From: a virus | IMG/VR virus record: IMGVR_UViG_3300035228_001133 | Coordinates: 1-64,000 of that record | Reading direction: 5' to 3' (one strand) | Length of the DNA stretch: 64,000 bases | The notes under the pieces: model-generated | The model's database searches: none | What the model was told of the DNA's origin: nothing | The model's input: only the letters and a program-made list of their open reading frames with translations | Position numbers and translations under genes: made by a program | Shown here: positions 1 through 64,000 of the stretch, in pieces | Numbering within the stretch: the stretch's first letter is position 1 | Layout of the letters: each line of letters starts with the position of its first letter

Positions 1-129
1 GGGAAGATTGTGAAGAGTGAAGCGAATCGTATTGCTATCTTTGATGGTAACATTAATCATCATGGATATACATGCACTGATGCTCAAACTCGTATTATCT
101 TAAATCTTAATTATCTTGTATTGCCATGA
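1..129 (+). CDS. C-terminal end of a probable 2OG-Fe(II) oxygenase (truncated by window start)
   Basis: Frame 1 reads GKIVKSEANRIAIFDGNINHHGYTCTDAQTRIILNLNYLVLP*, the typical 'NR...F...H.G.....R..LN.NY' distal His/Arg end of phage 2OG-Fe(II) oxygenases. Confidence 0.7.
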   Translation, partial: GKIVKSEANRIAIFDGNINHHGYTCTDAQTRIILNLNYLVLP

Positions 130-260
130 AAAAAGAAACATCGTCAACTCGACAAGTGTTTAATTATTATGGACAATTATCAGTCAAATCACAAGACCGA
201 TTGTATAGAGAGATTATAAAGTATTATAGGGATGAAGAGATGCAAAGGATTGACAATTGA
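126..260 (+). CDS. Small hypothetical protein (44 aa, MKKETSSTRQVFNYYG...)
   Basis: ATG overlaps the upstream TGA (ATGA coupling); below the ORF-track cutoff, read manually. Confidence 0.5.
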   Translation: MKKETSSTRQVFNYYGQLSVKSQDRLYREIIKYYRDEEMQRIDN

Positions 261-278
261 TATCTTCTCATATAAAAT
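250..278 (+). promoter_or_regulatory. Sigma70-like early promoter
   Basis: TTGACA(250-255)-17 nt-TAAAAT(273-278). Confidence 0.75.
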
Positions 279-303
279 AGTATGGTCTACTTCTCACTCT
301 ACA

Positions 304-510
304 ATGCTTCTTACTAACACTCAACTCACACGCTATCGCGTTACTATCGATTTCACCGTAGATGATACTAACTGTGTTCATCCTAGAGATTGGAACTGGA
401 AAGAACTTATACAGTTAAAAGGTGATGAAAAGGTAAGAGAATTATATGTAGAAAACCTCGGTACATATAACACGAAGAAAGGTAAGCGAAAGGAGAAGAA
501 GAATGGATGA
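304..510 (+). CDS. Hypothetical early protein (MLLTNTQLTRYRVTIDFTVD...)
   Basis: Track ORF 232-510; start moved to ATG 304 because the promoter at 250-278 lies inside the longer version. Confidence 0.65.
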   Translation: MLLTNTQLTRYRVTIDFTVDDTNCVHPRDWNWKELIQLKGDEKVRELYVENLGTYNTKKGKRKEKKNG

Positions 511-619
511 GGAAGAGTATGCAATGCTGATCGAATCAGAAGAGGAAAGGTATAGAGAAGATAATAAAGATGAGTATGATTATGAGTACGCAATCGAGGT
601 AGAATACGACAGCGATTAG
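503..619 (+). CDS. Very acidic 38-aa peptide (MDEEEYAMLIESEEERYREDNKDEYDYEYAIEVEYDSD)
   Basis: AAGGAG RBS at 490-495, overlaps the upstream stop, followed by a terminator. Confidence 0.6.
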   Translation: MDEEEYAMLIESEEERYREDNKDEYDYEYAIEVEYDSD

Positions 620-641
620 TGCTCTAATACACCGTAAAGTG

Positions 642-681
642 CCTTCGGATATGCTTCAGAGTATCTCCGAAGGTTCTTTTT
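642..681 (+). terminator. Rho-independent terminator
   Basis: CCTTCGGA...TCCGAAGG stem followed by TTCTTTTT. Confidence 0.7.
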
Positions 682-781
682 ATGCTATTAATTAAATGGC
701 TAATTAAATGTAGTTGCGTGTTGTATCTCTTGCGAATGTATGCGGTTTTAAATGGTCCTTAGAGTAGTGATCTTGGACCGC

Positions 782-810
782 AGGCTATCATGAATCCCAG
801 AAAATGTCAA
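782..810 (-). promoter_or_regulatory. Leftward sigma70-like promoter
   Basis: Minus strand TTGACA(810-805)-17 nt-TAGCCT(787-782) with an extended TGn. Confidence 0.45.
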
Positions 811-867
811 GACCTCCGAGGCACACCTATGGACCCCTTATAAGGGATTCTGATGGTAGCAAATTAC

Positions 868-896
868 TTGACAATCCTTGGGGCATTCGTTATACT
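868..896 (+). promoter_or_regulatory. Sigma70-like early promoter
   Basis: TTGACA(868-873)-17 nt-TATACT(891-896). Confidence 0.8.
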
Positions 897-1053
897 AACT
901 CTGTAAGGGTTCAAAGGACAGTGCTTAGCTTATAGCTACCATACTTTCAGTCCCTATGAGTCGTTCTGTGTACACTACGTAAACTGTCCACTATTCTCCC
1001 ATGAGCAGTCTAGATCGTGTATATTAAGAGAGTCAAAGAGATTTGCTTCACAA

Positions 1054-1251
1054 ATGACTCAGACTACACTCAACGTTGCTACTGCATCCCGTGGAGATCT
1101 TCTGATTGCTGATGCTCGTGGAGAGGTAAAGTACACCGTGCTTAAGACTCAACGTCCTCGGAAGGATTTGCTTGTTATGACACAAACAAAGGGTCTCCGT
1201 ACTAACACTAACCGAGGTAAGATTAACACTAAGATGGCTTCACATATCTGA
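1054..1251 (+). CDS. Small basic hypothetical protein
   Basis: 65-aa ORF downstream of a promoter, with phage-like codon usage. Confidence 0.65.
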   Translation: MTQTTLNVATASRGDLLIADARGEVKYTVLKTQRPRKDLLVMTQTKGLRTNTNRGKINTKMASHI

Positions 1252-1272
1252 TACACATTGGACAGGGAGTGC

Positions 1273-1301
1273 TTGACATTCCCTCTGAAGTCTGGTAGGA
1301 T
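1273..1301 (+). promoter_or_regulatory. Sigma70-like promoter
   Basis: TTGACA(1273-1278)-17 nt-TAGGAT(1296-1301) with TG extension. Confidence 0.65.
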
Positions 1302-1461
1302 ATCAGTAGCAAATAGCAGGGGGTTGTTTTAATAATAGCTAACTACCCTAACCTACAACGAACCAAAATCGAGAGAGTGATTACGAGTTCATTTAAAAAA
1401 TTTTTCAGGTATAAAAAAGTCCTGTAAGGTCGAGCATAGATAAGGAGATAGTCAAGGAATT

Positions 1462-1659
1462 ATGCCAACTTATAATATTAACGAGATGCTCTTTCATGTA
1501 TATGAGAAGACTACTGAGGGACAAACGAGAGTACTCAATTATTGTTTAACAGTAGATGAACTGGAAGATAAGTTAGAGAATAAAGAGATTGATATAAGCA
1601 AAGTAGAAATCGAAGTATTACCACCTGATCCAGGGGCTTGTGAAGATGCAAGTTATTGA
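1462..1659 (+). CDS. Hypothetical protein
   Basis: 65-aa ORF with AAGGA RBS; acidic, ends ...EDASY. Confidence 0.65.
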   Translation: MPTYNINEMLFHVYEKTTEGQTRVLNYCLTVDELEDKLENKEIDISKVEIEVLPPDPGACEDASY

Positions 1660-2311
1660 TCTACCAAACTTCGGTATTATTGAAGCACAACTCACCCAGG
1701 AACAGATTGATTGTCTCTACGATGATCTGATTCGACAAGCTCCTGAGGGGTGGGAATTTGACGGACATAAAATTGTCAAGGGAACGGAAGTACCTCAGTG
1801 GGACTTCGAGTGGTCTGAAGAGACGTATGAGAAGTTTATGGGAGAGTGTCTCGGTCCTTGCATCAACACGTATGCCGAGAAGTATGGTAAGCATACTCTG
1901 ATGTGTACCTCACAGATGCACGGAATTAATGTAAGTCGGTGTTGGGTGAGATGTAGCAAGCCAGGAGAGTATCTCTCAATACATGATCACAGCGCTCTGT
2001 GGTCCTTTGCAGTGTGGTTAAACATTCCATATGACTATAGAGATGAACAGAAGGACAATGAAGCGTTCAGACCTTATGCAGGGGACTTTCAATTAATCTA
2101 TCCATCAACTACAGGTATTATGTTGAAGAAGAATTGGAGACTTGATAGAGGTATGGAAGGACGTATGATTTTCTTCCCGAGTCAGATTAGTCATATGGTA
2201 TATCCACATCATACCACCAGCGGCGCGGCGTTCGACGGTGAGTATCGCGTATGTGTTGCAGGTAACGTATCATTGGATAGTTATCAAGTAATAGACAATG
2301 TTGCTTCTTAA
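1640..2311 (+). CDS. 2OG-Fe(II) oxygenase-like protein
   Basis: HDH...SFAVWL, 'EGRMIFFPSQISHMVYP', distal R(VCVAGN). Confidence 0.8.
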   Translation: MKMQVIDLPNFGIIEAQLTQEQIDCLYDDLIRQAPEGWEFDGHKIVKGTEVPQWDFEWSEETYEKFMGECLGPCINTYAEKYGKHTLMCTSQMHGINVSRCWVRCSKPGEYLSIHDHSALWSFAVWLNIPYDYRDEQKDNEAFRPYAGDFQLIYPSTTGIMLKKNWRLDRGMEGRMIFFPSQISHMVYPHHTTSGAAFDGEYRVCVAGNVSLDSYQVIDNVAS

Positions 2312-2352
2312 AATATTAAATGTATAGATAGGTTAACATTGTTAATATAAGC

Positions 2353-2502
2353 ATGAATGTAGAACTGGAACCTTATCATCTAGACTTGATAGTTGAGACA
2401 ATTTCGTATAGACTAGAGGAGGACAGTCAATTACATTTTTTACCTGATGTGCGCTCTGACCTAGAAGAACTACTTGCCATTTTTGAAGATGAATGTTTAT
2501 AA
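2353..2502 (+). CDS. Small acidic hypothetical protein (49 aa, MNVELEPYHLDLIVETISYRLEED...)
   Basis: Read manually; fills the gap and overlaps the next ORF. Confidence 0.55.
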   Translation: MNVELEPYHLDLIVETISYRLEEDSQLHFLPDVRSDLEELLAIFEDECL

Positions 2503-2656
2503 TGTATTTGTCGGTGAAGACATGATTATTCATGAGTGCCGAGAAGAAGATTTAAAGCATAAGCTTGTATTTGTCAGAGAGTATTTTGATTGGTATAAAG
2601 ATGATGACCTCCGCAATGAGATGTTGAAAATCGTTAAGATTGATACCTCTAAATAA
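2489..2656 (+). CDS. Small hypothetical protein
   Basis: Track ORF 2474-2656; first ATG at 2489. Confidence 0.55.
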   Translation: MNVYNVFVGEDMIIHECREEDLKHKLVFVREYFDWYKDDDLRNEMLKIVKIDTSK

Positions 2657-2718
2657 ACCGTGACCATTGCAATGATTGGTTTGCTGTGGTAGAATAATTT
2701 TGTAAAACATTCTAAGTT

Positions 2719-3471
2719 ATGGCTAAAGGATTTACTGTAAAAGCAAAAGCTCCTACTCCCAAGAAAGTAGAAGATGATTTTGACCTCGCAGCTGCTAAAG
2801 AAATGGTAAAGGGCAAAAGCATTGTCTTTTGTCTTCCAGGACGCGGCGTCTCGTATATTTTTCTCAAAGCATTTGTTCAACTATGCTTTGATCTAGTTCA
2901 AACAGGTGCAAGTATTCAGATTGCACAGGACTACTCTTCCATGGTTAACTTTGCACGATGCAAAGTACTCGGTGCTAACGTTCTCCGTGGACCCAAACAG
3001 ATTCCCTGGGATGGGAAACTGGAATATGATTATCAACTGTGGATCGACTCGGACATCGTTTTTGATGTTGAGAAGTTCTACCGTCTTGTGTGGATGAAGA
3101 AGGACATCGCAGCTGGTTGGTACATGACTGAAGATGGTAAGACCACTTCGGTTGCACATTGGCTTGAAGAAGAGGACTTCGCTAAGAATGGCGGTGTGAT
3201 GAATCACGAAACTGGTGAATCAATCTCTCGTCGTCGTAAGCCTTTCACCGTGGACTACACAGGTTTCGGATGGGTACTGATCAAGAAAGGAGTCTTCGAG
3301 AGTCTTGAGTATCCCTGGTTCGCTCCTAAGATGCAAGTCTTTGATTCTGGTGATGTTCAGGATATGTGTGGTGAAGACGTTTCCTTCTGTCTTGACGCTA
3401 AGGAAGCTGGTTATGAGATCTGGTGTGATCCAGGCATCCGTGTTGGACACGAGAAGACCCGAGTCATCTGA
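2719..3471 (+). CDS. GT-A fold glycosyltransferase-like protein
   Basis: WIDSDIVF DxD motif, 'TGFGWVLIKKGVFE', 'GEDVSFC', 'VGHEK'. Confidence 0.8.
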   Translation: MAKGFTVKAKAPTPKKVEDDFDLAAAKEMVKGKSIVFCLPGRGVSYIFLKAFVQLCFDLVQTGASIQIAQDYSSMVNFARCKVLGANVLRGPKQIPWDGKLEYDYQLWIDSDIVFDVEKFYRLVWMKKDIAAGWYMTEDGKTTSVAHWLEEEDFAKNGGVMNHETGESISRRRKPFTVDYTGFGWVLIKKGVFESLEYPWFAPKMQVFDSGDVQDMCGEDVSFCLDAKEAGYEIWCDPGIRVGHEKTRVI

Positions 3472-3626
3472 TGCAATATAAAGTTATGGAGTTGGGTACT
3501 GATGGGTGGGGTATCAACAATCCCGTCCTAGATCAACACCTAACTAAGGAACAAGCTAAAGAGAGACTTGAACATTATATAAGTGAGGGAGTCTCTCCCC
3601 AAAGACTCCAAGCAACACCTGAATAA
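3471..3626 (+). CDS. Small protein (51 aa, MQYKVMELGTDGW...LTKEQAKERLE...PQRLQA), resembles a small cyanobacterial/cyanophage family
   Basis: TGATG coupling to the upstream gene; 'E..T.GW...LTKEQ...G..P.RL' pattern recalled, not searched. Confidence 0.6.
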   Translation: MQYKVMELGTDGWGINNPVLDQHLTKEQAKERLEHYISEGVSPQRLQATPE

Positions 3627-3685
3627 ATCCTGGCGGCGCGTTTCTCTGCGCTGTCTCCCTAAAAACCTCTAAGTATTACTAAATA

Positions 3686-3832
3686 ATGGCTGTAAGAAAA
3701 ATGACTAAGGAGGGTTCGGCTTTCATCGAATCTCAACCTAAGAAAACTCGTCAAGGTAGTGGACAAAATACTAAGTATGCCGCTACATCTGCAAACAACA
3801 AACGTAAACGCTATCGGGGACAAGGAAGGTAA
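3686..3832 (+). CDS. Small basic late protein ending KRYRGQGR
   Basis: MAVRKMTKEGSAFIESQPKKTRQGSGQNTKYAATSANNKRKRYRGQGR; CTAAATA at 3679-3685; true start may be ATG 3701. Confidence 0.7.
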   Translation: MAVRKMTKEGSAFIESQPKKTRQGSGQNTKYAATSANNKRKRYRGQGR

Positions 3833-3987
3833 TGGCTGATTCTGATCCAAGAAACTCACCTAATGCAGAAGCTCCTGCAACTGAAGGTGCTCAACAGTTT
3901 GGGTATGATGTTGCTGCTCAAGCAAGAAAGAAAGCAAAAGAGTCTAGAAACGAAACTAATCCAAATTCACCTCTTGCTGCTGGTTAG
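3832..3987 (+). CDS. Small hypothetical protein (51 aa, MADSDPRNSPNAE...)
   Basis: TAATG coupling; read manually. Confidence 0.55.
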   Translation: MADSDPRNSPNAEAPATEGAQQFGYDVAAQARKKAKESRNETNPNSPLAAG

Positions 3988-3992
3988 ATTGT

Positions 3993-4643
3993 ATGAGTTC
4001 ACTAGTTGTTAATCTACCCGCACAAAAAGTGTGGGTCCGTAAAGAGTATCTAAGAGACTTGCAAGACGGACATGGTGAATTTATTGAAGGCGTCTGGGTG
4101 TCGGCTAAGTCGATACCTGGACGTTCTTTTTATTTTGAAACTTATTTGCCTGAATATGGTGCAATGTTTGATAAATTGCCTATCAGTGCATTTGTTTCCG
4201 AACCAAAGACACCTGATCCTGATTTAGATCTGCCTAATTTGCAGTTTTGGAATTGTATGGACTATGGAGTAATCAATGTATGCAAACAATTTGTAGCATC
4301 TATGGACTGGCAAGTCCGAACTAGACACTTTGGTAACCTAATGGGTACATATATTTGTACTCTAGACAATTATCATGATGATCCTGATGCAATTGATTAC
4401 TCTACAAGTGAAATTCCAGAGGAACATAAGTCATTTAATGTACTTGAATTGGAAAATGGTCAGTTTGCGCTGTACCCGAACAACAGATGTCGTATTTTTG
4501 ACATTAGTTTGACTCCCCAAGAGCCAAAAATACCCGACTTTAAGGTCTCTACGGAGTACTATCAGGTAGAAAACGGTATTGATTGGGGTAGATTGGGTGA
4601 TACTGATGAATATTTCTGGGAAACACCTGAAGAAAAGGGATAA
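3993..4643 (+). CDS. Conserved T4-like phage hypothetical protein upstream of gp25
   Basis: 216-aa ORF with 'VRKEYL.D...GHGEF', 'LPISAF', 'QFALYPNNR' motifs. Confidence 0.8.
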   Translation: MSSLVVNLPAQKVWVRKEYLRDLQDGHGEFIEGVWVSAKSIPGRSFYFETYLPEYGAMFDKLPISAFVSEPKTPDPDLDLPNLQFWNCMDYGVINVCKQFVASMDWQVRTRHFGNLMGTYICTLDNYHDDPDAIDYSTSEIPEEHKSFNVLELENGQFALYPNNRCRIFDISLTPQEPKIPDFKVSTEYYQVENGIDWGRLGDTDEYFWETPEEKG

Positions 4644-4674
4644 ATAAAAGGCGGAGATAGAAACTCTAACCATA

Positions 4675-5082
4675 ATGGCCAGATCCGTCCGAACCTCTAG
4701 AACTTTTAAAGATATTAGCCTGTCATTTGTAGCTCATCCTGTTACAAATGACCTAGGAGCGTTTCATGATGCAGATGCAATTAAAAGATCTGTAACTAAT
4801 TTGGTCAGAACTAACATTGGAGAAAGGTTTTTCCAAAATTTAATTGGTTCTAAAGTTGAATATTCCTTATTTGAACAACCAACAAATGAGTTAGCTTCTG
4901 GATTGGAAGAAGAAATTAGTTATTTACTTACAAATTTCGAGGAAAGGATAAATGATACCCAGGTCAGAGTGTATTATCCCCCAGATGGCAATGAGATGAA
5001 TGTTCATATCACATATAACATCATTGGATTGCCTTTACCAGTGCAAGATATCGAATTCATCCTACAATCTACTAGGACATAA
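4675..5082 (+). CDS. gp25: Baseplate wedge subunit gp25
   Basis: 'FKDISLSF..HPVTND', 'AIKRSV.NLVRT..GERFF', 'FEERI'; ATAAATA at 4640-4646; synteny. Confidence 0.92.
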   Translation: MARSVRTSRTFKDISLSFVAHPVTNDLGAFHDADAIKRSVTNLVRTNIGERFFQNLIGSKVEYSLFEQPTNELASGLEEEISYLLTNFEERINDTQVRVYYPPDGNEMNVHITYNIIGLPLPVQDIEFILQSTRT

Positions 5083-6953
5083 TGTCATTTAATCAATTTA
5101 CAAACCTAGATTTTGATAGCCTTAAGATACAAATTAAGGATTATCTTCGTGCGAACAGTAATTTTACTGATTTCGACTTTGATGGATCTAACTTTTCGGT
5201 ATTAATTGACCTTCTTGCTTATAATTCTTACATTACGTCATATAATACCAATATGGCTGTTAATGAGTGCTTCCTTGATAGTGCTACTCTACGAGAAAAT
5301 GTCGTTGCACTATCAAGGAACATTGGTTATGTACCTAGATCAAGTAGATCGGCTCGTGCTGTCATCAATTTTTCGGTAAATTTGGGTACAAATGACACTA
5401 GAATCGTAACTGTGAAGGCTGGAACAGTTGCACTAGGGTCTCAAGTACAAGGACAATACATTTTTTCAATTCCTGACGACTTTGTTACGACTGTAGATGC
5501 TAACAATGTTGCATTTTTTGAAAATTTAAACATTTATGAAGGAGTTTACCTTACAAAAACTTATACAGTAGATTATTCTCTTCCAAATCAACGATATATT
5601 ATACCAAATGCTAATGTTGACACTACTTCAATTCGTGTTAAGGTAGAATCTACAACAAATGAGATTTATCAACTATTCGATAACATTCTAAGAGTCGATT
5701 CTACTTCCAGATTGTTCCTTATTCAGGAAATAGAAGACGAAAAATACGAAATTCTTTTCGGTGACGACATTTTAGGCAAAAAACCACCTGCTGGTGCTAA
5801 AATTACCGTAAGTTATATCGTTAATAATGGTAGTAAAGTTAATGGTGCTGCTAATTTTACGTTTAGTGGTATTCTTAAGGACGATACGATCTCAACTATA
5901 ACTGATGGCATCTCATTGATTAGCACTCAAGAGAAAGCTACGGGTGGAGATGATGTTGAAAGTGTAAGTTCTATCAAATATCTTGCACCCCGTATATACG
6001 CGGCACAGTACCGTGCAGTGACGGCAAATGACTATAAGGGTATAATCCCCTTCATATACCCCAACGTTGAATCTGTGACCTCCTACGGGGGGGAGGAGTT
6101 GAATCCGCCTGAGTTTGGTAAAGTATTCATATCAGTTAAACCAAGAAATGGTTCTTTCTTATCACAGATAACTAAAGACCAAATTTCGAGAGAACTAAAA
6201 CAATATTCTATTGCAGGTATAAAACCAGAAATTGTAGATCTGAAATATTTGTATGTGGAAACTAATGCAGCAGTTTATTACAATACAAACTCTGTTTTCG
6301 ATGCCTCTGCATTGAGAACTAAAATTTTCAATACTCTTACTGTTTATTCTCAGTCTGACGACATTAACAGTTTTGGTGGAAGATTTAAGTATAGTAAAGT
6401 TGTAGCTCTTATTGATGATACTGATAATGGAGTTACCTCTAATATTACCAAGGTTAAGATTAGAAGAGACTTAGTTCCTGAAAGTGGGTTATTTGCAACA
6501 TATGAATTATGTTTTGGTAATGCTTTCTTTGTAAATTCTACTGGGTACTCTGTACGCTCCACTGGATTTACTGTAGATGGTATTGGTGGAACTCTTTACC
6601 TTGCTGATATCCCGAGTACTACTACTAGAGGAAGAATCATATTCTTCAAATTAGAAAATAATGAACCAGTTATTGTTAAGAATAATGCTGGAACAGTTAA
6701 ATATGATGAGGGAGAGGTTCTTTTGGATGTGGTAAATATATCAGGAACTTCTTTGAGTAATGGAACAGTTCAAGTAGAAGCAGTCCCCGAGTCTAATGAT
6801 GTTATTGCGTTGAAGGACATCTATTTGCAATATGATGTTGCAAATAGTGAGGTAACTGCTCTCGTTGACGTTGTTTCTTCTGGTGAGAATACTTCCGCTA
6901 CCTCATATGTTGTGACCTCCAGCTATTCCGACGAAGGATATATCAGATCGTAA
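5082..6953 (+). CDS. gp6: Baseplate wedge subunit gp6
   Basis: 'LDFD..K..IKDYLR...FTDFDFDGSN.SVLIDLLAYN', 'RAVTANDY'. Confidence 0.95.
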   Translation: MSFNQFTNLDFDSLKIQIKDYLRANSNFTDFDFDGSNFSVLIDLLAYNSYITSYNTNMAVNECFLDSATLRENVVALSRNIGYVPRSSRSARAVINFSVNLGTNDTRIVTVKAGTVALGSQVQGQYIFSIPDDFVTTVDANNVAFFENLNIYEGVYLTKTYTVDYSLPNQRYIIPNANVDTTSIRVKVESTTNEIYQLFDNILRVDSTSRLFLIQEIEDEKYEILFGDDILGKKPPAGAKITVSYIVNNGSKVNGAANFTFSGILKDDTISTITDGISLISTQEKATGGDDVESVSSIKYLAPRIYAAQYRAVTANDYKGIIPFIYPNVESVTSYGGEELNPPEFGKVFISVKPRNGSFLSQITKDQISRELKQYSIAGIKPEIVDLKYLYVETNAAVYYNTNSVFDASALRTKIFNTLTVYSQSDDINSFGGRFKYSKVVALIDDTDNGVTSNITKVKIRRDLVPESGLFATYELCFGNAFFVNSTGYSVRSTGFTVDGIGGTLYLADIPSTTTRGRIIFFKLENNEPVIVKNNAGTVKYDEGEVLLDVVNISGTSLSNGTVQVEAVPESNDVIALKDIYLQYDVANSEVTALVDVVSSGENTSATSYVVTSSYSDEGYIRS

Positions 6954-6954
6954 A

Positions 6955-9900
6955 ATGACTGAACAAAACAAAGTTAAGATCTCTCAACTAATTGAGTCTC
7001 AGATTCCTTCTTTTCTGAATCAGGAGTCTCCACTTTTTCGTGAGTTTTTAGAACAGTATTATATTTCTCAGGAACATCAATCTGGTGTTGTTGATCTTGC
7101 TGTTAATTTGCCAGACTATAGGCAAATTTCTTCATTCAATAATGAAACTTTAATACCATATAATGTTCTCCTTGCAAATATTTTTGCTTCTGACGACATA
7201 ATCACAGTTCAGTCAACTGCAGGATGGCCTGATCAGTATGGACTTATTAAAATTGATAATGAGATTATTACATATAAGTCTAAGACCGAAACTCAGTTTT
7301 TAGATTGTAGTAGAGGATTTAGTGGAATTTCTAAAATTCAACAAGATGTTAATTCTGAATTTTTAGATTTCACTATCTCTGATGCTGATGAACATAGTTC
7401 TGGATCGTTAGTATATAATCTTAGTAATTTATTCTTACAAGAATTCTTTTCCAAATTCAAGAAAGAATTTTTACCTGGATTTGAAAATAGATCTTTTGTT
7501 GCAGGCACTTCAATTCAAAATATCCTTACTAGAGCTAAGGATTTTTATTCTGCAAAAGGAACTGATGCATCATATCAGATTCTCTTTAAACTATTGTATG
7601 GTGAAGAGATTGATATTAAAAAACCAATTGAAAATACTATTATTGCTTCAGCCAATGTTTATTTTAAGACTAAAAACATTCTTGTAGAAAATCTTTTTGA
7701 TGGGGATCCTCTACAAATTGTCGGTAACTTTCTGTTCCAGAATGTAACTGGTATTGGAACAGTAAGTGCTTCAATTTATAATGTAGAATATAGACCTATT
7801 GACAATAAAGATTTTTATGAAGTCTCTCTAGATGCATCTTCATTCTCTGGACGCTATGAAGTTCCTGGTAAAACAAAAACACTACAAGGAATTCCTCAGT
7901 TCGCAAATAATATTCTTGTTGACTCTACTATTGGATTTGATCGACAGGGATCTCTTCTAATCAAACCTACTGTAGATTCAAACTTTATTGAAATATCATA
8001 TACTGACAAAACGGTTAACCAATTTTTAGGTGTCAGTGGTATTTCCACTGACTTGGTTTTTGGGGCAGAAATTTTTGAAGATAAACTAGCTTTTTCTTAC
8101 GCTGGGTTTGGACAGACATCTCAGGTACAGTTGAGAATCGTTAATGTAATTGATAATATTGATGTAAGTGATACTGCCAATATGGTAGTTGGTGATAGTT
8201 TAAAACTATCCACTTTCGGTCTCGATAAGGGAGAAGATTCTCAGTTTAATAGTTGGATCTATAATATCCCAACAATCCATAATATTAGTTCTGTTGATCA
8301 ACTCAACATTAATACTTTTAGGATTAATCTTTTTGATGAAGTTGTCTTCTTTATTGGTGAGAAGATCATGCTCTCCAATGACAATACGGAGATATCTGGT
8401 GAGATTAAAGTTATTGAGTATGACTCTTCTAGAAGTGAAAAGAGACTCAGTAATAGAGTTGTAGTGTTGGTGAATGGATCTCTTCCGATAGAACCAAAAA
8501 TTCTCAAAAAAACAATTGTAAAGGCGCAACATAACCTAGGTAGATTTCCAGAAATTAATAATTTCCCTGTTGGAATTCAGAATAGTTATCTTTCTGATAA
8601 TGGAGATGACTATTTTATAACTACGGCTGGTATTCCAAACTATCCTTTATTTGCAACTGACAATAGAAGATTTCTTAGAACTGATATTAATGTAAGTACT
8701 GACTCCAATGGAACTCCAATCAATGGTGGTGGGTTTACATATCTACTGAAGTCTGTGGATATTGATGATATCAACACTTCTATTAAACATAGTTATACAA
8801 CTGGCGATAAAATCTTCTGGGATAATATTGATAATGCTGGAATACAGACGGGAATTTATTTTGTTACTGCTGTAAATGAGACTGATTTATTCTTATCTTT
8901 TAGTGGATCCGATGTATTTTCTAAAAAATATATTCCACTAAGAATAAACTCTACGGGACAGTATGTTGTTAAATCTGGTTTTGAAAATAAAAATTTAGAA
9001 CACCAGAAAATTTTAAAGAAGTTTCCATATGTACGGAAGGAACAATATTTTGATGACCCAAATGATAGAGATGTTAAAAACAGAGCTGTTGGTCTTCTAG
9101 CTAATGGTGTTGAAATATATCCACCAACTGTATTTGATGAACAGATTTATTATGGTGATGTTGTTAATATTAAAGTTACGAGTCCTGGCAAAAATTATGA
9201 TGTTATTAATGGTCCAGATTTAATAGTTCAAGATCAAAGTGGATCTGGGTGTAAAGCTTTTCCGACTGTTACGGGATCATTCAGTGAAGTTAGACTTGTT
9301 TCTCCTGGAATTGGATATCAAAGCAAACCAAAGATTACTGTAGAAGGTGGAAACGGCAATGGTGCCGTTCTGGAATCTAACTTAGTAAAAGGAAAAATCG
9401 TTGTTAATTTTAAGGCTGATGGAACATCCGTAAACTCCAACTCGGAAACTATTGATTTCCCATCGGTTCATAATTTTGAAGTTGGAGAAGAGGTCTTTTA
9501 TGACTCTAAAGGCAACACCCCTATTGGCAATCTGATTAGTGGAGCTACTTATTTTATTAGAGTTGTTGATAGTAAAACAATAGCCTTACATACATCTTTC
9601 CAAGATGCAGTTAATAATACTAATACAGTAAATATTGGAGCTCCAAGTTTTGGTTTTCATAGTTTTGTTTCTACAAAAGCTAAAAATACAATTACTCAGA
9701 TATATGTAAAAGAACCTGGAAGTGGATATTCAAATAGAAAAGTCATTGTTCCTTCTCGAACAACTGCTGCTGGAACAAGATCTGGTATCGACACCTCCGA
9801 TAATTATATCTACGCAAGAGGACATGGGTTTACTACTGGTGATGTTGTAAGATACTCTAGTACCAATATGATGGTTGGTGGATTGAGTAGCACTACAGAG

Positions 9901-12900
9901 TATTTTGTAAAAAATATTGATAGTAATAGATTTAAACTATATGATGTTGGAATAGGTACTACGAGAGATCTTAGTAACTTTGAAAAAAATAAAGAAGTAT
10001 TTCTAACAAATTTTGGAGCGGGTGAACATGCAATCTCTTATCCGCCAATCATTGTAAAGGTAGAATCTATTTCCGCTATTGGTTCAACTACTGTTGTCCA
10101 ACCACAATTGGATCCAGTCGTTCTTGGTAGTATTGAAAGTGTATATCTGCAAGATGGCGGTACTGGATATGGATGTACAAATATAATCGATTTTAATAGA
10201 AGACCTAATGTTGGAATTTCTACGGTTATTTTTAATGCATTACTGAAACCAATTATTATTGGTGGACGTATTGTTGATGTTCAAATTCTTGCAAAAGGGA
10301 ATGGTTTTCGGAAAGACTCTGATATTTTCATTCATGGTTCGACTGGTGATTTTGCTCAGATCAATCCAATCGTTAAGGACGGTGGTATTGTCGCTGTTCA
10401 AATTCTTGACGGTGGTGTTAACTATGGAGATGATACATCCCTAGAACTTAGAAATAGGGGTACTGAGGCTAAGTTTATTGCCGATGTCCATGAGTGGAAA
10501 ATTAACCAAGTAACGAGATCTGCTGAAAATATTAATCCCGAAGATGGATGTATATTAAAACCAACTACTAATCCAAATCTTGGACTCCAAGCTGTATCAA
10601 TGTATCCTCCTAGAAAGTTGAGATATCAACTTGGAGATAATATTGATGTCGGTAATCTTGAATTATCACAAAATGCTATTCATTCTCCTATTTTGGGATG
10701 GGCATATGATGGTAATCCAATTTATGGTCCATATGGATATGAGACCGAAACTGGAGGTTCAGTAGTTAGACAGAATAGTGGTTATATTCTTAATAATCAA
10801 AGTCTTGCTGGTATACGACCTCCAGCATATTCATTGGGTTATTTTACAAATGATTATTTGTTTAATAATTCTGGAAGTCTAGACAAACATGGCGGAAGAT
10901 ATTGTGTAACACCACAGTTTCCAGATGGAACGTATGCATACTTTTTCAGCATTGACGTTGATTCTAGTGGAGTTGCTGAACCCAAATTCCCATATCTTGT
11001 TGGAGACAGATTTAAAGACCTTCCAGTTCAAGATAATTTTAATACATTCTTTAATCAAGATATTGATATTTCTAAAGAAAAATTATCTAGAAATATTGGA
11101 CCATATTATTTGTCTTTTGGAAACTCCAAATATGATCTGATTGATAAGGTAGATGATTCATATCAACAGAAATTCTTTGTAACTAAAGTAAAAACTGCTG
11201 GTATTGGATCTGTTAGCATCTTTAGTAGAGGTGTAGATTATAAAGTCAATGATCTATTGTCGGTTAACAATGAAGGGACTGATGGATCTGGAGCTAGTAT
11301 TGTTGTTGACACGGTTCTTGGTAAAGATATTAATGAAATTAGTGTTGGAGTTTCAACTTACAGGAATACTGAACTTAGAATTAGCGGTAGGAGTGTAGTT
11401 GGAATAACTACAATTCCGCATGATTTCTTGGACAATGAATTTATTCATGTTTCTGGCATAACGACAGGTAAGTTTTCTCCATTCTTTGGTAAACAAAAAA
11501 TTACTGTACCAAAACGTCGTGTTGGACTTTCTGGGTATATTCCCGAGGTCGGAGTAACGGGAGTGACAACTTACATCTCTGTTACCGATACTGTTGGATT
11601 TAAACCTGGTGACCATATCGGTGTTGGAACCGAAGTTATGGTTGTTACTGAAATTGACAATAAGTTTAGGAGATTTAGAGTTAATCGTCAAAATTATGTT
11701 GGTATTGCAATCACACACCCTGTTTCGGAAAACTCTGTTTTCTTAAAACCAGTTGAGTTTGAATTTAGTGCCGCTACAGTTGATAATCAATTCTTCACAT
11801 ATGCAGTACAACCAAATAGAAGTATATACTTCTCTCCAGAGGACACTGTAGGTGTAGGATCTACAGGTAGAATTTACGATATTATTAATACTGGTATTGG
11901 AACAATTGTAGCACAAAGTTATGATACTAGATTTGTTCCTGAAAGGAGAATTTTCATCCCAAATCATCGTCTTGCTACTGGACAACCATTAAGATATAAT
12001 GTTGGTACTTCTGGAACTTCTATAGTCGTTTCAAATACATCTGTTGGATCTACTTCTGGTATTGGAACTACCAAACTAGAAGATAACTCTATTGTATATG
12101 CAGTTAATTTTGGACAAAACTATATTGGAATATCTACTATTGGATTTACTACTATTGGAAATGCCTTATATTTCTTTGATGTAGCAAACAATGTTGGATA
12201 TGCCCATTCATTTACTACACAGTTCCCAAGAGTTGATGCTAGAGTTGAACGATACTTCACTAGCGTTGTCACTGATAGTGATCATGGACTAGAGAGTGGT
12301 GACATTGTAAAATTCAACACAACACCAACTCAAACGGAAAATATCAAACTTAGATTTGATCCTGTTATTGGTAAGATTACATCAGACAAAGTAAGTTTTT
12401 CTAGTACTAGTATTTCTGCAGATTATACTGCTATTGATATCCAAGATGAAACATTCCAGAGTGGGGATAAAGTAGTATTCTATCAATCTGAGGGTAATCT
12501 TATTGGTGGATTGGAAAACAATAAAACATACTTTATCCTTCGTGAAGATCCACAATTTATTAAATTTGTTGAATATAAATCAGATATTGCAGATTCAAAT
12601 TCAATTGTATTTTCTTCGATTGATATTGGAACATATGAAATTGCTAAGGTGAATCCACCTCTATCTTTCACAAAAGGAAATAAATTTGTTTTTGATGTTT
12701 CTGATCCATCTCTAAAAGACATGCGATTGGAATTTTATTCTGATGGCAATTATAGAAATAGTTTGGAAGTTGCAGGAACTGATGAAAATGGATTTGCTAT
12801 TAAGAGAGAAGGCACACCTGGATCTACCGATGCTATAATTACTATTGATAGTAGAGATGATTATCCAAGTAAAAGTTTTTATAATTTAGTTCCAGTAGTT

Positions 12901-15900
12901 CCTTCCGACCAAAGAAAACTAAGTGTTATTTCCGATAAAGATGTTATTGGTAATAATAATATCACTCTCAATGATATGGTGGTTAATGGTGACCAACAAG
13001 TTACGGTTACTAGTAGCAAACAATTTACATATAATCTCGATCGCAAGCCATCCGAAACACAGACTTATGTTTCTAGACTTGGTGTTAGTACTATTTTTTA
13101 CGAAACATCATCTACCACAGCTGCTGGTCCAGTTTACTCTACAAAGACAAACTTTTCTGGTAGAGGATATAGAATTATTCCATCTACCAACGGATTTATA
13201 AGTTCTTCTGGTAATAATGCAACTGTTAAGATTCTTTCCAGTGATATTGGCAAAATTGATACTCTAGAAAGAGTTAAGGATGGATTTGATTATCCAACAG
13301 ATCCTACTTTGATTCCATTCTTAAGCGTTCCTGCCGTGATTGACATTGCTGGAGTACAGAGAATTGATAATATTGAGGTTTTGGATGGAGGTATAAACTA
13401 TTCTCAACCACCTAACTTGATTATACGTGGTAATGATAAAATTGATTTGCAAGCAAGAATTAATGGTGGTGCTGTAGATAAAGTATTCGTCCTACAGAAT
13501 GCTTTTGAATTTGATGAACCTTTGAGTGTTATTCCAACACAAAATTCTAATGGATATGATATTGATCAAATTACTCATGTTGGAAATACTGTAACTCTTG
13601 AATTACTTCTTGATGCTCAGTTCAATCAACCAGTTACAACGGGATTCGGAACTACTGATGTTAACTTTCCATTCAAAGTTGGAGATTCTGTTTTTGTTGA
13701 GGGATGTAGATTAAAATCTGATTCTGTTGATGATGGCGAAATTAATTTCAACTCGGAAAATTTTGACTTTAAGTTCTTTACAGTTACTGGAGTCAATACA
13801 TCCAATTTCACCCTTTCGTATAGTGTTGCTGGAATTAATACTGGAACCTTAGGATCTTATGACGATGATTTTGGATTAGGTTATGTAGTCAATTCTAAAG
13901 ATATGGCTAAGTTTAGAATGAATCTTATCGATGATGCTAAATTCTTATCCGAAGAAAAAGTCACTTCTAAGAAATTTGAAGGATTTGTATCTCCAGGTGG
14001 TTGGGATCCCAAATTAAGTCAACTTAGACTTTCAAATACTTCTGGAGTATTATCTGTAGGAGATGAAATCTATGGTGAACAGTCTACTATTAGAGGTAGA
14101 GTTGAGGCTGTCAATAGATTTAACATCAAAAGTACATTGGGTGTTAGTAGAGATAAAATTGCAAAAAATGATAATACAACTGGAATCCTCAATGACTTTA
14201 GTCAAAGAATTTCGGATAACTTCTATTATCAGAAGTTTTCATATTCCATTAAGGGAAGAGTTCCATATGATACATGGAGAGAAGCAGTAAGATCTATTGT
14301 TCATCCTTCTGGATTTAGAGAATTTTGTGACCTTGAGATTATTAGTCAAGCAGCTACAAGTATGAAGGTTAAGTCTGCTACTAATTCTGTAAATCTGTTA
14401 GTCAATATTGATAGTGACATTTATCTGCAAGAAAGACAGAACTTTGCTCTAGTCACAGAAGATGACATAGCTCCAGATGGAAGTATTCAAAGAATCTTCT
14501 TCCCAGAAGGCAGACCCATTAAGAGTTACATTCTGAATAAGACTAATAAGGTCCTATTGATAGATGATATCTCTTCTGGTTTTAATGGAGACCATGATAG
14601 AACTGGAACTTTGGTTGGTAACATTGGATTTAAACTGAAAGCTAAGGGTCAACCACTATTCAAAGCAACTTTTAATGCAGCTGATACTAAAGTCATTGAT
14701 CTCGTAGATAATATCATTACTATTCCTAATCATAACTTCCAAACGGGACAGGAATTAAATTATAATCTACAAGGTGGATCTCCAATTGGAATTGCTACTA
14801 CATCTCATATTGCTGGTCTAAGAGACATTGTAATGGGTGTGGAATCTGCATTGGGTGGTAGTGGTGCAATGTTTGAAAATGGATATAATAATGAAATTCC
14901 AGAAAATACTCTTACTGGTGTTGGTACTGTAGTAAGCCCAATCGTTACGTTTGTTGTATATGGATTTGGAAGTCCTGATGGTGGTCTTCCTGGCATTTCT
15001 ACCAGAGGAACTGGTGCTAGATTCCAAGTTAAATTTACATATGAACAAAGTACGGGACAACCACTTTCTACGAATGTTACCCTGACTCAAGGTGGTACTG
15101 GATACTTTGTTGGCGATAATGTGAGTATTGCTGGTACTCATTTGGGTGGAACGACTCCTGCAAACGACCTAACATTCCCTGTATCGCGCATTACTGGTAC
15201 TCAAACAGGTGTTACCACTACTTACCTTGACATACCATCCACAAGTGATTTAAGCGGTACTGGCGCACGTTTTGACGTTACTAGAGATTCCAATCTTGAT
15301 GTTGAAAGTATTGTTGTTGTTAGTGGCGGTAGTGGGTATGTAAGTACGGAAACAATTTCTATTGCTGGAACTTATATCGGTGGCAGTGGTTCTGGTGATG
15401 ATCTTCTTTGCACACCAGTAGAACTAGGGGGAACAGCTATTCCAGAAAAAGTCTTTGTTCAGAAAATTGATGATGTTACATTTAAGATTAGTGGACTATC
15501 TACATCATTACCATTGAATTTTGTTGGGTATGGAACTGGAACCCACAAATTTAGTATTGCTGATCCATCTACGAATGCACTAATCTCAATCGATAATATT
15601 ATCCAGAGTCCTCTTAGAAATAAAAAACTTGAGATTGGTATTGGATCTCCAATTGGAATATATGATCAAAGTATTGTCGTTACTACTGGAATTGCGTCTT
15701 TGGCACCAAATGATGTGATTAAGTTTGGTGATGAATTTATGAAGGTTAGACAGATTGGTGACGGAACATTTGTCTCGGGTCGAAGAGTGGAAATTGAAAA
15801 TACTGTGGATAATTCTTTTTACTATGATGTAAATAGAATGAACTCCACTATTACTAGTTTGGATGAGACTATTGTAACCCATGATGATAGACCTCCGTAT

Positions 15901-15903
15901 TAA
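6955..15903 (+). CDS. gp7: Baseplate wedge initiator gp7-like protein, N-terminal/main part, containing a YHYH-like domain
   Basis: 'ESQIPSF...F..FLEQYY', 'KDFYSAKGT..SY..LFKLLYG', 'YYQKFSYSIK...W...V...VHPSG'; YHYH-like HSPILGWAYDGNPIYGPYG; lies between gp6 and gp8. Confidence 0.85.
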   Translation: MTEQNKVKISQLIESQIPSFLNQESPLFREFLEQYYISQEHQSGVVDLAVNLPDYRQISSFNNETLIPYNVLLANIFASDDIITVQSTAGWPDQYGLIKIDNEIITYKSKTETQFLDCSRGFSGISKIQQDVNSEFLDFTISDADEHSSGSLVYNLSNLFLQEFFSKFKKEFLPGFENRSFVAGTSIQNILTRAKDFYSAKGTDASYQILFKLLYGEEIDIKKPIENTIIASANVYFKTKNILVENLFDGDPLQIVGNFLFQNVTGIGTVSASIYNVEYRPIDNKDFYEVSLDASSFSGRYEVPGKTKTLQGIPQFANNILVDSTIGFDRQGSLLIKPTVDSNFIEISYTDKTVNQFLGVSGISTDLVFGAEIFEDKLAFSYAGFGQTSQVQLRIVNVIDNIDVSDTANMVVGDSLKLSTFGLDKGEDSQFNSWIYNIPTIHNISSVDQLNINTFRINLFDEVVFFIGEKIMLSNDNTEISGEIKVIEYDSSRSEKRLSNRVVVLVNGSLPIEPKILKKTIVKAQHNLGRFPEINNFPVGIQNSYLSDNGDDYFITTAGIPNYPLFATDNRRFLRTDINVSTDSNGTPINGGGFTYLLKSVDIDDINTSIKHSYTTGDKIFWDNIDNAGIQTGIYFVTAVNETDLFLSFSGSDVFSKKYIPLRINSTGQYVVKSGFENKNLEHQKILKKFPYVRKEQYFDDPNDRDVKNRAVGLLANGVEIYPPTVFDEQIYYGDVVNIKVTSPGKNYDVINGPDLIVQDQSGSGCKAFPTVTGSFSEVRLVSPGIGYQSKPKITVEGGNGNGAVLESNLVKGKIVVNFKADGTSVNSNSETIDFPSVHNFEVGEEVFYDSKGNTPIGNLISGATYFIRVVDSKTIALHTSFQDAVNNTNTVNIGAPSFGFHSFVSTKAKNTITQIYVKEPGSGYSNRKVIVPSRTTAAGTRSGIDTSDNYIYARGHGFTTGDVVRYSSTNMMVGGLSSTTEYFVKNIDSNRFKLYDVGIGTTRDLSNFEKNKEVFLTNFGAGEHAISYPPIIVKVESISAIGSTTVVQPQLDPVVLGSIESVYLQDGGTGYGCTNIIDFNRRPNVGISTVIFNALLKPIIIGGRIVDVQILAKGNGFRKDSDIFIHGSTGDFAQINPIVKDGGIVAVQILDGGVNYGDDTSLELRNRGTEAKFIADVHEWKINQVTRSAENINPEDGCILKPTTNPNLGLQAVSMYPPRKLRYQLGDNIDVGNLELSQNAIHSPILGWAYDGNPIYGPYGYETETGGSVVRQNSGYILNNQSLAGIRPPAYSLGYFTNDYLFNNSGSLDKHGGRYCVTPQFPDGTYAYFFSIDVDSSGVAEPKFPYLVGDRFKDLPVQDNFNTFFNQDIDISKEKLSRNIGPYYLSFGNSKYDLIDKVDDSYQQKFFVTKVKTAGIGSVSIFSRGVDYKVNDLLSVNNEGTDGSGASIVVDTVLGKDINEISVGVSTYRNTELRISGRSVVGITTIPHDFLDNEFIHVSGITTGKFSPFFGKQKITVPKRRVGLSGYIPEVGVTGVTTYISVTDTVGFKPGDHIGVGTEVMVVTEIDNKFRRFRVNRQNYVGIAITHPVSENSVFLKPVEFEFSAATVDNQFFTYAVQPNRSIYFSPEDTVGVGSTGRIYDIINTGIGTIVAQSYDTRFVPERRIFIPNHRLATGQPLRYNVGTSGTSIVVSNTSVGSTSGIGTTKLEDNSIVYAVNFGQNYIGISTIGFTTIGNALYFFDVANNVGYAHSFTTQFPRVDARVERYFTSVVTDSDHGLESGDIVKFNTTPTQTENIKLRFDPVIGKITSDKVSFSSTSISADYTAIDIQDETFQSGDKVVFYQSEGNLIGGLENNKTYFILREDPQFIKFVEYKSDIADSNSIVFSSIDIGTYEIAKVNPPLSFTKGNKFVFDVSDPSLKDMRLEFYSDGNYRNSLEVAGTDENGFAIKREGTPGSTDAIITIDSRDDYPSKSFYNLVPVVPSDQRKLSVISDKDVIGNNNITLNDMVVNGDQQVTVTSSKQFTYNLDRKPSETQTYVSRLGVSTIFYETSSTTAAGPVYSTKTNFSGRGYRIIPSTNGFISSSGNNATVKILSSDIGKIDTLERVKDGFDYPTDPTLIPFLSVPAVIDIAGVQRIDNIEVLDGGINYSQPPNLIIRGNDKIDLQARINGGAVDKVFVLQNAFEFDEPLSVIPTQNSNGYDIDQITHVGNTVTLELLLDAQFNQPVTTGFGTTDVNFPFKVGDSVFVEGCRLKSDSVDDGEINFNSENFDFKFFTVTGVNTSNFTLSYSVAGINTGTLGSYDDDFGLGYVVNSKDMAKFRMNLIDDAKFLSEEKVTSKKFEGFVSPGGWDPKLSQLRLSNTSGVLSVGDEIYGEQSTIRGRVEAVNRFNIKSTLGVSRDKIAKNDNTTGILNDFSQRISDNFYYQKFSYSIKGRVPYDTWREAVRSIVHPSGFREFCDLEIISQAATSMKVKSATNSVNLLVNIDSDIYLQERQNFALVTEDDIAPDGSIQRIFFPEGRPIKSYILNKTNKVLLIDDISSGFNGDHDRTGTLVGNIGFKLKAKGQPLFKATFNAADTKVIDLVDNIITIPNHNFQTGQELNYNLQGGSPIGIATTSHIAGLRDIVMGVESALGGSGAMFENGYNNEIPENTLTGVGTVVSPIVTFVVYGFGSPDGGLPGISTRGTGARFQVKFTYEQSTGQPLSTNVTLTQGGTGYFVGDNVSIAGTHLGGTTPANDLTFPVSRITGTQTGVTTTYLDIPSTSDLSGTGARFDVTRDSNLDVESIVVVSGGSGYVSTETISIAGTYIGGSGSGDDLLCTPVELGGTAIPEKVFVQKIDDVTFKISGLSTSLPLNFVGYGTGTHKFSIADPSTNALISIDNIIQSPLRNKKLEIGIGSPIGIYDQSIVVTTGIASLAPNDVIKFGDEFMKVRQIGDGTFVSGRRVEIENTVDNSFYYDVNRMNSTITSLDETIVTHDDRPPY

Positions 15904-15904
15904 C

Positions 15905-15912
15905 TATAAATA
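15905..15912 (+). promoter_or_regulatory. T4-type late promoter
   Basis: TATAAATA 20 nt upstream of ATG 15933. Confidence 0.8.
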
Positions 15913-15932
15913 ACTGAAAAACTACTTGAGTA

Positions 15933-16961
15933 ATGGCAAAGCAAGGCATTAATACTGGTACTGCCCCTAATGATGGCACTGGAGATACCCTGCTGGCAGG
16001 AACTCTAAAGATTAACGGCAACTTTGATGACATTTACGATGTCTTCGGAGATGGAACTAATCTCATTAGTTTTGTATCTTATGCTACTACTGCAGGGTAT
16101 TCTACCAATGCGGGTATCGCATCAACATCTGTATACGCTGAGAATGCAAGATATGTATCTAATGATATTAATATCAACACATCTGGTATTCTTACCACTT
16201 CATATGCTGATATCGGTAAGATTACTATTCAACAACCAGGAGCAATTACTGACGGTCCCATAGAAGTTGGTTTTGCAGCTACGATGTTCAGAATACGATC
16301 TGACGGCATGGTTGGCATTGGAACGTCTATTCCAACGTCTCAACTTCAAGTTGCATCATTCTCAGATTCTAGACCTGCATTGTGGGCTATTGCAAAATCA
16401 AATGGTCCTTCCTTTAGGGCTTCAGACCAAGACATTACTCCAGAAAAGACTTTTGTTGTTACAAAAGATTCCAATATAGGTATTGGTACAAATGTTCCAG
16501 CTCCTAACCAAAGACTTGATATTCGTGGGAATGTAACTGCTGAGGGAGTTATCACTCTTGATGGAACAACTAATTTTAATAGTGATATCACAGAAACAGT
16601 AGTAAATGACTTTGGTGATAATATTACAGTTTCTGCGGCAGGAACTTTAACTGTTGATCTTTCTGTAGGAACTGTAGTTGTTGGTGGAATAACAACTTCT
16701 GTTGGTACTTGGGACTTCACTAATGTTACTGCATTAAATAGTAAGGCGACTACAGCAACTCTTGTTATTAATGCTGGTGTTGGATACACTTATGGTGATT
16801 CAGTCAATATTAACGGTGGACCTATCGCTGGTGGTGTTAGATGGGTTGGCGGAAACCCTCCACCTGCTTCCAATGGAGAAGATATTTTGACATTCAGTAT
16901 AATTAGAGATTCTTCTGGATTAACAAGAGTTTATTGTAGTAGTTCCATTAATATTAGCTGA
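15933..16961 (+). CDS. Fibre/baseplate protein with gp9/gp10-like N-terminus
   Basis: MAKQGINTGTAPNDGTGDTL...KINGNF N-terminal motif; VGIGT fibre repeats. Confidence 0.75.
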   Translation: MAKQGINTGTAPNDGTGDTLLAGTLKINGNFDDIYDVFGDGTNLISFVSYATTAGYSTNAGIASTSVYAENARYVSNDININTSGILTTSYADIGKITIQQPGAITDGPIEVGFAATMFRIRSDGMVGIGTSIPTSQLQVASFSDSRPALWAIAKSNGPSFRASDQDITPEKTFVVTKDSNIGIGTNVPAPNQRLDIRGNVTAEGVITLDGTTNFNSDITETVVNDFGDNITVSAAGTLTVDLSVGTVVVGGITTSVGTWDFTNVTALNSKATTATLVINAGVGYTYGDSVNINGGPIAGGVRWVGGNPPPASNGEDILTFSIIRDSSGLTRVYCSSSINIS

Positions 16962-16969
16962 TAAAATAA

Positions 16970-19900
16970 ATGCCAAGAACCACACCTGGATCGGGAGCTA
17001 TTCTAAGACCAGTATTCAACTCCTCTTACGGTGTAGAGAGGATTGATGTAATCTCTGGTGGAAATGATTATACCAAAGCAGATCCTCCTAAACTTGTTAT
17101 TGAAGGAACCGAAACTCCTATAGTAGAAGGTGTTTTTTATCCAGTTATTACTGGTGTCGGGACTATTAGCGAAGTAGTCATTTTCGACACTGGTGCTGGA
17201 TATTATCCAGTATTTTCAACGACAACTTCATCCGAAGTTATTGTTGATAGAGGATCTTTTGGATCCATTTCTACTATTCATGGAACTGGCATATCTTCGG
17301 TATTTGTTGGGGACTATAATATTATTGAAGATAATATCTATTTCATAGATGCTCCTTACGGTAAAAGAGGTCCAGTAGGTTTAGAAACTGGATCCACCTT
17401 TAATGGAAGATTATTCTCAAGAAAATTTGATCCATTTGAACCTGAAGATAAAAACTTAATTCTTGATGATATTTCACTGGAATTTACTGGAGTTGCTGGA
17501 ACTAATTTTAGAATAACTGAAAATCTTGGCATAGTAACTTCTCTATACAATAGTGTTAATACTGGCGTAGAGATTAATAATAATCCGTTTATTCTTATTA
17601 ATAATGTTGTTCAAACTCCAAATTTAGATTTTACATTTAATAATTCTTCAGATAATCAATTAAATTTCTTAAGTGGTGTACCTAGAGCGGGAAGACTTGA
17701 CAAAGTTGCAATTCAAACTGGTGCTGGATATTACATTCCTGTAGAAGCTGCAGCAGTTGCTGGTGTAAATTCATCTGGATCTGTTGATTATGTTCAACTT
17801 CGTGGTGGTGGACAGGGATATAGAACTCCTCCAGAAGTTCGTATTAGGGCTACAAATGGTATTGGTGCATCTGCTACGGCAATTCTCGGAACCAAAGTAG
17901 ATACTCCTGTTGGAATTACAACGGCTGTATTTGATATGTTTAGTGGTATTGGAACCTTTACCACTGCGGCTCCACATGATCTATATGATGGGGACCGAGT
18001 TGTAATTACAGGTGCTGGATTTACATTTACTCCACTATCTGCGATAAGAAATATTAATGAGTTTGGATATGATTACATTACTGGTATTGCTACACTTAGT
18101 GTTTATGGTGGACATTATATTGGTACTGGAGCCAACCAGTCTAGACATTTAGCTCTTAGGGGAATTCAGGTAACTGATGGTATTAGTACTTTCACTCTAA
18201 GAGAAGATTCGTATCCGATTATTTCTATTGTAAACAGTAACGAAGCTAAGATTAATATTGGTATTGGAACTACAGGAGTTCAATATGTAAGTGCTGGTAC
18301 AGTCCAGGCTGGTGTTGACACAAATATTCTGGAAGCACGAAATGTAATCGGTTTTGACATTATTGACACACCAACAGATGATACTTTTGAGGTATTTTTA
18401 GGAATTACTACGTTCCCACATAACTATGTGACTGGTGGAGTCGTTCAGAGAGACCAGACGGGTATTGTAACAGCGATTAACCTTACCTCTGGTGGTTCTG
18501 GATACTTTCCTGCCGCAAAGGTCGTCTACAGTGATAATACGCAGGAATCAGGAATCACTACATTTACTGCTCATGGTCAGCAGATTGGAGTTACCACAAA
18601 TGTTGGTACGGCTGAGTATGATCCTGTTGTTGGAATTTTGACCGTCAGATTTAGTGAGAATCATGGTCTTACTGATGATGATGCAGTAAAACTTGAAGGA
18701 TTGGTATTTGATACCATTAATGGACCTGTTACTTTCCCTAGAGGATTAAAGAAGTATTTTGGATTTACAGTCCCAAATAATGTTGACATTAATATTGATG
18801 CCACAGAAGAAATGTATGATCTCACAAGAAATGTGGGAGTCTATACGGGACAATTTCTTACTGGAACCATTACTCGATATAAGGGTCATGGATTAAAAAC
18901 GGATGAGTTTGTTGTTGTCAGTGGAGTTGGACAAACTACATCTAGTTCAGTAGATTTACGACTTGCTGATGTTGAATATGACAATGCTAGTGGAGTAGCA
19001 ACTATCACTACAAGACGAAATCATAATTTCACAAAAAATGATTTTGTAATCCTTAGTGGAATTGCATTTACTTGTGATTACTCTCCATCACTCGGTATCA
19101 CTACAGCAGAGTATGATAATATTAGTGGTATTATGACTATTACCACCGCTGCTCCTCATGGGTATTCGGAAGGTGGTAAAGCCGGAAATGTTGTCCTTAG
19201 TGGACTTGGATTTACTTGTGATATTGATAATGGTTCTTCTATCCATTACTATCCAAGACATAGGGACGAATCATATCAAAAGTCTATTTCTATTGCCTCG
19301 ACAACGAACACAACAATTACATTAGATGTAGGTAAGTCTCCAAGAAATGAATCATATCCACACACGTTTGCATCTGCAAAAACAGGATCTGTAGTTTCTG
19401 GTGGTGACTATGCACACAGTTTTGTTGGGTCCGCTTCTAGTTCCATTATTCTTGGTGGAGAATATGATCACAACTTTGTCAGTGCAACATCTGAAGCTAT
19501 TGTTGTTGGTGGTGACTATGATCATACTTTCGTAAGTTCTGGATCTACTGCACTCTGGAGAGGTGGTGGATATCCACATACATTTGTTAGTGCAGGAGCT
19601 ACTGCTGTTATCACTGGTGGTGATTACACATATACGTTTGTTCCTGATAGTAATAATGGTGGTGCTATTGCAAAATACACTTGGGCTGGACCATTCCTAA
19701 CTCCAACTGTAGTAGGGTATATTCCAGCTACGGGGATATTGACACTAGAATTTAATCAACCCCACTTCTTAACTACAAGTGATACAATTGGTATTGCAAC
19801 AGGATCATTGACATTCACATGTGATATGGATGGTAATGCAACTAAACATGACTATCCTAGACGTAGGGATCCTATCCATAACAAGTCAGATGTCCCAGTT

Positions 19901-22900
19901 GCCAGTATTGTTAATGCGACTACAATTACGGTCGATGTTGGTGCTACTCCCATTGTTTATCAACAACCAACCAATGCAGTATATAATCCAGACATTGGTG
20001 AAATAATAATTACTGTTCCAAGTCATGGACATGTTAAGGGCGAGACTCTTAAGTTGACTGATAATGCGTTTACATTTACTTGTGAATTGGATAATAATCA
20101 GACACAACATACGTATCCAAGACCTACCGACCCAGCTGGTGGTGGATATGCGTCTACTACTAATACGGTTGCAATTACAACCCACACCGATGATACATTT
20201 ACTATCCCTGTTGGGGCTTCCCCATTACAGTATTTTGCAGCTACAGGCGGTCAATACAATGCAGTTTCTGGTATTCTAACAGTTACTGCACCAAGTCATG
20301 GATATGTTAATGGTGATTTTGCCAGATTTACTGATAACTCTTTGGTATTTACTTGTAGTTTGGACGGGAATGCAACTGAACATCCATATCCAAGACCTAC
20401 CGACCCAGCATCTGGAATTGCACTTACAATTAGTAATGTAACTACAAATACATATGAAGTTAATGTAGGAACATCCACTAACTCTTATATTCAAGCTATT
20501 AGCGCAACATACAATCCCAAGACTGGTATTATGTTGGTGGGAACGGGTAATACCGCTCATGGACTAACAACCGCAACTGGTAATGTATTGATTCAGGATG
20601 GATCGTTCGTATTTACTTGCGATCTCGATAATAATCAAACCCAACATAGTTATCCAAGGTCAACTGACCCTATATCAGGGGCATCTGCCACTATTCTCGG
20701 ATATTCTACGAATACCTTTGATATTAATGTTGGGGTATCAACACATACTTATAGATCAGCCACTAATGCAGAATATACTGCTTCCATTGGAATTCTAACA
20801 GTAACCTGTCCCAATCATGGACTTAGAGTTGATAGAGCCTTCAAATTTACTGACAATACTATGAGTTTTACTTGTGGAATGGATGACAACTCCACAGTTC
20901 ATACTTATCCAAGATCAACCGACCCTTATTCTGATACTAGAGTTGTTGTTACCGCTAAAACCGATGATACGTTTACGGTAAATGTTGGTCCAACTACAAG
21001 TTATTTCTGGGATGTTAGTGGTGCTAACTATGTTCCAGATACTGGGATTATTGAGTTGACAGTTGGTACAGGACATACGTTATTTGCTGGCAAACCTGTA
21101 CGAATCCAACCAGAGTCCTTAATCTTTACATGTACCAAGGATGGTAATTCAACAGAACATAGATATCCGCAAAAAGGAGATCCATATTGGATTTCTGCTG
21201 GTATTGCATCGGTGTTGAATTCTACAAACGTCAGAATTAATGTTGGTCCATCAACAACACCTTCGTATTATGTTGGTGGTGGAACCATTCAAGGTTCTAT
21301 TGTTGCTCCTAGAGAACAAAATAACTCTACCAGTGGAATGGATTTCTCTTTCTCTGGTGCTCTTGTTCAAAAAGTTGGTGGAGCAACTACATTTAGTGTT
21401 CAAGTTGGTCCTTCTACAACACCACACAACTATAATAGAGGTGGTACAGTCTCTAGAGCACAGAGATTTGCAGATTCGTTGGACAAGGGGTATGATGGAC
21501 TATACGTTGGTGAAAGATTAACAGGAGCAACTTTCCGTTCCAATAGTGGGATTATAACCGAGAGAAATTATTATGCGGCTCCAGGAAGAGTTCATAAACC
21601 AGTTCGTTTTGAAATTACTGCACCAGATCCGTATTTTAATAGAGATTTAGTGTATGCTGAAGGATCTACTGGTATTGGAACTAATGCTGTAGTTGACTTC
21701 AGAATTAATGCTGATGGTGAAATCCAAGAATATCAAATTACTGAAGAAGGAGTTGCATTTAAAGTAGATGACATCTTAACTGTTAGTGGAATTTCTACAG
21801 ACCCAAGAGTCGGAGTACATACAGAATTTACTCTCACTGTTAATTCATTGACTAATGATAAATTCTCAGGATTTTATCCTGGACAATTTATTCTTTTTGA
21901 TGATATTAGTCAATTCTTCAATGGACTTAGAAATAAATTTACTTTATCGGTAACTACTGGCGGAAATACAGAAATACTCAGTTTGAAGACACTTCCTGGA
22001 AGTGATATGGATATCAGTAACAATATATTCATTTACATTAATGATATTCTACAAGTTCCTGGGGAATCTTATATTTTCAAAGGAAGTAGAATTATTTTTA
22101 CTGAATCTCCCAAATCTGGATCTAAATGTTCTGTATTCTATTTCCGAGGGTCTAAGAGGGACGTTGATACAGTTAATCCTCCCTTGACTGTTAAAGCAGG
22201 TGATACGGTATCTATTAAAGAAAATAAATTGAATCTATTTGATCTAGATCAATTCCCAAGACAGGCTAAGAGAATTGTTGCTTCTGATATTTTAGAAACA
22301 TTTGCATACAAGGGTGTTGGTATTGATACTGCTTCAACTGCAGAAAGACCTCTAACATGGGAAAAACAGAAAAGAGATAAGATTCTTTCTGGAACTCTAA
22401 TTTCCAAATCGAGACCAAGTTTGAAGTCTAGAACTACACCAACTACTAGAATTATTAGGAATGTTGGTGAGAGTGATAGAGAAATTTATGTAGAAAATGC
22501 TTTCCCAATTTTCGCTGGTATTGATTTAGTAACTCAGTCAGAAAGAAATGTTTTGATAATGGGTGATAGGGAGATCAGAACAGCAATTGGTACTGCTCAA
22601 GTTGCTACTTCTTCCAGTATTTCTAGTATTTCTATTGCAGATGGTGGAGTTGGATATGCTCTCACATCACCAAATGTAACTATTTCTGGTTCTTTGATTA
22701 CTAGAAAGGACCCAATTTCTGATTGGAGTTTTGAGGATATTATCACTGGATTTGGACCAGGATTGTATGATTGGAAAGAATTGGCTCATGGTGATCAAGT
22801 AATTGCTGTTGGTTCAAGTAGTAGATATATCAATACAAAGAGTGGAACTTTCTGGGAAAGAGGAGTCCTTGGATTTGGTGGAACGATCACCATGAATACC

Positions 22901-24448
22901 GTTGCAATCGGTAAATCTACTGCATCCCCAGTAAACTATGTAAGAGCCTCTGGAGAATACTCTAAGGTTGTTAAAGGAGTCTCTGTTGGTAATACGTTTA
23001 CTGATTGGCAAGAAGTTCAATTGATTGAACAACGACAAATTCCTGCAATTCAATCTACGTTGGATTTTGCATCAGAATATGAAGGAACTTTTAATAAAAT
23101 TATCTTTGAACCAACCAGAGATGCTTGGGTTACTGTAGGAACTGGTGGATCTATTTTTACTGGTGTTGGTATTGGAACTACAACGATGTATAGTCGTTAT
23201 TCCAGAACTCTAGAAGATCTAAATTCAATCACATATGGAATGGGTGAATTTATTGTTGCGGGTAATGGTGGAATGCTCCTTTCTTCAAATGAAGGTATAG
23301 TTTGGACCCCATTATCCAGTAATACTCCAAAAAATATTACAGATATTGTATTTGATGGGAATAAATTTGTTTTTGTTGGTGACGGTGGACTTATTGGTAT
23401 TTCATCTGACAAAAATTTCTGGATGATTTATAGTGATCCAAACGCTACAAATCCAGCTACATTTGACTTTGATAAAATTAGGTATCAAGATGGATTCTAT
23501 GTCGGAATTGATACCTCTGGAAATTTACATTACTCATTCGATTTGTCTAATTGGACTCTGCGAGAGATTGATCACTCTCAGGTACTTTCGGACTTAATTA
23601 AAACTGATTATGGTATTAATGGAAGAACTATTGCGGTTGGATCTGGATCAACTGCTTTTTATGCAGATCCTATTGTCAATAGAGCTACTGCAAAATCTTC
23701 AGTTACCAATGGTATTGTTACTAGTGTAGTTGTAGAAAATGGTGGATTTGGATATGTGGTTGGATCAAACCCACCAGTGATTATTGAAACAGACAGGGTA
23801 GTAAGTGAAAAAATTCTTTCTGTCGATGCAGTTGGTGACTTTGGTGTTATTGTTGGTGTAAATACTAATCGTCCTGGAATTGGATTTAGCACTCCACCTA
23901 CTATAGATTTTGTACTTAAATCTGATTTTTATGATAATACTAATCTTGGATATGGATATTCTTCATTAAATACATTGGGTGTAAATTATTCGCAACTATC
24001 TGCTGGAGATTATTTCGTTATCTATGATAGTCCATTGGTGGCTGGTCATGCGTTAACTGGCATTACAACTTCTATTGGTGGTTATTTAAACTTCCCACTT
24101 AATAAGACAATGCAAATTTCTGCAGGAGAATATCTATCAGGAAGATTCTTTGTTGAAAAAGTAACCCCTGTTGATGTTGTGTCTGGACTAGTTACGGTAA
24201 CATGTGCTTTCCAACCAAAACCATTTTCGTCTATTGACATTGAGGTTGGTCTTGATCCAAATGGACCATATTTCTTGGACAATGAATTTCATTATAAAGA
24301 TAATTATGGTAAGTATACTTGGGGTAAAATTAACAAATACCAAAATAGAGCGGGAGGAAGTCCCCAACAATTCTTTGTCAATTCGGACAACGGAGGTACT
24401 GGGTTATCAACTGCTGCTGTAGTTACGAGAATTCAACCTTTATCTTAA
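16970..24448 (+). CDS. Large virion structural protein (gp7 C-terminal-like part) with tandem FTC...HxYPR modules and a BNR-type propeller
   Basis: 2492 aa; 'GDYNI..DNIYF.DAPYG', 'LDDIS..F.G', 'G.YTWGKI' motifs of cyanophage gp7-type proteins; repeats seen directly. Confidence 0.75.
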   Translation: MPRTTPGSGAILRPVFNSSYGVERIDVISGGNDYTKADPPKLVIEGTETPIVEGVFYPVITGVGTISEVVIFDTGAGYYPVFSTTTSSEVIVDRGSFGSISTIHGTGISSVFVGDYNIIEDNIYFIDAPYGKRGPVGLETGSTFNGRLFSRKFDPFEPEDKNLILDDISLEFTGVAGTNFRITENLGIVTSLYNSVNTGVEINNNPFILINNVVQTPNLDFTFNNSSDNQLNFLSGVPRAGRLDKVAIQTGAGYYIPVEAAAVAGVNSSGSVDYVQLRGGGQGYRTPPEVRIRATNGIGASATAILGTKVDTPVGITTAVFDMFSGIGTFTTAAPHDLYDGDRVVITGAGFTFTPLSAIRNINEFGYDYITGIATLSVYGGHYIGTGANQSRHLALRGIQVTDGISTFTLREDSYPIISIVNSNEAKINIGIGTTGVQYVSAGTVQAGVDTNILEARNVIGFDIIDTPTDDTFEVFLGITTFPHNYVTGGVVQRDQTGIVTAINLTSGGSGYFPAAKVVYSDNTQESGITTFTAHGQQIGVTTNVGTAEYDPVVGILTVRFSENHGLTDDDAVKLEGLVFDTINGPVTFPRGLKKYFGFTVPNNVDINIDATEEMYDLTRNVGVYTGQFLTGTITRYKGHGLKTDEFVVVSGVGQTTSSSVDLRLADVEYDNASGVATITTRRNHNFTKNDFVILSGIAFTCDYSPSLGITTAEYDNISGIMTITTAAPHGYSEGGKAGNVVLSGLGFTCDIDNGSSIHYYPRHRDESYQKSISIASTTNTTITLDVGKSPRNESYPHTFASAKTGSVVSGGDYAHSFVGSASSSIILGGEYDHNFVSATSEAIVVGGDYDHTFVSSGSTALWRGGGYPHTFVSAGATAVITGGDYTYTFVPDSNNGGAIAKYTWAGPFLTPTVVGYIPATGILTLEFNQPHFLTTSDTIGIATGSLTFTCDMDGNATKHDYPRRRDPIHNKSDVPVASIVNATTITVDVGATPIVYQQPTNAVYNPDIGEIIITVPSHGHVKGETLKLTDNAFTFTCELDNNQTQHTYPRPTDPAGGGYASTTNTVAITTHTDDTFTIPVGASPLQYFAATGGQYNAVSGILTVTAPSHGYVNGDFARFTDNSLVFTCSLDGNATEHPYPRPTDPASGIALTISNVTTNTYEVNVGTSTNSYIQAISATYNPKTGIMLVGTGNTAHGLTTATGNVLIQDGSFVFTCDLDNNQTQHSYPRSTDPISGASATILGYSTNTFDINVGVSTHTYRSATNAEYTASIGILTVTCPNHGLRVDRAFKFTDNTMSFTCGMDDNSTVHTYPRSTDPYSDTRVVVTAKTDDTFTVNVGPTTSYFWDVSGANYVPDTGIIELTVGTGHTLFAGKPVRIQPESLIFTCTKDGNSTEHRYPQKGDPYWISAGIASVLNSTNVRINVGPSTTPSYYVGGGTIQGSIVAPREQNNSTSGMDFSFSGALVQKVGGATTFSVQVGPSTTPHNYNRGGTVSRAQRFADSLDKGYDGLYVGERLTGATFRSNSGIITERNYYAAPGRVHKPVRFEITAPDPYFNRDLVYAEGSTGIGTNAVVDFRINADGEIQEYQITEEGVAFKVDDILTVSGISTDPRVGVHTEFTLTVNSLTNDKFSGFYPGQFILFDDISQFFNGLRNKFTLSVTTGGNTEILSLKTLPGSDMDISNNIFIYINDILQVPGESYIFKGSRIIFTESPKSGSKCSVFYFRGSKRDVDTVNPPLTVKAGDTVSIKENKLNLFDLDQFPRQAKRIVASDILETFAYKGVGIDTASTAERPLTWEKQKRDKILSGTLISKSRPSLKSRTTPTTRIIRNVGESDREIYVENAFPIFAGIDLVTQSERNVLIMGDREIRTAIGTAQVATSSSISSISIADGGVGYALTSPNVTISGSLITRKDPISDWSFEDIITGFGPGLYDWKELAHGDQVIAVGSSSRYINTKSGTFWERGVLGFGGTITMNTVAIGKSTASPVNYVRASGEYSKVVKGVSVGNTFTDWQEVQLIEQRQIPAIQSTLDFASEYEGTFNKIIFEPTRDAWVTVGTGGSIFTGVGIGTTTMYSRYSRTLEDLNSITYGMGEFIVAGNGGMLLSSNEGIVWTPLSSNTPKNITDIVFDGNKFVFVGDGGLIGISSDKNFWMIYSDPNATNPATFDFDKIRYQDGFYVGIDTSGNLHYSFDLSNWTLREIDHSQVLSDLIKTDYGINGRTIAVGSGSTAFYADPIVNRATAKSSVTNGIVTSVVVENGGFGYVVGSNPPVIIETDRVVSEKILSVDAVGDFGVIVGVNTNRPGIGFSTPPTIDFVLKSDFYDNTNLGYGYSSLNTLGVNYSQLSAGDYFVIYDSPLVAGHALTGITTSIGGYLNFPLNKTMQISAGEYLSGRFFVEKVTPVDVVSGLVTVTCAFQPKPFSSIDIEVGLDPNGPYFLDNEFHYKDNYGKYTWGKINKYQNRAGGSPQQFFVNSDNGGTGLSTAAVVTRIQPLS
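19200..21190 (+). repeat. Seven roughly 90-aa FTCxxDxxxxxHxYP(R/Q) modules plus about 17-aa GGxYxHxFV repeats
   Basis: Protein repeats visible; exact 23-bp repeat TATCCAAGACCTACCGACCCAGC at 20114 and 20387. Confidence 0.85.
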
Positions 24449-24489
24449 CCACTAAATACTAAAAGAAAAAACTTCTAGTTTTCATCAAA

Positions 24490-26085
24490 ATGCCTGCCAT
24501 TATATCTGAACAGTTTAGAATCCTAAACGCCGAAACCTTTGTAAAGAGTTTCGTTGGCGTTGGGTCTACCGTAAACAAATATTATGCCTTCATTGGATTG
24601 CCCAATGCTTTTGAAGAAGAGGCTGGTGGAACAAGTGATTGGTCTACCAATACTCCTTCTCCATTGGATGGGTTCCTTGAAGAAAATCAAATCAAGGAAT
24701 CTATCATTGCAATGAAGAAAATTACGGATAGAGATGTCCGTAGATTGGTTCGCAAAGTCGAATGGATTGCTGGTACAACCTATGAAATGTATAGACATGA
24801 CTATACAATTTACAATACTACCCCAATTACAAAACAGGGTAATTTATATGAATCGAACTATTATGTTGTTAACGAAGATCTAAAGGTATACATTTGCCTT
24901 CAAAATGGATCTGACCCAGAAAACCCAAGTGGTAGACCATCATATGATCAACCAACTTTTATTGATTTAGAATCAAGAGCTGCAGGTACTTCTGGTGACG
25001 GTTATGTTTGGAAATATCTGTATACCATAAAACCATCCGAAATTGTAAAGTTTGATAGTATTCAATATATTCCAGTTCCCGAAGAATGGGGATCTACAGG
25101 CGAATCTGTAGCTACTAAAAATAACGCTATTGACGGAAAGATTGAAGTCGTAGTTATCGATACTAGAGGATCTAATTACCAACCAATTTCTACATCATTC
25201 TCCAATGTTGATATTTTGGGTGATGGTATTGGTGCTAAGGCAACAGTAACTATTGACTCTTTTGGTAAAGTATCTGAGGTATTTGTTACTGATGGGGGAT
25301 CTGGATATACTCATGGATCCATTAAATTCTTCCCAGGAGCTCCTGGAAGTGAAGAAGGTGGACCACTAGAAAACCTTACTAATACAGGTATTGGAGAAAC
25401 TTCTCTTGGTAATTTTAGTGTAATTATTCCCCCAAAAGGTGGGCATGGATATGATGTTTACCGAGAACTAGGTGCTTATAGGGCACTTTTATATTCTAGA
25501 TTTGAAACTATTGAGACTAACCCAGATATTATTGAAGGTAATGATTTTGCCAGAGTCGGTGTTATAAAGAACCCAACTATTTTTGGTAGTGACACAGAAC
25601 TTTTAGAAACTTCTCAGGTCAGTGGACTAAAAGGGATTAAGCTGGGTGGAATTACCACAGCAACAACATATGCAGTTGATTCAGAAATTACTCAGTCAGT
25701 TGGTGTTGGGTCTACTGCTATCGGATACGTTGCATCTTGGGATAATATTAGTGGAGTTCTGAAATATTACCAACCAATGGGTCTTGCTTCCAGTGAAACT
25801 GGTTATAAGATTATTCCGTTTACTTCTACTCCCGATGCAGGATTTGGATTAACAATTACTGGTGAGGTTGTTACGGGCCCGCTTCTATCAGTAAATACTG
25901 ATTTCAATGGTGTAAGTACCTCAATAAATAATAGGACATACCAACTTGGTCTTAACTTTGTTGCTGGTATTGCATCTGCTGAATACAACACTAAGTCTGG
26001 CGAAATTATCTATATTGATAATAGACCGCCTATTCCTAGATCTGCAAGTCAGAAAGAAGACATCAAGATTGTTCTGGAGTTCTAA
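24490..26085 (+). CDS. gp8: Baseplate wedge subunit gp8
   Basis: 'MPAIISEQFRILNA', 'YEMYRHDY', 'DGYVWKYLYTI', C-terminal 'QKEDIKIVLEF'; CTAAATA at 24452-24458. Confidence 0.93.
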   Translation: MPAIISEQFRILNAETFVKSFVGVGSTVNKYYAFIGLPNAFEEEAGGTSDWSTNTPSPLDGFLEENQIKESIIAMKKITDRDVRRLVRKVEWIAGTTYEMYRHDYTIYNTTPITKQGNLYESNYYVVNEDLKVYICLQNGSDPENPSGRPSYDQPTFIDLESRAAGTSGDGYVWKYLYTIKPSEIVKFDSIQYIPVPEEWGSTGESVATKNNAIDGKIEVVVIDTRGSNYQPISTSFSNVDILGDGIGAKATVTIDSFGKVSEVFVTDGGSGYTHGSIKFFPGAPGSEEGGPLENLTNTGIGETSLGNFSVIIPPKGGHGYDVYRELGAYRALLYSRFETIETNPDIIEGNDFARVGVIKNPTIFGSDTELLETSQVSGLKGIKLGGITTATTYAVDSEITQSVGVGSTAIGYVASWDNISGVLKYYQPMGLASSETGYKIIPFTSTPDAGFGLTITGEVVTGPLLSVNTDFNGVSTSINNRTYQLGLNFVAGIASAEYNTKSGEIIYIDNRPPIPRSASQKEDIKIVLEF

Positions 26086-26091
26086 AGAAAA

Positions 26092-29000
26092 ATGCCACAG
26101 AATACCAACTTAAATTCATCTCCATATTTTGATGACTTTAGTGCGTCTAATAATTATCAGAGGGTTCTGTTCAAGCCTGGACTCCCTATTCAATCCAGAG
26201 AATTAACTACATTACAGTCAATTCTACAGAACCAAATTGAAAAGTTTGGTAAACATATGTTTAAGGAGGGATCTGTAGTTATCCCTGGACAACTTGCATA
26301 TGATGACGAGTATACTTCTGTTCAGATTGATGAGTCTCACTTGGGACTTCCAGTTTCTTTGTATTTGAATTCCTTAAAAGGAAAGAGAATCAAGGGAGAA
26401 ACTAGTGGCGTTAAAGCGAAGATTGAAGATTACATCTCTAATTCTGAGTCGGTAAAAGGCAATTATACCTTATACATCAAATATGAAGGTGCTAGCGAAA
26501 ACGACTTCTCGGGAACAACTTTTACCGATGGTGAAAATTTAATTGCTCAAGAAGATATTAGTTACAGCCTTTCTAGTATTAGAACTGGAACTAGTTTTGC
26601 TACCGCAATTATCTCCAATTCTACTGCCGTAGGATCTGCTGCAAAACTTGCCAATGGTGTATATTTCATTCGTGGATTTTTTGTAGATGTACCCGATTCT
26701 GTTGTAATTCTTGATCAATATGATGATGCACCAAGTTATAGAATTGGTCTAAACATTTCCGAAGAACTTGTAACTGCTTCGGAAGAATATAACGATTTAT
26801 ATGATAATGCTAGGGGATTTTCAAACTTTGCAGCTCCTGGTGCGGATCGACTAAAAATTTCTACAACTCTCATTAAAAAGTCTCTAACCGATTTTAATGA
26901 TGAAAATTTCATTGAATTGCTTAGGATCGAAAATGGAGATATTAGGAAGTTTAGTAATACCACTACATATGATCTTATCACGGATGAGTTAGCCAGAAGA
27001 ACATATGATGAGTCTGGAGATTATTATATCAATTCATTTGATGTCAATATTAAAGAAACACTTAATAATAGAATTGGTAATGATGGAGCGTATTACGACA
27101 ATCAAACTACCCAACAAGGAAATATTCCTACAGATGATATAGTATCACTCTCAATTGGACCTGGAAAGGCGTATATTCGCGGATTTGAAGTTGAGACTCT
27201 AAACACAACTACATTAGATATTCCCAAACCAAGAACAACTGAATCTGTTGATAATGAAGCTTTACCTTTTACTGTAGGTAGGATTATTGAAGTTAATAAC
27301 GTTCATGGTTCCCCTGCAGTTGGTCTTGGAACAGAAGGACTCCTAAATCTGTATGCATCTAGAACTGCAACTCCAGGAACTGCCAGCGGACTTCATATTG
27401 GTGTTGCAAGACTCTATGATTTTAGATTGAGAGATGCTGCATACCAAAATGAAGGTACTACTTTTAGAACATCTTTATATGACGTTCAAACTTTTACATA
27501 TTTGGAATTGAATGCTGATTCATCTATTAATGTTCCTGCATTTATTGAGGGTCAGAATAGTGGTGCATCTGGATTTGTGTATTCGGCTTCATCAAATACT
27601 ACAGAACTTATTCTGTATCAGGTTAATGGAGAATTTCAACGAAATGAAGAAATTGTTCTAAATGGAACAACAATCAATAGAACTATTAAGGATTTTGACG
27701 ATTACGGTATTCAAGAAGTCCGTCAAATTACAAGCGCTGATGGAGTAGCATTTACTGCTGATACTAAACTGACTAATAGAATTAGGTTTGCAGAACCTGG
27801 AAGTGAATATACAATTACTGACGTATCTGCTGGTGTATCTACAATTACTTCCCCTAATGCTAATTTTAGTGCAGTATCTGGTATTTCTACTGGTGATGTA
27901 ATCGCATACAGTAAAGCAGCTACCTCAACACCTTCATATGCTGTTGTAGAGCAGATTGGCACTAACGCAAGAAGCATAATTGTTAAAGCATCAACTACAG
28001 TATCCAATGTAAATGAAGGTGCTCTTCCAACTAGCGAAATTACGGTAAGTGACGTAAATAAAGTTACTTTGGAAATTCTTAATGGTGGAAATCAGTCCTT
28101 ATTTGCGGAACTTGCGGAACCAAATGTTTCTACAGTAAATCTCAATGATTCTGAGATTATCTTCAAGAAAACCTACTACATTGCAGTTTCTACTGGTGCA
28201 TTTAGTGCTACTTTGGAATCCGATTCAAATCTAACTTTAGAACCTTATGATTCGGAAGATTATAATGTATCATTTGATTCTAGTGGTACAACCGAATCTC
28301 TTTCTGATCAGAAATTGACAGTTTCTGGTAGGACTGTTACTCTCTCGCAATTGAGTGAAAGTGGTTCTGCTACTCTTACTGTAACATGGAAGAAAAAGAA
28401 TCCTAAAGCTAAGAACAAAGTATTCAGTAGAGCTAATACTATTCAGATTATTAATTCATCAACAAATACTTCTGGAGTAGGAAATTCTAGTGCAAATGAT
28501 GGATTAACTTTCTCCAATATTTATGGAACTAGAGTTCAAGATAAGAAAATTTCCCTAGGAATTTGTGATGTAGCGAACGTTGTTGCTATTTTTGAATCAT
28601 CTTCAAATAGTAATCCACAACTTCCAAAAATCATCTTAACAGATTTGAATGCAAGTGTTACTAATGCACTTAAGGGCGAATCTATAGTTGGTGAAACCTC
28701 TGGGGCATCTGCAATTTTTGTAGAAAGTAATGGAACAAATGAAACATCATTCATCTATGAAAATGAAAATATATTTCAAAGTGGAGAAACTGTAATTTTC
28801 CAAGACTCCAATATTACTGCTAATGTGCAATCTTTTGTTTCTGGAGACCGAGATATTAAGGATAACTTTGAATTTGATCCTGGGCAAAATGAAGATTATC
28901 TAGATTTTTCTTCTATTGTTAGATTAAATTCTGCAAATGCTCCAACTAAAAGATTGACAATCGTCTATGATAGTTTTGTTATTGAAAATTCCGATCCTGG

Positions 29001-32000
29001 AGATCTTGTTTCGGTAGATTCTTATGATGCCACTCTTTATGGTAATACTCTTCCATATATTGGGAGTATTCCAGTCTCAGACATAATTGATTTGAGACCT
29101 AGAGCTGTTTCTGTTGCATCTACAGTATCTCCTTTTGAATATAAGTCTAGGGAATTTAATCCACTCACATCATCCACAACTCATGTATTTTCCAGTAATA
29201 AGAATCTCAACTTGAGTTATGATTATTATTTGGGTAGAATTGATAAAATTTTCTTAACAAAAGATGGAGTTTTTAATAGAGCAGAAGGAGTTCCTTCATA
29301 TAATCCACAAGTACCAAATAAGGTGGATAATGCGCTAGAGATTGCTACTATTGAGATGCCTCCATATCTCTATAACCTTAATGATATTACAGTTCAAATT
29401 GCTACTCATAAGCGATATCAAATGGTAGATATTGCCAATATTGAGACCAGACTTACTAATGTAGAGTACTATACGAGTCTTTCTCTCCTAGAGACGGAAA
29501 CTTCTAGTTTGTCTATTAAAGATCCAACTACAAATCTTGATAAGTTTAAATCTGGATTTTTTGTTGATAACTTTAGATCCAAAATAGGTGGTGGAGCCAT
29601 CGAGGATTCTCAATATAGATGCAGTATTGATACTGCAGAAGGAGAAGCAAGACCAGAACACTATACGACATCGATAGATCTTTTATTGGGATCTGAAGCT
29701 GTTATTGCTGCATCTAGTGGAACGGCAACTCCAGATGCAGACTATAGATTCGTAAGTGATCTTGGAGATGCAAATGTTGTCAAGAAAGGTGATATTGTAA
29801 CTCTTAGTTATACCGACTCTGAGTGGCTTAAGAATAAGTTTGCTACTAGAATTGAAAATGTAAACCCATTCCATGTTGTGAACTGGATTGGAGTTTTGGA
29901 ATTGAATCCAGCAACAGATACTTGGATTGATACTAGGAAAATTCCTAGTATGACCGTAGATATGGAAGGTAGTTACAATGCCATCCAAGGAATGGTTGGT
30001 GGGACAGATAGTAATACTGGACTATCTCCCGTTCAGTGGGGTTCTTGGGAAACTACTTGGACAGGAAAAACTAGGACGAAAGGTCCTGTTATCCTGAAGG
30101 AGAAAAAGAGAGTCAAAGGCTCTATGACGAAGAAAAAAAGAAGAGGACGTTTTAGACCTGGAAAAGGTATTAAAGTAACCACGATTAAGAAATGGAAACA
30201 GAAGATTACCAAGATTCGGGAAGTAACTACTACCAAGACTGGAACTAAATCTAGAGCCGGTATACAGTATAAAGTAGACGAGACATTCGACTCCAAGAGT
30301 TTGGGGGATAGAGTGGTATCCAGCGATGTTGCTGCTGTGATGAGATCTCGAAATATTGAGTTTGTTTGTAAAAGACTGAAACCCAACACTAGACTTTATG
30401 CATTCTTCGATAATATCGATATGAATGCCTTTATTGTTCCAAAACTCATTGAAATTGAAATGGAAAGTGGGACTTTTGCCGTTGGGGAAACTGTCGTTGG
30501 TAATGGGACTAACTCTACAAATAAGAGTATTAGGTTTAGATTGGCTCAACAAAATCATAAGTATGGTGCTTATAATTCTCCAAGTCAGACTTATGAAAAC
30601 AACCCATACAACGTAGCAAATAGTATTTCTGGATCATATTCTTCAACTACAGGATTACTTAATGTAGATACTGCGGCTCTTGAAATTCAATCTGTATCTG
30701 GATTCTTTGGATGTCTAGGTAAAGGTATGAAATTAATTGGTCAGTCTAGTGGTGCTATTGCAAAAGTTAAAGATATTAGACTTGTCACTGACAAAGCTGG
30801 TGTTGTTATTGGATCCTTGTTTATACCTGATCCAACTCTACCATCAAACACTCCGTTCGCTACTGGTAGAAAGACCTTTACACTAACATCTAGTTCAAGT
30901 AACCAGACTATTTCTGGATTTACTGATAGTTCTGCAGAGACAACATTCATGTCTACTGGAACAATTAATAATACACAGGAAACTACTCTACGAATTCGTA
31001 ATGCTAATGTTGAAAGGGTTCCCACATCAGAATCTAAAGCTGTAAGCAAAAGCACAACTAGATTAAAATCAACAGTTAAATTCAAAAATAGAAAGAAAAA
31101 ACAAACAAGATGGGTTGACCCACTTGCACAGTCGTTTGAAGTTCCAGATGAAAACGGAGTTTTTCTCACTAAGTGTGAGATTTACTTTAGATCAAAGGAC
31201 GCTTCTGCACTACCCGTAACACTACAGGTCAGAGATCTTGAACTAGGTTTACCTACACAATCAATCTTACCTTTTGCTGAAGTTGTTCTAGACCCATCTG
31301 AGGTTGTTACTTCTGATGATGGTAGCAAACCAACAACATTTACTTTCGATTCTCCTGTATATTGCCAAGGTGGAAGTCAATTTGCTTTGGTTCTTCTTTC
31401 TGCATCCAATGAATATACGGTATTCATCTCAAGGATGGGTGAAGAAGATGTATCCACAATTAACAGTGCAGATTCTGAAAAGATTATTGTTTCTCAACAA
31501 CCACTTCTTGGATCACTGTTTAAGTCACAAAATGGTGCTACATGGGATCCAAGTCAGTTTGAAGATCTTAAATTCAATCTTTACCAGGCTAAATTCAATT
31601 CCACTAGTGGTACAGTTAAATTCTATAATCCTGATCTAGACATTGGCAACAAACAGATTGTCACATTGAGTAATAACCCGCTTAGTATGTTGGGTAAAAA
31701 TACTATTATTGGTCTTGGTAAGAGTTTGACTTCTAATGAAGTTAATGGTCTTCTTTCTGGTACAACTATTGGTCAAGAAAACAATGCAAACTTCTCTGCA
31801 AACCTTGTCACGGTTCTTGGTGCTGTTGGTATTGGAAGTGTTCTAGATCTAACATCTGCGGGTGGTGGATTTGCAAATGGAACTCCGACATATACTGATG
31901 TTCCTCTAATCAGTCTAACTGGAAGTGGATCTGGCGCAAAAGCAACCCTTGTTATTGCATCTAATGCAGTAACTTCCGCTACTGTTTCTGCTGGTGGTAC

Positions 32001-33624
32001 TGGATATGCTGTTGGTGATGTATTATCAGTAAATCCATCTAATACTGGTGGATTTGGTGCTAATTTGAGACTTTCGATTCAAAATGAAGTGGGCATTATT
32101 AGTGCCTTCAATACACTAATTGTTGACAGAGTTCAAGGTGTTCCAAGTGTTGATGCATCCTCTGCGGTTGTTTTTACAACAGGTGCTGGGTCTACATCAA
32201 CTCTTTCTGCAACTTCTATCCAGTATGTTGAAAATGTAAGTGACGGGTTGTCATTCAGGGTTAATCACAGTAGTCACGGAATGTATAGTCCATTGGATAT
32301 GGTTACACTTTCAAATATTGAAACTGATGTGAAACCAGAGAAACTCACTGCCAAGTACGATTCTGCTTCAACTGATAATCTCTCAGTAACTAATGTAGGA
32401 GTTTATACTAGTTTTGAGAATGTTTCTGTTGACTCAAATAATCCTGGATATTTGAAATTGGGTGATGAGATTATCAAATATACGGGTGTTACTACAACCA
32501 CAAGTGCAGTTACTGGTGTTACTAGAGCTATCGATGATACTACTGCTGGAAATTATTCTGTAGATGATCTACTCTTCAAGTATGAACTTAATGGTATTTC
32601 ATTAAGGAGAATCAATACTTTACATAGTCTTGGTCAGGTAAACTTAACTAAGTATCCCATTGACGTTGATTCTTATTGGTTGAAAGTTGGTATCTCAAGT
32701 AGGGGTGTTGATAGAAGTCCTGGAAATGCTACTGGATTGCCAGAACTATTTTGGAATCAAACTAAATCTGCTGGATCTTACCTTGCTCAAGGTACTAATA
32801 CTGGTTCTGGTAATGTTCCAAGAGCTACCCAGAACATTGCATTTAATATAATGCGACCAAACTTCACTATCATGCAACCAGATGGAACCAGTGTTTCTGC
32901 ATCTTGTAGGACATTTAGTGGAGATAGTCCAGATGGAAACATGGGAGCATATATCGATCAAGGATTTGAAACTATTTCCTTGGAAGGTGACAATGAATTT
33001 ACTACACCTAGAATTGTCGCATCTAAGGTAAATGAATTGACTAGATTGGAGAATTATCCTGGAAGAAAATCGTTTGCAATAGAAATTACTCTTAACACGG
33101 AAGACGAGTCCGTTGCTCCACAAATTGATTTGGATAGAGTAAGTGCTATTTTAGTTATGAATAGACTTAATAGTAAAGTCACTAATTATGCTACTGACAG
33201 ACGAGTAAATTCTATTGATAATGATCCAAATGCTGCAATTTACTTGACTGAAGTTATTAACTTGGATAAGGCTGCGGATGGACTGAAAGTCATGTTTGAT
33301 GCATATAGACATCAAACAAATGATATTAGAGTTCTCTATAGATCATTCCGTGTTGACGCACCACAAGGAGATCAACTATTCCAGTTGTTCCCTGGATATA
33401 ATAATCTAGATCTTGCTGGTGGGATTATCGATCCTACCAAAAGTGATGGGTTACCCGACAAGTTCGTTCCCCCATCTGATGGATATGAAGATTTTAATCC
33501 ATATGAATTTAATATCGCAAATATCCCACAGTTTAGTGCATTCCAAATTAAAATTTGTATGTCTGGAACCAACTTTGCTTATGTTCCAAGATTGAAAGAT
33601 CTACGAGTTATTGCTACGATTTAA
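26092..33624 (+). CDS. VrlC/DUF4815-like virion structural protein
   Basis: 'LN.SPYFDDF...NYQRVLFKPG.PIQSRELTTLQSILQNQIE', 'APGADRLK', 'KSGFFVDNF', 'DPLAQSF'. Confidence 0.85.
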   Translation: MPQNTNLNSSPYFDDFSASNNYQRVLFKPGLPIQSRELTTLQSILQNQIEKFGKHMFKEGSVVIPGQLAYDDEYTSVQIDESHLGLPVSLYLNSLKGKRIKGETSGVKAKIEDYISNSESVKGNYTLYIKYEGASENDFSGTTFTDGENLIAQEDISYSLSSIRTGTSFATAIISNSTAVGSAAKLANGVYFIRGFFVDVPDSVVILDQYDDAPSYRIGLNISEELVTASEEYNDLYDNARGFSNFAAPGADRLKISTTLIKKSLTDFNDENFIELLRIENGDIRKFSNTTTYDLITDELARRTYDESGDYYINSFDVNIKETLNNRIGNDGAYYDNQTTQQGNIPTDDIVSLSIGPGKAYIRGFEVETLNTTTLDIPKPRTTESVDNEALPFTVGRIIEVNNVHGSPAVGLGTEGLLNLYASRTATPGTASGLHIGVARLYDFRLRDAAYQNEGTTFRTSLYDVQTFTYLELNADSSINVPAFIEGQNSGASGFVYSASSNTTELILYQVNGEFQRNEEIVLNGTTINRTIKDFDDYGIQEVRQITSADGVAFTADTKLTNRIRFAEPGSEYTITDVSAGVSTITSPNANFSAVSGISTGDVIAYSKAATSTPSYAVVEQIGTNARSIIVKASTTVSNVNEGALPTSEITVSDVNKVTLEILNGGNQSLFAELAEPNVSTVNLNDSEIIFKKTYYIAVSTGAFSATLESDSNLTLEPYDSEDYNVSFDSSGTTESLSDQKLTVSGRTVTLSQLSESGSATLTVTWKKKNPKAKNKVFSRANTIQIINSSTNTSGVGNSSANDGLTFSNIYGTRVQDKKISLGICDVANVVAIFESSSNSNPQLPKIILTDLNASVTNALKGESIVGETSGASAIFVESNGTNETSFIYENENIFQSGETVIFQDSNITANVQSFVSGDRDIKDNFEFDPGQNEDYLDFSSIVRLNSANAPTKRLTIVYDSFVIENSDPGDLVSVDSYDATLYGNTLPYIGSIPVSDIIDLRPRAVSVASTVSPFEYKSREFNPLTSSTTHVFSSNKNLNLSYDYYLGRIDKIFLTKDGVFNRAEGVPSYNPQVPNKVDNALEIATIEMPPYLYNLNDITVQIATHKRYQMVDIANIETRLTNVEYYTSLSLLETETSSLSIKDPTTNLDKFKSGFFVDNFRSKIGGGAIEDSQYRCSIDTAEGEARPEHYTTSIDLLLGSEAVIAASSGTATPDADYRFVSDLGDANVVKKGDIVTLSYTDSEWLKNKFATRIENVNPFHVVNWIGVLELNPATDTWIDTRKIPSMTVDMEGSYNAIQGMVGGTDSNTGLSPVQWGSWETTWTGKTRTKGPVILKEKKRVKGSMTKKKRRGRFRPGKGIKVTTIKKWKQKITKIREVTTTKTGTKSRAGIQYKVDETFDSKSLGDRVVSSDVAAVMRSRNIEFVCKRLKPNTRLYAFFDNIDMNAFIVPKLIEIEMESGTFAVGETVVGNGTNSTNKSIRFRLAQQNHKYGAYNSPSQTYENNPYNVANSISGSYSSTTGLLNVDTAALEIQSVSGFFGCLGKGMKLIGQSSGAIAKVKDIRLVTDKAGVVIGSLFIPDPTLPSNTPFATGRKTFTLTSSSSNQTISGFTDSSAETTFMSTGTINNTQETTLRIRNANVERVPTSESKAVSKSTTRLKSTVKFKNRKKKQTRWVDPLAQSFEVPDENGVFLTKCEIYFRSKDASALPVTLQVRDLELGLPTQSILPFAEVVLDPSEVVTSDDGSKPTTFTFDSPVYCQGGSQFALVLLSASNEYTVFISRMGEEDVSTINSADSEKIIVSQQPLLGSLFKSQNGATWDPSQFEDLKFNLYQAKFNSTSGTVKFYNPDLDIGNKQIVTLSNNPLSMLGKNTIIGLGKSLTSNEVNGLLSGTTIGQENNANFSANLVTVLGAVGIGSVLDLTSAGGGFANGTPTYTDVPLISLTGSGSGAKATLVIASNAVTSATVSAGGTGYAVGDVLSVNPSNTGGFGANLRLSIQNEVGIISAFNTLIVDRVQGVPSVDASSAVVFTTGAGSTSTLSATSIQYVENVSDGLSFRVNHSSHGMYSPLDMVTLSNIETDVKPEKLTAKYDSASTDNLSVTNVGVYTSFENVSVDSNNPGYLKLGDEIIKYTGVTTTTSAVTGVTRAIDDTTAGNYSVDDLLFKYELNGISLRRINTLHSLGQVNLTKYPIDVDSYWLKVGISSRGVDRSPGNATGLPELFWNQTKSAGSYLAQGTNTGSGNVPRATQNIAFNIMRPNFTIMQPDGTSVSASCRTFSGDSPDGNMGAYIDQGFETISLEGDNEFTTPRIVASKVNELTRLENYPGRKSFAIEITLNTEDESVAPQIDLDRVSAILVMNRLNSKVTNYATDRRVNSIDNDPNAAIYLTEVINLDKAADGLKVMFDAYRHQTNDIRVLYRSFRVDAPQGDQLFQLFPGYNNLDLAGGIIDPTKSDGLPDKFVPPSDGYEDFNPYEFNIANIPQFSAFQIKICMSGTNFAYVPRLKDLRVIATI

Positions 33625-33833
33625 TGGATAAAAGAAAAGTTGAAAGTAGTCATTCTCTCTATAGAGATATGGACACTGGAGCAGTGATAAATTGCAATGA
33701 TGGTGCATATGAATCGTATATTAAACAAAAGAAAATTGCGGTTCAGAAATCATTGGAAATTGATGAATTAAAGAATGATGTTAGTGAACTTAAGGTCATG
33801 ATGAAACTCCTTCTGGAAAAATTGGATAAATAA
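33624..33833 (+). CDS. Small coiled-coil protein (MDKRKVESSHSLYRDMDTGAVIN...)
   Basis: TAATG coupling at 33624; 'LYRD..TGA.IN' motif with a coiled-coil C-terminus. Confidence 0.75.
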   Translation: MDKRKVESSHSLYRDMDTGAVINCNDGAYESYIKQKKIAVQKSLEIDELKNDVSELKVMMKLLLEKLDK

Positions 33834-33855
33834 CTAAAATCTTCCTTTTTGTGTA

Positions 33856-34188
33856 ATGGCAGCTAGAAATGTCAATTTAGTTATTGAGCAAAACGTTGAT
33901 TTTGAAGCAACCTTTACTATTAAGAATGCGAATAATTCGCCATTAAACTTGACTGGGTACTCTGCTCTAGCAAAGATTAGAAAACACCCAGATGCGACAA
34001 AATACACGAATTTTGTTATTTCTTTCCCAAATAGAATCAATGGAGTCGTAAAAGTAGCCCTTGCGGTAACTTCCACTGGAACTTTGGAGGGAGGAAGATA
34101 CGTGTATGATCTGGTACTTATTTCCCCAAACAATTATAAGACTCGACCTATCGCAGGAAATGTTTTAGTGTTGCCTGGAGTATCATGA
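33856..34188 (+). CDS. Probable virion/baseplate-associated protein
   Basis: 'NL.IEQ..DF...F', 'LTGY....IRK', 'GRYVYD'; ATAAATA at 33826-33832. Confidence 0.75.
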   Translation: MAARNVNLVIEQNVDFEATFTIKNANNSPLNLTGYSALAKIRKHPDATKYTNFVISFPNRINGVVKVALAVTSTGTLEGGRYVYDLVLISPNNYKTRPIAGNVLVLPGVS

Positions 34189-34862
34189 CTGATTACTTAG
34201 TAAATTTAAATAGTCCTGGATCATATTCAGTTGGAGTTGACTACGAAATTCCATCGAAGTCAACTCAGAACACCAATTTAATCATTGATGACATTAATGG
34301 TCAGTTCAATGGTATTGGCGTTACTTTCGCATTAAGTAGTAGTGGCGATACATATAATCCATTAAATGACCAACAACTGATTGTTTGTAAAAACAATTTG
34401 GTTATGGAACCAGGAGAAGATTTCACCATTGCTGGTGATCAACTTATTTTCTCAGTTGCACCAGTTGTTGGTGATGATGTGTTCATCATTGCTCTTGCAA
34501 CTACTGCTGATCTAACAAGATCTGTTAATTTTGTTATTGACAGTGGATCTCAGGATATCTCCCCAGGAAGCAAAGGCAAAGTAACTGTAGATGTTTCTGG
34601 AACGATCGAATCAATCAAAATATTGAGTGATCAAACAGGAGATATTGTTGTAGAAGTATCTAAATCTAACTTCCAAGATTTTCCCACATTTACGACAATC
34701 ACTGACAATCAACGAGTCCAACTACAATCTCAAAACAAGTACATTGATGATGTACTAAATAATTGGGATAGGACGATCGTTGCTGGTGATATATTAGATT
34801 TTTCGGTAGTCAGCTCAACAAACATGCGAAGGTTGCTGATCTCTTTAAAATTAAAATTATAA
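34185..34862 (+). CDS. Probable virion structural protein
   Basis: 'IDDI..QFNG...TF.L' module shared with the gp7-like proteins; ATGA coupling. Confidence 0.7.
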   Translation: MTDYLVNLNSPGSYSVGVDYEIPSKSTQNTNLIIDDINGQFNGIGVTFALSSSGDTYNPLNDQQLIVCKNNLVMEPGEDFTIAGDQLIFSVAPVVGDDVFIIALATTADLTRSVNFVIDSGSQDISPGSKGKVTVDVSGTIESIKILSDQTGDIVVEVSKSNFQDFPTFTTITDNQRVQLQSQNKYIDDVLNNWDRTIVAGDILDFSVVSSTNMRRLLISLKLKL

Positions 34863-34865
34863 ATA
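34858..34865 (+). promoter_or_regulatory. T4-type late promoter
   Basis: TATAAATA overlapping the upstream stop codon. Confidence 0.75.
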
Positions 34866-34908
34866 AGTATAGTTCTTAAAGTCTAACCCTTACGAGGAGT
34901 TGTTTTCG

Positions 34909-35916
34909 ATGGCATTACTAGTTCCCAATATTGGTGAAATTGAGTCTCTCCGTTATCTGATTGCTCAGAATAACTTTGTTGCAGACTTGGAGGATACTTC
35001 ACCAAGAAATCTCGTTCTTAAATTATTTACGAGTAACACCACCCCTGCTGAGGGTGATGTTCCTTCCCAGACTGCATATTTTGAACCATATATTGACGGA
35101 AACGTTAATGGTTACGGAACTACTGCAAATACTGGTTACCCCGTCTGCGTCGATAATAGAATCGATCAAGACTACACCGCACAGTACGGTGTTCTTCTAA
35201 ACGGATCTCGCTGGGTTATTAAGAACGTTGGTAGTGGTACAACCGCAACCTATCCCGAACAGACTTTCACCTTTACTGGACCTGCTGGTAATATCTACGG
35301 TTATTATGTAACCAGAGCAAACAACATGCCTGTATCCGTACAGGGTGTTAACCACGCAGCTAGTGTGGGTATCGGAACAACCGTCACCAAGGGTAACAAC
35401 ACTGATCCATGTATTGGAGTTGTTGGTAATAGATTCTTTGTTGTTGACCCACAGGTCTCCATCAACGATCTAACTCTTGGACAGTATGTTGCTGGTAACG
35501 CAGGTGTCCAAACTGGTACGAGAATTATTGGTCTTGACCGAGCCTTGCAAGTTGTCTATCTAGACAAACCACTGATTGATAACATTCAGGTTGCAACTGA
35601 TCCATCGGTTACCTTTAGTTTCGGTAAGATTGCTATTGTCAATCACGGTCTTCAGCGAGGAGATATCCTTTACGTTGCTGCTGGTTCAGGTAACACGACT
35701 CTTGAGTCCAATGTTTACACGGTCTTTGATTCACCAAACGCTGATGAGTTTGTAACTACACCTTCTCTGACTGCAACATCTAACGGTGTACTTGGTCTCA
35801 ATACCGCTACTCTCTACTCCAGCATCATGTACGCTGAGAGATTCACGAATGGTCCATACAACATTCAGAACAACGGTGACCAAATTAAAATCACCCTGAA
35901 CGTCGCACTTGACTGA
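34909..35916 (+). CDS. Virion structural protein, probably abundant
   Basis: GAGGAG RBS, own late promoter and terminator; 'ATYPEQTFTF...IYGYYV', 'AERF..GPY.I.NNGD.IKIT'. Confidence 0.8.
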   Translation: MALLVPNIGEIESLRYLIAQNNFVADLEDTSPRNLVLKLFTSNTTPAEGDVPSQTAYFEPYIDGNVNGYGTTANTGYPVCVDNRIDQDYTAQYGVLLNGSRWVIKNVGSGTTATYPEQTFTFTGPAGNIYGYYVTRANNMPVSVQGVNHAASVGIGTTVTKGNNTDPCIGVVGNRFFVVDPQVSINDLTLGQYVAGNAGVQTGTRIIGLDRALQVVYLDKPLIDNIQVATDPSVTFSFGKIAIVNHGLQRGDILYVAAGSGNTTLESNVYTVFDSPNADEFVTTPSLTATSNGVLGLNTATLYSSIMYAERFTNGPYNIQNNGDQIKITLNVALD

Positions 35917-35947
35917 TTCATATATAAAATAGAATATTTGTCATGGT

Positions 35948-35982
35948 GGGGATTGCTTTATTATCAAGGCAGTCCCCTTTTT
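35948..35982 (+). terminator. Rho-independent terminator
   Basis: GGGGATTGCTT-loop-AGGCAGTCCCC followed by TTTTT. Confidence 0.85.
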
Positions 35983-36005
35983 CATCAAATGATAAGAATT
36001 AAACT

Positions 36006-39000
36006 ATGGCCGTTTATGTCTACGATACCAATAAGGTAGATATATTCGTTTCGGAAGATGAGGGTTTGGTAACCACTTCCGTAACGAGTACGGCTGACTA
36101 TGGCAACATTTCAGACACTGCTGACGATGATCGCGGTGCAGATAATTTCAATCCTTGGTATTTTGGATTAATTACAGACCTAGCGGATGTCTTGCCATTT
36201 GGTAAGTTTGATGTTGGTGGAAACGCATTACCACTAAATTCTCCAGCTATTCCTGGTTCTGGACTATTCCGCATAGAAGATATTGCAGAAGTATCGTATG
36301 TAACCCCCTGGAGAGGGTCTGGAAGCCTCTTTGAGATCGGTGGAGGTCTGGAACGACTTGTCATCCCAGACTTGGGTGCCGCAGGACCATCTCCGTCCAT
36401 ATACGGACAAGCAGAAGAATCGAATACATTTGTTACAGTCGGATCTGGCATACTCGCTCAACTTTCTGATGAAGGAGCGACAGACAAGTTTAACAGATAT
36501 CCCTGGGACGCTACAGGTACTCTTACCCTCAGTGGATATAACGGCACAATATTTCCAGACGACTTTATTGCGGTCATTAAAAATGTCGCAAAGGTTAAGG
36601 GCAAGGCTCAAGATCGCGTTATTTATGACTACCGTCTGGATCCAGACACCAAGTTCGATACTGAAAACTGTGGATTCGTATTCGACACATCGGGTGGCAA
36701 GTTCTCCGATGCTGATGATCTAACCTTTGACAGAATCATCACTACCAATAAGGATAGGTCCTTTAGTGATGATGATCAACTTGAATATGAGAATTTCGGT
36801 GATATTACCGCAAGTATTCAACAGATTGAAGATCGCGGAATCATTGAGAGAAAACTCGGTGGTGGACTGTTCATGCACGATTACCAGGCAACTGGTATCA
36901 GTGCATCAGAATCTATTCCATTCGCATATTTTGGTACTGGATCTCTATTTGCACTTGGAGAACTCGATCCAGACAAAGATGTCGATCAGGTATTTGGATA
37001 CGCAGGTTCTGGTGGATTCAATGCTACTGGAGAGAACTTCTTCAGTCAGGCTCCACAAAGCACAATATTCGGTCTCGAAGGAGAAATTTCCTTCAATGGA
37101 TCTGGTGTCGAAAGATTTGTTCCTGCAACTGTTGATAATACAGTACTCTTCAATCAAGTTGGTTCTGCTAACGATAAGATTATTTGGCAGGCTGGGGAAC
37201 GTAAGATCACCATCAGACCAATTGGATTTGGATCTGTACTTCTTTCTGATACTCCACCTACATCTACAGCAACTCTGGTTGTATCTGGTGCAGCAACGGA
37301 TCTCGAAAGAACATTTGCTGATGGCAATGTAAACCTCTTTGATATTAGTGGAGATGCCGGCAACCCATTAGATTCCAGATTTACACCACACTTTAGATCT
37401 GCAAAAGGAGATATTGTCCTCCCAGATGAAGATTGGGGTCTTATTACAAACTCGGCAACCGAGTTTGAAGATTGGGGATATATCCGAGAAGTTGCAACCA
37501 CTTCTCTTGTATTTGGAGATATTCTTTCTCCATTCAATTACATTCAGATTGGTGGTCAACATTATCCAAGTACAGATACATTCTCTGTTGGGGAGTCTTC
37601 GCTCACCAAACAGACACTTGGATTTACTGGAATTGCAACATTCAGGATTTCCGAAGATTCCAGTCTGGAAAGAACGTTCGGATACGAATCGTCTGGTATT
37701 ACTGGTATTGCCACCTACAAGGCTGGTATCAACATCTTTGGTTACAACTGGTTCAGTCAGGCTCCACAAAGTACAGTATTCGGTCTCGAAGGTGAACTTA
37801 CTCTTAGTGGTTCTGGGAATGAGTCTATTACTCCGTTCATTGAACCTCAAGGAACTGATGGAAACTTTACTTTCCTATCTGGTCTTGCAGAATCAAGATC
37901 AGTTAGTCCCGATCCAACGGGTGATGTATATGTTGGCGGAACTGCAGGTATTGTATTCAGTCCCAATATTACTGGTGTTGGTGTTGCCACACTTCGTACA
38001 GGTAGAGAAGAGTTCCAGACATATCTCAGAATCATTGATCCTGATATGGATCTTGTTCTCACCACAATTGGTGGTGGACTTGTTAATGAGGACTTCGTTA
38101 AGAGTTACAACGAATCTTCAATCTACTATGGTCCTCAAGATGAAGATTATGGAAATATCCTCAATGCAGCTGCATATGGGATGGGTCTCAACTTCTCTGG
38201 TGCTGCATCTGAAGTTGAAACCTATGATAATGAGACGAATACTTATGACCAAGATGTACTCTTCAGTAGCAACGGTCTAACTTATGACCAGAGCACTGGC
38301 GGAACAAGTATTCTTCCAAGTTTCGACAAAACAGCATCGTTCCCTGTCAACTTTGGAACTACTGTCGTATCTGAAGATCTTGGTACTCTCACCGAAGGAT
38401 CTCCAATTCCAGGTGGTCCAGCATATGATCAATACCTATATCCAAATTACACTGGATTCATTGATCAGGATATCAACCAAGGTTACGATGATTTTGGATT
38501 CATCAATGCTACTACCGATTCTCTAACCAGAGTACCTTATGGTCAGGTTGATATTGAGCAACCTCCAACTCTTACGGTCACCAGATTTATTCCTCAATGG
38601 AATGGTTCTGGTACTATTATTCCTTCTGGTACTGCGGAAGAGAGATTTATTACCTCGGATGGCAATACCGTCCTATTCGACTTTATTGGTACTACTTCCC
38701 CAGAGAAGTTTATTGCTCAGACTCCAGAAGATACAATTCTCTTCACAATTTCTGGTGCAGCCGAAGACGAATCGGTCACCTTTGCTGAAGTTGGAATTGG
38801 AACTGCATATTTCTCTGGTATTGGAGTCGAGAGGGTCAGATTTGTCGAGATTGGAACTGGCATTCTTTCCTTCTCTGGTTCTGCAGTGGAAAGATCCTCC
38901 ATGGATCCTCCAGAAGGAACTTATCTACATGTATTCAGTGGAACAGATGTTCGACCTGGACTTTCCTTTGCTGTCGCGACAACAAAGGCAACTCAACGTC

Positions 39001-40607
39001 TGTTTGGAGAACTATATCATCCAGACATCGACTTCACTCCACATTATGGTATTGAGAGAAATATTGGTATCGAGACCGCATTTGCACTTGCGAGTGGTGG
39101 TGGTCTCAACGAAGATGGTACTGGTCCTGGTATTGTCACTACCAGATATCTTCCCGATTATAGAGGAGAGGGTGTTCTTACTCTTAGTGGTAAGGCTATT
39201 GGTCGTACCAATGCACCAATCTTTACTGATGGTACTATCTATATCCTCGGTATTCATACCGCGGCTCAGGGAATCAGTTCTGGGAGAGAGACTGGTCTTT
39301 CGGAAAGTTATTCTCCTGGAACAATCTTTGGTGGTCCTGGACAAGTCACCTTCACGGGTGTCTCCCCTGCTCGTCCAATTCAGGTATTTGGATATTATGG
39401 GGACGACAGAGATCCTGGAGCTGGAACGACTGGAGTCATTTCGATTACTCCTGCTCAGCAAGGAATCATCATCAAATCCACCAGCGATTATGTTGGTGTT
39501 GGAACTGCATACTTCTCTGGAGAATATTCCGATCTCGTTGCAACATTCAGAGAAATTGGAACGGGAGAACTCTTCAAATTCTCTGCTCTATATGAAAGAA
39601 GAACCTTCGATTATATTGGATCTGGATTACTCACTGCATCTGGAACAACAGATGCTCCAAGTTCTTTCCAGACTCCAGAAAGTACAGTTCTCTTTGCAGT
39701 TTCTGGATATTCGCAAGAACGTGTCTCTCTGGACAACGAAACGGGTGGAACGATTTCCATCTACAACACAGAAAGAGTTATTACTGGAATTACTCTTTCT
39801 ATCTCAACTGGAGGCACGTTCAATTTCTCCTCCAGTGGTGCAGAATCGATTGTTATTCCTTCGGACACAAATACCGCTCTCTTCGATATCGAAGGAATTG
39901 CCGATACCAGAGAAATTCAGGTCTACGGTTACTATGGAGATGATAGAGATCCTGGTACATCTGGAACTATCACAATTGTTGGTGAACTTACTCCCCCACA
40001 GATCGACTATACTCCCGCAGAGGTTGGATTTGGAGATCTTACTTTCGTTGGTAGTTCTATCATCAAGGTCGATCTCAAGATCGTCGGAAAAGGAACTCTT
40101 CCAATATCTGGTTCTGCAACAGAGAAATTTGTCAGTGGTGCAGGCGAAGATACGATTCTCTTCTCCATCGATGGAAATGCCGAAACGGCACTCAATCAAG
40201 TTTATGGATACTACGGAGACGACAAAGATCCAGGTACATCTGGAATTACTACAATTTCTGGTGTTGGTATTACAAAACCAATACAGGTATTTGGATATTA
40301 TGGAGACGACAAAGATCCTGGTACATCAGGAACATTTACATTCTCCAATACTCCTCTTGTTCACCCAGAAGTCGATTACACTCCACATTACACAGGCACG
40401 GGAGTTGTATACTTTACTGGAGGCGTTTCCGTCAAGAGGACTTTCCCAGAAGTTGTTGGTTCTGGTTCTCTCTTCGGATTTGGTACAAAAGACGAATCAT
40501 TTGCGAGAACAACATACGTCGGTATCGGTGTTGCCAACTTCTTCGGAGCCTCATTTACGGAAACAATTGCGTTTGAACCAGCTCGCGTATACGTTACTAT
40601 CATTTAA
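36006..40607 (+). CDS. Large acidic, Gly/Thr/Phe-rich repetitive protein (probable virion protein)
   Basis: 1533 aa; internal repeats QV(F/Y)GYYGDD(R/K)DPG x4, P..D(F/Y)TP x3, FSQAPQST.FGLEGE x2. Confidence 0.8.
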   Translation: MAVYVYDTNKVDIFVSEDEGLVTTSVTSTADYGNISDTADDDRGADNFNPWYFGLITDLADVLPFGKFDVGGNALPLNSPAIPGSGLFRIEDIAEVSYVTPWRGSGSLFEIGGGLERLVIPDLGAAGPSPSIYGQAEESNTFVTVGSGILAQLSDEGATDKFNRYPWDATGTLTLSGYNGTIFPDDFIAVIKNVAKVKGKAQDRVIYDYRLDPDTKFDTENCGFVFDTSGGKFSDADDLTFDRIITTNKDRSFSDDDQLEYENFGDITASIQQIEDRGIIERKLGGGLFMHDYQATGISASESIPFAYFGTGSLFALGELDPDKDVDQVFGYAGSGGFNATGENFFSQAPQSTIFGLEGEISFNGSGVERFVPATVDNTVLFNQVGSANDKIIWQAGERKITIRPIGFGSVLLSDTPPTSTATLVVSGAATDLERTFADGNVNLFDISGDAGNPLDSRFTPHFRSAKGDIVLPDEDWGLITNSATEFEDWGYIREVATTSLVFGDILSPFNYIQIGGQHYPSTDTFSVGESSLTKQTLGFTGIATFRISEDSSLERTFGYESSGITGIATYKAGINIFGYNWFSQAPQSTVFGLEGELTLSGSGNESITPFIEPQGTDGNFTFLSGLAESRSVSPDPTGDVYVGGTAGIVFSPNITGVGVATLRTGREEFQTYLRIIDPDMDLVLTTIGGGLVNEDFVKSYNESSIYYGPQDEDYGNILNAAAYGMGLNFSGAASEVETYDNETNTYDQDVLFSSNGLTYDQSTGGTSILPSFDKTASFPVNFGTTVVSEDLGTLTEGSPIPGGPAYDQYLYPNYTGFIDQDINQGYDDFGFINATTDSLTRVPYGQVDIEQPPTLTVTRFIPQWNGSGTIIPSGTAEERFITSDGNTVLFDFIGTTSPEKFIAQTPEDTILFTISGAAEDESVTFAEVGIGTAYFSGIGVERVRFVEIGTGILSFSGSAVERSSMDPPEGTYLHVFSGTDVRPGLSFAVATTKATQRLFGELYHPDIDFTPHYGIERNIGIETAFALASGGGLNEDGTGPGIVTTRYLPDYRGEGVLTLSGKAIGRTNAPIFTDGTIYILGIHTAAQGISSGRETGLSESYSPGTIFGGPGQVTFTGVSPARPIQVFGYYGDDRDPGAGTTGVISITPAQQGIIIKSTSDYVGVGTAYFSGEYSDLVATFREIGTGELFKFSALYERRTFDYIGSGLLTASGTTDAPSSFQTPESTVLFAVSGYSQERVSLDNETGGTISIYNTERVITGITLSISTGGTFNFSSSGAESIVIPSDTNTALFDIEGIADTREIQVYGYYGDDRDPGTSGTITIVGELTPPQIDYTPAEVGFGDLTFVGSSIIKVDLKIVGKGTLPISGSATEKFVSGAGEDTILFSIDGNAETALNQVYGYYGDDKDPGTSGITTISGVGITKPIQVFGYYGDDKDPGTSGTFTFSNTPLVHPEVDYTPHYTGTGVVYFTGGVSVKRTFPEVVGSGSLFGFGTKDESFARTTYVGIGVANFFGASFTETIAFEPARVYVTII
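37041..37792 (+). repeat. 41-bp direct repeat pair (37041-37081 and 37752-37792), 2 mismatches
   Basis: TTCAGTCAGGCTCCACAAAG[C/T]ACA[A/G]TATTCGGTCTCGAAGG. Confidence 0.9.
39381..40332 (+). repeat. Four GYYGDD(R/K)DPG repeats (about 39381, 39918, 40197, 40284)
   Basis: CAGGTATTTGGATATTATGG identical at 39381 and 40284; GGAGACGACAAAGATCC identical at 40215 and 40302. Confidence 0.9.
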
Positions 40608-40610
40608 CTT

Positions 40611-40618
40611 TATAAATA
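40611..40618 (+). promoter_or_regulatory. T4-type late promoter
   Basis: TATAAATA. Confidence 0.8.
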
Positions 40619-40651
40619 AATCAGAAGCATACCTTTCATGAGTTCTGAATC

Positions 40652-41110
40652 ATGACAAAACAGGTTCAATTTAGAAAGGGAACCACAGCTGAACACTTTA
40701 ACTTCACTGGGGCCCTTGCTGAAATTACTGTTGATACGGATAAAAATGTTGCTGTTGTCCATGACGGTGTAACTCCTGGCGGTTTTGAACTTTCAAGATC
40801 AAGATGGATTTATGTCGCTGGAGATACTACTACTGGTACTAACCAGAAATATACGGTTGACTCCACATATACTCCTACAGGATTGAATGTTACTTTACCA
40901 ACTCCTCGTGCAGTTGGTGACTGGGTTTGGATTGAAGATTTTGGTAATTTTATGAGTATCAATCCAGTAAGCGTTATCTCGGATAAGTCTTTTGAGAACG
41001 GTCATCTCGTAAGAGAAAGTTCACCTTTTATTATGGATGTATCTGGAGCGTCTGTAACATTCATTTGGAATGGAAGTCTTTGGAAAGTGTTCAACAATAG
41101 AGGCAGTTAA
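40652..41110 (+). CDS. Fibre-associated protein with Mtd-N-like N-terminal domain
   Basis: 'VQFRKGTTAEH..FTGA.AEITVDTDK...VHDG.TPGG'; C-terminal 'VTLP.....GD.V...D' module. Confidence 0.75.
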   Translation: MTKQVQFRKGTTAEHFNFTGALAEITVDTDKNVAVVHDGVTPGGFELSRSRWIYVAGDTTTGTNQKYTVDSTYTPTGLNVTLPTPRAVGDWVWIEDFGNFMSINPVSVISDKSFENGHLVRESSPFIMDVSGASVTFIWNGSLWKVFNNRGS

Positions 41111-41112
41111 AC

Positions 41113-41517
41113 ATGGCACTAACCCTAAGTAATTCAATTTCTGGTGAATTTTTACCATCAGAATCATCTGGATTCTTTGTGTACGCATTAAGACGAGACG
41201 CAGATAATATGCTGCATTTCTCTAAAGTTAGTGCTGCATCTACAGAACTAGGCGAGTTTTATCGAACCAATGGAACTTCAATTCCAGAATTCGGTGATGG
41301 TGTTGACTATGGTTGTTACGATGTTGGTGTTGGTAAAACGTCAGTCATTCGTAACGACATTGCTACGGATAAAAAATCTTTAGATGATCCGAATGATAAA
41401 TATCAACAGATCCGCTTTGATAGAAGGAACCTCTACTATTACATAGATGATGATGGTTTTTTCGTCATCAGGTTCAATGGACCAGATTATGATTACAACT
41501 CTATCGGACCAAAATAA
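41113..41517 (+). CDS. Hypothetical virion-module protein
   Basis: 134-aa ORF; 'YALRRD', 'YQQ.RFD...L.YYIDDDG.F'. Confidence 0.7.
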   Translation: MALTLSNSISGEFLPSESSGFFVYALRRDADNMLHFSKVSAASTELGEFYRTNGTSIPEFGDGVDYGCYDVGVGKTSVIRNDIATDKKSLDDPNDKYQQIRFDRRNLYYYIDDDGFFVIRFNGPDYDYNSIGPK

Positions 41518-41535
41518 TAATTAAAAGGAGAAACA

Positions 41536-44500
41536 ATGGCTGAGTTTAGACTTGGAAGAGTAAAATTCAACTGGACGGGTAATTGGGATACTTCCAAATC
41601 TTACCTCATTGACGATATCGCCAAGTTTGGTGGCAATACTTATGTAGCGGTCGCAAACCATACTTCCACTGGAAGCACTGCTAACTTCTACACCGATCTC
41701 GGTAATTGGAATCTTCATATTGAGGGTCTAGAGAATAGGGGTAGTTGGTCACCAGATACGTATTACCGAGTAAACGATCTCGTCACCTTCGGTAACGTAG
41801 TATATCGTGTTACAGTTGCACATACTTCTGTCGGTACATTTATCGACGAGACGAAGGTTGTTCAGTATGTCGCAGGATTTAATTCAGAAGGCGAATGGCA
41901 AAACACCACAGAGTATCAGCAAGGGGACGTTGTTAATTACAACGGGTCTTCCTATGTTGCTATTACTACTTCTGCTGCTGGATTTAACCCACCAGAATAT
42001 ATCGGTTTAGGAACAGGTAGCAAGTGGAATGTTCTTTCCGATGGTCTTGCTGGCGCTGCAGTAACATATACAGAAGGCACCTATTATAGAGGTGACATGG
42101 TTCTGTTTGGTGGTAATTCTTATCGCCACAAACTTGGCATTACTACTAATGTTTCTCCTGTTCAAGCTGGACTGGGAACCGTTGGAGATGCTCAGTATAG
42201 TGGAACCGCCGTCTGGGATCTTCTGGTCAAAGGCATTAGCTTTGTTGGTAATTTCTCCACAACATTCGCATATCATCCAGGTCATGTCGTTAGATATGGA
42301 TCTAACTCATATGTCTCAGTTGGTGCTTCTTTCGTAAATATTAATCCAATTGCTGGTGTAGGAACATATTGGGAAACATTGGCTGCTGGTGACTCAGCTG
42401 CTGCTCTTAATACTAAGGGTGATATTCTTACTTATAACGGTGGTCCTGCTAGAATCGGTATTGGTTCTACTGGATATGCACTTGCAGTTCAAAGTGATGG
42501 AGTTCCTGGATACGAAATTGTTGGTAACCAGACAAGAATCTATTACGTTGACTCCGAAGATGGCCTAGATGCCAACAACGGTCTTGCACCTAACCTTGCA
42601 TTTAAGACAATCAAGGCGGCTTGTGCTGCTGCACGTCCTGATAACAATATCACTGACTTCCAGTATACTGCTGCAACTGGTGTTGCAACTATCACATCTC
42701 CTGGTCACGGTCTGGCAAACGTTGGTACGTTTGTTCAGTTGGCTGAGATTGAATTTGAATGTCTGTCTGGTGGTAATGTCTTCAATATCTTGGGCATGAC
42801 ATACAACAAGGCTGTTGGTCTTGCAACTATTACTGCTATTGGTCTTGGTGCTGCTCCAGAAATTGGAATTGGTGCTACTGTTAGATTGAGAAATCTTGGT
42901 ATTTCATTCACTGGTAATGCAAACTTTGAACACCAGTTCTCCCGTGCAGAGTCAGATGCCCTCATCACTGGTGGTGACTATATTCATAACTTTGTGGCTG
43001 CTACTTCGGGTGCAGTTAACGTTGTAACAGGAAGTCTTTCTGGATCCCAGTTAACTCCAACAAATGCTGTTTATACGGCAACTAGTGGTGAGTTGGAGAT
43101 CACTGTTGGTTCTCACGGTTTGTCGATTAGTGACACTATCAGCTTTGATGCCAACTCAATGACATTCACTTGTCAAATGGACGGTGGTAGTTCCAATAAG
43201 ACATATCCAAGAACAACTGACCCCGCATACGGTGTCAATCTCTCGATCAATGCAATTACTGCAAACACTTTCACAGTTAACGTTGGACCTTCTCCTATCG
43301 TTAACTTCCAAGTTGGTGGTGCAACATATAACCAGGTAACTGGCGATATCGTAATGGATGTCGGTGTTCATCAACTTGATATTGGTACATCGGTCAAACT
43401 TCTTACCGAAGGCATCGTCTTCAAGTGTTCCATGGACGGTTACCTAACCGACCACGCATATCCAAGAGCAACTGCTGGTGATGGTTCTCCTGATCCTGCA
43501 TACAATACTGCTCTGTCGATTACTGCTGCAACAACTACTACCATCACGGTTAATGTTGGTACTGCAAGTTCTTCTCAGACAATTACTGGTAAGTTCCCTG
43601 CAGTTCATACTCAGGCATCTACTTTCCAGTTCCCAGTTCAGGCAGTTCCCGATAACAACTCTATTGTAGTTAACGTCGGTGTTTCTAATACTGATTATCT
43701 CTATGTTTCTGGTGGTACTGCGTTCGTTGGTGTTACAACAACGGTTTATCCCGATAAGGTCTCTAAGTCTTACTTTGAGGTTCTTCAGGTTATTGATGCC
43801 AATAGAATTAGAGCTAACGTTGGTATCTCCACAATCAATCACACATATGTGAGAGGTGGTCATCTAACTGATCTAACTCCTGCTATTCTGAAACTGTCTG
43901 CTTCACAGTTCTATGAGCAACTGCCAATCAAGGTTCCTCCTTTTACCTCGATTATCGGTAACTCACTAAGAGGTACTCAGGTTCTACCTGCTGCTGGTTT
44001 CTCTGACGATTCTGTAACTCCTAATAACAGATCTCAGATGTTCCAGTTGTCTGATGCTACTACCCTTCAGGCAATGTCCATGAAGGGAATGGAAGGATTT
44101 ATGTATGATCCTAACGTACCTTTCGTACTAGATAATAGTAACATTAGAACTGGTCTTGGAACAACTGCTGCTGGTGTTGTTTGTGCCTTTAACCCAGATT
44201 CCCCAATCAATAATAAGTCTCCTTACGTTAAGGATTGTACTGTATTCTCCGATAACGCAAGTGATTTCGGTCGTCACGGTGGTGGTGCTGTTGGTGTATT
44301 CGCTGATGGTGGTGTCCATTCCGAGGGTGCGAAATCAATTGTCTTTGACTCCTTCACCCAGGTATCTTCCGATGGTGCTGGATATATCCTAGACAAGAGT
44401 GCAATCTCCGAGATTGTTTCTTGCTTCACCTACTACTGTAAGTGGGGATACTACTCTGGTGGCGGATCTAGAATTCGTTCCGTTGGTGGTAACAACTCCT

Positions 44501-45969
44501 ATGGTGATTACGGTGTTATTGCATCTGGATTCTCCACAGACGAAAGCCCAAGAACATCAAGAGTCTTTGGTTCTCTGATGGAAGTAAACGGTCCAACTAA
44601 GGCTGGTACTCTGGCTATTGGTGCTACCATGTTTGGTGCAACCTCTGGTGCTCGTGGATGGTTCATTAACGATCAAACCGCTGCAGACAGAATTTACTTC
44701 AAGTATCATCCTGGTTATGGTTCAGTTGGTCTTGGAACCACTGGATTCGTAGATGGTGAGATTATCTGGTTCGGTGCTGGCGGCGACAGTCAGGCTGGTG
44801 TTGGTTCTATCACAGTTTCTGGTGTTACTTCCTCTATCGGCGGACAAAGAGGAACAATCCTTGAGGTTGACAATATTTCTTCAACACTCTTAGTTGGTGA
44901 CGCACTTGGATTCTCTACAACCTCTTATGGTGATGACAATCTCTTCTATATCATCAATACAGTCACGAATATCTCTGCTGCTTCCACATACACGTATTAC
45001 ACACCTAGTGGTATTGCAACAGTAACATATCAAGATCGTGCTACGCTGACAATTTCTCCAGAGAAGTCAAGTGGTACATGGGATACCCGAGAGGTAACTG
45101 GTGCAGGTTCTACACTATCTGTTAGAACCCTCTTCTCACAGTGTCGCCTAACAGGACATGACTTCCTGAGTGTTGGTACTGGTAACAAGGCAGAAACCAA
45201 TTATCCCGATGTTGATCAAACTCAGATTATTCAGGGTAATGAGACTAATATCTTCGGTCCTGGTAAGGTATTCTTTGTTTCCACTGACCAAGGTGGTAAC
45301 TTCAGAGTCGGTCAATTCTTCTCCGTTGATCAGTTGACTGGTCGTGCAACCTTGGACGCTTCTGCGTTCAACCTGTCTGGTTTGACTGAACTGAGACTGG
45401 GTGCAATCGGTGGTCAAATTGGTGAGGCAATCAACGAATTCTCCTCGGATGAATTCATGTCTGGTCAGTCCAATACTGCATGTCCTACTGAGGGTGCAGT
45501 TGCTGGATTCCTCCGTCATGGTGCGATGGGCGTCAAGGCAATGACTCCACCAGTTGGTACTACTGCCGAAAGACCTGGTGGGCTCGATGAAGAGTTCAAC
45601 ACTGGTGCTTTGAGATTCAACACTGATCTTGGTTCTATTGAATTCTATAACGGATCTATTTGGACACAACCTGGACTTAAGACCTACTCAACGGTATCGA
45701 GTTCTGGCGCGGTTGCGGCGGGTCAGGTCTACTTTGTTAACACCACTGGTGGTACTCTAACTCTGACTCTACCTGCATCCCCCGCACTGGGAGATACCAT
45801 TAGATTCTATGATGTTGCCAACACCTATGATTCTAATGCGTTGGTCGTTGGACGTAATGGGAAGAAGATTCAGGGTGATGATTCTGACATGACGGTCAAT
45901 CTTGAAGGGGCTTCATTTGAACTCGCCTTCTCGGGTGATACCTACGGTTGGAGATTGTTCTCCGTCTGA
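41536..45969 (+). CDS. Tail fibre-like protein with carbohydrate-binding-like repeats and a beta-helix-like region
   Basis: AAGGAG RBS; 'MAEFRLGR..F.W.G.W', repeated 'Y..GDVV.Y.G..Y', 'YYV...G.D.N.G......FKTI..A', 'STDQ.GNFRVG.FF.V.Q.TG'. Confidence 0.85.
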   Translation: MAEFRLGRVKFNWTGNWDTSKSYLIDDIAKFGGNTYVAVANHTSTGSTANFYTDLGNWNLHIEGLENRGSWSPDTYYRVNDLVTFGNVVYRVTVAHTSVGTFIDETKVVQYVAGFNSEGEWQNTTEYQQGDVVNYNGSSYVAITTSAAGFNPPEYIGLGTGSKWNVLSDGLAGAAVTYTEGTYYRGDMVLFGGNSYRHKLGITTNVSPVQAGLGTVGDAQYSGTAVWDLLVKGISFVGNFSTTFAYHPGHVVRYGSNSYVSVGASFVNINPIAGVGTYWETLAAGDSAAALNTKGDILTYNGGPARIGIGSTGYALAVQSDGVPGYEIVGNQTRIYYVDSEDGLDANNGLAPNLAFKTIKAACAAARPDNNITDFQYTAATGVATITSPGHGLANVGTFVQLAEIEFECLSGGNVFNILGMTYNKAVGLATITAIGLGAAPEIGIGATVRLRNLGISFTGNANFEHQFSRAESDALITGGDYIHNFVAATSGAVNVVTGSLSGSQLTPTNAVYTATSGELEITVGSHGLSISDTISFDANSMTFTCQMDGGSSNKTYPRTTDPAYGVNLSINAITANTFTVNVGPSPIVNFQVGGATYNQVTGDIVMDVGVHQLDIGTSVKLLTEGIVFKCSMDGYLTDHAYPRATAGDGSPDPAYNTALSITAATTTTITVNVGTASSSQTITGKFPAVHTQASTFQFPVQAVPDNNSIVVNVGVSNTDYLYVSGGTAFVGVTTTVYPDKVSKSYFEVLQVIDANRIRANVGISTINHTYVRGGHLTDLTPAILKLSASQFYEQLPIKVPPFTSIIGNSLRGTQVLPAAGFSDDSVTPNNRSQMFQLSDATTLQAMSMKGMEGFMYDPNVPFVLDNSNIRTGLGTTAAGVVCAFNPDSPINNKSPYVKDCTVFSDNASDFGRHGGGAVGVFADGGVHSEGAKSIVFDSFTQVSSDGAGYILDKSAISEIVSCFTYYCKWGYYSGGGSRIRSVGGNNSYGDYGVIASGFSTDESPRTSRVFGSLMEVNGPTKAGTLAIGATMFGATSGARGWFINDQTAADRIYFKYHPGYGSVGLGTTGFVDGEIIWFGAGGDSQAGVGSITVSGVTSSIGGQRGTILEVDNISSTLLVGDALGFSTTSYGDDNLFYIINTVTNISAASTYTYYTPSGIATVTYQDRATLTISPEKSSGTWDTREVTGAGSTLSVRTLFSQCRLTGHDFLSVGTGNKAETNYPDVDQTQIIQGNETNIFGPGKVFFVSTDQGGNFRVGQFFSVDQLTGRATLDASAFNLSGLTELRLGAIGGQIGEAINEFSSDEFMSGQSNTACPTEGAVAGFLRHGAMGVKAMTPPVGTTAERPGGLDEEFNTGALRFNTDLGSIEFYNGSIWTQPGLKTYSTVSSSGAVAAGQVYFVNTTGGTLTLTLPASPALGDTIRFYDVANTYDSNALVVGRNGKKIQGDDSDMTVNLEGASFELAFSGDTYGWRLFSV

Positions 45970-46038
45970 TACGTGACTATCTTTGTTATGATTTTCTTTA
46001 TCAATTTTTATCTAAATAAAACTAATCTAGGATCGTAA

Positions 46039-46821
46039 ATGGCCAACTACAGATCATATAAAAAAGTAACTGCGGCCCAGGTTCCAGATGGGTCCATCAC
46101 CGTTGATAAACTTGCTAGTGGTGTTGGACCGAGCTGGAACGTAAAAACAGTTTACGGAGATCCATCATCAATGACTTCTGGTTGCTGTTGTCTTTGGACT
46201 GTTCCAACTGGAGTTGGTAAAATTACTTGGGAACTATGGGGTGCTGGTGGTAATGGACATGGTGCATGTTCTTGCAACAGATGTCATCACTACAAAGGTG
46301 CTGGCGGTGGAAGTTACAACACCAAGACAATTTCTACAACAGGAAGTTGTCAATATACAGTATGTGCTGCTGGCGTCTATAGATGCTGTTCTAGAGAATG
46401 TACTGGATGTTACGGATGTTCTTCATATGTAAATGGATATAATCTAAGTAACTTCTGTGCAGTGGGTGGTGGTAGAGGAGAAGCCAATACTGATTGGTCT
46501 AACCTCTGTGCATCTGTCCATCACACCTGTATGCAACCAGGAACATATGATGGGGACTTTGCAGTAAACCCTCATTGGCCAGGATTCAGTGGTCAATGGA
46601 ACTGTCATTGTGGTCTGTCGAATACACAAACTTGCAGTGGTGGAGCCGCACTAATTGGAATTGGTAATAAAACGTACTCCAGTCACTGTTGGATGCGTTG
46701 TGGTTGCTGGATCGCACCATATGGTGCTGGTGGCCAAGGCGCAATGACTTCATATTGTGAAAGATGCTGCGGTCAAGGCGGTACTGGTGGATCTGGAATA
46801 GTACGTATCACATACATGTAA
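46039..46821 (+). CDS. Cys/Gly-rich protein 1 (glycine-rich fibre-tip-like domain)
   Basis: GCCCLWTVPTGV...WGAGGNG...CCGQGGTGGSGIVRITY; 25 Cys; CTAAATA at 46012-46018. Confidence 0.8.
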   Translation: MANYRSYKKVTAAQVPDGSITVDKLASGVGPSWNVKTVYGDPSSMTSGCCCLWTVPTGVGKITWELWGAGGNGHGACSCNRCHHYKGAGGGSYNTKTISTTGSCQYTVCAAGVYRCCSRECTGCYGCSSYVNGYNLSNFCAVGGGRGEANTDWSNLCASVHHTCMQPGTYDGDFAVNPHWPGFSGQWNCHCGLSNTQTCSGGAALIGIGNKTYSSHCWMRCGCWIAPYGAGGQGAMTSYCERCCGQGGTGGSGIVRITYM

Positions 46822-46834
46822 TCAAGGGGAATCA

Positions 46835-47632
46835 ATGGCCGACTACACAAGTTATAAAAAAATTAGTGGAGATCAACTAGATAGTGGAATCTTAGGATCT
46901 GCAAAATTTGCTTCATCCCCAACTTCAACATTTGGAGTAAAGTGGATCTATGGAACTGCGTGCCGATGTTCACCTGGATGTTGCTGCGCTTGGGTTGTTC
47001 CTACTGGAGTTAAGAAACTCTGGATCCAGGCTTGGGGTGCTGGTGGTAATGGAAATGGTGCATGTTCATGTAGTAGATGTCATCACTACAGAGGTGCTGG
47101 CGGTGGACTGTATAACAGTGTGATGTTAGATACCGCCGCTGGATGTACATATTCTGTATGTGCAGGTGGTGTGTATCCATGTCTTTCTAGAGAGTGTGCT
47201 GGATGTAACGGATGTACTTCATACGTTAATGGTTATAATTTAAGTAACTTCTGTGCATACGGTGGATCTTGTGGTCACGCCAACACTAGTTGGTCAACTG
47301 CATGTAATGCAGAATGGCACTGCTGTGTGGCTCCTACATCTAATGGTGGTCAGTTTGGTATGGGTAACCTACGAGACACTTGGTCTACTGGTGGACATGA
47401 TACTTACCGTGGTTGGTGTCATTGTTGGGTTCAGATGCAAACACCAACTTCTGCTCCATTCATTGGAACTGATGTTCATATGTCAAATAGAGAGTGTTGG
47501 ATCCGTTGTGGTTGCTGGATTGTTCCTTATGGTCATGGTGGTCAGGGCGCACACTCTTCATATTGTGGTTCAAGTTGCTGCGGACAAGGCGGTACTGGTG
47601 GCGGCGGACTCGTCAAAATCACTTACTTCTGA
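46835..47632 (+). CDS. Cys/Gly-rich protein 2 (paralog)
   Basis: Same Cys skeleton as the flanking paralogs. Confidence 0.8.
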   Translation: MADYTSYKKISGDQLDSGILGSAKFASSPTSTFGVKWIYGTACRCSPGCCCAWVVPTGVKKLWIQAWGAGGNGNGACSCSRCHHYRGAGGGLYNSVMLDTAAGCTYSVCAGGVYPCLSRECAGCNGCTSYVNGYNLSNFCAYGGSCGHANTSWSTACNAEWHCCVAPTSNGGQFGMGNLRDTWSTGGHDTYRGWCHCWVQMQTPTSAPFIGTDVHMSNRECWIRCGCWIVPYGHGGQGAHSSYCGSSCCGQGGTGGGGLVKITYF

Positions 47633-47658
47633 TAAATAACTATTAAATAGGACTCCAA

Positions 47659-48456
47659 ATGGCCAATTACGCTTCTTATAAACAGATTAGTAACTCCCAA
47701 ATTGTTAATGGGTCTATTACTAACACTCAGCTAGAGAGTGGAGCATTCTCTAACTGGAATGTTAAGTGGATCTATGGGGATCCTGGAACATTGTCATCTG
47801 GTTGCTGTTGTCTTTGGACTGTTCCAACTGGAGTCCAAAAAATGTACGTGGAACTCTGGGGCGCTGGAGGAAATGGACATGGAACATGTTCATGTAACAG
47901 ATGTTATAACTGGCATGGAGCTCAGGGTGGATACTATAATGCAAAAACTCTTTCCGTAACACCAACAAATCAATATACAGTATGTGCTGGTGGTGTTTAT
48001 CGTTGTTGTTCTAGAGAATGTGTTGGATGTGATGGATGTGTTTCATATATGAATGGAACTGGATTATCTAACTTCTGTGCAATGGGTGGCACTAGAGGTT
48101 GTGCAACTAACTCTTGGTCCACAACTTGTAGTTCCACTATGGCTAAGTGTTGTATGGAACCTGGTGCTCATGGAGGAGACTTTGGAATGGGTAACCATGG
48201 TGGTGGTACTAGAAAAGGATACGGTGGTGATGGTATGTACTGTCATTGTTTCTTCAATGAGACTAGATCTACAGGAGCTCCATTTTTGGGTACTATGGCA
48301 GTGGCTAATACGGTTAGACATTGTTGGGTCCGTTGTGGTTGCTGGAGAGCTCCATATGGACATGGTGGTCAGGGTGCGATCACATCTTACTGTGAAAGAT
48401 GTTGCGGACAAGGTGGAACTGGTGGCGGTGGTCTTGTTAAAATTAGTTATATGTAA
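47659..48456 (+). CDS. Cys/Gly-rich protein 3 (paralog)
   Basis: Same Cys skeleton; ATAAATA at 47632-47638. Confidence 0.8.
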   Translation: MANYASYKQISNSQIVNGSITNTQLESGAFSNWNVKWIYGDPGTLSSGCCCLWTVPTGVQKMYVELWGAGGNGHGTCSCNRCYNWHGAQGGYYNAKTLSVTPTNQYTVCAGGVYRCCSRECVGCDGCVSYMNGTGLSNFCAMGGTRGCATNSWSTTCSSTMAKCCMEPGAHGGDFGMGNHGGGTRKGYGGDGMYCHCFFNETRSTGAPFLGTMAVANTVRHCWVRCGCWRAPYGHGGQGAITSYCERCCGQGGTGGGGLVKISYM

Positions 48457-48496
48457 TTCTGGATGTTGTGGGGCAGGATGTCCCGATTGTCCATTT

Positions 48497-48521
48497 AGAC
48501 CTCGGAAAGGGGTCTTTTTTT
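48497..48521 (+). terminator. Rho-independent terminator
   Basis: AGACCTC-GGAAA-GGGGTCT followed by a T-tract. Confidence 0.8.
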
Positions 48522-48530
48522 ATGTTTTAT

Positions 48531-48538
48531 TATAAATA
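48531..48538 (+). promoter_or_regulatory. T4-type late promoter
   Basis: TATAAATA. Confidence 0.8.
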
Positions 48539-48572
48539 ACTGGGAAGGATGTTAACCTGAAAAAATCTAACC

Positions 48573-49343
48573 ATGGCAACAGAAATTATTTCTCACGATT
48601 GGAACATGCCTGTTCCAAACGCTTTTCTAAGAGATCACTCATATTCCGAAGGCAAATCAAGAGCTGTCACTTACGATGGTCCTGACAAAATTTGGCTCCA
48701 AATTGGTGCCGATGGGACAGAAAAGTACGGTCCGTTAACCGAAGATGACCTTGCTGATGGGAGACCAATCCCAGCCGATGTAACTCAAATGTTTGAAGTG
48801 GATTGCACAGCGTATCCACTAATTTGTCAACTGAGGGGACCAGTCATCGATGAAAAAGAAGAAACACGAGACGTTGATGATGACGTTGCTCATCCAGATT
48901 GTCCCGATATGACTGCTCAAGGGTACAGACAATTTAAGTATAATCAGCATTTGTTTATCGAAGATCTTTATGACGCATCAACTGTAAAAGTTGTTGATGG
49001 AGTTCCAACAATACATGCATTTACTGTTCAGGAAAAACTCCTTGGCAGACCAACTGATTTGACCTGGGATGAGATTAGATCTCATAGAAATTCAATTCTT
49101 GATCAGACTGATGGTCAAATTGCAGATGACATGCCCGAGGACATGAAGAATTCTTGGAAAGCGTATCGTCAGAAGTTGAGAGATCTGCCAACTGAATTGG
49201 AAACTGCTGGTGTTTCACCAAATATAGCATACTACATGTTCCCAGACCAACCATTTTATACTGCACCTCCATCTGACCCAGAAGCACCTGCAGATGCAAC
49301 TGCCGATTGGGCCCCTCCAGAGAGTGGTGTTATTAACGGTTGA
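48573..49343 (+). CDS. Tail-fibre assembly chaperone-like protein
   Basis: 'W..IR..RN..L..TD.....D.......W..YRQ.LRDLP' motif. Confidence 0.8.
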   Translation: MATEIISHDWNMPVPNAFLRDHSYSEGKSRAVTYDGPDKIWLQIGADGTEKYGPLTEDDLADGRPIPADVTQMFEVDCTAYPLICQLRGPVIDEKEETRDVDDDVAHPDCPDMTAQGYRQFKYNQHLFIEDLYDASTVKVVDGVPTIHAFTVQEKLLGRPTDLTWDEIRSHRNSILDQTDGQIADDMPEDMKNSWKAYRQKLRDLPTELETAGVSPNIAYYMFPDQPFYTAPPSDPEAPADATADWAPPESGVING

Positions 49344-49375
49344 GTTTAAGGTAGATATATAATATTATATTATAT

Positions 49376-49396
49376 GGGAGCTAAGGCTCCCTTTTT
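49376..49396 (+). terminator. Rho-independent terminator
   Basis: GGGAGC-TAAG-GCTCCC-TTTTT. Confidence 0.85.
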
Positions 49397-49409
49397 AATG
49401 AGAAGAAAT

Positions 49410-50042
49410 ATGTTTGAACTAAATGAATCTCGTAAGACGACAGTAAAAAAAATATATGATCATTCTAAAAATGAACTAGGATATGTATGGAGATATGTAA
49501 TTACTGTAGATGATTTCTATAAAGATCCTGATAAAGTGCGAGAAATTGCTCTTAATGGTACTCGCAAGACAGATAAGAAATATACGGGAAATCTTATAGG
49601 ATCAAGAGTTGTTGAAAATATAGAAGGATTTGATGAGAATTTAAAATCAGTTTTTGAAAAAGCATGTCAATTTGATTTTTGGAATCCAGAGTACGATGAT
49701 ACTTTTTGGAGAGATACTAAATTTATGGTAAATATCACTAATGGGGATGATATTGAAAATAGATTTAATGAGAAAAAACATACCTATACATTCCATAAAG
49801 ATTCAACCAATTATAAGTGGGCTGCAGTAATTTATCTCAATAAAGATGAAGAATGTGATGGGGGAACTAACTTTTATGCTTGGATGCCAGAAGATCCATC
49901 AGCCGTACCAAGATTGGAATATGAATCTGAAATGAAATACAATAGGATGGTATTATATGAATGTGGTCACATGCATGGAGCAGTTCTTAAAAGAGGTATG
50001 TTTACTGAGTTTCCAAGACTTGTGCAAGTATTATTCATGTAA
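49410..50042 (+). CDS. DUF6445-like 2OG-Fe(II) oxygenase-fold protein
   Basis: 'VDDFYKDPD.VR', H.D, 'WAAVIYLN....GGT.FY', 'MKYNR...Y....HG'; start placed after the terminator. Confidence 0.75.
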   Translation: MFELNESRKTTVKKIYDHSKNELGYVWRYVITVDDFYKDPDKVREIALNGTRKTDKKYTGNLIGSRVVENIEGFDENLKSVFEKACQFDFWNPEYDDTFWRDTKFMVNITNGDDIENRFNEKKHTYTFHKDSTNYKWAAVIYLNKDEECDGGTNFYAWMPEDPSAVPRLEYESEMKYNRMVLYECGHMHGAVLKRGMFTEFPRLVQVLFM

Positions 50043-50104
50043 TTTTGGTAGACTAAATACATCAGAATAGATCATTCTTTATCATACTGTTTGGAGTTTT
50101 TTAT

Positions 50105-51280
50105 ATGAGATCCAAAGCATTTTTTGTCAATGGAGGAGCCGGTAGAGTGCTTTGCTCCATTCCTGCATTTGAAAAATATGCAGAAACCCATGATGATTTT
50201 ATCATCGTTGCTGAAGGAGGAACAGACTTTTTTAAAGGTCATGCAACTCTAGATGGCAAAGTCTATGACATGTGGCACAAAAATTTGTTCCATGAACATT
50301 TGAAGCATAGAGACTGTGTTTCACCAGAACCATATAGAATGTGGCATTACTACAATCAAAAATGTAGTTTGGCACAAGCTTTTGATATGGAAATCAACGG
50401 TCTAGATGAACCGAGAGAACTTCCCAAACCAACTCTCAATCTCACTAAGATGGAGGTTATTGCTGGTTACAATATGATTCAAGAAGTTAAAGCAGTAACT
50501 GGTAAAGATAAGGTAGTAGTAATCCAACCTTTTGGTAGAGGAGTTCAGACTGTTGGCGAGTTTATTGCAGACGCTTCTTCAAGAAGTATGTCTCTAGTAA
50601 ACACTGTAGATATTATTAATGATCTCAAAAAAGATTATGGTGTTATTGTCATGGCTGAACTTCAGTTTCCTGTAGAAGAAAATGAAGACAAGTCAAAATA
50701 TAAAATTGCAAGACCTCAGATTGATGACATTAGGGTATGGGCTTCTGTCATAGACGTTGCTGATCATTTTATAGGTGTAGATAGTATCGGTCAACATATT
50801 TGTAAGTCTCTTGACAAAAAAGCAACTGTAGTTATTGGATCTACTTATCCAGTTAATATTTCTTATCCAGAGGATAGTAACTTTGATCTAATTGATATTG
50901 GTTTAGACAGAAGGAAATATTCCCCAATTAGATTGACTATGGATGAAACTATTGATCGTTATAATGATCAATCCATGGAAATGTCTGCGGAACAAGTCAA
51001 ATCTATTTTACGTTCTGCTAGAAAACATTTAGGCAAACCCACTTCGTTTAAAGGAACTTATACGCCTCCACAAAGTACGGATTGTCCTACCTGTCCACCT
51101 GGAACTTCATCAACTCCTGCAGTTGCACCAGGAAGTACTGCAATGTTGCCAGGAAGTAGTACATTGATGCCACAACCTCAGTGGAATCAGCCACCTGCAA
51201 ATATTGCAGAAAAACCCAAAAAACCAAAAGTAGGTTTCAAAAACGAAGTAAAGAATCTACTGAAAACTGATATTAATTGA
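50105..51280 (+). CDS. Probable GT-B (GT9/heptosyltransferase-like) glycosyltransferase
   Basis: N-terminal 'NGGAGRV.C.IPA', C-terminal 'W...I..ADHFIG.DS...H......K...V..GST'; located in the heptose cluster; CTAAATA at 50053-50059. Confidence 0.6.
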   Translation: MRSKAFFVNGGAGRVLCSIPAFEKYAETHDDFIIVAEGGTDFFKGHATLDGKVYDMWHKNLFHEHLKHRDCVSPEPYRMWHYYNQKCSLAQAFDMEINGLDEPRELPKPTLNLTKMEVIAGYNMIQEVKAVTGKDKVVVIQPFGRGVQTVGEFIADASSRSMSLVNTVDIINDLKKDYGVIVMAELQFPVEENEDKSKYKIARPQIDDIRVWASVIDVADHFIGVDSIGQHICKSLDKKATVVIGSTYPVNISYPEDSNFDLIDIGLDRRKYSPIRLTMDETIDRYNDQSMEMSAEQVKSILRSARKHLGKPTSFKGTYTPPQSTDCPTCPPGTSSTPAVAPGSTAMLPGSSTLMPQPQWNQPPANIAEKPKKPKVGFKNEVKNLLKTDIN

Positions 51281-51289
51281 GGTATTTAA

Positions 51290-53086
51290 ATGTCACAATG
51301 GATTGCGGCTATTGCCCGAGGTCATAACTCAGGGCTCTGTCTTCTCAAAGATGGTGAAATTGTATTATCAATAGAAGAAGAACGACTTTCTAGGAACAAG
51401 TATGATGGAGGTCCATATGCGTGTATGACTAGAATTTTGGACTTCACAGATACTCTTGATTATCTCGTTATCGCACATACTCAACCACTGAGTGAGGCTG
51501 GTCAATGTGATTTCAGTGGAGATCCCATTTATGTTGCATTGGCAAGAAAGTTGGGACTAATCGATAGGAAAGCAAATCCACATCAACACCCACAAGTTAT
51601 TGATTTGAGTGCAACTCACCATAAACTTCACGCAGCATGTGCCTTCTATAGGTCTGGATTTAGTCGTGCTGCAGCCGTTGTTGTTGATGGTGCAGGTACT
51701 TTTATTCCCATGAATATTAATGGGGAAAATGAAATGACTTGGGAATTGGAAACTCTATTTAATTGTGAGTATCCATCAGAATTTAAGACAATATATAAAC
51801 ATCAAGGCGGAAGAGGTCCATGGACATCTGTTCGATTTGAGGAGTTTAGTAGTAAAAGGGAAGGTGAGGAAGGAACTCATGAAATGATTCTTGATGATAC
51901 TGCTGGTATTACTAAGGCATATGAAGCTGTAACACAGTATTGTGGGTGGTCTCCTATTGAAGCTGGTAAAACTATGGGTCTATTCCCCTATGGAAACCCC
52001 AATGATGATATTCCCGATGTGTATACCGATTATAATGGTGCCTCTGAGTGGAAGACATCCAATAGAGACCTCATTACACCAACGTATCCTAACGGTGCCC
52101 TAGTCAATCAGGGGCGGTTTAAATACCTTAAGACTGACTATGACTATGAAGGTGATATGACCCTCCTACAGAACCGTAGAGACATGGCATACGCTATTCA
52201 AGTAGAGTCTCAACAGATGGTTCTGGATCTCATTCGCAAAGTTGTAGGTATGACTGGTCAAACTAATGTAGTATTGACTGGTGGATATGCACTAAATTGT
52301 GTTGCTAACTATTGGTATCTTGAACAACTAAAAGATGAAGGTATTAATCTATTTGTAGAACCTGTAAGTAATGATGCTGGTACTGCAATTGGAGCTGCAC
52401 TTCTCCAATACCATAGAGTAACTAAAGATGCACAAGTCCGTGAACCACTAAAAGATCTTTATACTGGATTTGAATACATGTATTCGACTGATCAAATTGT
52501 AGATACTGCAGATAAGTATAACTCCACAAGAGTTTTTGAATCTACAAACAAAGATGTAATTGATTTAATTACCAATAAAAATATTGTTGCTATCTTCCAA
52601 GGTAGATCCGAGGCTGGTCCCAGAGCACTAGGTAACAGGTCCATTCTTTATGATCCTCGTGATCCAGATGGAAAGGATTTTGTCAATAAAGTAAAAAATC
52701 GTGAATACTTCCGACCTTTTGCGGGATCAATCCTTAAAGAACATGTTCATGAGTGGTTTGATCTTCGTGGCATGGACGAAACCCCGTTCATGATGTATGC
52801 TGTTAAATGTCAGGATGGGATTGAAGAAAAAATTCCTGCAATTATTCATGTTGATGGTACTTGTAGGATTCAAACAGTCACTGAAGATCAAAATAAAAAT
52901 TATTATGATTTGATTAAAGAATTTTATGAAGCTACTGGTTGCCCTATTGTCTTCAACACTTCTTTTAATTTGGGGGGCGAGCCTCTCGTTGAAACACTTG
53001 ATGATGCTTGCAGAACCCTTTCTGAATCTGATATTGAATATCTCTACTTACCCGAACATGGGTTGATGATTGAGGCTAAAAATTAA
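51290..53086 (+). CDS. Carbamoyltransferase (NodU/CmcH/TobZ family), full length
   Basis: EEERLSR.K, HH..HA, VDG.G, GK.MGL, GGYALNCVAN, GRSEAGPRALGNRS, KNREYFRPFA, NTSFN. Confidence 0.93.
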   Translation: MSQWIAAIARGHNSGLCLLKDGEIVLSIEEERLSRNKYDGGPYACMTRILDFTDTLDYLVIAHTQPLSEAGQCDFSGDPIYVALARKLGLIDRKANPHQHPQVIDLSATHHKLHAACAFYRSGFSRAAAVVVDGAGTFIPMNINGENEMTWELETLFNCEYPSEFKTIYKHQGGRGPWTSVRFEEFSSKREGEEGTHEMILDDTAGITKAYEAVTQYCGWSPIEAGKTMGLFPYGNPNDDIPDVYTDYNGASEWKTSNRDLITPTYPNGALVNQGRFKYLKTDYDYEGDMTLLQNRRDMAYAIQVESQQMVLDLIRKVVGMTGQTNVVLTGGYALNCVANYWYLEQLKDEGINLFVEPVSNDAGTAIGAALLQYHRVTKDAQVREPLKDLYTGFEYMYSTDQIVDTADKYNSTRVFESTNKDVIDLITNKNIVAIFQGRSEAGPRALGNRSILYDPRDPDGKDFVNKVKNREYFRPFAGSILKEHVHEWFDLRGMDETPFMMYAVKCQDGIEEKIPAIIHVDGTCRIQTVTEDQNKNYYDLIKEFYEATGCPIVFNTSFNLGGEPLVETLDDACRTLSESDIEYLYLPEHGLMIEAKN

Positions 53087-53493
53087 TGAAGACTGTATTT
53101 GTAAATGGCACGTTTGATATTTTACATCCTGGACATATAGAACTATTCCGAGTAGCGAGATCTCTGGGTGATCGTGTCATTGTCGCTACAGATAGTGATG
53201 TGAAGATCAAAAAAGATAAAGGTCAAACTAAACCCATAAATGATCTTTGTTATAGAATATCAATGCTTGAATCAATCAAGTATATTGATGCTGTCCACTA
53301 TTTCAACGATCGAAAGGGATTGGAAGATCTTATCCGAGTTTATAAACCAGATATTCTCCTCTTAGGAAATGACTGGGAAAATGGTGATGTTGTTGGAAAA
53401 GATATTGTCAAAGACGTTAGATTCTTGCCAAGAGTTGGAGATTATTCTTCAAGCTCAATTATTAAAAAAATTCTAATTAATAACTTGGACTGA
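53086..53493 (+). CDS. hldC: Heptose-1-phosphate adenylyltransferase-like (RfaE domain II)
   Basis: NGTFDILHPGH (HxGH), 'SD..IK..KG..KPIN', C-terminal YSSS.II. Confidence 0.8.
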   Translation: MKTVFVNGTFDILHPGHIELFRVARSLGDRVIVATDSDVKIKKDKGQTKPINDLCYRISMLESIKYIDAVHYFNDRKGLEDLIRVYKPDILLLGNDWENGDVVGKDIVKDVRFLPRVGDYSSSSIIKKILINNLD

Positions 53494-54269
53494 TGGAATG
53501 TAATATATTAGTTATTGGGGACTCATGTGATGATGAATACATCTATGGAGATTGTTCTAGGTTAAACCCAGAAGGACCTATTCCTGTTCTAGACAAGACA
53601 TGTACAGAAATAACACCTGGAATGGCATCAAATGTCAATGCTAATTTAAAATCTTTTGGTATCAGAACAAATCTGATTACCCAGAAAGAAAAAATTAAAA
53701 AAACACGATTTGTTGATAAGAAAAGTAATTATCAATTACTCAGAGTTGATACTACTCCTGAGGTAACTCCACTAAGTGCTTCTCAAATAAAAATGGCATT
53801 TATGCATAGTCAATATGATGCACTAGTAATATCAGACTATAATAAAGGTTTTCTTACGGATGAATCATTACGTATTATCTGCACATATTTTAAAGGACCA
53901 ATTTTTATTGACACAAAGAAAACTAGATTATTTCAACAATCTAATGTTTTCTTCAAGATAAACAAAAAAGAATATGATTTACTTGATCGTGAATTTATGC
54001 CTCATGATACTAATTTAATTGTAACTTTAGGATCAAATGGATGTAAGTGGAGTGGTATTCATTTCCTACCAAGAAAAGTTAATGTATTTGATGTATGTGG
54101 TGCTGGTGATACCTTTCTTTCTGCCTTAGTGGTTGAGTTTATTCGCACAAAAAATATGCAGAAGTCTATTGATTTTGCAAATAAAGCAGCTTCTATTTCC
54201 GTAGAAAACTCGGGAACATATAAACTAACTAAAAATGACATTGTAAGAATTTATAATGAACGAGTTTAA
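53493..54269 (+). CDS. hldA: Heptose-7-phosphate kinase-like (RfaE domain I, PfkB family)
   Basis: 'VIGD...DEY.YG...RLNPE.P.PV', 'ISDYNKG', 'DVCGAGDTF'. Confidence 0.85.
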   Translation: MECNILVIGDSCDDEYIYGDCSRLNPEGPIPVLDKTCTEITPGMASNVNANLKSFGIRTNLITQKEKIKKTRFVDKKSNYQLLRVDTTPEVTPLSASQIKMAFMHSQYDALVISDYNKGFLTDESLRIICTYFKGPIFIDTKKTRLFQQSNVFFKINKKEYDLLDREFMPHDTNLIVTLGSNGCKWSGIHFLPRKVNVFDVCGAGDTFLSALVVEFIRTKNMQKSIDFANKAASISVENSGTYKLTKNDIVRIYNERV

Positions 54270-54801
54270 GAAACCCAATCCAGTATTTTGGATGCCTTTT
54301 TTCATAGAAGAAATTGATATTAGTAAATTAGAATTCAAAGAAGAACCAGAATATACTCCAACTTTTATTTCTCGTACTCCAACTACAATGGGGGAAGATG
54401 AACTTACTCAAGAGTCATACAATTATCTTGGCAGGATTCTTTGGGAGTGTATAGGTCAATATACGGAGAAACCATTTTATATTGGTTCTGTTTGGCGTAA
54501 CAAGTATGTGAAAACAGACTGGCAAGATCCACATATTCATTCTGGAGCTCAATGGAGTTTTGTGATTTATGTGGATGTTGAGGAATCTAAGACTGTTTTT
54601 CTTTCCCCAAGTAGACACAATCAAATGAATCAATGGGGACATCTAGGTCATGCGTTTCCTTTAGACTTTTCTCCAAAAATTTCTCCTGGAAATATTATAA
54701 TTTTCCCATCATTCATTGAACACTTTGTTCCCCCTGGGAATGAAGGCATAACTATATCAGGTAACATTTATTATGATCAGCCTCCTGGAGGACCAGTATG
54801 A
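54256..54801 (+). CDS. 2OG-Fe(II) oxygenase-like protein
   Basis: W.N.Y....Q.PHIH, 'G.IIIFPSFIEH.V', 'TISGN'. Confidence 0.8.
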   Translation: MNEFKKPNPVFWMPFFIEEIDISKLEFKEEPEYTPTFISRTPTTMGEDELTQESYNYLGRILWECIGQYTEKPFYIGSVWRNKYVKTDWQDPHIHSGAQWSFVIYVDVEESKTVFLSPSRHNQMNQWGHLGHAFPLDFSPKISPGNIIIFPSFIEHFVPPGNEGITISGNIYYDQPPGGPV

Positions 54802-55916
54802 AGCAAGTTGGATTTCACTTATCCCATAACTCCTCAGTATCAGTTCTTTCTGAAGATGGGGACATTGAACTTTTCCTGGAAGAAGAAAGATTGTCTAGAT
54901 TAAAATATGATAACGATCCATTTCATGCATGTAACATGGTTCTTGGTGGACTTACCATGGATGAGATTGAAAAATATGAAGTAGCAACATCTGCATTAAT
55001 ATCTAAAGACAAGCTGGGAGTAAGTACATTAGATCGTAGTAGTGATATGTTAATGATGTATGTTTCTAAATCATTAAAACTTCTACCACATGAACAAAAC
55101 TCTTTTAAGTATGAAATAGTCAAAGAAAAATTTGAAAAGTTTTTTGATCATCACTTATTTCATGCTTATTGTGGATTCTATAATTCTGGATTTGATGATG
55201 CAGTTGTAGTTGTGGTTGATGGTATGGGAAACTTCATTTCTCCTGCAGAAGATAGGCATGAGGTTGTTTCCATATTCGATGCATCTTATCCATGTAATAT
55301 GAATTTTTTAGGAGGGATGTCTACACCCTCTTATGATAGTTGTGATGAATCTGAACATAAAGGTGAGTGGACATGTGGAATTGGTATGATATACTCCGCA
55401 GTATCCTCATATATGGGTTTTGGTGGACTTGGGGCTGGAAAAGTAATGGGTCTTGCTTCATACGGTAAAGAAGATCCCAATATTAGATCTTTCCTTTCTG
55501 ATGGATTTAATGTAGATTCAAATCTTTTTTATAGGTCTAAGTATGGATGTAATTTTATTCCATATGATTACTTACCTCATCATAGAGAAGCTGAAAATAC
55601 TAAGAATCACTTTGAAAAATTATCTAACCTTGCTTGGAGACTTCAAGAAGATTTTCAGACTCATATGTTAAAAATTTTATTGGACGCTCTTGCAATATCG
55701 AAACGTAAAAATATTATTTTAACTGGTGGATGTGCATTAAACTGTTCTGCAAATTATTGGTATTTGGATAAGTTGCCAAAAGATGTTAAACTATATGTGG
55801 AACCTATTAGTAGTGATGCTGGAATTAGTATTGGACTATCTAAGGTTCAACATTATTCCCAAACTGGTTCCATGAAAAAATATCCACTTAAAAACTTATA
55901 CTTGGGCCCCGAATGA
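54798..55916 (+). CDS. Carbamoyltransferase, N-terminal (Kae1-like) domain only
   Basis: EEERLSRLK, HHLFHA, VDGMG, GKVMGLASYG, GGCALNCSAN; ends at LYLGPE with no C-terminal domain. Confidence 0.85.
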   Translation: MKQVGFHLSHNSSVSVLSEDGDIELFLEEERLSRLKYDNDPFHACNMVLGGLTMDEIEKYEVATSALISKDKLGVSTLDRSSDMLMMYVSKSLKLLPHEQNSFKYEIVKEKFEKFFDHHLFHAYCGFYNSGFDDAVVVVVDGMGNFISPAEDRHEVVSIFDASYPCNMNFLGGMSTPSYDSCDESEHKGEWTCGIGMIYSAVSSYMGFGGLGAGKVMGLASYGKEDPNIRSFLSDGFNVDSNLFYRSKYGCNFIPYDYLPHHREAENTKNHFEKLSNLAWRLQEDFQTHMLKILLDALAISKRKNIILTGGCALNCSANYWYLDKLPKDVKLYVEPISSDAGISIGLSKVQHYSQTGSMKKYPLKNLYLGPE

Positions 55917-56239
55917 GATATAATGTAGATATAGATGGCACTATTTGTATTCCTGGAAAAGGAGAAGGCAGATATATTGAAGCTGTGCCTATTACAGAAA
56001 GGATCTCTAAAATAAATGATCTATATATTAAAGGACATCAAATAATCTACCATACCGCTAGAGGTATGGGTACATTTAATAATGATCGAGAACAAGCTAA
56101 GGAAAAGTATTACGACTTCACTCACAAACAACTGTTGGAATGGGGATGTATGTTTCACGATCTTTTCTTAGGAAAACCTTCAGCTGACTATTACATTGAC
56201 GACAAAGGAGTAAGTGCCCATGAATTCTTCGATACCTAG
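55913..56239 (+). CDS. HAD-family phosphatase (capsule-biosynthesis type)
   Basis: DIDGTI, TARG, 'GKP.ADYYIDDK'. Confidence 0.85.
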   Translation: MRYNVDIDGTICIPGKGEGRYIEAVPITERISKINDLYIKGHQIIYHTARGMGTFNNDREQAKEKYYDFTHKQLLEWGCMFHDLFLGKPSADYYIDDKGVSAHEFFDT

Positions 56240-56594
56240 AGCAGCAGAACCAATTAAGTTCGTGTCCAAAGGATGGGGATATGAAAAATGGATAGTTAAC
56301 TCAGAACAATATTGTGGAAAACTCCTCTTCATTGCAAAGGGGAAACAATGTTCTTGGCATTTTCATAAAAAGAAAGACGAAGTTTTTTACGTTCAAAGTG
56401 GAAAAATTAAAATCTACTATGGGTGGGATGACAATATTGAAGTCGCTAATGTATCTGTACTAGAAACTGGAGATAAGTTTCATGTTCCTATTGGAATGAA
56501 ACATAGAATGTATGGTCTTTCTGATACTGAATTATTTGAATTTAGCACAGAACATTTTGATGAAGATAGTAATAGAATTAAACCTGGAGATTGA
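56214..56594 (+). CDS. Cupin (sugar isomerase/epimerase-like)
   Basis: 'KGWGYE.W', 'S.HFH..KDE.FYV.SG', 'G..HR'. Confidence 0.8.
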   Translation: MPMNSSIPRAAEPIKFVSKGWGYEKWIVNSEQYCGKLLFIAKGKQCSWHFHKKKDEVFYVQSGKIKIYYGWDDNIEVANVSVLETGDKFHVPIGMKHRMYGLSDTELFEFSTEHFDEDSNRIKPGD

Positions 56595-57199
56595 TGAAAG
56601 CTGAAAAAATAACAGATCTAATTGTAGTTTTAAAAAATCATATCCCAGACGAAACCTGTGATGAAATATTGGAATGGTTTAAATCGAACAAACATCTCCA
56701 ATCCGATGGAGTAGTTTATAATACTACTGAAGGAAAAGTCCCTGGACCTACTGTTAATAAAGATTTTAAAAATGCCATTCAAACTCTTGTTCCCCCAGAA
56801 GCATCAATATCCGATAAAATGACAGATATTACTATATCTGCACTTAGGGAAGCGAGTTCTAGATATCCAATCCCACCAGATAGCATAACACTGAATGATT
56901 ATTGTGTTAGAGTTTATCCAAAGGATGAGGGTATATTTAAGTTACATGTTGATCAACATGCATTTGGTACAGTAAATAGGTTATTTGCTTGCATCATGTA
57001 TCTCAATGATGTTGAGGAGGGCGGAGAAACAGAATTTCCAGATTGGAATGTATCAGTAAGACCAGAGAAGGGAAAAGTACTACTATTTCCATGCAATTAT
57101 TTGTTTAGACATAAGGGAAATGTTCCCATTTCGGAAGAAAAATATATCGCTACAAATTTTATTAACTTTATGATACAAGATATTCCTCCAGTGTCTTGA
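56591..57199 (+). CDS. Prolyl-4-hydroxylase-like 2OG-Fe(II) oxygenase
   Basis: HVD, 'YLNDVEEGGETEF', 'LFP....HKG......KY'. Confidence 0.88.
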   Translation: MMKAEKITDLIVVLKNHIPDETCDEILEWFKSNKHLQSDGVVYNTTEGKVPGPTVNKDFKNAIQTLVPPEASISDKMTDITISALREASSRYPIPPDSITLNDYCVRVYPKDEGIFKLHVDQHAFGTVNRLFACIMYLNDVEEGGETEFPDWNVSVRPEKGKVLLFPCNYLFRHKGNVPISEEKYIATNFINFMIQDIPPVS

Positions 57200-57971
57200 G
57201 TCTATAGTTTAACCATTCCATATCTGCACAGGTATAATCTTGATACTTACCTTTTAGGTGATCGGGGAAAGGAATCATTTCGATTTCTCCCCCTTCTTTT
57301 TTAGCAACTAATTCTGCAACTCTCTGGAATGACATTGGTTTGCCAGTTCCAATATCATAGATTCCACTGGGAGCGTCATTATTCAGGACAATATTGACTA
57401 CATCATTTACACATACAAAGTCCCGATAAAACTTATCCGATCCTTCAAACAATTTAAGTTTTCCCGTCTCTCTGATCTGTTTGGTAAATTTAGATACGGG
57501 ACTAGCTTGATCTCCTTTATGATCCTCTCCCGTTCCATATACATTGAAATATCTAAATCCTTGAATGCTCTCAAACCGATCTAGATTGTCCAATACATAA
57601 TAATCTATGATCAATTTGGAAATTGCATACTGATTCAAAGGATTTATCTTTCTACATTCTTTAGTTTGATTCCCATACACAGATGCAGAAGATGCGTACT
57701 TTACAGGAATTTTGTGTTCAATTGCGTGTGAAAGCAAATGAGCAGTAAAAGATTGATTGTAATGTGCAATCTTTACCCAGTTTTTTTCTGTTGTAGATGA
57801 GATTGCTCCATTATGAATTATTAGATCTACATTTTCCCATCCGTTAAATTTAGACAGAAATTTCCATGCGTTATCTATATCAATTCCAATAACATCATGT
57901 TCTCCTTCAGTTTCAAAATAGTTCTGAAAATGGGATCCAATAAACCCCTTATATCCAGTAATTAAAATCAT
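57168..57971 (-). CDS. hldD: ADP-L-glycero-D-manno-heptose 6-epimerase-like (extended SDR)
   Basis: ITGYKGFIG, H.GAISSTTE, YASSASVYG, Y..SK, RYFNVYG..E.HKG..AS, 'LKGKYQ.YT.AD'. Confidence 0.9.
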   Translation of the reverse strand: MILITGYKGFIGSHFQNYFETEGEHDVIGIDIDNAWKFLSKFNGWENVDLIIHNGAISSTTEKNWVKIAHYNQSFTAHLLSHAIEHKIPVKYASSASVYGNQTKECRKINPLNQYAISKLIIDYYVLDNLDRFESIQGFRYFNVYGTGEDHKGDQASPVSKFTKQIRETGKLKLFEGSDKFYRDFVCVNDVVNIVLNNDAPSGIYDIGTGKPMSFQRVAELVAKKEGGEIEMIPFPDHLKGKYQDYTCADMEWLNYRLKTLEEYLVS

Positions 57972-58684
57972 CAGTATAATATCGTTGGAATAGGTAGAAA
58001 TAATGATTGAGCGAGTCTATACTTACCAACCGTTTGATCAAAATGACCTGGATGTTGATATACACCATGAAGAAAATTGTCTGGATATACAATTAATCTA
58101 TTGTATTTCATTTCTGCTAAGTGAACAAGTTCCCAAGGACCAACACTATCTCTTACGATGTCCTCTTTCCAGATCCCAGATTGGTCTATATCAACACAAC
58201 TCATTCCCTTATAAGTATAAAATCCAGTGCCACCATGACATTCTTCTGGCGTGTTTAAATAAATTACACCTGCCCAACCTTTAATTAAATTTTTACTATC
58301 TATAGGAGAATCTATGTGTGGAATTGTATTCTGAGCTTCTGCAGTTACATTTACCGAGAATGTAAGTTGTTTGCATCCACAGATAAATCGTTCTTCTTCA
58401 TCTTTTGACAATCCATAAACTGATTTGGCTATGTCAATCCAGATTGGAACTAAATGATCAAGATCAAAATTTGCGCTAACTCTACCACCTGGCACTCCTC
58501 CACAAATTCTTCGATTTAAAGTTGCAGGAATTCTTAGAGCCAAATCTCGAACCATATCGGGATTTTTATAGAAATTATCAATGTATACGATTGGCTTTTC
58601 TTCCCATCCCATTAACTCTACTCTTGCATCCAATTCATCATTGACTGCAAACGTTTCGATTTCATCTATTAAGTACTTTTCCAT
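57971..58684 (-). CDS. DUF6445-like 2OG-Fe(II) oxygenase-fold protein (paralog of 49410)
   Basis: 'IDNFYKNPD.VR', PHID, 'WAGVIYLN..EEC.GGT.FY', 'MKYNRL..Y....HG'. Confidence 0.75.
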   Translation of the reverse strand: MEKYLIDEIETFAVNDELDARVELMGWEEKPIVYIDNFYKNPDMVRDLALRIPATLNRRICGGVPGGRVSANFDLDHLVPIWIDIAKSVYGLSKDEEERFICGCKQLTFSVNVTAEAQNTIPHIDSPIDSKNLIKGWAGVIYLNTPEECHGGTGFYTYKGMSCVDIDQSGIWKEDIVRDSVGPWELVHLAEMKYNRLIVYPDNFLHGVYQHPGHFDQTVGKYRLAQSLFLPIPTILY

Positions 58685-58688
58685 GAGA

Positions 58689-58696
58689 TATAAATA
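58689..58696 (+). promoter_or_regulatory. T4-type late promoter for the neck genes
   Basis: TATAAATA. Confidence 0.8.
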
Positions 58697-58722
58697 TGTT
58701 GAGAACCCTATGATTATTAGGA

Positions 58723-59541
58723 ATGGCTAAGCCCTCCAGTAGAGAAGAATTGAAGCAATATTGCCTCAGGAAACTCGGAAAGCCAGTATTGGAAGTCAAT
58801 GTCGATGATGATCAAATCGAAGACTTGATTGACGATGCAGTCCAATTATACCACGAAAGACATGGGGAGGGAATAGATAGAGTGTTCCTAAAGCATAAAC
58901 TGACCAAAGAAGAAAGAACTGCTATGGTTGGAGTTGCTCAAACAACAACTGTTACTGATACTTTTGGCGGGATTTCTTCTGCAGATTATACAGAACAAGC
59001 TAACTACCTCCCATTACCAGACACTATTATTGGAGTTAATAAGATATTTAAAATGGACTCATCCACCTTATCGGCGGGGATGTTCAATATAAAATATCAA
59101 CTCTTCCTTAATGATTTATACTACTACGGCGCAATAGATTTATTGAATTATAGTCAAACAAAATCATACTTGGAGACTATAGACTATCTACTTAATCCAG
59201 ATGTTCAAATAAGATTTAACAAAAAGAACGGTAGATTGTATATGGATATAAATCTAAAAGAACTCACGGAAGATCATTTTCTAATATTAGATTGTTATAG
59301 AGTTGTAGATCCAGAAAGTGAAACTGCTGTATATAATGATTTATGGATTAAAAGATATACAACATCCCTAATTAAAAGACAATGGGGACAAAACCTTATT
59401 AAGTTTCAAGGAGTTAAACTTCCTGGCGGACTTGAGATGAACGGTAGACAACTGTTTGATGACGCTCAACGAGAGTTGGAAGATCATGAACAAAAGTTGA
59501 TGACCGAATATGCCATGCCACCTTTAGACATTATAGGATAA
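58723..59541 (+). CDS. gp13: Neck protein gp13
   Basis: 'L..YCLRKLG.PV.E.NVDDDQ.ED', 'KRQWGQNLIKF.GV.LPGG'. Confidence 0.95.
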   Translation: MAKPSSREELKQYCLRKLGKPVLEVNVDDDQIEDLIDDAVQLYHERHGEGIDRVFLKHKLTKEERTAMVGVAQTTTVTDTFGGISSADYTEQANYLPLPDTIIGVNKIFKMDSSTLSAGMFNIKYQLFLNDLYYYGAIDLLNYSQTKSYLETIDYLLNPDVQIRFNKKNGRLYMDINLKELTEDHFLILDCYRVVDPESETAVYNDLWIKRYTTSLIKRQWGQNLIKFQGVKLPGGLEMNGRQLFDDAQRELEDHEQKLMTEYAMPPLDIIG

Positions 59542-61832
59542 TGCCCCTAAATCCATTTTTCCTTCACGGTTCACCAAGCGAACAGAGATTGGTTCAGGAC
59601 TTGGTTAACGAACATCTAAAAATGTTCGGTCAGGATGTCTTGTACATGCCTAGGAGGATTGTTAATGAGCAAACAGTTATTAAAGAAATAACTGCATCTA
59701 GGTTCGATGATAGTTTTAGACTTGAAGCTTACTTGGTTAACTTTGATGGATTTGGAAGTCCATCCGAAATTCTATCAAAATTTGGAGTTAGATCACAAGA
59801 CGAGATACAATTAGTCATATCCAAAGAAAGATATGATGATTTTATATCTCCTCTATTGAAGTTGTGGCCAGAAGATGAAATTAAAGTTGCAACTAGGCCT
59901 CAGGAAGGTGACTTAATATATTTGCCACTAGATAATGCATTATTTGAAATTAAGTTTGTAGAAACAAAAGTTCCTTTCTATCAACTTAATGATCTATACA
60001 TGTATGAATTGAGGTGTGAGATATTTGAATATGAAGATGAGATCATCGATCTTCCAGATACTCTTGCTGGTGTCAACGGTGATGAAGTTATGGAACCCAT
60101 ATCTATGGGTGGTCAAGTACTATCTCTTCAGTTGGCCAAGGATACTTATAGTAATGCAACTGCATCAGTGTCTCTTGCATCTACAATCTTTGGAACAAAG
60201 TCCGTACAATATATTCAATTATTCAACGATGGTAATTATAAAGCAACACCATCAGTATATGTTTCAAAACCAACCAGAGGAAATCAATCTACTGGTATTG
60301 CAACTGCGGTCAATGGTCGTGTAAAAACAGCAACCATAGATTTTGCTGGAACAAATTACATTCAAATTCCTCAAGTAACCTTTACTCCACCAAATAGAAC
60401 AGTTGCAACACAAACTAAGTTTGGCAATAATTCACTATATCATAGTACTGCTCAGGATACAGAAACATCTAAATTTGAGTTTGTATCTAATATCGACTCA
60501 AGAGATACTGAAGATGGGAGATTGTCTTTGAGTATGTGGTTTTATCCAACTACCTTTGAACCAAATCCATCTTATGGCGGAGTTATTTTATGGTCCGATA
60601 GAATCAAATTATATCATAGAGAATCTGGTACGGTAGTATTTGCTTCTGGATCAACTGCTATTGAAAATCCAAATCCTCTTACACTGAATGCATGGAACTT
60701 CATTAGAATAGAACAACATGGTTCTAATGCCAAACTCTGTGTGAATGGCAATCCTGGATCTGAGTATAGTAATGCAGACCCAATCATGTTCTTTGCGAGC
60801 AACCAATTACATTATGGTGCAGATGCTTCTGGTCTAGGTAAACTAGACACAATCAATGATGGATATATTGGATATCTGGATCATGTGACTCTTAATATTA
60901 CTGGGGATACTTCTTTCAGAACTGCTAGTGAAGCTCTTATTCCAACAACAACATCAGAACAAGAAATAGATACACCGACATCTAAGACATCTCAGTTCGT
61001 TGAGAACCTGAATAATGAATATCCAGAAGTGTATGCCTCTCTTAATGCTGATAGAGAAGTATCTGGACTACAAATTGTTTATGGTGGTAGTGGATATGTT
61101 TCCAGTCCATTGATGACTATTGAGAAACCAGATCTTGGTCAACAGGCAACTGCAGTTGCTATTATGACCAGTAGGACTGGTGTTTCTAATTACGCTATTG
61201 ATAGAGTTCTAGTAATCAATCCAGGAACTGGATATACTACACCTCCAGATATTACTTTCAGTAGAGGTAAACCAACATCGGTTGCTATTGCTACCGCAAT
61301 AGTTTCAACTGGTGTTTTGGGACCAGTAACAATTGATGCAGGTGGATTCGGATATGGATTCACCCCAACAGTTGGAGTTACATCAGTATTCATTCCACAG
61401 TCCAGTAATACCTCAGATCTAATTAAAAACGCACAGGCAGAATCAGTTGTAAGTACTGGATCTAGTGTCTTTCAAATTAGATTCTCTAATGCAGGAACTG
61501 GTTACACTGCGGTTTCTCCATTAGTAGATATTCAAGAAGTTGTAAATCCATTCTTTGGCGATTTCTTAATTGGAGAATCTGTGAGAGGAGTTTCTAGTGG
61601 CACAAGCGCACTTGTTGCTTCTTGGGATTCTGGTAATAGAATCTTAAAACTTGGCAATGTAACTGGAGATTTCCAGTATGGAGAAACGATCGTTGGTGCT
61701 GCAGCAAGTTATACTGTGGCTACTGCCAATTCTAATTTTGAAAACAATGAGTTTGCTTCCAATGATGATATCGAATTTGAAGCAGATAGCATCATTGATT
61801 TTACAGAAAGAAATCCTTTTGGGGAAGTCTAA
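59541..61832 (+). CDS. gp14: Neck protein gp14 with large insertions (LamG/ConA-like domain)
   Basis: 'EQ.LVQDL.NE', 'RP.EGDLIY', 'YEL.CE.FEY', C-terminal 'DFTE.NPFG'. Confidence 0.9.
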   Translation: MPLNPFFLHGSPSEQRLVQDLVNEHLKMFGQDVLYMPRRIVNEQTVIKEITASRFDDSFRLEAYLVNFDGFGSPSEILSKFGVRSQDEIQLVISKERYDDFISPLLKLWPEDEIKVATRPQEGDLIYLPLDNALFEIKFVETKVPFYQLNDLYMYELRCEIFEYEDEIIDLPDTLAGVNGDEVMEPISMGGQVLSLQLAKDTYSNATASVSLASTIFGTKSVQYIQLFNDGNYKATPSVYVSKPTRGNQSTGIATAVNGRVKTATIDFAGTNYIQIPQVTFTPPNRTVATQTKFGNNSLYHSTAQDTETSKFEFVSNIDSRDTEDGRLSLSMWFYPTTFEPNPSYGGVILWSDRIKLYHRESGTVVFASGSTAIENPNPLTLNAWNFIRIEQHGSNAKLCVNGNPGSEYSNADPIMFFASNQLHYGADASGLGKLDTINDGYIGYLDHVTLNITGDTSFRTASEALIPTTTSEQEIDTPTSKTSQFVENLNNEYPEVYASLNADREVSGLQIVYGGSGYVSSPLMTIEKPDLGQQATAVAIMTSRTGVSNYAIDRVLVINPGTGYTTPPDITFSRGKPTSVAIATAIVSTGVLGPVTIDAGGFGYGFTPTVGVTSVFIPQSSNTSDLIKNAQAESVVSTGSSVFQIRFSNAGTGYTAVSPLVDIQEVVNPFFGDFLIGESVRGVSSGTSALVASWDSGNRILKLGNVTGDFQYGETIVGAAASYTVATANSNFENNEFASNDDIEFEADSIIDFTERNPFGEV

Positions 61833-61852
61833 ATAATTAAAAATACTGTATC

Positions 61853-62932
61853 ATGTTAACTTCCCATTTTTATCACGAAATTATTAGAAAGATAATTATT
61901 TCTTTCGGAACTCTTTTTAATGGGATAGAAATAAAACATCAAGATAAAAATGACAATACATTTAGTGTCTTTAATGTTCCAATCTCTTATGGACCAACTC
62001 AAAAGTTTCTAGCACGACTAGAGCAAAGTAGAGATTTAAGATCTCCAGGTAAACCAGCTGGTGCGATTACATTACCTAGAATGTCATTTGAAATGATCGG
62101 AGTTGAATATGATTCTAGTAGAAAAATTTCTACTATGCAAACTTTTAAGGCTGTTAATAAAGATACAAACAAATTGATTAAGGGATATATGCCTGTCCCA
62201 TATAATATTAATATGCAATTGAGTATACTAACGAAACTCAATGAAGATGCTCTCCAAATATTAGAACAAATTTTACCTTATTTTCAACCATCATTTAATC
62301 TAACAGTTAATCTTACTAATACAATTGGAGAAACTAGAGATATTCCAATTGTATTAGAAGCAATTCAGATGGATGATAATTATGAAGGAGACTTCTTAAC
62401 CAGAAGAGCTTTAATTTATACTTTGAATTTTACTTGTAAAGCATATCTTTACGGACCCATTAATGCAACTACTGATGGACTCATCAAGAAAGTTCAGGTT
62501 GATTATATGCAGGGAACTGATAATCTCAAAACTCCAGATAGACAACTTAGATATACTGCTGTCCCTATTGCTATTAAAGATTATGATAATGATGATACTG
62601 CCAGAACTGGAGAAGTATTTAATGATCAAGTAACTGCATTTACTGTGTCTGATGCAACTCCGTTTGTTTCTAATAGTTACATTCAAATTGATGAAGAAGT
62701 TATGAGAATCAAGTCCAAGAGTGGACAACGATTACATGTAGAAAGGGGAGAATATGGAACTGTTGCTGTACCCCACGATATCGATGTTCAGATTAATGCA
62801 ATTACCATTCAAGATGATGCATATGTAGAAGCAAATCTAGATGAGGATGATTTTGGATTTGGTGAAACAAGAACTGAATATCAGGATGGACAAGTTTATA
62901 GTATCAGTCAGAGTAGAGATAGTGACTTATGA
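61853..62932 (+). CDS. gp15: Tail sheath stabiliser/completion protein gp15
   Basis: 'FYHEI.RK....FGTLFN', 'LPRMSFE', 'EQILPYFQP'; CTAAATA at 61829-61835. Confidence 0.93.
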   Translation: MLTSHFYHEIIRKIIISFGTLFNGIEIKHQDKNDNTFSVFNVPISYGPTQKFLARLEQSRDLRSPGKPAGAITLPRMSFEMIGVEYDSSRKISTMQTFKAVNKDTNKLIKGYMPVPYNINMQLSILTKLNEDALQILEQILPYFQPSFNLTVNLTNTIGETRDIPIVLEAIQMDDNYEGDFLTRRALIYTLNFTCKAYLYGPINATTDGLIKKVQVDYMQGTDNLKTPDRQLRYTAVPIAIKDYDNDDTARTGEVFNDQVTAFTVSDATPFVSNSYIQIDEEVMRIKSKSGQRLHVERGEYGTVAVPHDIDVQINAITIQDDAYVEANLDEDDFGFGETRTEYQDGQVYSISQSRDSDL

Positions 62933-63357
62933 GCAAGAACTTTGATACTATTGACGAGTCCCTAGACATTACTCCTTCGGAAGTATTGCCCGAGGAAAAA
63001 CCTGTCGTCAAAAAGAAACCTGTGCGAGAAGAAAAACCAGATATTGATAGAGACTATGAGTATACTAGGGGTCATCTATATTCTTTGATTGAGAAAGGAC
63101 AGGAAGCAATTGATGGTATTCTTGAGTTATCACAAGAATCAGATTCACCTAGAGCTTATGAAGTTGCTGGACAACTAATAAAAAATGTGGCTGATACCAC
63201 AGATAAATTAATGGACCTTCAGAAGAAACTGAAAGATGTCAATGAGGAATCGAAAAGAAGCCCTACTAATGTCACTAATAATGCATTGTTTGTTGGAAGT
63301 ACAGCAGATCTACAAAAGATGTTGAAACAAGCATCTAAAGATAACCAATCTAAATAA
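62929..63357 (+). CDS. gp16: Terminase small subunit gp16
   Basis: 'DYEY.R', 'PRAYEVAGQLIK', 'NNALFVGST.DLQKML'. Confidence 0.93.
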   Translation: MSKNFDTIDESLDITPSEVLPEEKPVVKKKPVREEKPDIDRDYEYTRGHLYSLIEKGQEAIDGILELSQESDSPRAYEVAGQLIKNVADTTDKLMDLQKKLKDVNEESKRSPTNVTNNALFVGSTADLQKMLKQASKDNQSK

Positions 63358-63378
63358 TCATATAGATGCCTCAGAAAT

Positions 63379-63627
63379 ATGAAATCTTTCCAAACATTTC
63401 TAGGTGAAGGTGTAGACCGAATTGCTATGTATGGAAATTACTATACTATTAATTTAGTTTTTAGAGGATCAACTAAATCTCTTCAAATGTTCTTTCCACA
63501 AAGAGGAAGACCTATGAAGAAAGACGTTCAGTCTGAAGTTGATAAGGTATATCCTGGAGCAAAGGTAATCTATTTCTATCCTGCGGTAAAAGATCCCAGA
63601 GAACCCCTTTTTGTGGTAAACCCCTGA
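63379..63627 (+). CDS. Hypothetical late protein
   Basis: MKSFQTFL.E N-terminus typical of T4-like head-targeted proteins; CTAAATA at 63350-63356. Confidence 0.7.
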   Translation: MKSFQTFLGEGVDRIAMYGNYYTINLVFRGSTKSLQMFFPQRGRPMKKDVQSEVDKVYPGAKVIYFYPAVKDPREPLFVVNP

Positions 63628-63635
63628 ATTAAGTT

Positions 63636-64000
63636 ATGGCTGATAATGGTGTATATCTTGGTAATCCAAATCTCAAAAAATCTAATGTTTCTATTGAGTG
63701 GACTCAAGATCAAGTTAAAGAATACTTAAAGTGTAAGGAAGATCCTTTATATTTTGCAGTTAATTATGTGAAGATTATCAGTCTTGATGAAGGACTGGTT
63801 CCGTTCAAAATGTATGATTTTCAGGAAAAACTTGTAAAAAATTTCCATGATCACAGATTCAACATTTGTAAGATGCCTCGGCAGTCGGGAAAGTCAACAA
63901 CTGTTGTTTCATACCTCCTTCATTACGCACTCTTTAATGATAGCGTTACTATTGGTATACTTGCAAACAAAGCTGCAACTGCCAGAGAACTGTTAGGAAG
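63636..64000 (+). CDS. gp17: Terminase large subunit gp17 (truncated by window end)
   Basis: MADNGVYLGNPNLKK..., 'KC..DP.YF', Walker A MPRQSGKST, 'ILANK...ARE'. Confidence 0.95.
   Translation, partial: MADNGVYLGNPNLKKSNVSIEWTQDQVKEYLKCKEDPLYFAVNYVKIISLDEGLVPFKMYDFQEKLVKNFHDHRFNICKMPRQSGKSTTVVSYLLHYALFNDSVTIGILANKAATARELLG

Follow-up and report, generated by a model that had tools for sequence, protein, structure and literature searches.

The question raised by this locus is why a long structural gene of a phage should lack stop triplets in the reading frames it does not use. The gene lies on the plus strand, at 36006–40607, of a 64,000 nt stretch of viral DNA that we analysed as a whole and call the window (positions 1 to 64,000 of IMG/VR virus record IMGVR_UViG_3300035228_001133). 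The original prediction, made from the letters alone, held that stop triplets are avoided in both off-frames of its 3′ 2 kb and that ribosomes have to survive out of frame on this mRNA. Programmed or iterative frameshifting, hopping between internal repeats, dual coding and protection of a slip-prone mRNA were offered as possible reasons.

The gene and its neighbourhood

The gene encodes 1533 aa in frame 0, which is the conserved frame: amino acid identity among orthologs is 0.43–0.51 in frame 0 and 0.25–0.33 off-frame. It is located between tail and fibre genes, and its neighbours match tail or tail-fibre PHROGs. The 1533-aa protein itself has no match in Pfam, and its sole match in PHROGs is phrog_11522, of unknown function. 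The gene evolves fast, with dN two to eight times that of its neighbours at equal dS. Its product is a structural, tail-fibre-like protein of marine cyanophages whose family is unknown. The protein is composed of short repeats, and the direct repeats within the gene are in-frame protein repeats.

A 12 bp hairpin followed by a T run (35948–35977, plus strand) lies 28 nt 5′ of the start codon and is either a 5′ stem-loop or belongs to the upstream gene as its terminator. Orthologs carry a comparable hairpin with a T run ahead of the fibre-gene start, and many of them have a TTG start behind the hairpin. No late-promoter box of its own was found for the 1533-aa gene in the window. The T4-type late-promoter box of the next gene, TATAAATA (40611–40618, plus strand), bounds the stop-free zone on its 3′ side; this box has five copies in the window, each just upstream of a gene start, and is found 3′ of the fibre-gene stop codon in all orthologs.

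Off-frame stop triplets are rarer than codon usage predicts

A recount of positions 38539–40604 returned the same 14 stop triplets as the original hand count (nine TGA, four TAG and one TAA), every one of them in frame +2, with frame +1 free of stops. The ORF list contains the corresponding frame +1 ORF of 700 codons (38539–40641, plus strand), which ends 34 nt beyond the main stop and encodes a Leu-rich, unconserved product that belongs to no family. Over the 4.3 kb from 36331 to 40641, frame +1 has only the five stops originally counted (at 36721, 37330, 37369, 38278 and 38524), and the frame +2 stops at 39227, 39593, 39941, 39944, 39983, 40052 and 40574 delimit three stretches that are free of stops in all sense frames (39230–39592, 39596–39940 and 40055–40573). 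The remaining hand counts were reproduced as well: 12 stops in a sample of the neighbouring gene (35041–35340), one of 27 Lys/Asn codons after a T-ending codon, a pyrimidine after all 12 NTA codons, and TAT, TAC and TGG (55, 51 and 76 occurrences) and minus-strand stops (99 triplets) still common.

In 1000 synonymous shuffles that kept the protein and its codon counts, the last 689 codons (38538–40604) were expected to carry 7.6 ± 1.7 stops in frame +1 and 53.2 ± 4.9 in frame +2, versus 0 and 14 observed. For the whole gene the corresponding figures are 13 versus 32.8 in frame +1 (z −6.5) and 83 versus 145 in frame +2 (z −8.8). The longest frame +1 ORF was expected to reach about 226 codons, and none of the 1000 shuffles attained 700 codons or stop counts as low as those observed. 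The other 38 ORFs of the window gave absolute z values of at most 2.4 in the same test, the neighbouring 1477-aa fibre gene and the baseplate genes of 2500–3000 aa were neutral for off-frame stops, and in the 233 kb genome of the relative S-SSM7 the fibre-gene ortholog was the sole outlier among 151 ORFs. A ribosome shifted at a random codon among the last 690 would read a median of 346 codons in frame +1 and 46 in frame +2, compared with 12–18 and 4–6 codons, respectively, in three other long genes.

The deficit persists under a stricter null in which all codon-junction dinucleotides are also preserved: frame +2 of the 3′ part of the gene has 14 stops versus 50.2 (z −8.8), and 14 pooled orthologs give a ratio of 0.19 (z −34.6). 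Passive composition, through high GC content or RNY codons, was considered and rejected, as the shuffles give 33 + 145 stops where the gene has 13 + 83, and local and junction-preserving shuffles likewise fail to reproduce the depletion. The PE_PGRS genes of Mycobacterium tuberculosis are similar in being surface or structural genes that are rich in repeats and poor in out-of-frame stops, a paucity that has been discussed as frameshift tolerance and that the authors regard as largely a passive result of high GC (PMC13328622). The fibre gene differs in that its GC content is only 43%, so that a passive GC effect is ruled out, and in that its depletion is still seen when shuffles preserve the protein, codon usage and dinucleotides.

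The depletion is specific to stop triplets, strand and frame

Pooled observed/expected ratios for frames +1/+2 of the target are 0.40/0.54 for TAA, 0.26/0.51 for TAG and 0.10/0.59 for TGA, versus 1.15/0.97, 0.68/0.83 and 1.27/1.13 in control genes. TAT, TAC, TGG, TGT and TGC occur in the target at neutral or raised frequency. The effect lies in the nucleotides, not in the amino acids: where depletion is complete, T-ending codons make up a fraction of 0.05 of pyrimidine-ending codons when Ser-AGY follows and 0.68 when Ser-TCN follows; the corresponding fractions are 0.04 for Arg-AGR and 0.67 for Arg-CGN, and 0.00–0.07 ahead of AA/GA codons, versus 0.66–0.79 in control genes. The antisense frames are normal (ratios 1.00, 1.07 and 0.89), and frames +1 and +2 behave differently within the same segments. 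The avoidance targets TAA, TAG and TGA exactly, is frame-aware, is restricted to this gene family and its sense strand, and is reached solely via synonymous, context-dependent codon choice. Other context biases across codon junctions (TTT, AGC and GCT) occur genome-wide in these phages.

Orthologs share the depletion and its zones

Rather than showing a normal off-frame stop density, relatives are depleted too, and the observation withstands both the shuffling and the ortholog test that were named with it. The pattern is common to about 60 orthologs, down to 40% protein identity and with synonymous sites saturated (dS between clades is 1.4–1.8). All orthologs long enough to test are strongly depleted (z −4 to −11), in short fragments the trend is the same but weaker, and distant homologs have a weaker depletion in homologous C-terminal modules. 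Clades with ATG starts are depleted as strongly as those with TTG starts, and the flanking genes of the orthologs (1200–1480 aa) have normal off-frame stops. Lineages with saturated synonymous sites have each renewed the depletion on their own.

Among 34 non-redundant orthologs, frame +1 has 0 stops versus 216 expected in alignment columns 1300–1800, and frame +2 has 30 versus 606 expected in columns 1500–1800. Frame +1 is open for 540–1270 codons across all orthologs, and for 1000–1270 codons in many relatives. At the early 5′ end the density of frame +1 stops is normal or raised: columns 0–100 of the pooled orthologs contain 104 frame +1 stops versus 80 expected (ratio 1.30), and the first 100 codons of the gene in the window (36006–36305) hold 8 of its 13 frame +1 stops. 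The frame +2 depletion is a mosaic whose positions are conserved across orthologs, with stop-free zones at columns 720–830, 1125–1346 and 1416–1838 and zones of normal density at columns 200–500, 830–1125 and 1346–1416. Length is conserved within the stop-free zones, and frame +2 stops reach normal density where indels abound.

Frameshift signals are scarce

Programmed ribosomal frameshifting occurs in phage structural genes such as the tail chaperone G/GT and T7 10A/10B. The fibre gene resembles these as a structural gene with an alternative frame that must stay open. It differs in that it has neither a slippery site nor a stimulator, and in that the open part is not a short stretch after one site but covers 400–1270 codons in both alternative frames. 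Slippery −1 heptamers (X_XXY_YYZ) occur nine times in 34 orthologs, none of them shared past the first few codons, or 0.26 per gene versus 3.5 expected; observed/expected is 0.11 in the target (about ninefold depleted) versus 0.17 in controls. No strong window of synonymous conservation indicative of a stimulatory RNA was seen (maximum 2.0 versus median 1.26), an Rfam search of the fibre gene gave no match at E ≤ 1, and the ortholog alignment revealed neither the in-frame stop nor a conserved nucleotide element of a prfB-type +1 shift site, although diffuse shifting at hungry codons would be compatible with the sequence. With heptamers depleted and neither a synonymous peak nor an Rfam match, the proposal of programmed or iterative frameshifting finds no support. 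Hopping between repeats fares no better, as all checked repeat spacings are multiples of 3 and off-frame translations are unlike the frame 0 protein. Protection of a slip-prone mRNA could still apply, but slippery motifs are depleted in this gene, not rich. T runs are also avoided, somewhat more strongly in the fibre gene than in its neighbours. As both T runs and slippery heptamers are avoided, frameshift errors apparently exert real selection in these phages.

Alternative explanations

The open frames might themselves make products, either from a +1 overlapping gene or as trans-frame fusions that arise by frequent frameshifting at many sites, for which hungry codons or the nascent chain may be responsible; both routes would yield a family of fibre variants. 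We regard this as decidedly unlikely, even though frame +1 is open almost absolutely in all orthologs and offers many ATG, GTG and TTG triplets, and off-frame stop avoidance is expected 3′ of programmed shift sites (PMC5909447). The signature is also the statistic that detects overlapping genes, and overlapping viral genes as treated by Schlub, Buchmann and Holmes (2018, PMC6188560) likewise have alternative ORFs that exceed shuffles and are open in relatives. The fibre gene differs in having no synonymous constraint, no conserved alternative protein or start, and two alternative frames open together, of which +2 is mostly startless. Target dS lies among or above that of flanking genes, last third included (10 genome pairs), the same-codon excess is uniform (1.21–1.26 in all four gene regions), and off-frame identity is 0.29–0.33 versus a null of 0.23–0.25, with little change inside and outside the open zones. 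The first ATG of frame +1 falls at varying alignment columns, most open stretches of frame +2 are without any ATG, GTG or TTG, and stops interrupt the +1 ORF at points that vary with the lineage (five in the window and 18 in L061). The product of the 700-codon ORF has no match in Pfam or PHROGs, and among 5.8 billion proteins the ORF appears only as two shadow gene calls. The dual-coding proposal thus fails on a dS like that of neighbours, unconserved off-frame peptides and the lack of a conserved start, and these comparisons indicate that off-frame peptide sequences are not under selection.

A cost to the mRNA, whereby release inside the gene would uncover RNA or trigger cleavage and the loss of hidden stops would stabilize a long transcript, is unlikely. 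Hidden stops in fungi and human cells terminate out-of-frame translation and make mRNAs less stable, and their synonymous removal stabilizes frq mRNA (bioRxiv 10.64898/2026.01.14.699446). The fibre transcript would be a candidate for such an effect, with a weak TTG start and a dependence on terminator read-through, and the TTG starts behind a hairpin in many orthologs and the lack of an own late-promoter box are consistent with this. However, the pathway in fungi and human cells needs NMD, which to our knowledge is absent from bacteria; moreover, other long genes are not depleted, the frame +2 mosaic is discontinuous towards the 3′ end, and ATG-start clades are depleted equally strongly. It is very unlikely that the pattern has no translational meaning and is a by-product of motif avoidance, RNA structure, mutation bias or inherited repeats. 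Such an account could draw on the genome-wide junction biases and the repeat-built protein, but the avoided set is exactly the three stop triplets, related triplets are spared, the two frames differ within the same segments, the antisense strand is normal, and the signal survives local and junction-preserving shuffles and persists at dS > 1. Scarcely credible is an advantage in evolvability, with frameshift mutations or out-of-register recombination yielding new C-terminal fibre sequences and a change of host range, as has been proposed for PE_PGRS genes (PMC13328622) and for off-frame recombination (PMC5909447). Rapid protein evolution and a place within the receptor-binding module would suit this idea, but no ortholog's off-frame translation matches frame 0 of another (BLAST E ≤ 1e-3; profile), 366 of 412 pairwise indels are multiples of 3 and the remainder form closely spaced, mutually compensating pairs of the kind that alignment noise produces, variants from natural populations are limited to one compensated 5 nt pair and one in-frame 495 nt insertion, homopolymer or repeat tracts are absent, and the stop-free zones are conserved in length. 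A phase-variable locus was likewise rejected (no run beyond C5, A6 or T6, strong avoidance of T runs, and indels in multiples of 3), as was the target of a diversity-generating retroelement, the repeats being in-frame protein repeats and no reverse transcriptase being annotated in the complete S-SSM7 genome.

Proposed selection against release by out-of-frame ribosomes

Off-frame stops are selected against, and out-of-frame ribosomes therefore probably matter on this fibre mRNA; to this extent the core of the original prediction stands, although most of the specific mechanisms it offered are unsupported. We give about an even chance to direct purifying selection against termination by out-of-frame ribosomes within the fibre gene. 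UAA, UAG and UGA in both unused sense frames would be its targets, and the ribosomes concerned would originate from frameshift errors or out-of-frame starts. Because the ribosome is the only known fixed-frame reader of stop triplets, we infer that release inside the gene must be costly. The most likely cost would be the release of C-terminally truncated fibre chains that still assemble and thereby poison virions; if a slipped ribosome continued instead, its chain would gain a long hydrophobic tail and would be likelier to be discarded. A second cost may be that a long, weakly initiated mRNA is left uncovered by ribosomes. The first 100 codons keep their frame +1 stops, so very early abortion seems tolerated. 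A −1-shifted ribosome in the first zone free of +2 stops soon meets stops, so the idea of carrying slipped ribosomes to the end fails for frame +2, and each +2 stop seems to carry a local cost. Unless quality control distinguishes the two, a full-length frameshifted chain would be no more useful than a truncated one. The restriction of the cost to a single gene counts against selection on release, as the long fibre and baseplate genes nearby are neutral, and theory and data in general favour more, not fewer, off-frame stops (PMC5909447; bioRxiv 10.1101/2025.10.02.679949).

The ambush hypothesis and hidden-stop surveillance (Seligmann and Pollock 2004, via PMC5909447; bioRxiv 10.64898/2026.01.14.699446) agree with our findings in that off-frame stops are selectable and decide the fate of frameshifted ribosomes and mRNAs. 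The fibre gene differs in that the sign is reversed in the gene body, in one gene only and nearly absolutely, and it belongs to a phage of bacteria, hosts without NMD. The original claim of a pattern opposite to the ambush expectation is borne out by the strong deficit across the gene body, and no described mechanism among those tested fits.

A more doubtful possibility is that ribosomes change frame at an appreciable rate on this mRNA without classical slippery sites, and that the gene has been made safe in three frames. Such shifts might stem, for example, from the nascent fibre chain or from late-infection codon supply, and hidden stops would have been removed so that excursions avoid release, or trans-frame chains would be made deliberately. 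If this is true, the fibre gene would be the first ‘frame-robust’ gene on record.

The usual view of hidden stops is that they are neutral or weakly favoured, and one gene family here shows the reverse, with a signal near the limit of sequence statistics (0 versus 216 expected in one frame, through saturated divergence). For gene finders and detectors of overlapping genes the locus is a caution that a very long, conserved alternative ORF may be no gene, and the shuffle z-score can be applied across all phage genomes to find more cases. The family offers a natural test case for what an out-of-frame ribosome costs the cell or virus, for whether a truncated subunit meets a different fate from a frameshift-extended one, and for whether off-frame termination is linked to mRNA fate in bacteria and phages, as it apparently is in eukaryotes.

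Off-frame stop triplets in the main gene

The main gene (36006-40607, + strand) encodes a protein of 1533 aa, and its reading frame is designated here as frame 0. Frame +1 carries 13 stop triplets, eight of which lie within the first 300 nt and none beyond 38524, and a 700-codon overlapping ORF occupies this frame from 38539 to 40641 (+ strand). Frame +2 carries 83 stops, of which 14 fall in the last 2.07 kb. The original prediction had counted these by hand as nine TGA, four TAG and one TAA, all in frame +2, and our recount reproduced the figures exactly. The same holds for its 12 stops in a 300-nt sample of a neighbouring gene, for the T-ending codon that precedes just one of 27 Lys/Asn codons, and for the pyrimidine that follows NTA codons (12 of 12). 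The minus strand of the same segment holds 99 stop triplets.

As a null model, synonymous codons were permuted within the gene, which preserves the protein and the codon counts. For the last 689 codons, 7.6 ± 1.7 stops are expected in frame +1 and 53.2 ± 4.9 in frame +2, versus 0 and 14 observed, and none of 1000 shuffles was as low in either frame. The longest +1 ORF expected is approximately 226 codons, and no shuffle in 1000 matched the observed 700, such that neither the low stop counts nor the long ORF on which the claim of depletion was based is reproduced by chance codon order. Over the entire gene the z scores are -6.5 (+1) and -8.8 (+2); all 38 other ORFs in the window, including four of 1477-2982 aa, have |z| ≤ 2.4. 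A stricter null additionally preserves all codon-junction dinucleotides, by which frame +1 is fixed by construction. It predicts 50.2 frame +2 stops versus the 14 observed, and yields an observed/expected ratio of 0.19 (z -34.6) for the last 700 codons of 14 pooled orthologs. The antisense frames are normal (ratios 1.00, 1.07 and 0.89).

Codon choice tracks the three stop triplets

When 15 orthologs are pooled, the observed/expected ratios in frames +1/+2 are 0.40/0.54 for TAA, 0.26/0.51 for TAG and 0.10/0.59 for TGA. Ratios for the similar triplets TAT (2.44/0.95), TAC (1.63/1.05) and TGG (1.61/1.48) show no such pattern, and flanking genes (90 kb) give 1.15/0.97 for TAA, 0.68/0.83 for TAG and 1.27/1.13 for TGA. 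Junction-spanning TTT, AGC and GCT are avoided in the target and in control genes alike.

The clearest evidence comes from how often T rather than C fills the third codon position, sorted by the codon that follows. In the fully depleted zone the share of T is 5% before Ser-AGY versus 68% before Ser-TCN, 4% before Arg-AGR versus 67% before Arg-CGN, and 0-7% before Asn, Lys, Asp and Glu codons. The remaining contexts have 57-89% T, except for 16% before Phe-TTY, which reflects an avoidance of TTT runs that is also seen in control genes. Control genes use 66-79% T in the same 'dangerous' contexts. Because the choice differs within Ser and within Arg, the rule tracks nucleotides rather than amino acids, and it is exactly that no TAA, TAG or TGA be created. 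The avoidance had been described as synonymous and context-specific, and this test agrees.

Conservation and distribution along the gene

Relatives of the main gene are present in the Synechococcus phages Sf-FS3, S-SSM7 and S-SSM6a, more distantly in S-SCSM2R, and at 67 further loci on uncultured viral contigs. All orthologs of testable length exhibit strong depletion (z -4 to -11), and thus a normal off-frame stop density, which would have spoken against the original prediction, is found in none of them. Open stretches reach 1270 codons in frame +1 and 714 in frame +2. Flanking genes on the ortholog contigs (approximately 340, 1200 and 1480 aa) have normal off-frame stops, and in the complete 233-kb genome of S-SSM7 the target locus is the sole outlier among 151 ORFs of at least 150 aa. 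As dS between clades is 1.4-1.8, the depleted state must be maintained rather than passively inherited. The clade to which the window belongs is one of the laxer ones. The distant homologs S-SCSM2R gp111 (29% identity) and L069, a contig locus (26%), show weaker depletion, confined to the homologous C-terminal modules. Selection has removed TAA, TAG and TGA from the two unused sense frames, through context-dependent synonymous choice, in the main gene only.

The distribution was mapped on 34 aligned orthologs (mutual identity <95%) by shuffling inside 200-column blocks. Over the first 100 columns the frame +1 ratio is 1.30; it then lies at 0.36-1.0 as far as column 500 and at 0.05-0.43 across columns 500-1300. 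In columns 1300-1800, 216 stops are expected and none is observed. Among the very few recurrent breaks in this frame is a stop at 38278 (column 1021), formed by Leu-CTA followed by Thr-ACN and common to many otherwise divergent clades. Frame +2 depletion is a mosaic whose zone positions are conserved. Columns 200-500 and 830-1125, together with a small zone at 1346-1416, have a normal stop density, columns 720-830 and 1125-1346 are depleted, and columns 1416-1838 are almost empty (in columns 1500-1800, 30 stops versus 606 expected). Normal-density zones coincide with the stretches of the alignment where indels are frequent, and stop-free zones with those whose length is conserved. Both open frames close no more than about 40 codons away from the main stop; the position of the +1 end relative to it ranges between -11 and +67 nt, and the idea that the +1 stop has a fixed coupling to the start codon of the next gene was accordingly rejected.

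Genomic context and predicted expression

The main gene resides in a baseplate and fibre module. Genes upstream of it encode a structural protein of the virion and a 335-aa product without known function, and those downstream encode a 152-aa tail protein (Mtd-N-terminal-like in one record's annotation) and a 1477-aa tail fibre. The protein carries short Gly/Ser/Thr-rich repeats with recurrent YGYYGDD(K/R)DPGTSG motifs, and its dN is 2-8 times that of flanking structural genes at equal dS. It is a candidate host-interaction component that evolves rapidly. AlphaFold2 monomer predictions from ortholog alignments had no confidence, with a pLDDT of 26.6 for the C-terminal 689 aa and of 36.9 for the middle segment rich in +2 stops; a PDB sequence search gave chance-level matches only, and a protein atlas gave no usable match. 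One idea is that stop-free zones could form a fibrous shaft and stop-rich zones globular domains.

At the gene start (36006 in the window; loci L016, L021, L013 and others; L002:3056), many orthologs have a TTG ahead of a conserved N-terminal sequence, T-V-F/Y-V/T-Y-D-N-T-K. For S-SSM7 gene 110, GenBank places the start at a GTG some 25 codons downstream, which probably makes the annotated gene too short.

A strong 12-bp hairpin followed by a T run (35948-35977) lies between the 335-aa gene and the main gene, 28 nt before the start of the latter. The window contains five copies of the T4-type late-promoter box TATAAATA, all on the + strand and each just before a gene start. The main gene has no box of its own; the next gene has one directly after the main stop (40611). 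Given this arrangement, transcripts initiated at the 34858 box may read through the terminator and so express the main gene.

Dual coding, frameshifting and indels

A dual-coding region was among the explanations originally offered, and it would predict synonymous constraint and conserved off-frame products. Across ten genome pairs, dS of the main gene and of its last third is either within the range of its neighbours or higher, with no consistent drop, and in pairs of <60% identity every region shows a same-codon excess of 1.21-1.26 where residues are identical. Off-frame amino-acid identity is 0.29-0.33 versus 0.23-0.25 under independent synonymous shuffling, a small excess that shared stop avoidance should itself produce. 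The first ATG of the +1 open stretch falls at scattered alignment columns, and most +2 open stretches lack any ATG, GTG or TTG because frame 0 is nearly devoid of Cys and Trp codons. The +1 translation belongs to no family and matched two shadow gene calls only among 5.8 billion proteins. Dual coding was rejected on these grounds. In-frame ATG, GTG and TTG are together 2.5-5 times rarer than in most neighbouring structural genes, a scarcity that +1 TGA avoidance may explain; low Met was dismissed as a special feature, as the neighbouring structural genes are all low in Met too.

Programmed frameshifting of the -1 type and hopping between repeats fare no better; diffuse +1 shifting at hungry codons may still occur. 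Slippery heptamers number 0.26 per gene versus 3.5 expected, with no conserved instance among them; synonymous conservation shows no peak, and Rfam returned nothing at E ≤ 1. Direct-repeat spacings are all multiples of 3, which leaves no out-of-frame repeat for hopping. T runs and slippery heptamers are avoided phage-wide and somewhat more in the main gene, which suggests that frame errors matter there. This avoidance, like that of AGC and GCT, is a genome-wide context bias distinct from the stop effect. Relative to shuffles, the structural genes tested, from the window and from loci L003-L068, have ratios of 0.29 for T runs, 0.17 for X_XXY_YYZ heptamers and 0.27-0.70 for junction AGC/GCT.

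Phase variation or indel-driven evolvability was likewise rejected. The gene contains no simple-sequence tracts or homopolymers, 366 of 412 pairwise indels between orthologs are multiples of 3 and the remainder are close compensating pairs, and BLAST and HMM searches matched no off-frame reading of an ortholog to frame 0 of another or of its own gene. Apparent compensated frameshifts in pairwise nucleotide alignments are short pairs only and represent alignment noise. DNA contigs from four sequencing runs agree: they contain substitutions, a single 5-nt compensated indel pair and one in-frame 495-nt insertion. The insertion, in a natural-population variant from run X16, is at 36825/36826 and fits the longer orthologs of approximately 1700 aa.

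Possible basis and significance of the depletion

The ribosome is, to our knowledge, the only phase- and strand-specific reader of stop triplets, and we therefore infer that off-frame termination inside the gene must be costly. Most of the mechanisms named in the original prediction are excluded. Its core proposal of selection against off-frame stops, in which out-of-frame ribosomes matter, is the best available reading. That selection acts against termination itself, the off-frame products not being functional, has about an even chance of being correct. We prefer a rationale that is itself rather unlikely, in which an out-of-frame ribosome terminating inside the gene would yield a truncated fibre chain, and such chains, if still able to assemble, would act as poison subunits. 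A slipped ribosome that read on would instead add a long hydrophobic tail, and the chain would be discarded. Two features agree with this rationale: +1 stops are tolerated or enriched across the first 100 codons, and the off-frame peptides are unconstrained. It accounts neither for the neutrality of other long structural genes nor for the frame +2 mosaic, a pattern indicating that each stop carries a local cost. Both objections also meet the proposal that off-frame termination costs the transcript through mRNA stability, again improbable here, for which experimental precedent exists in eukaryotes, where off-frame stops act as decay triggers (bioRxiv 10.64898/2026.01.14.699446).

The ambush hypothesis holds that off-frame stops are favoured (PMC5909447; bioRxiv 10.1101/2025.10.02.679949), whereas in the body of the main gene they are depleted in both alternative frames. 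Off-frame stops are passively rare in the GC-rich PE_PGRS genes (PMC13328622), and Abrahams and Hurst expect stop avoidance where programmed shifts use the frames (PMC5909447). Our literature searches found no described case of selected, near-total, two-frame depletion in one gene without dual coding, and full-text searches on phages gave nothing relevant to off-frame stop depletion. The depletion is real and conserved, and because phage-host pairs can be cultured, the phenomenon is open to direct experiment.
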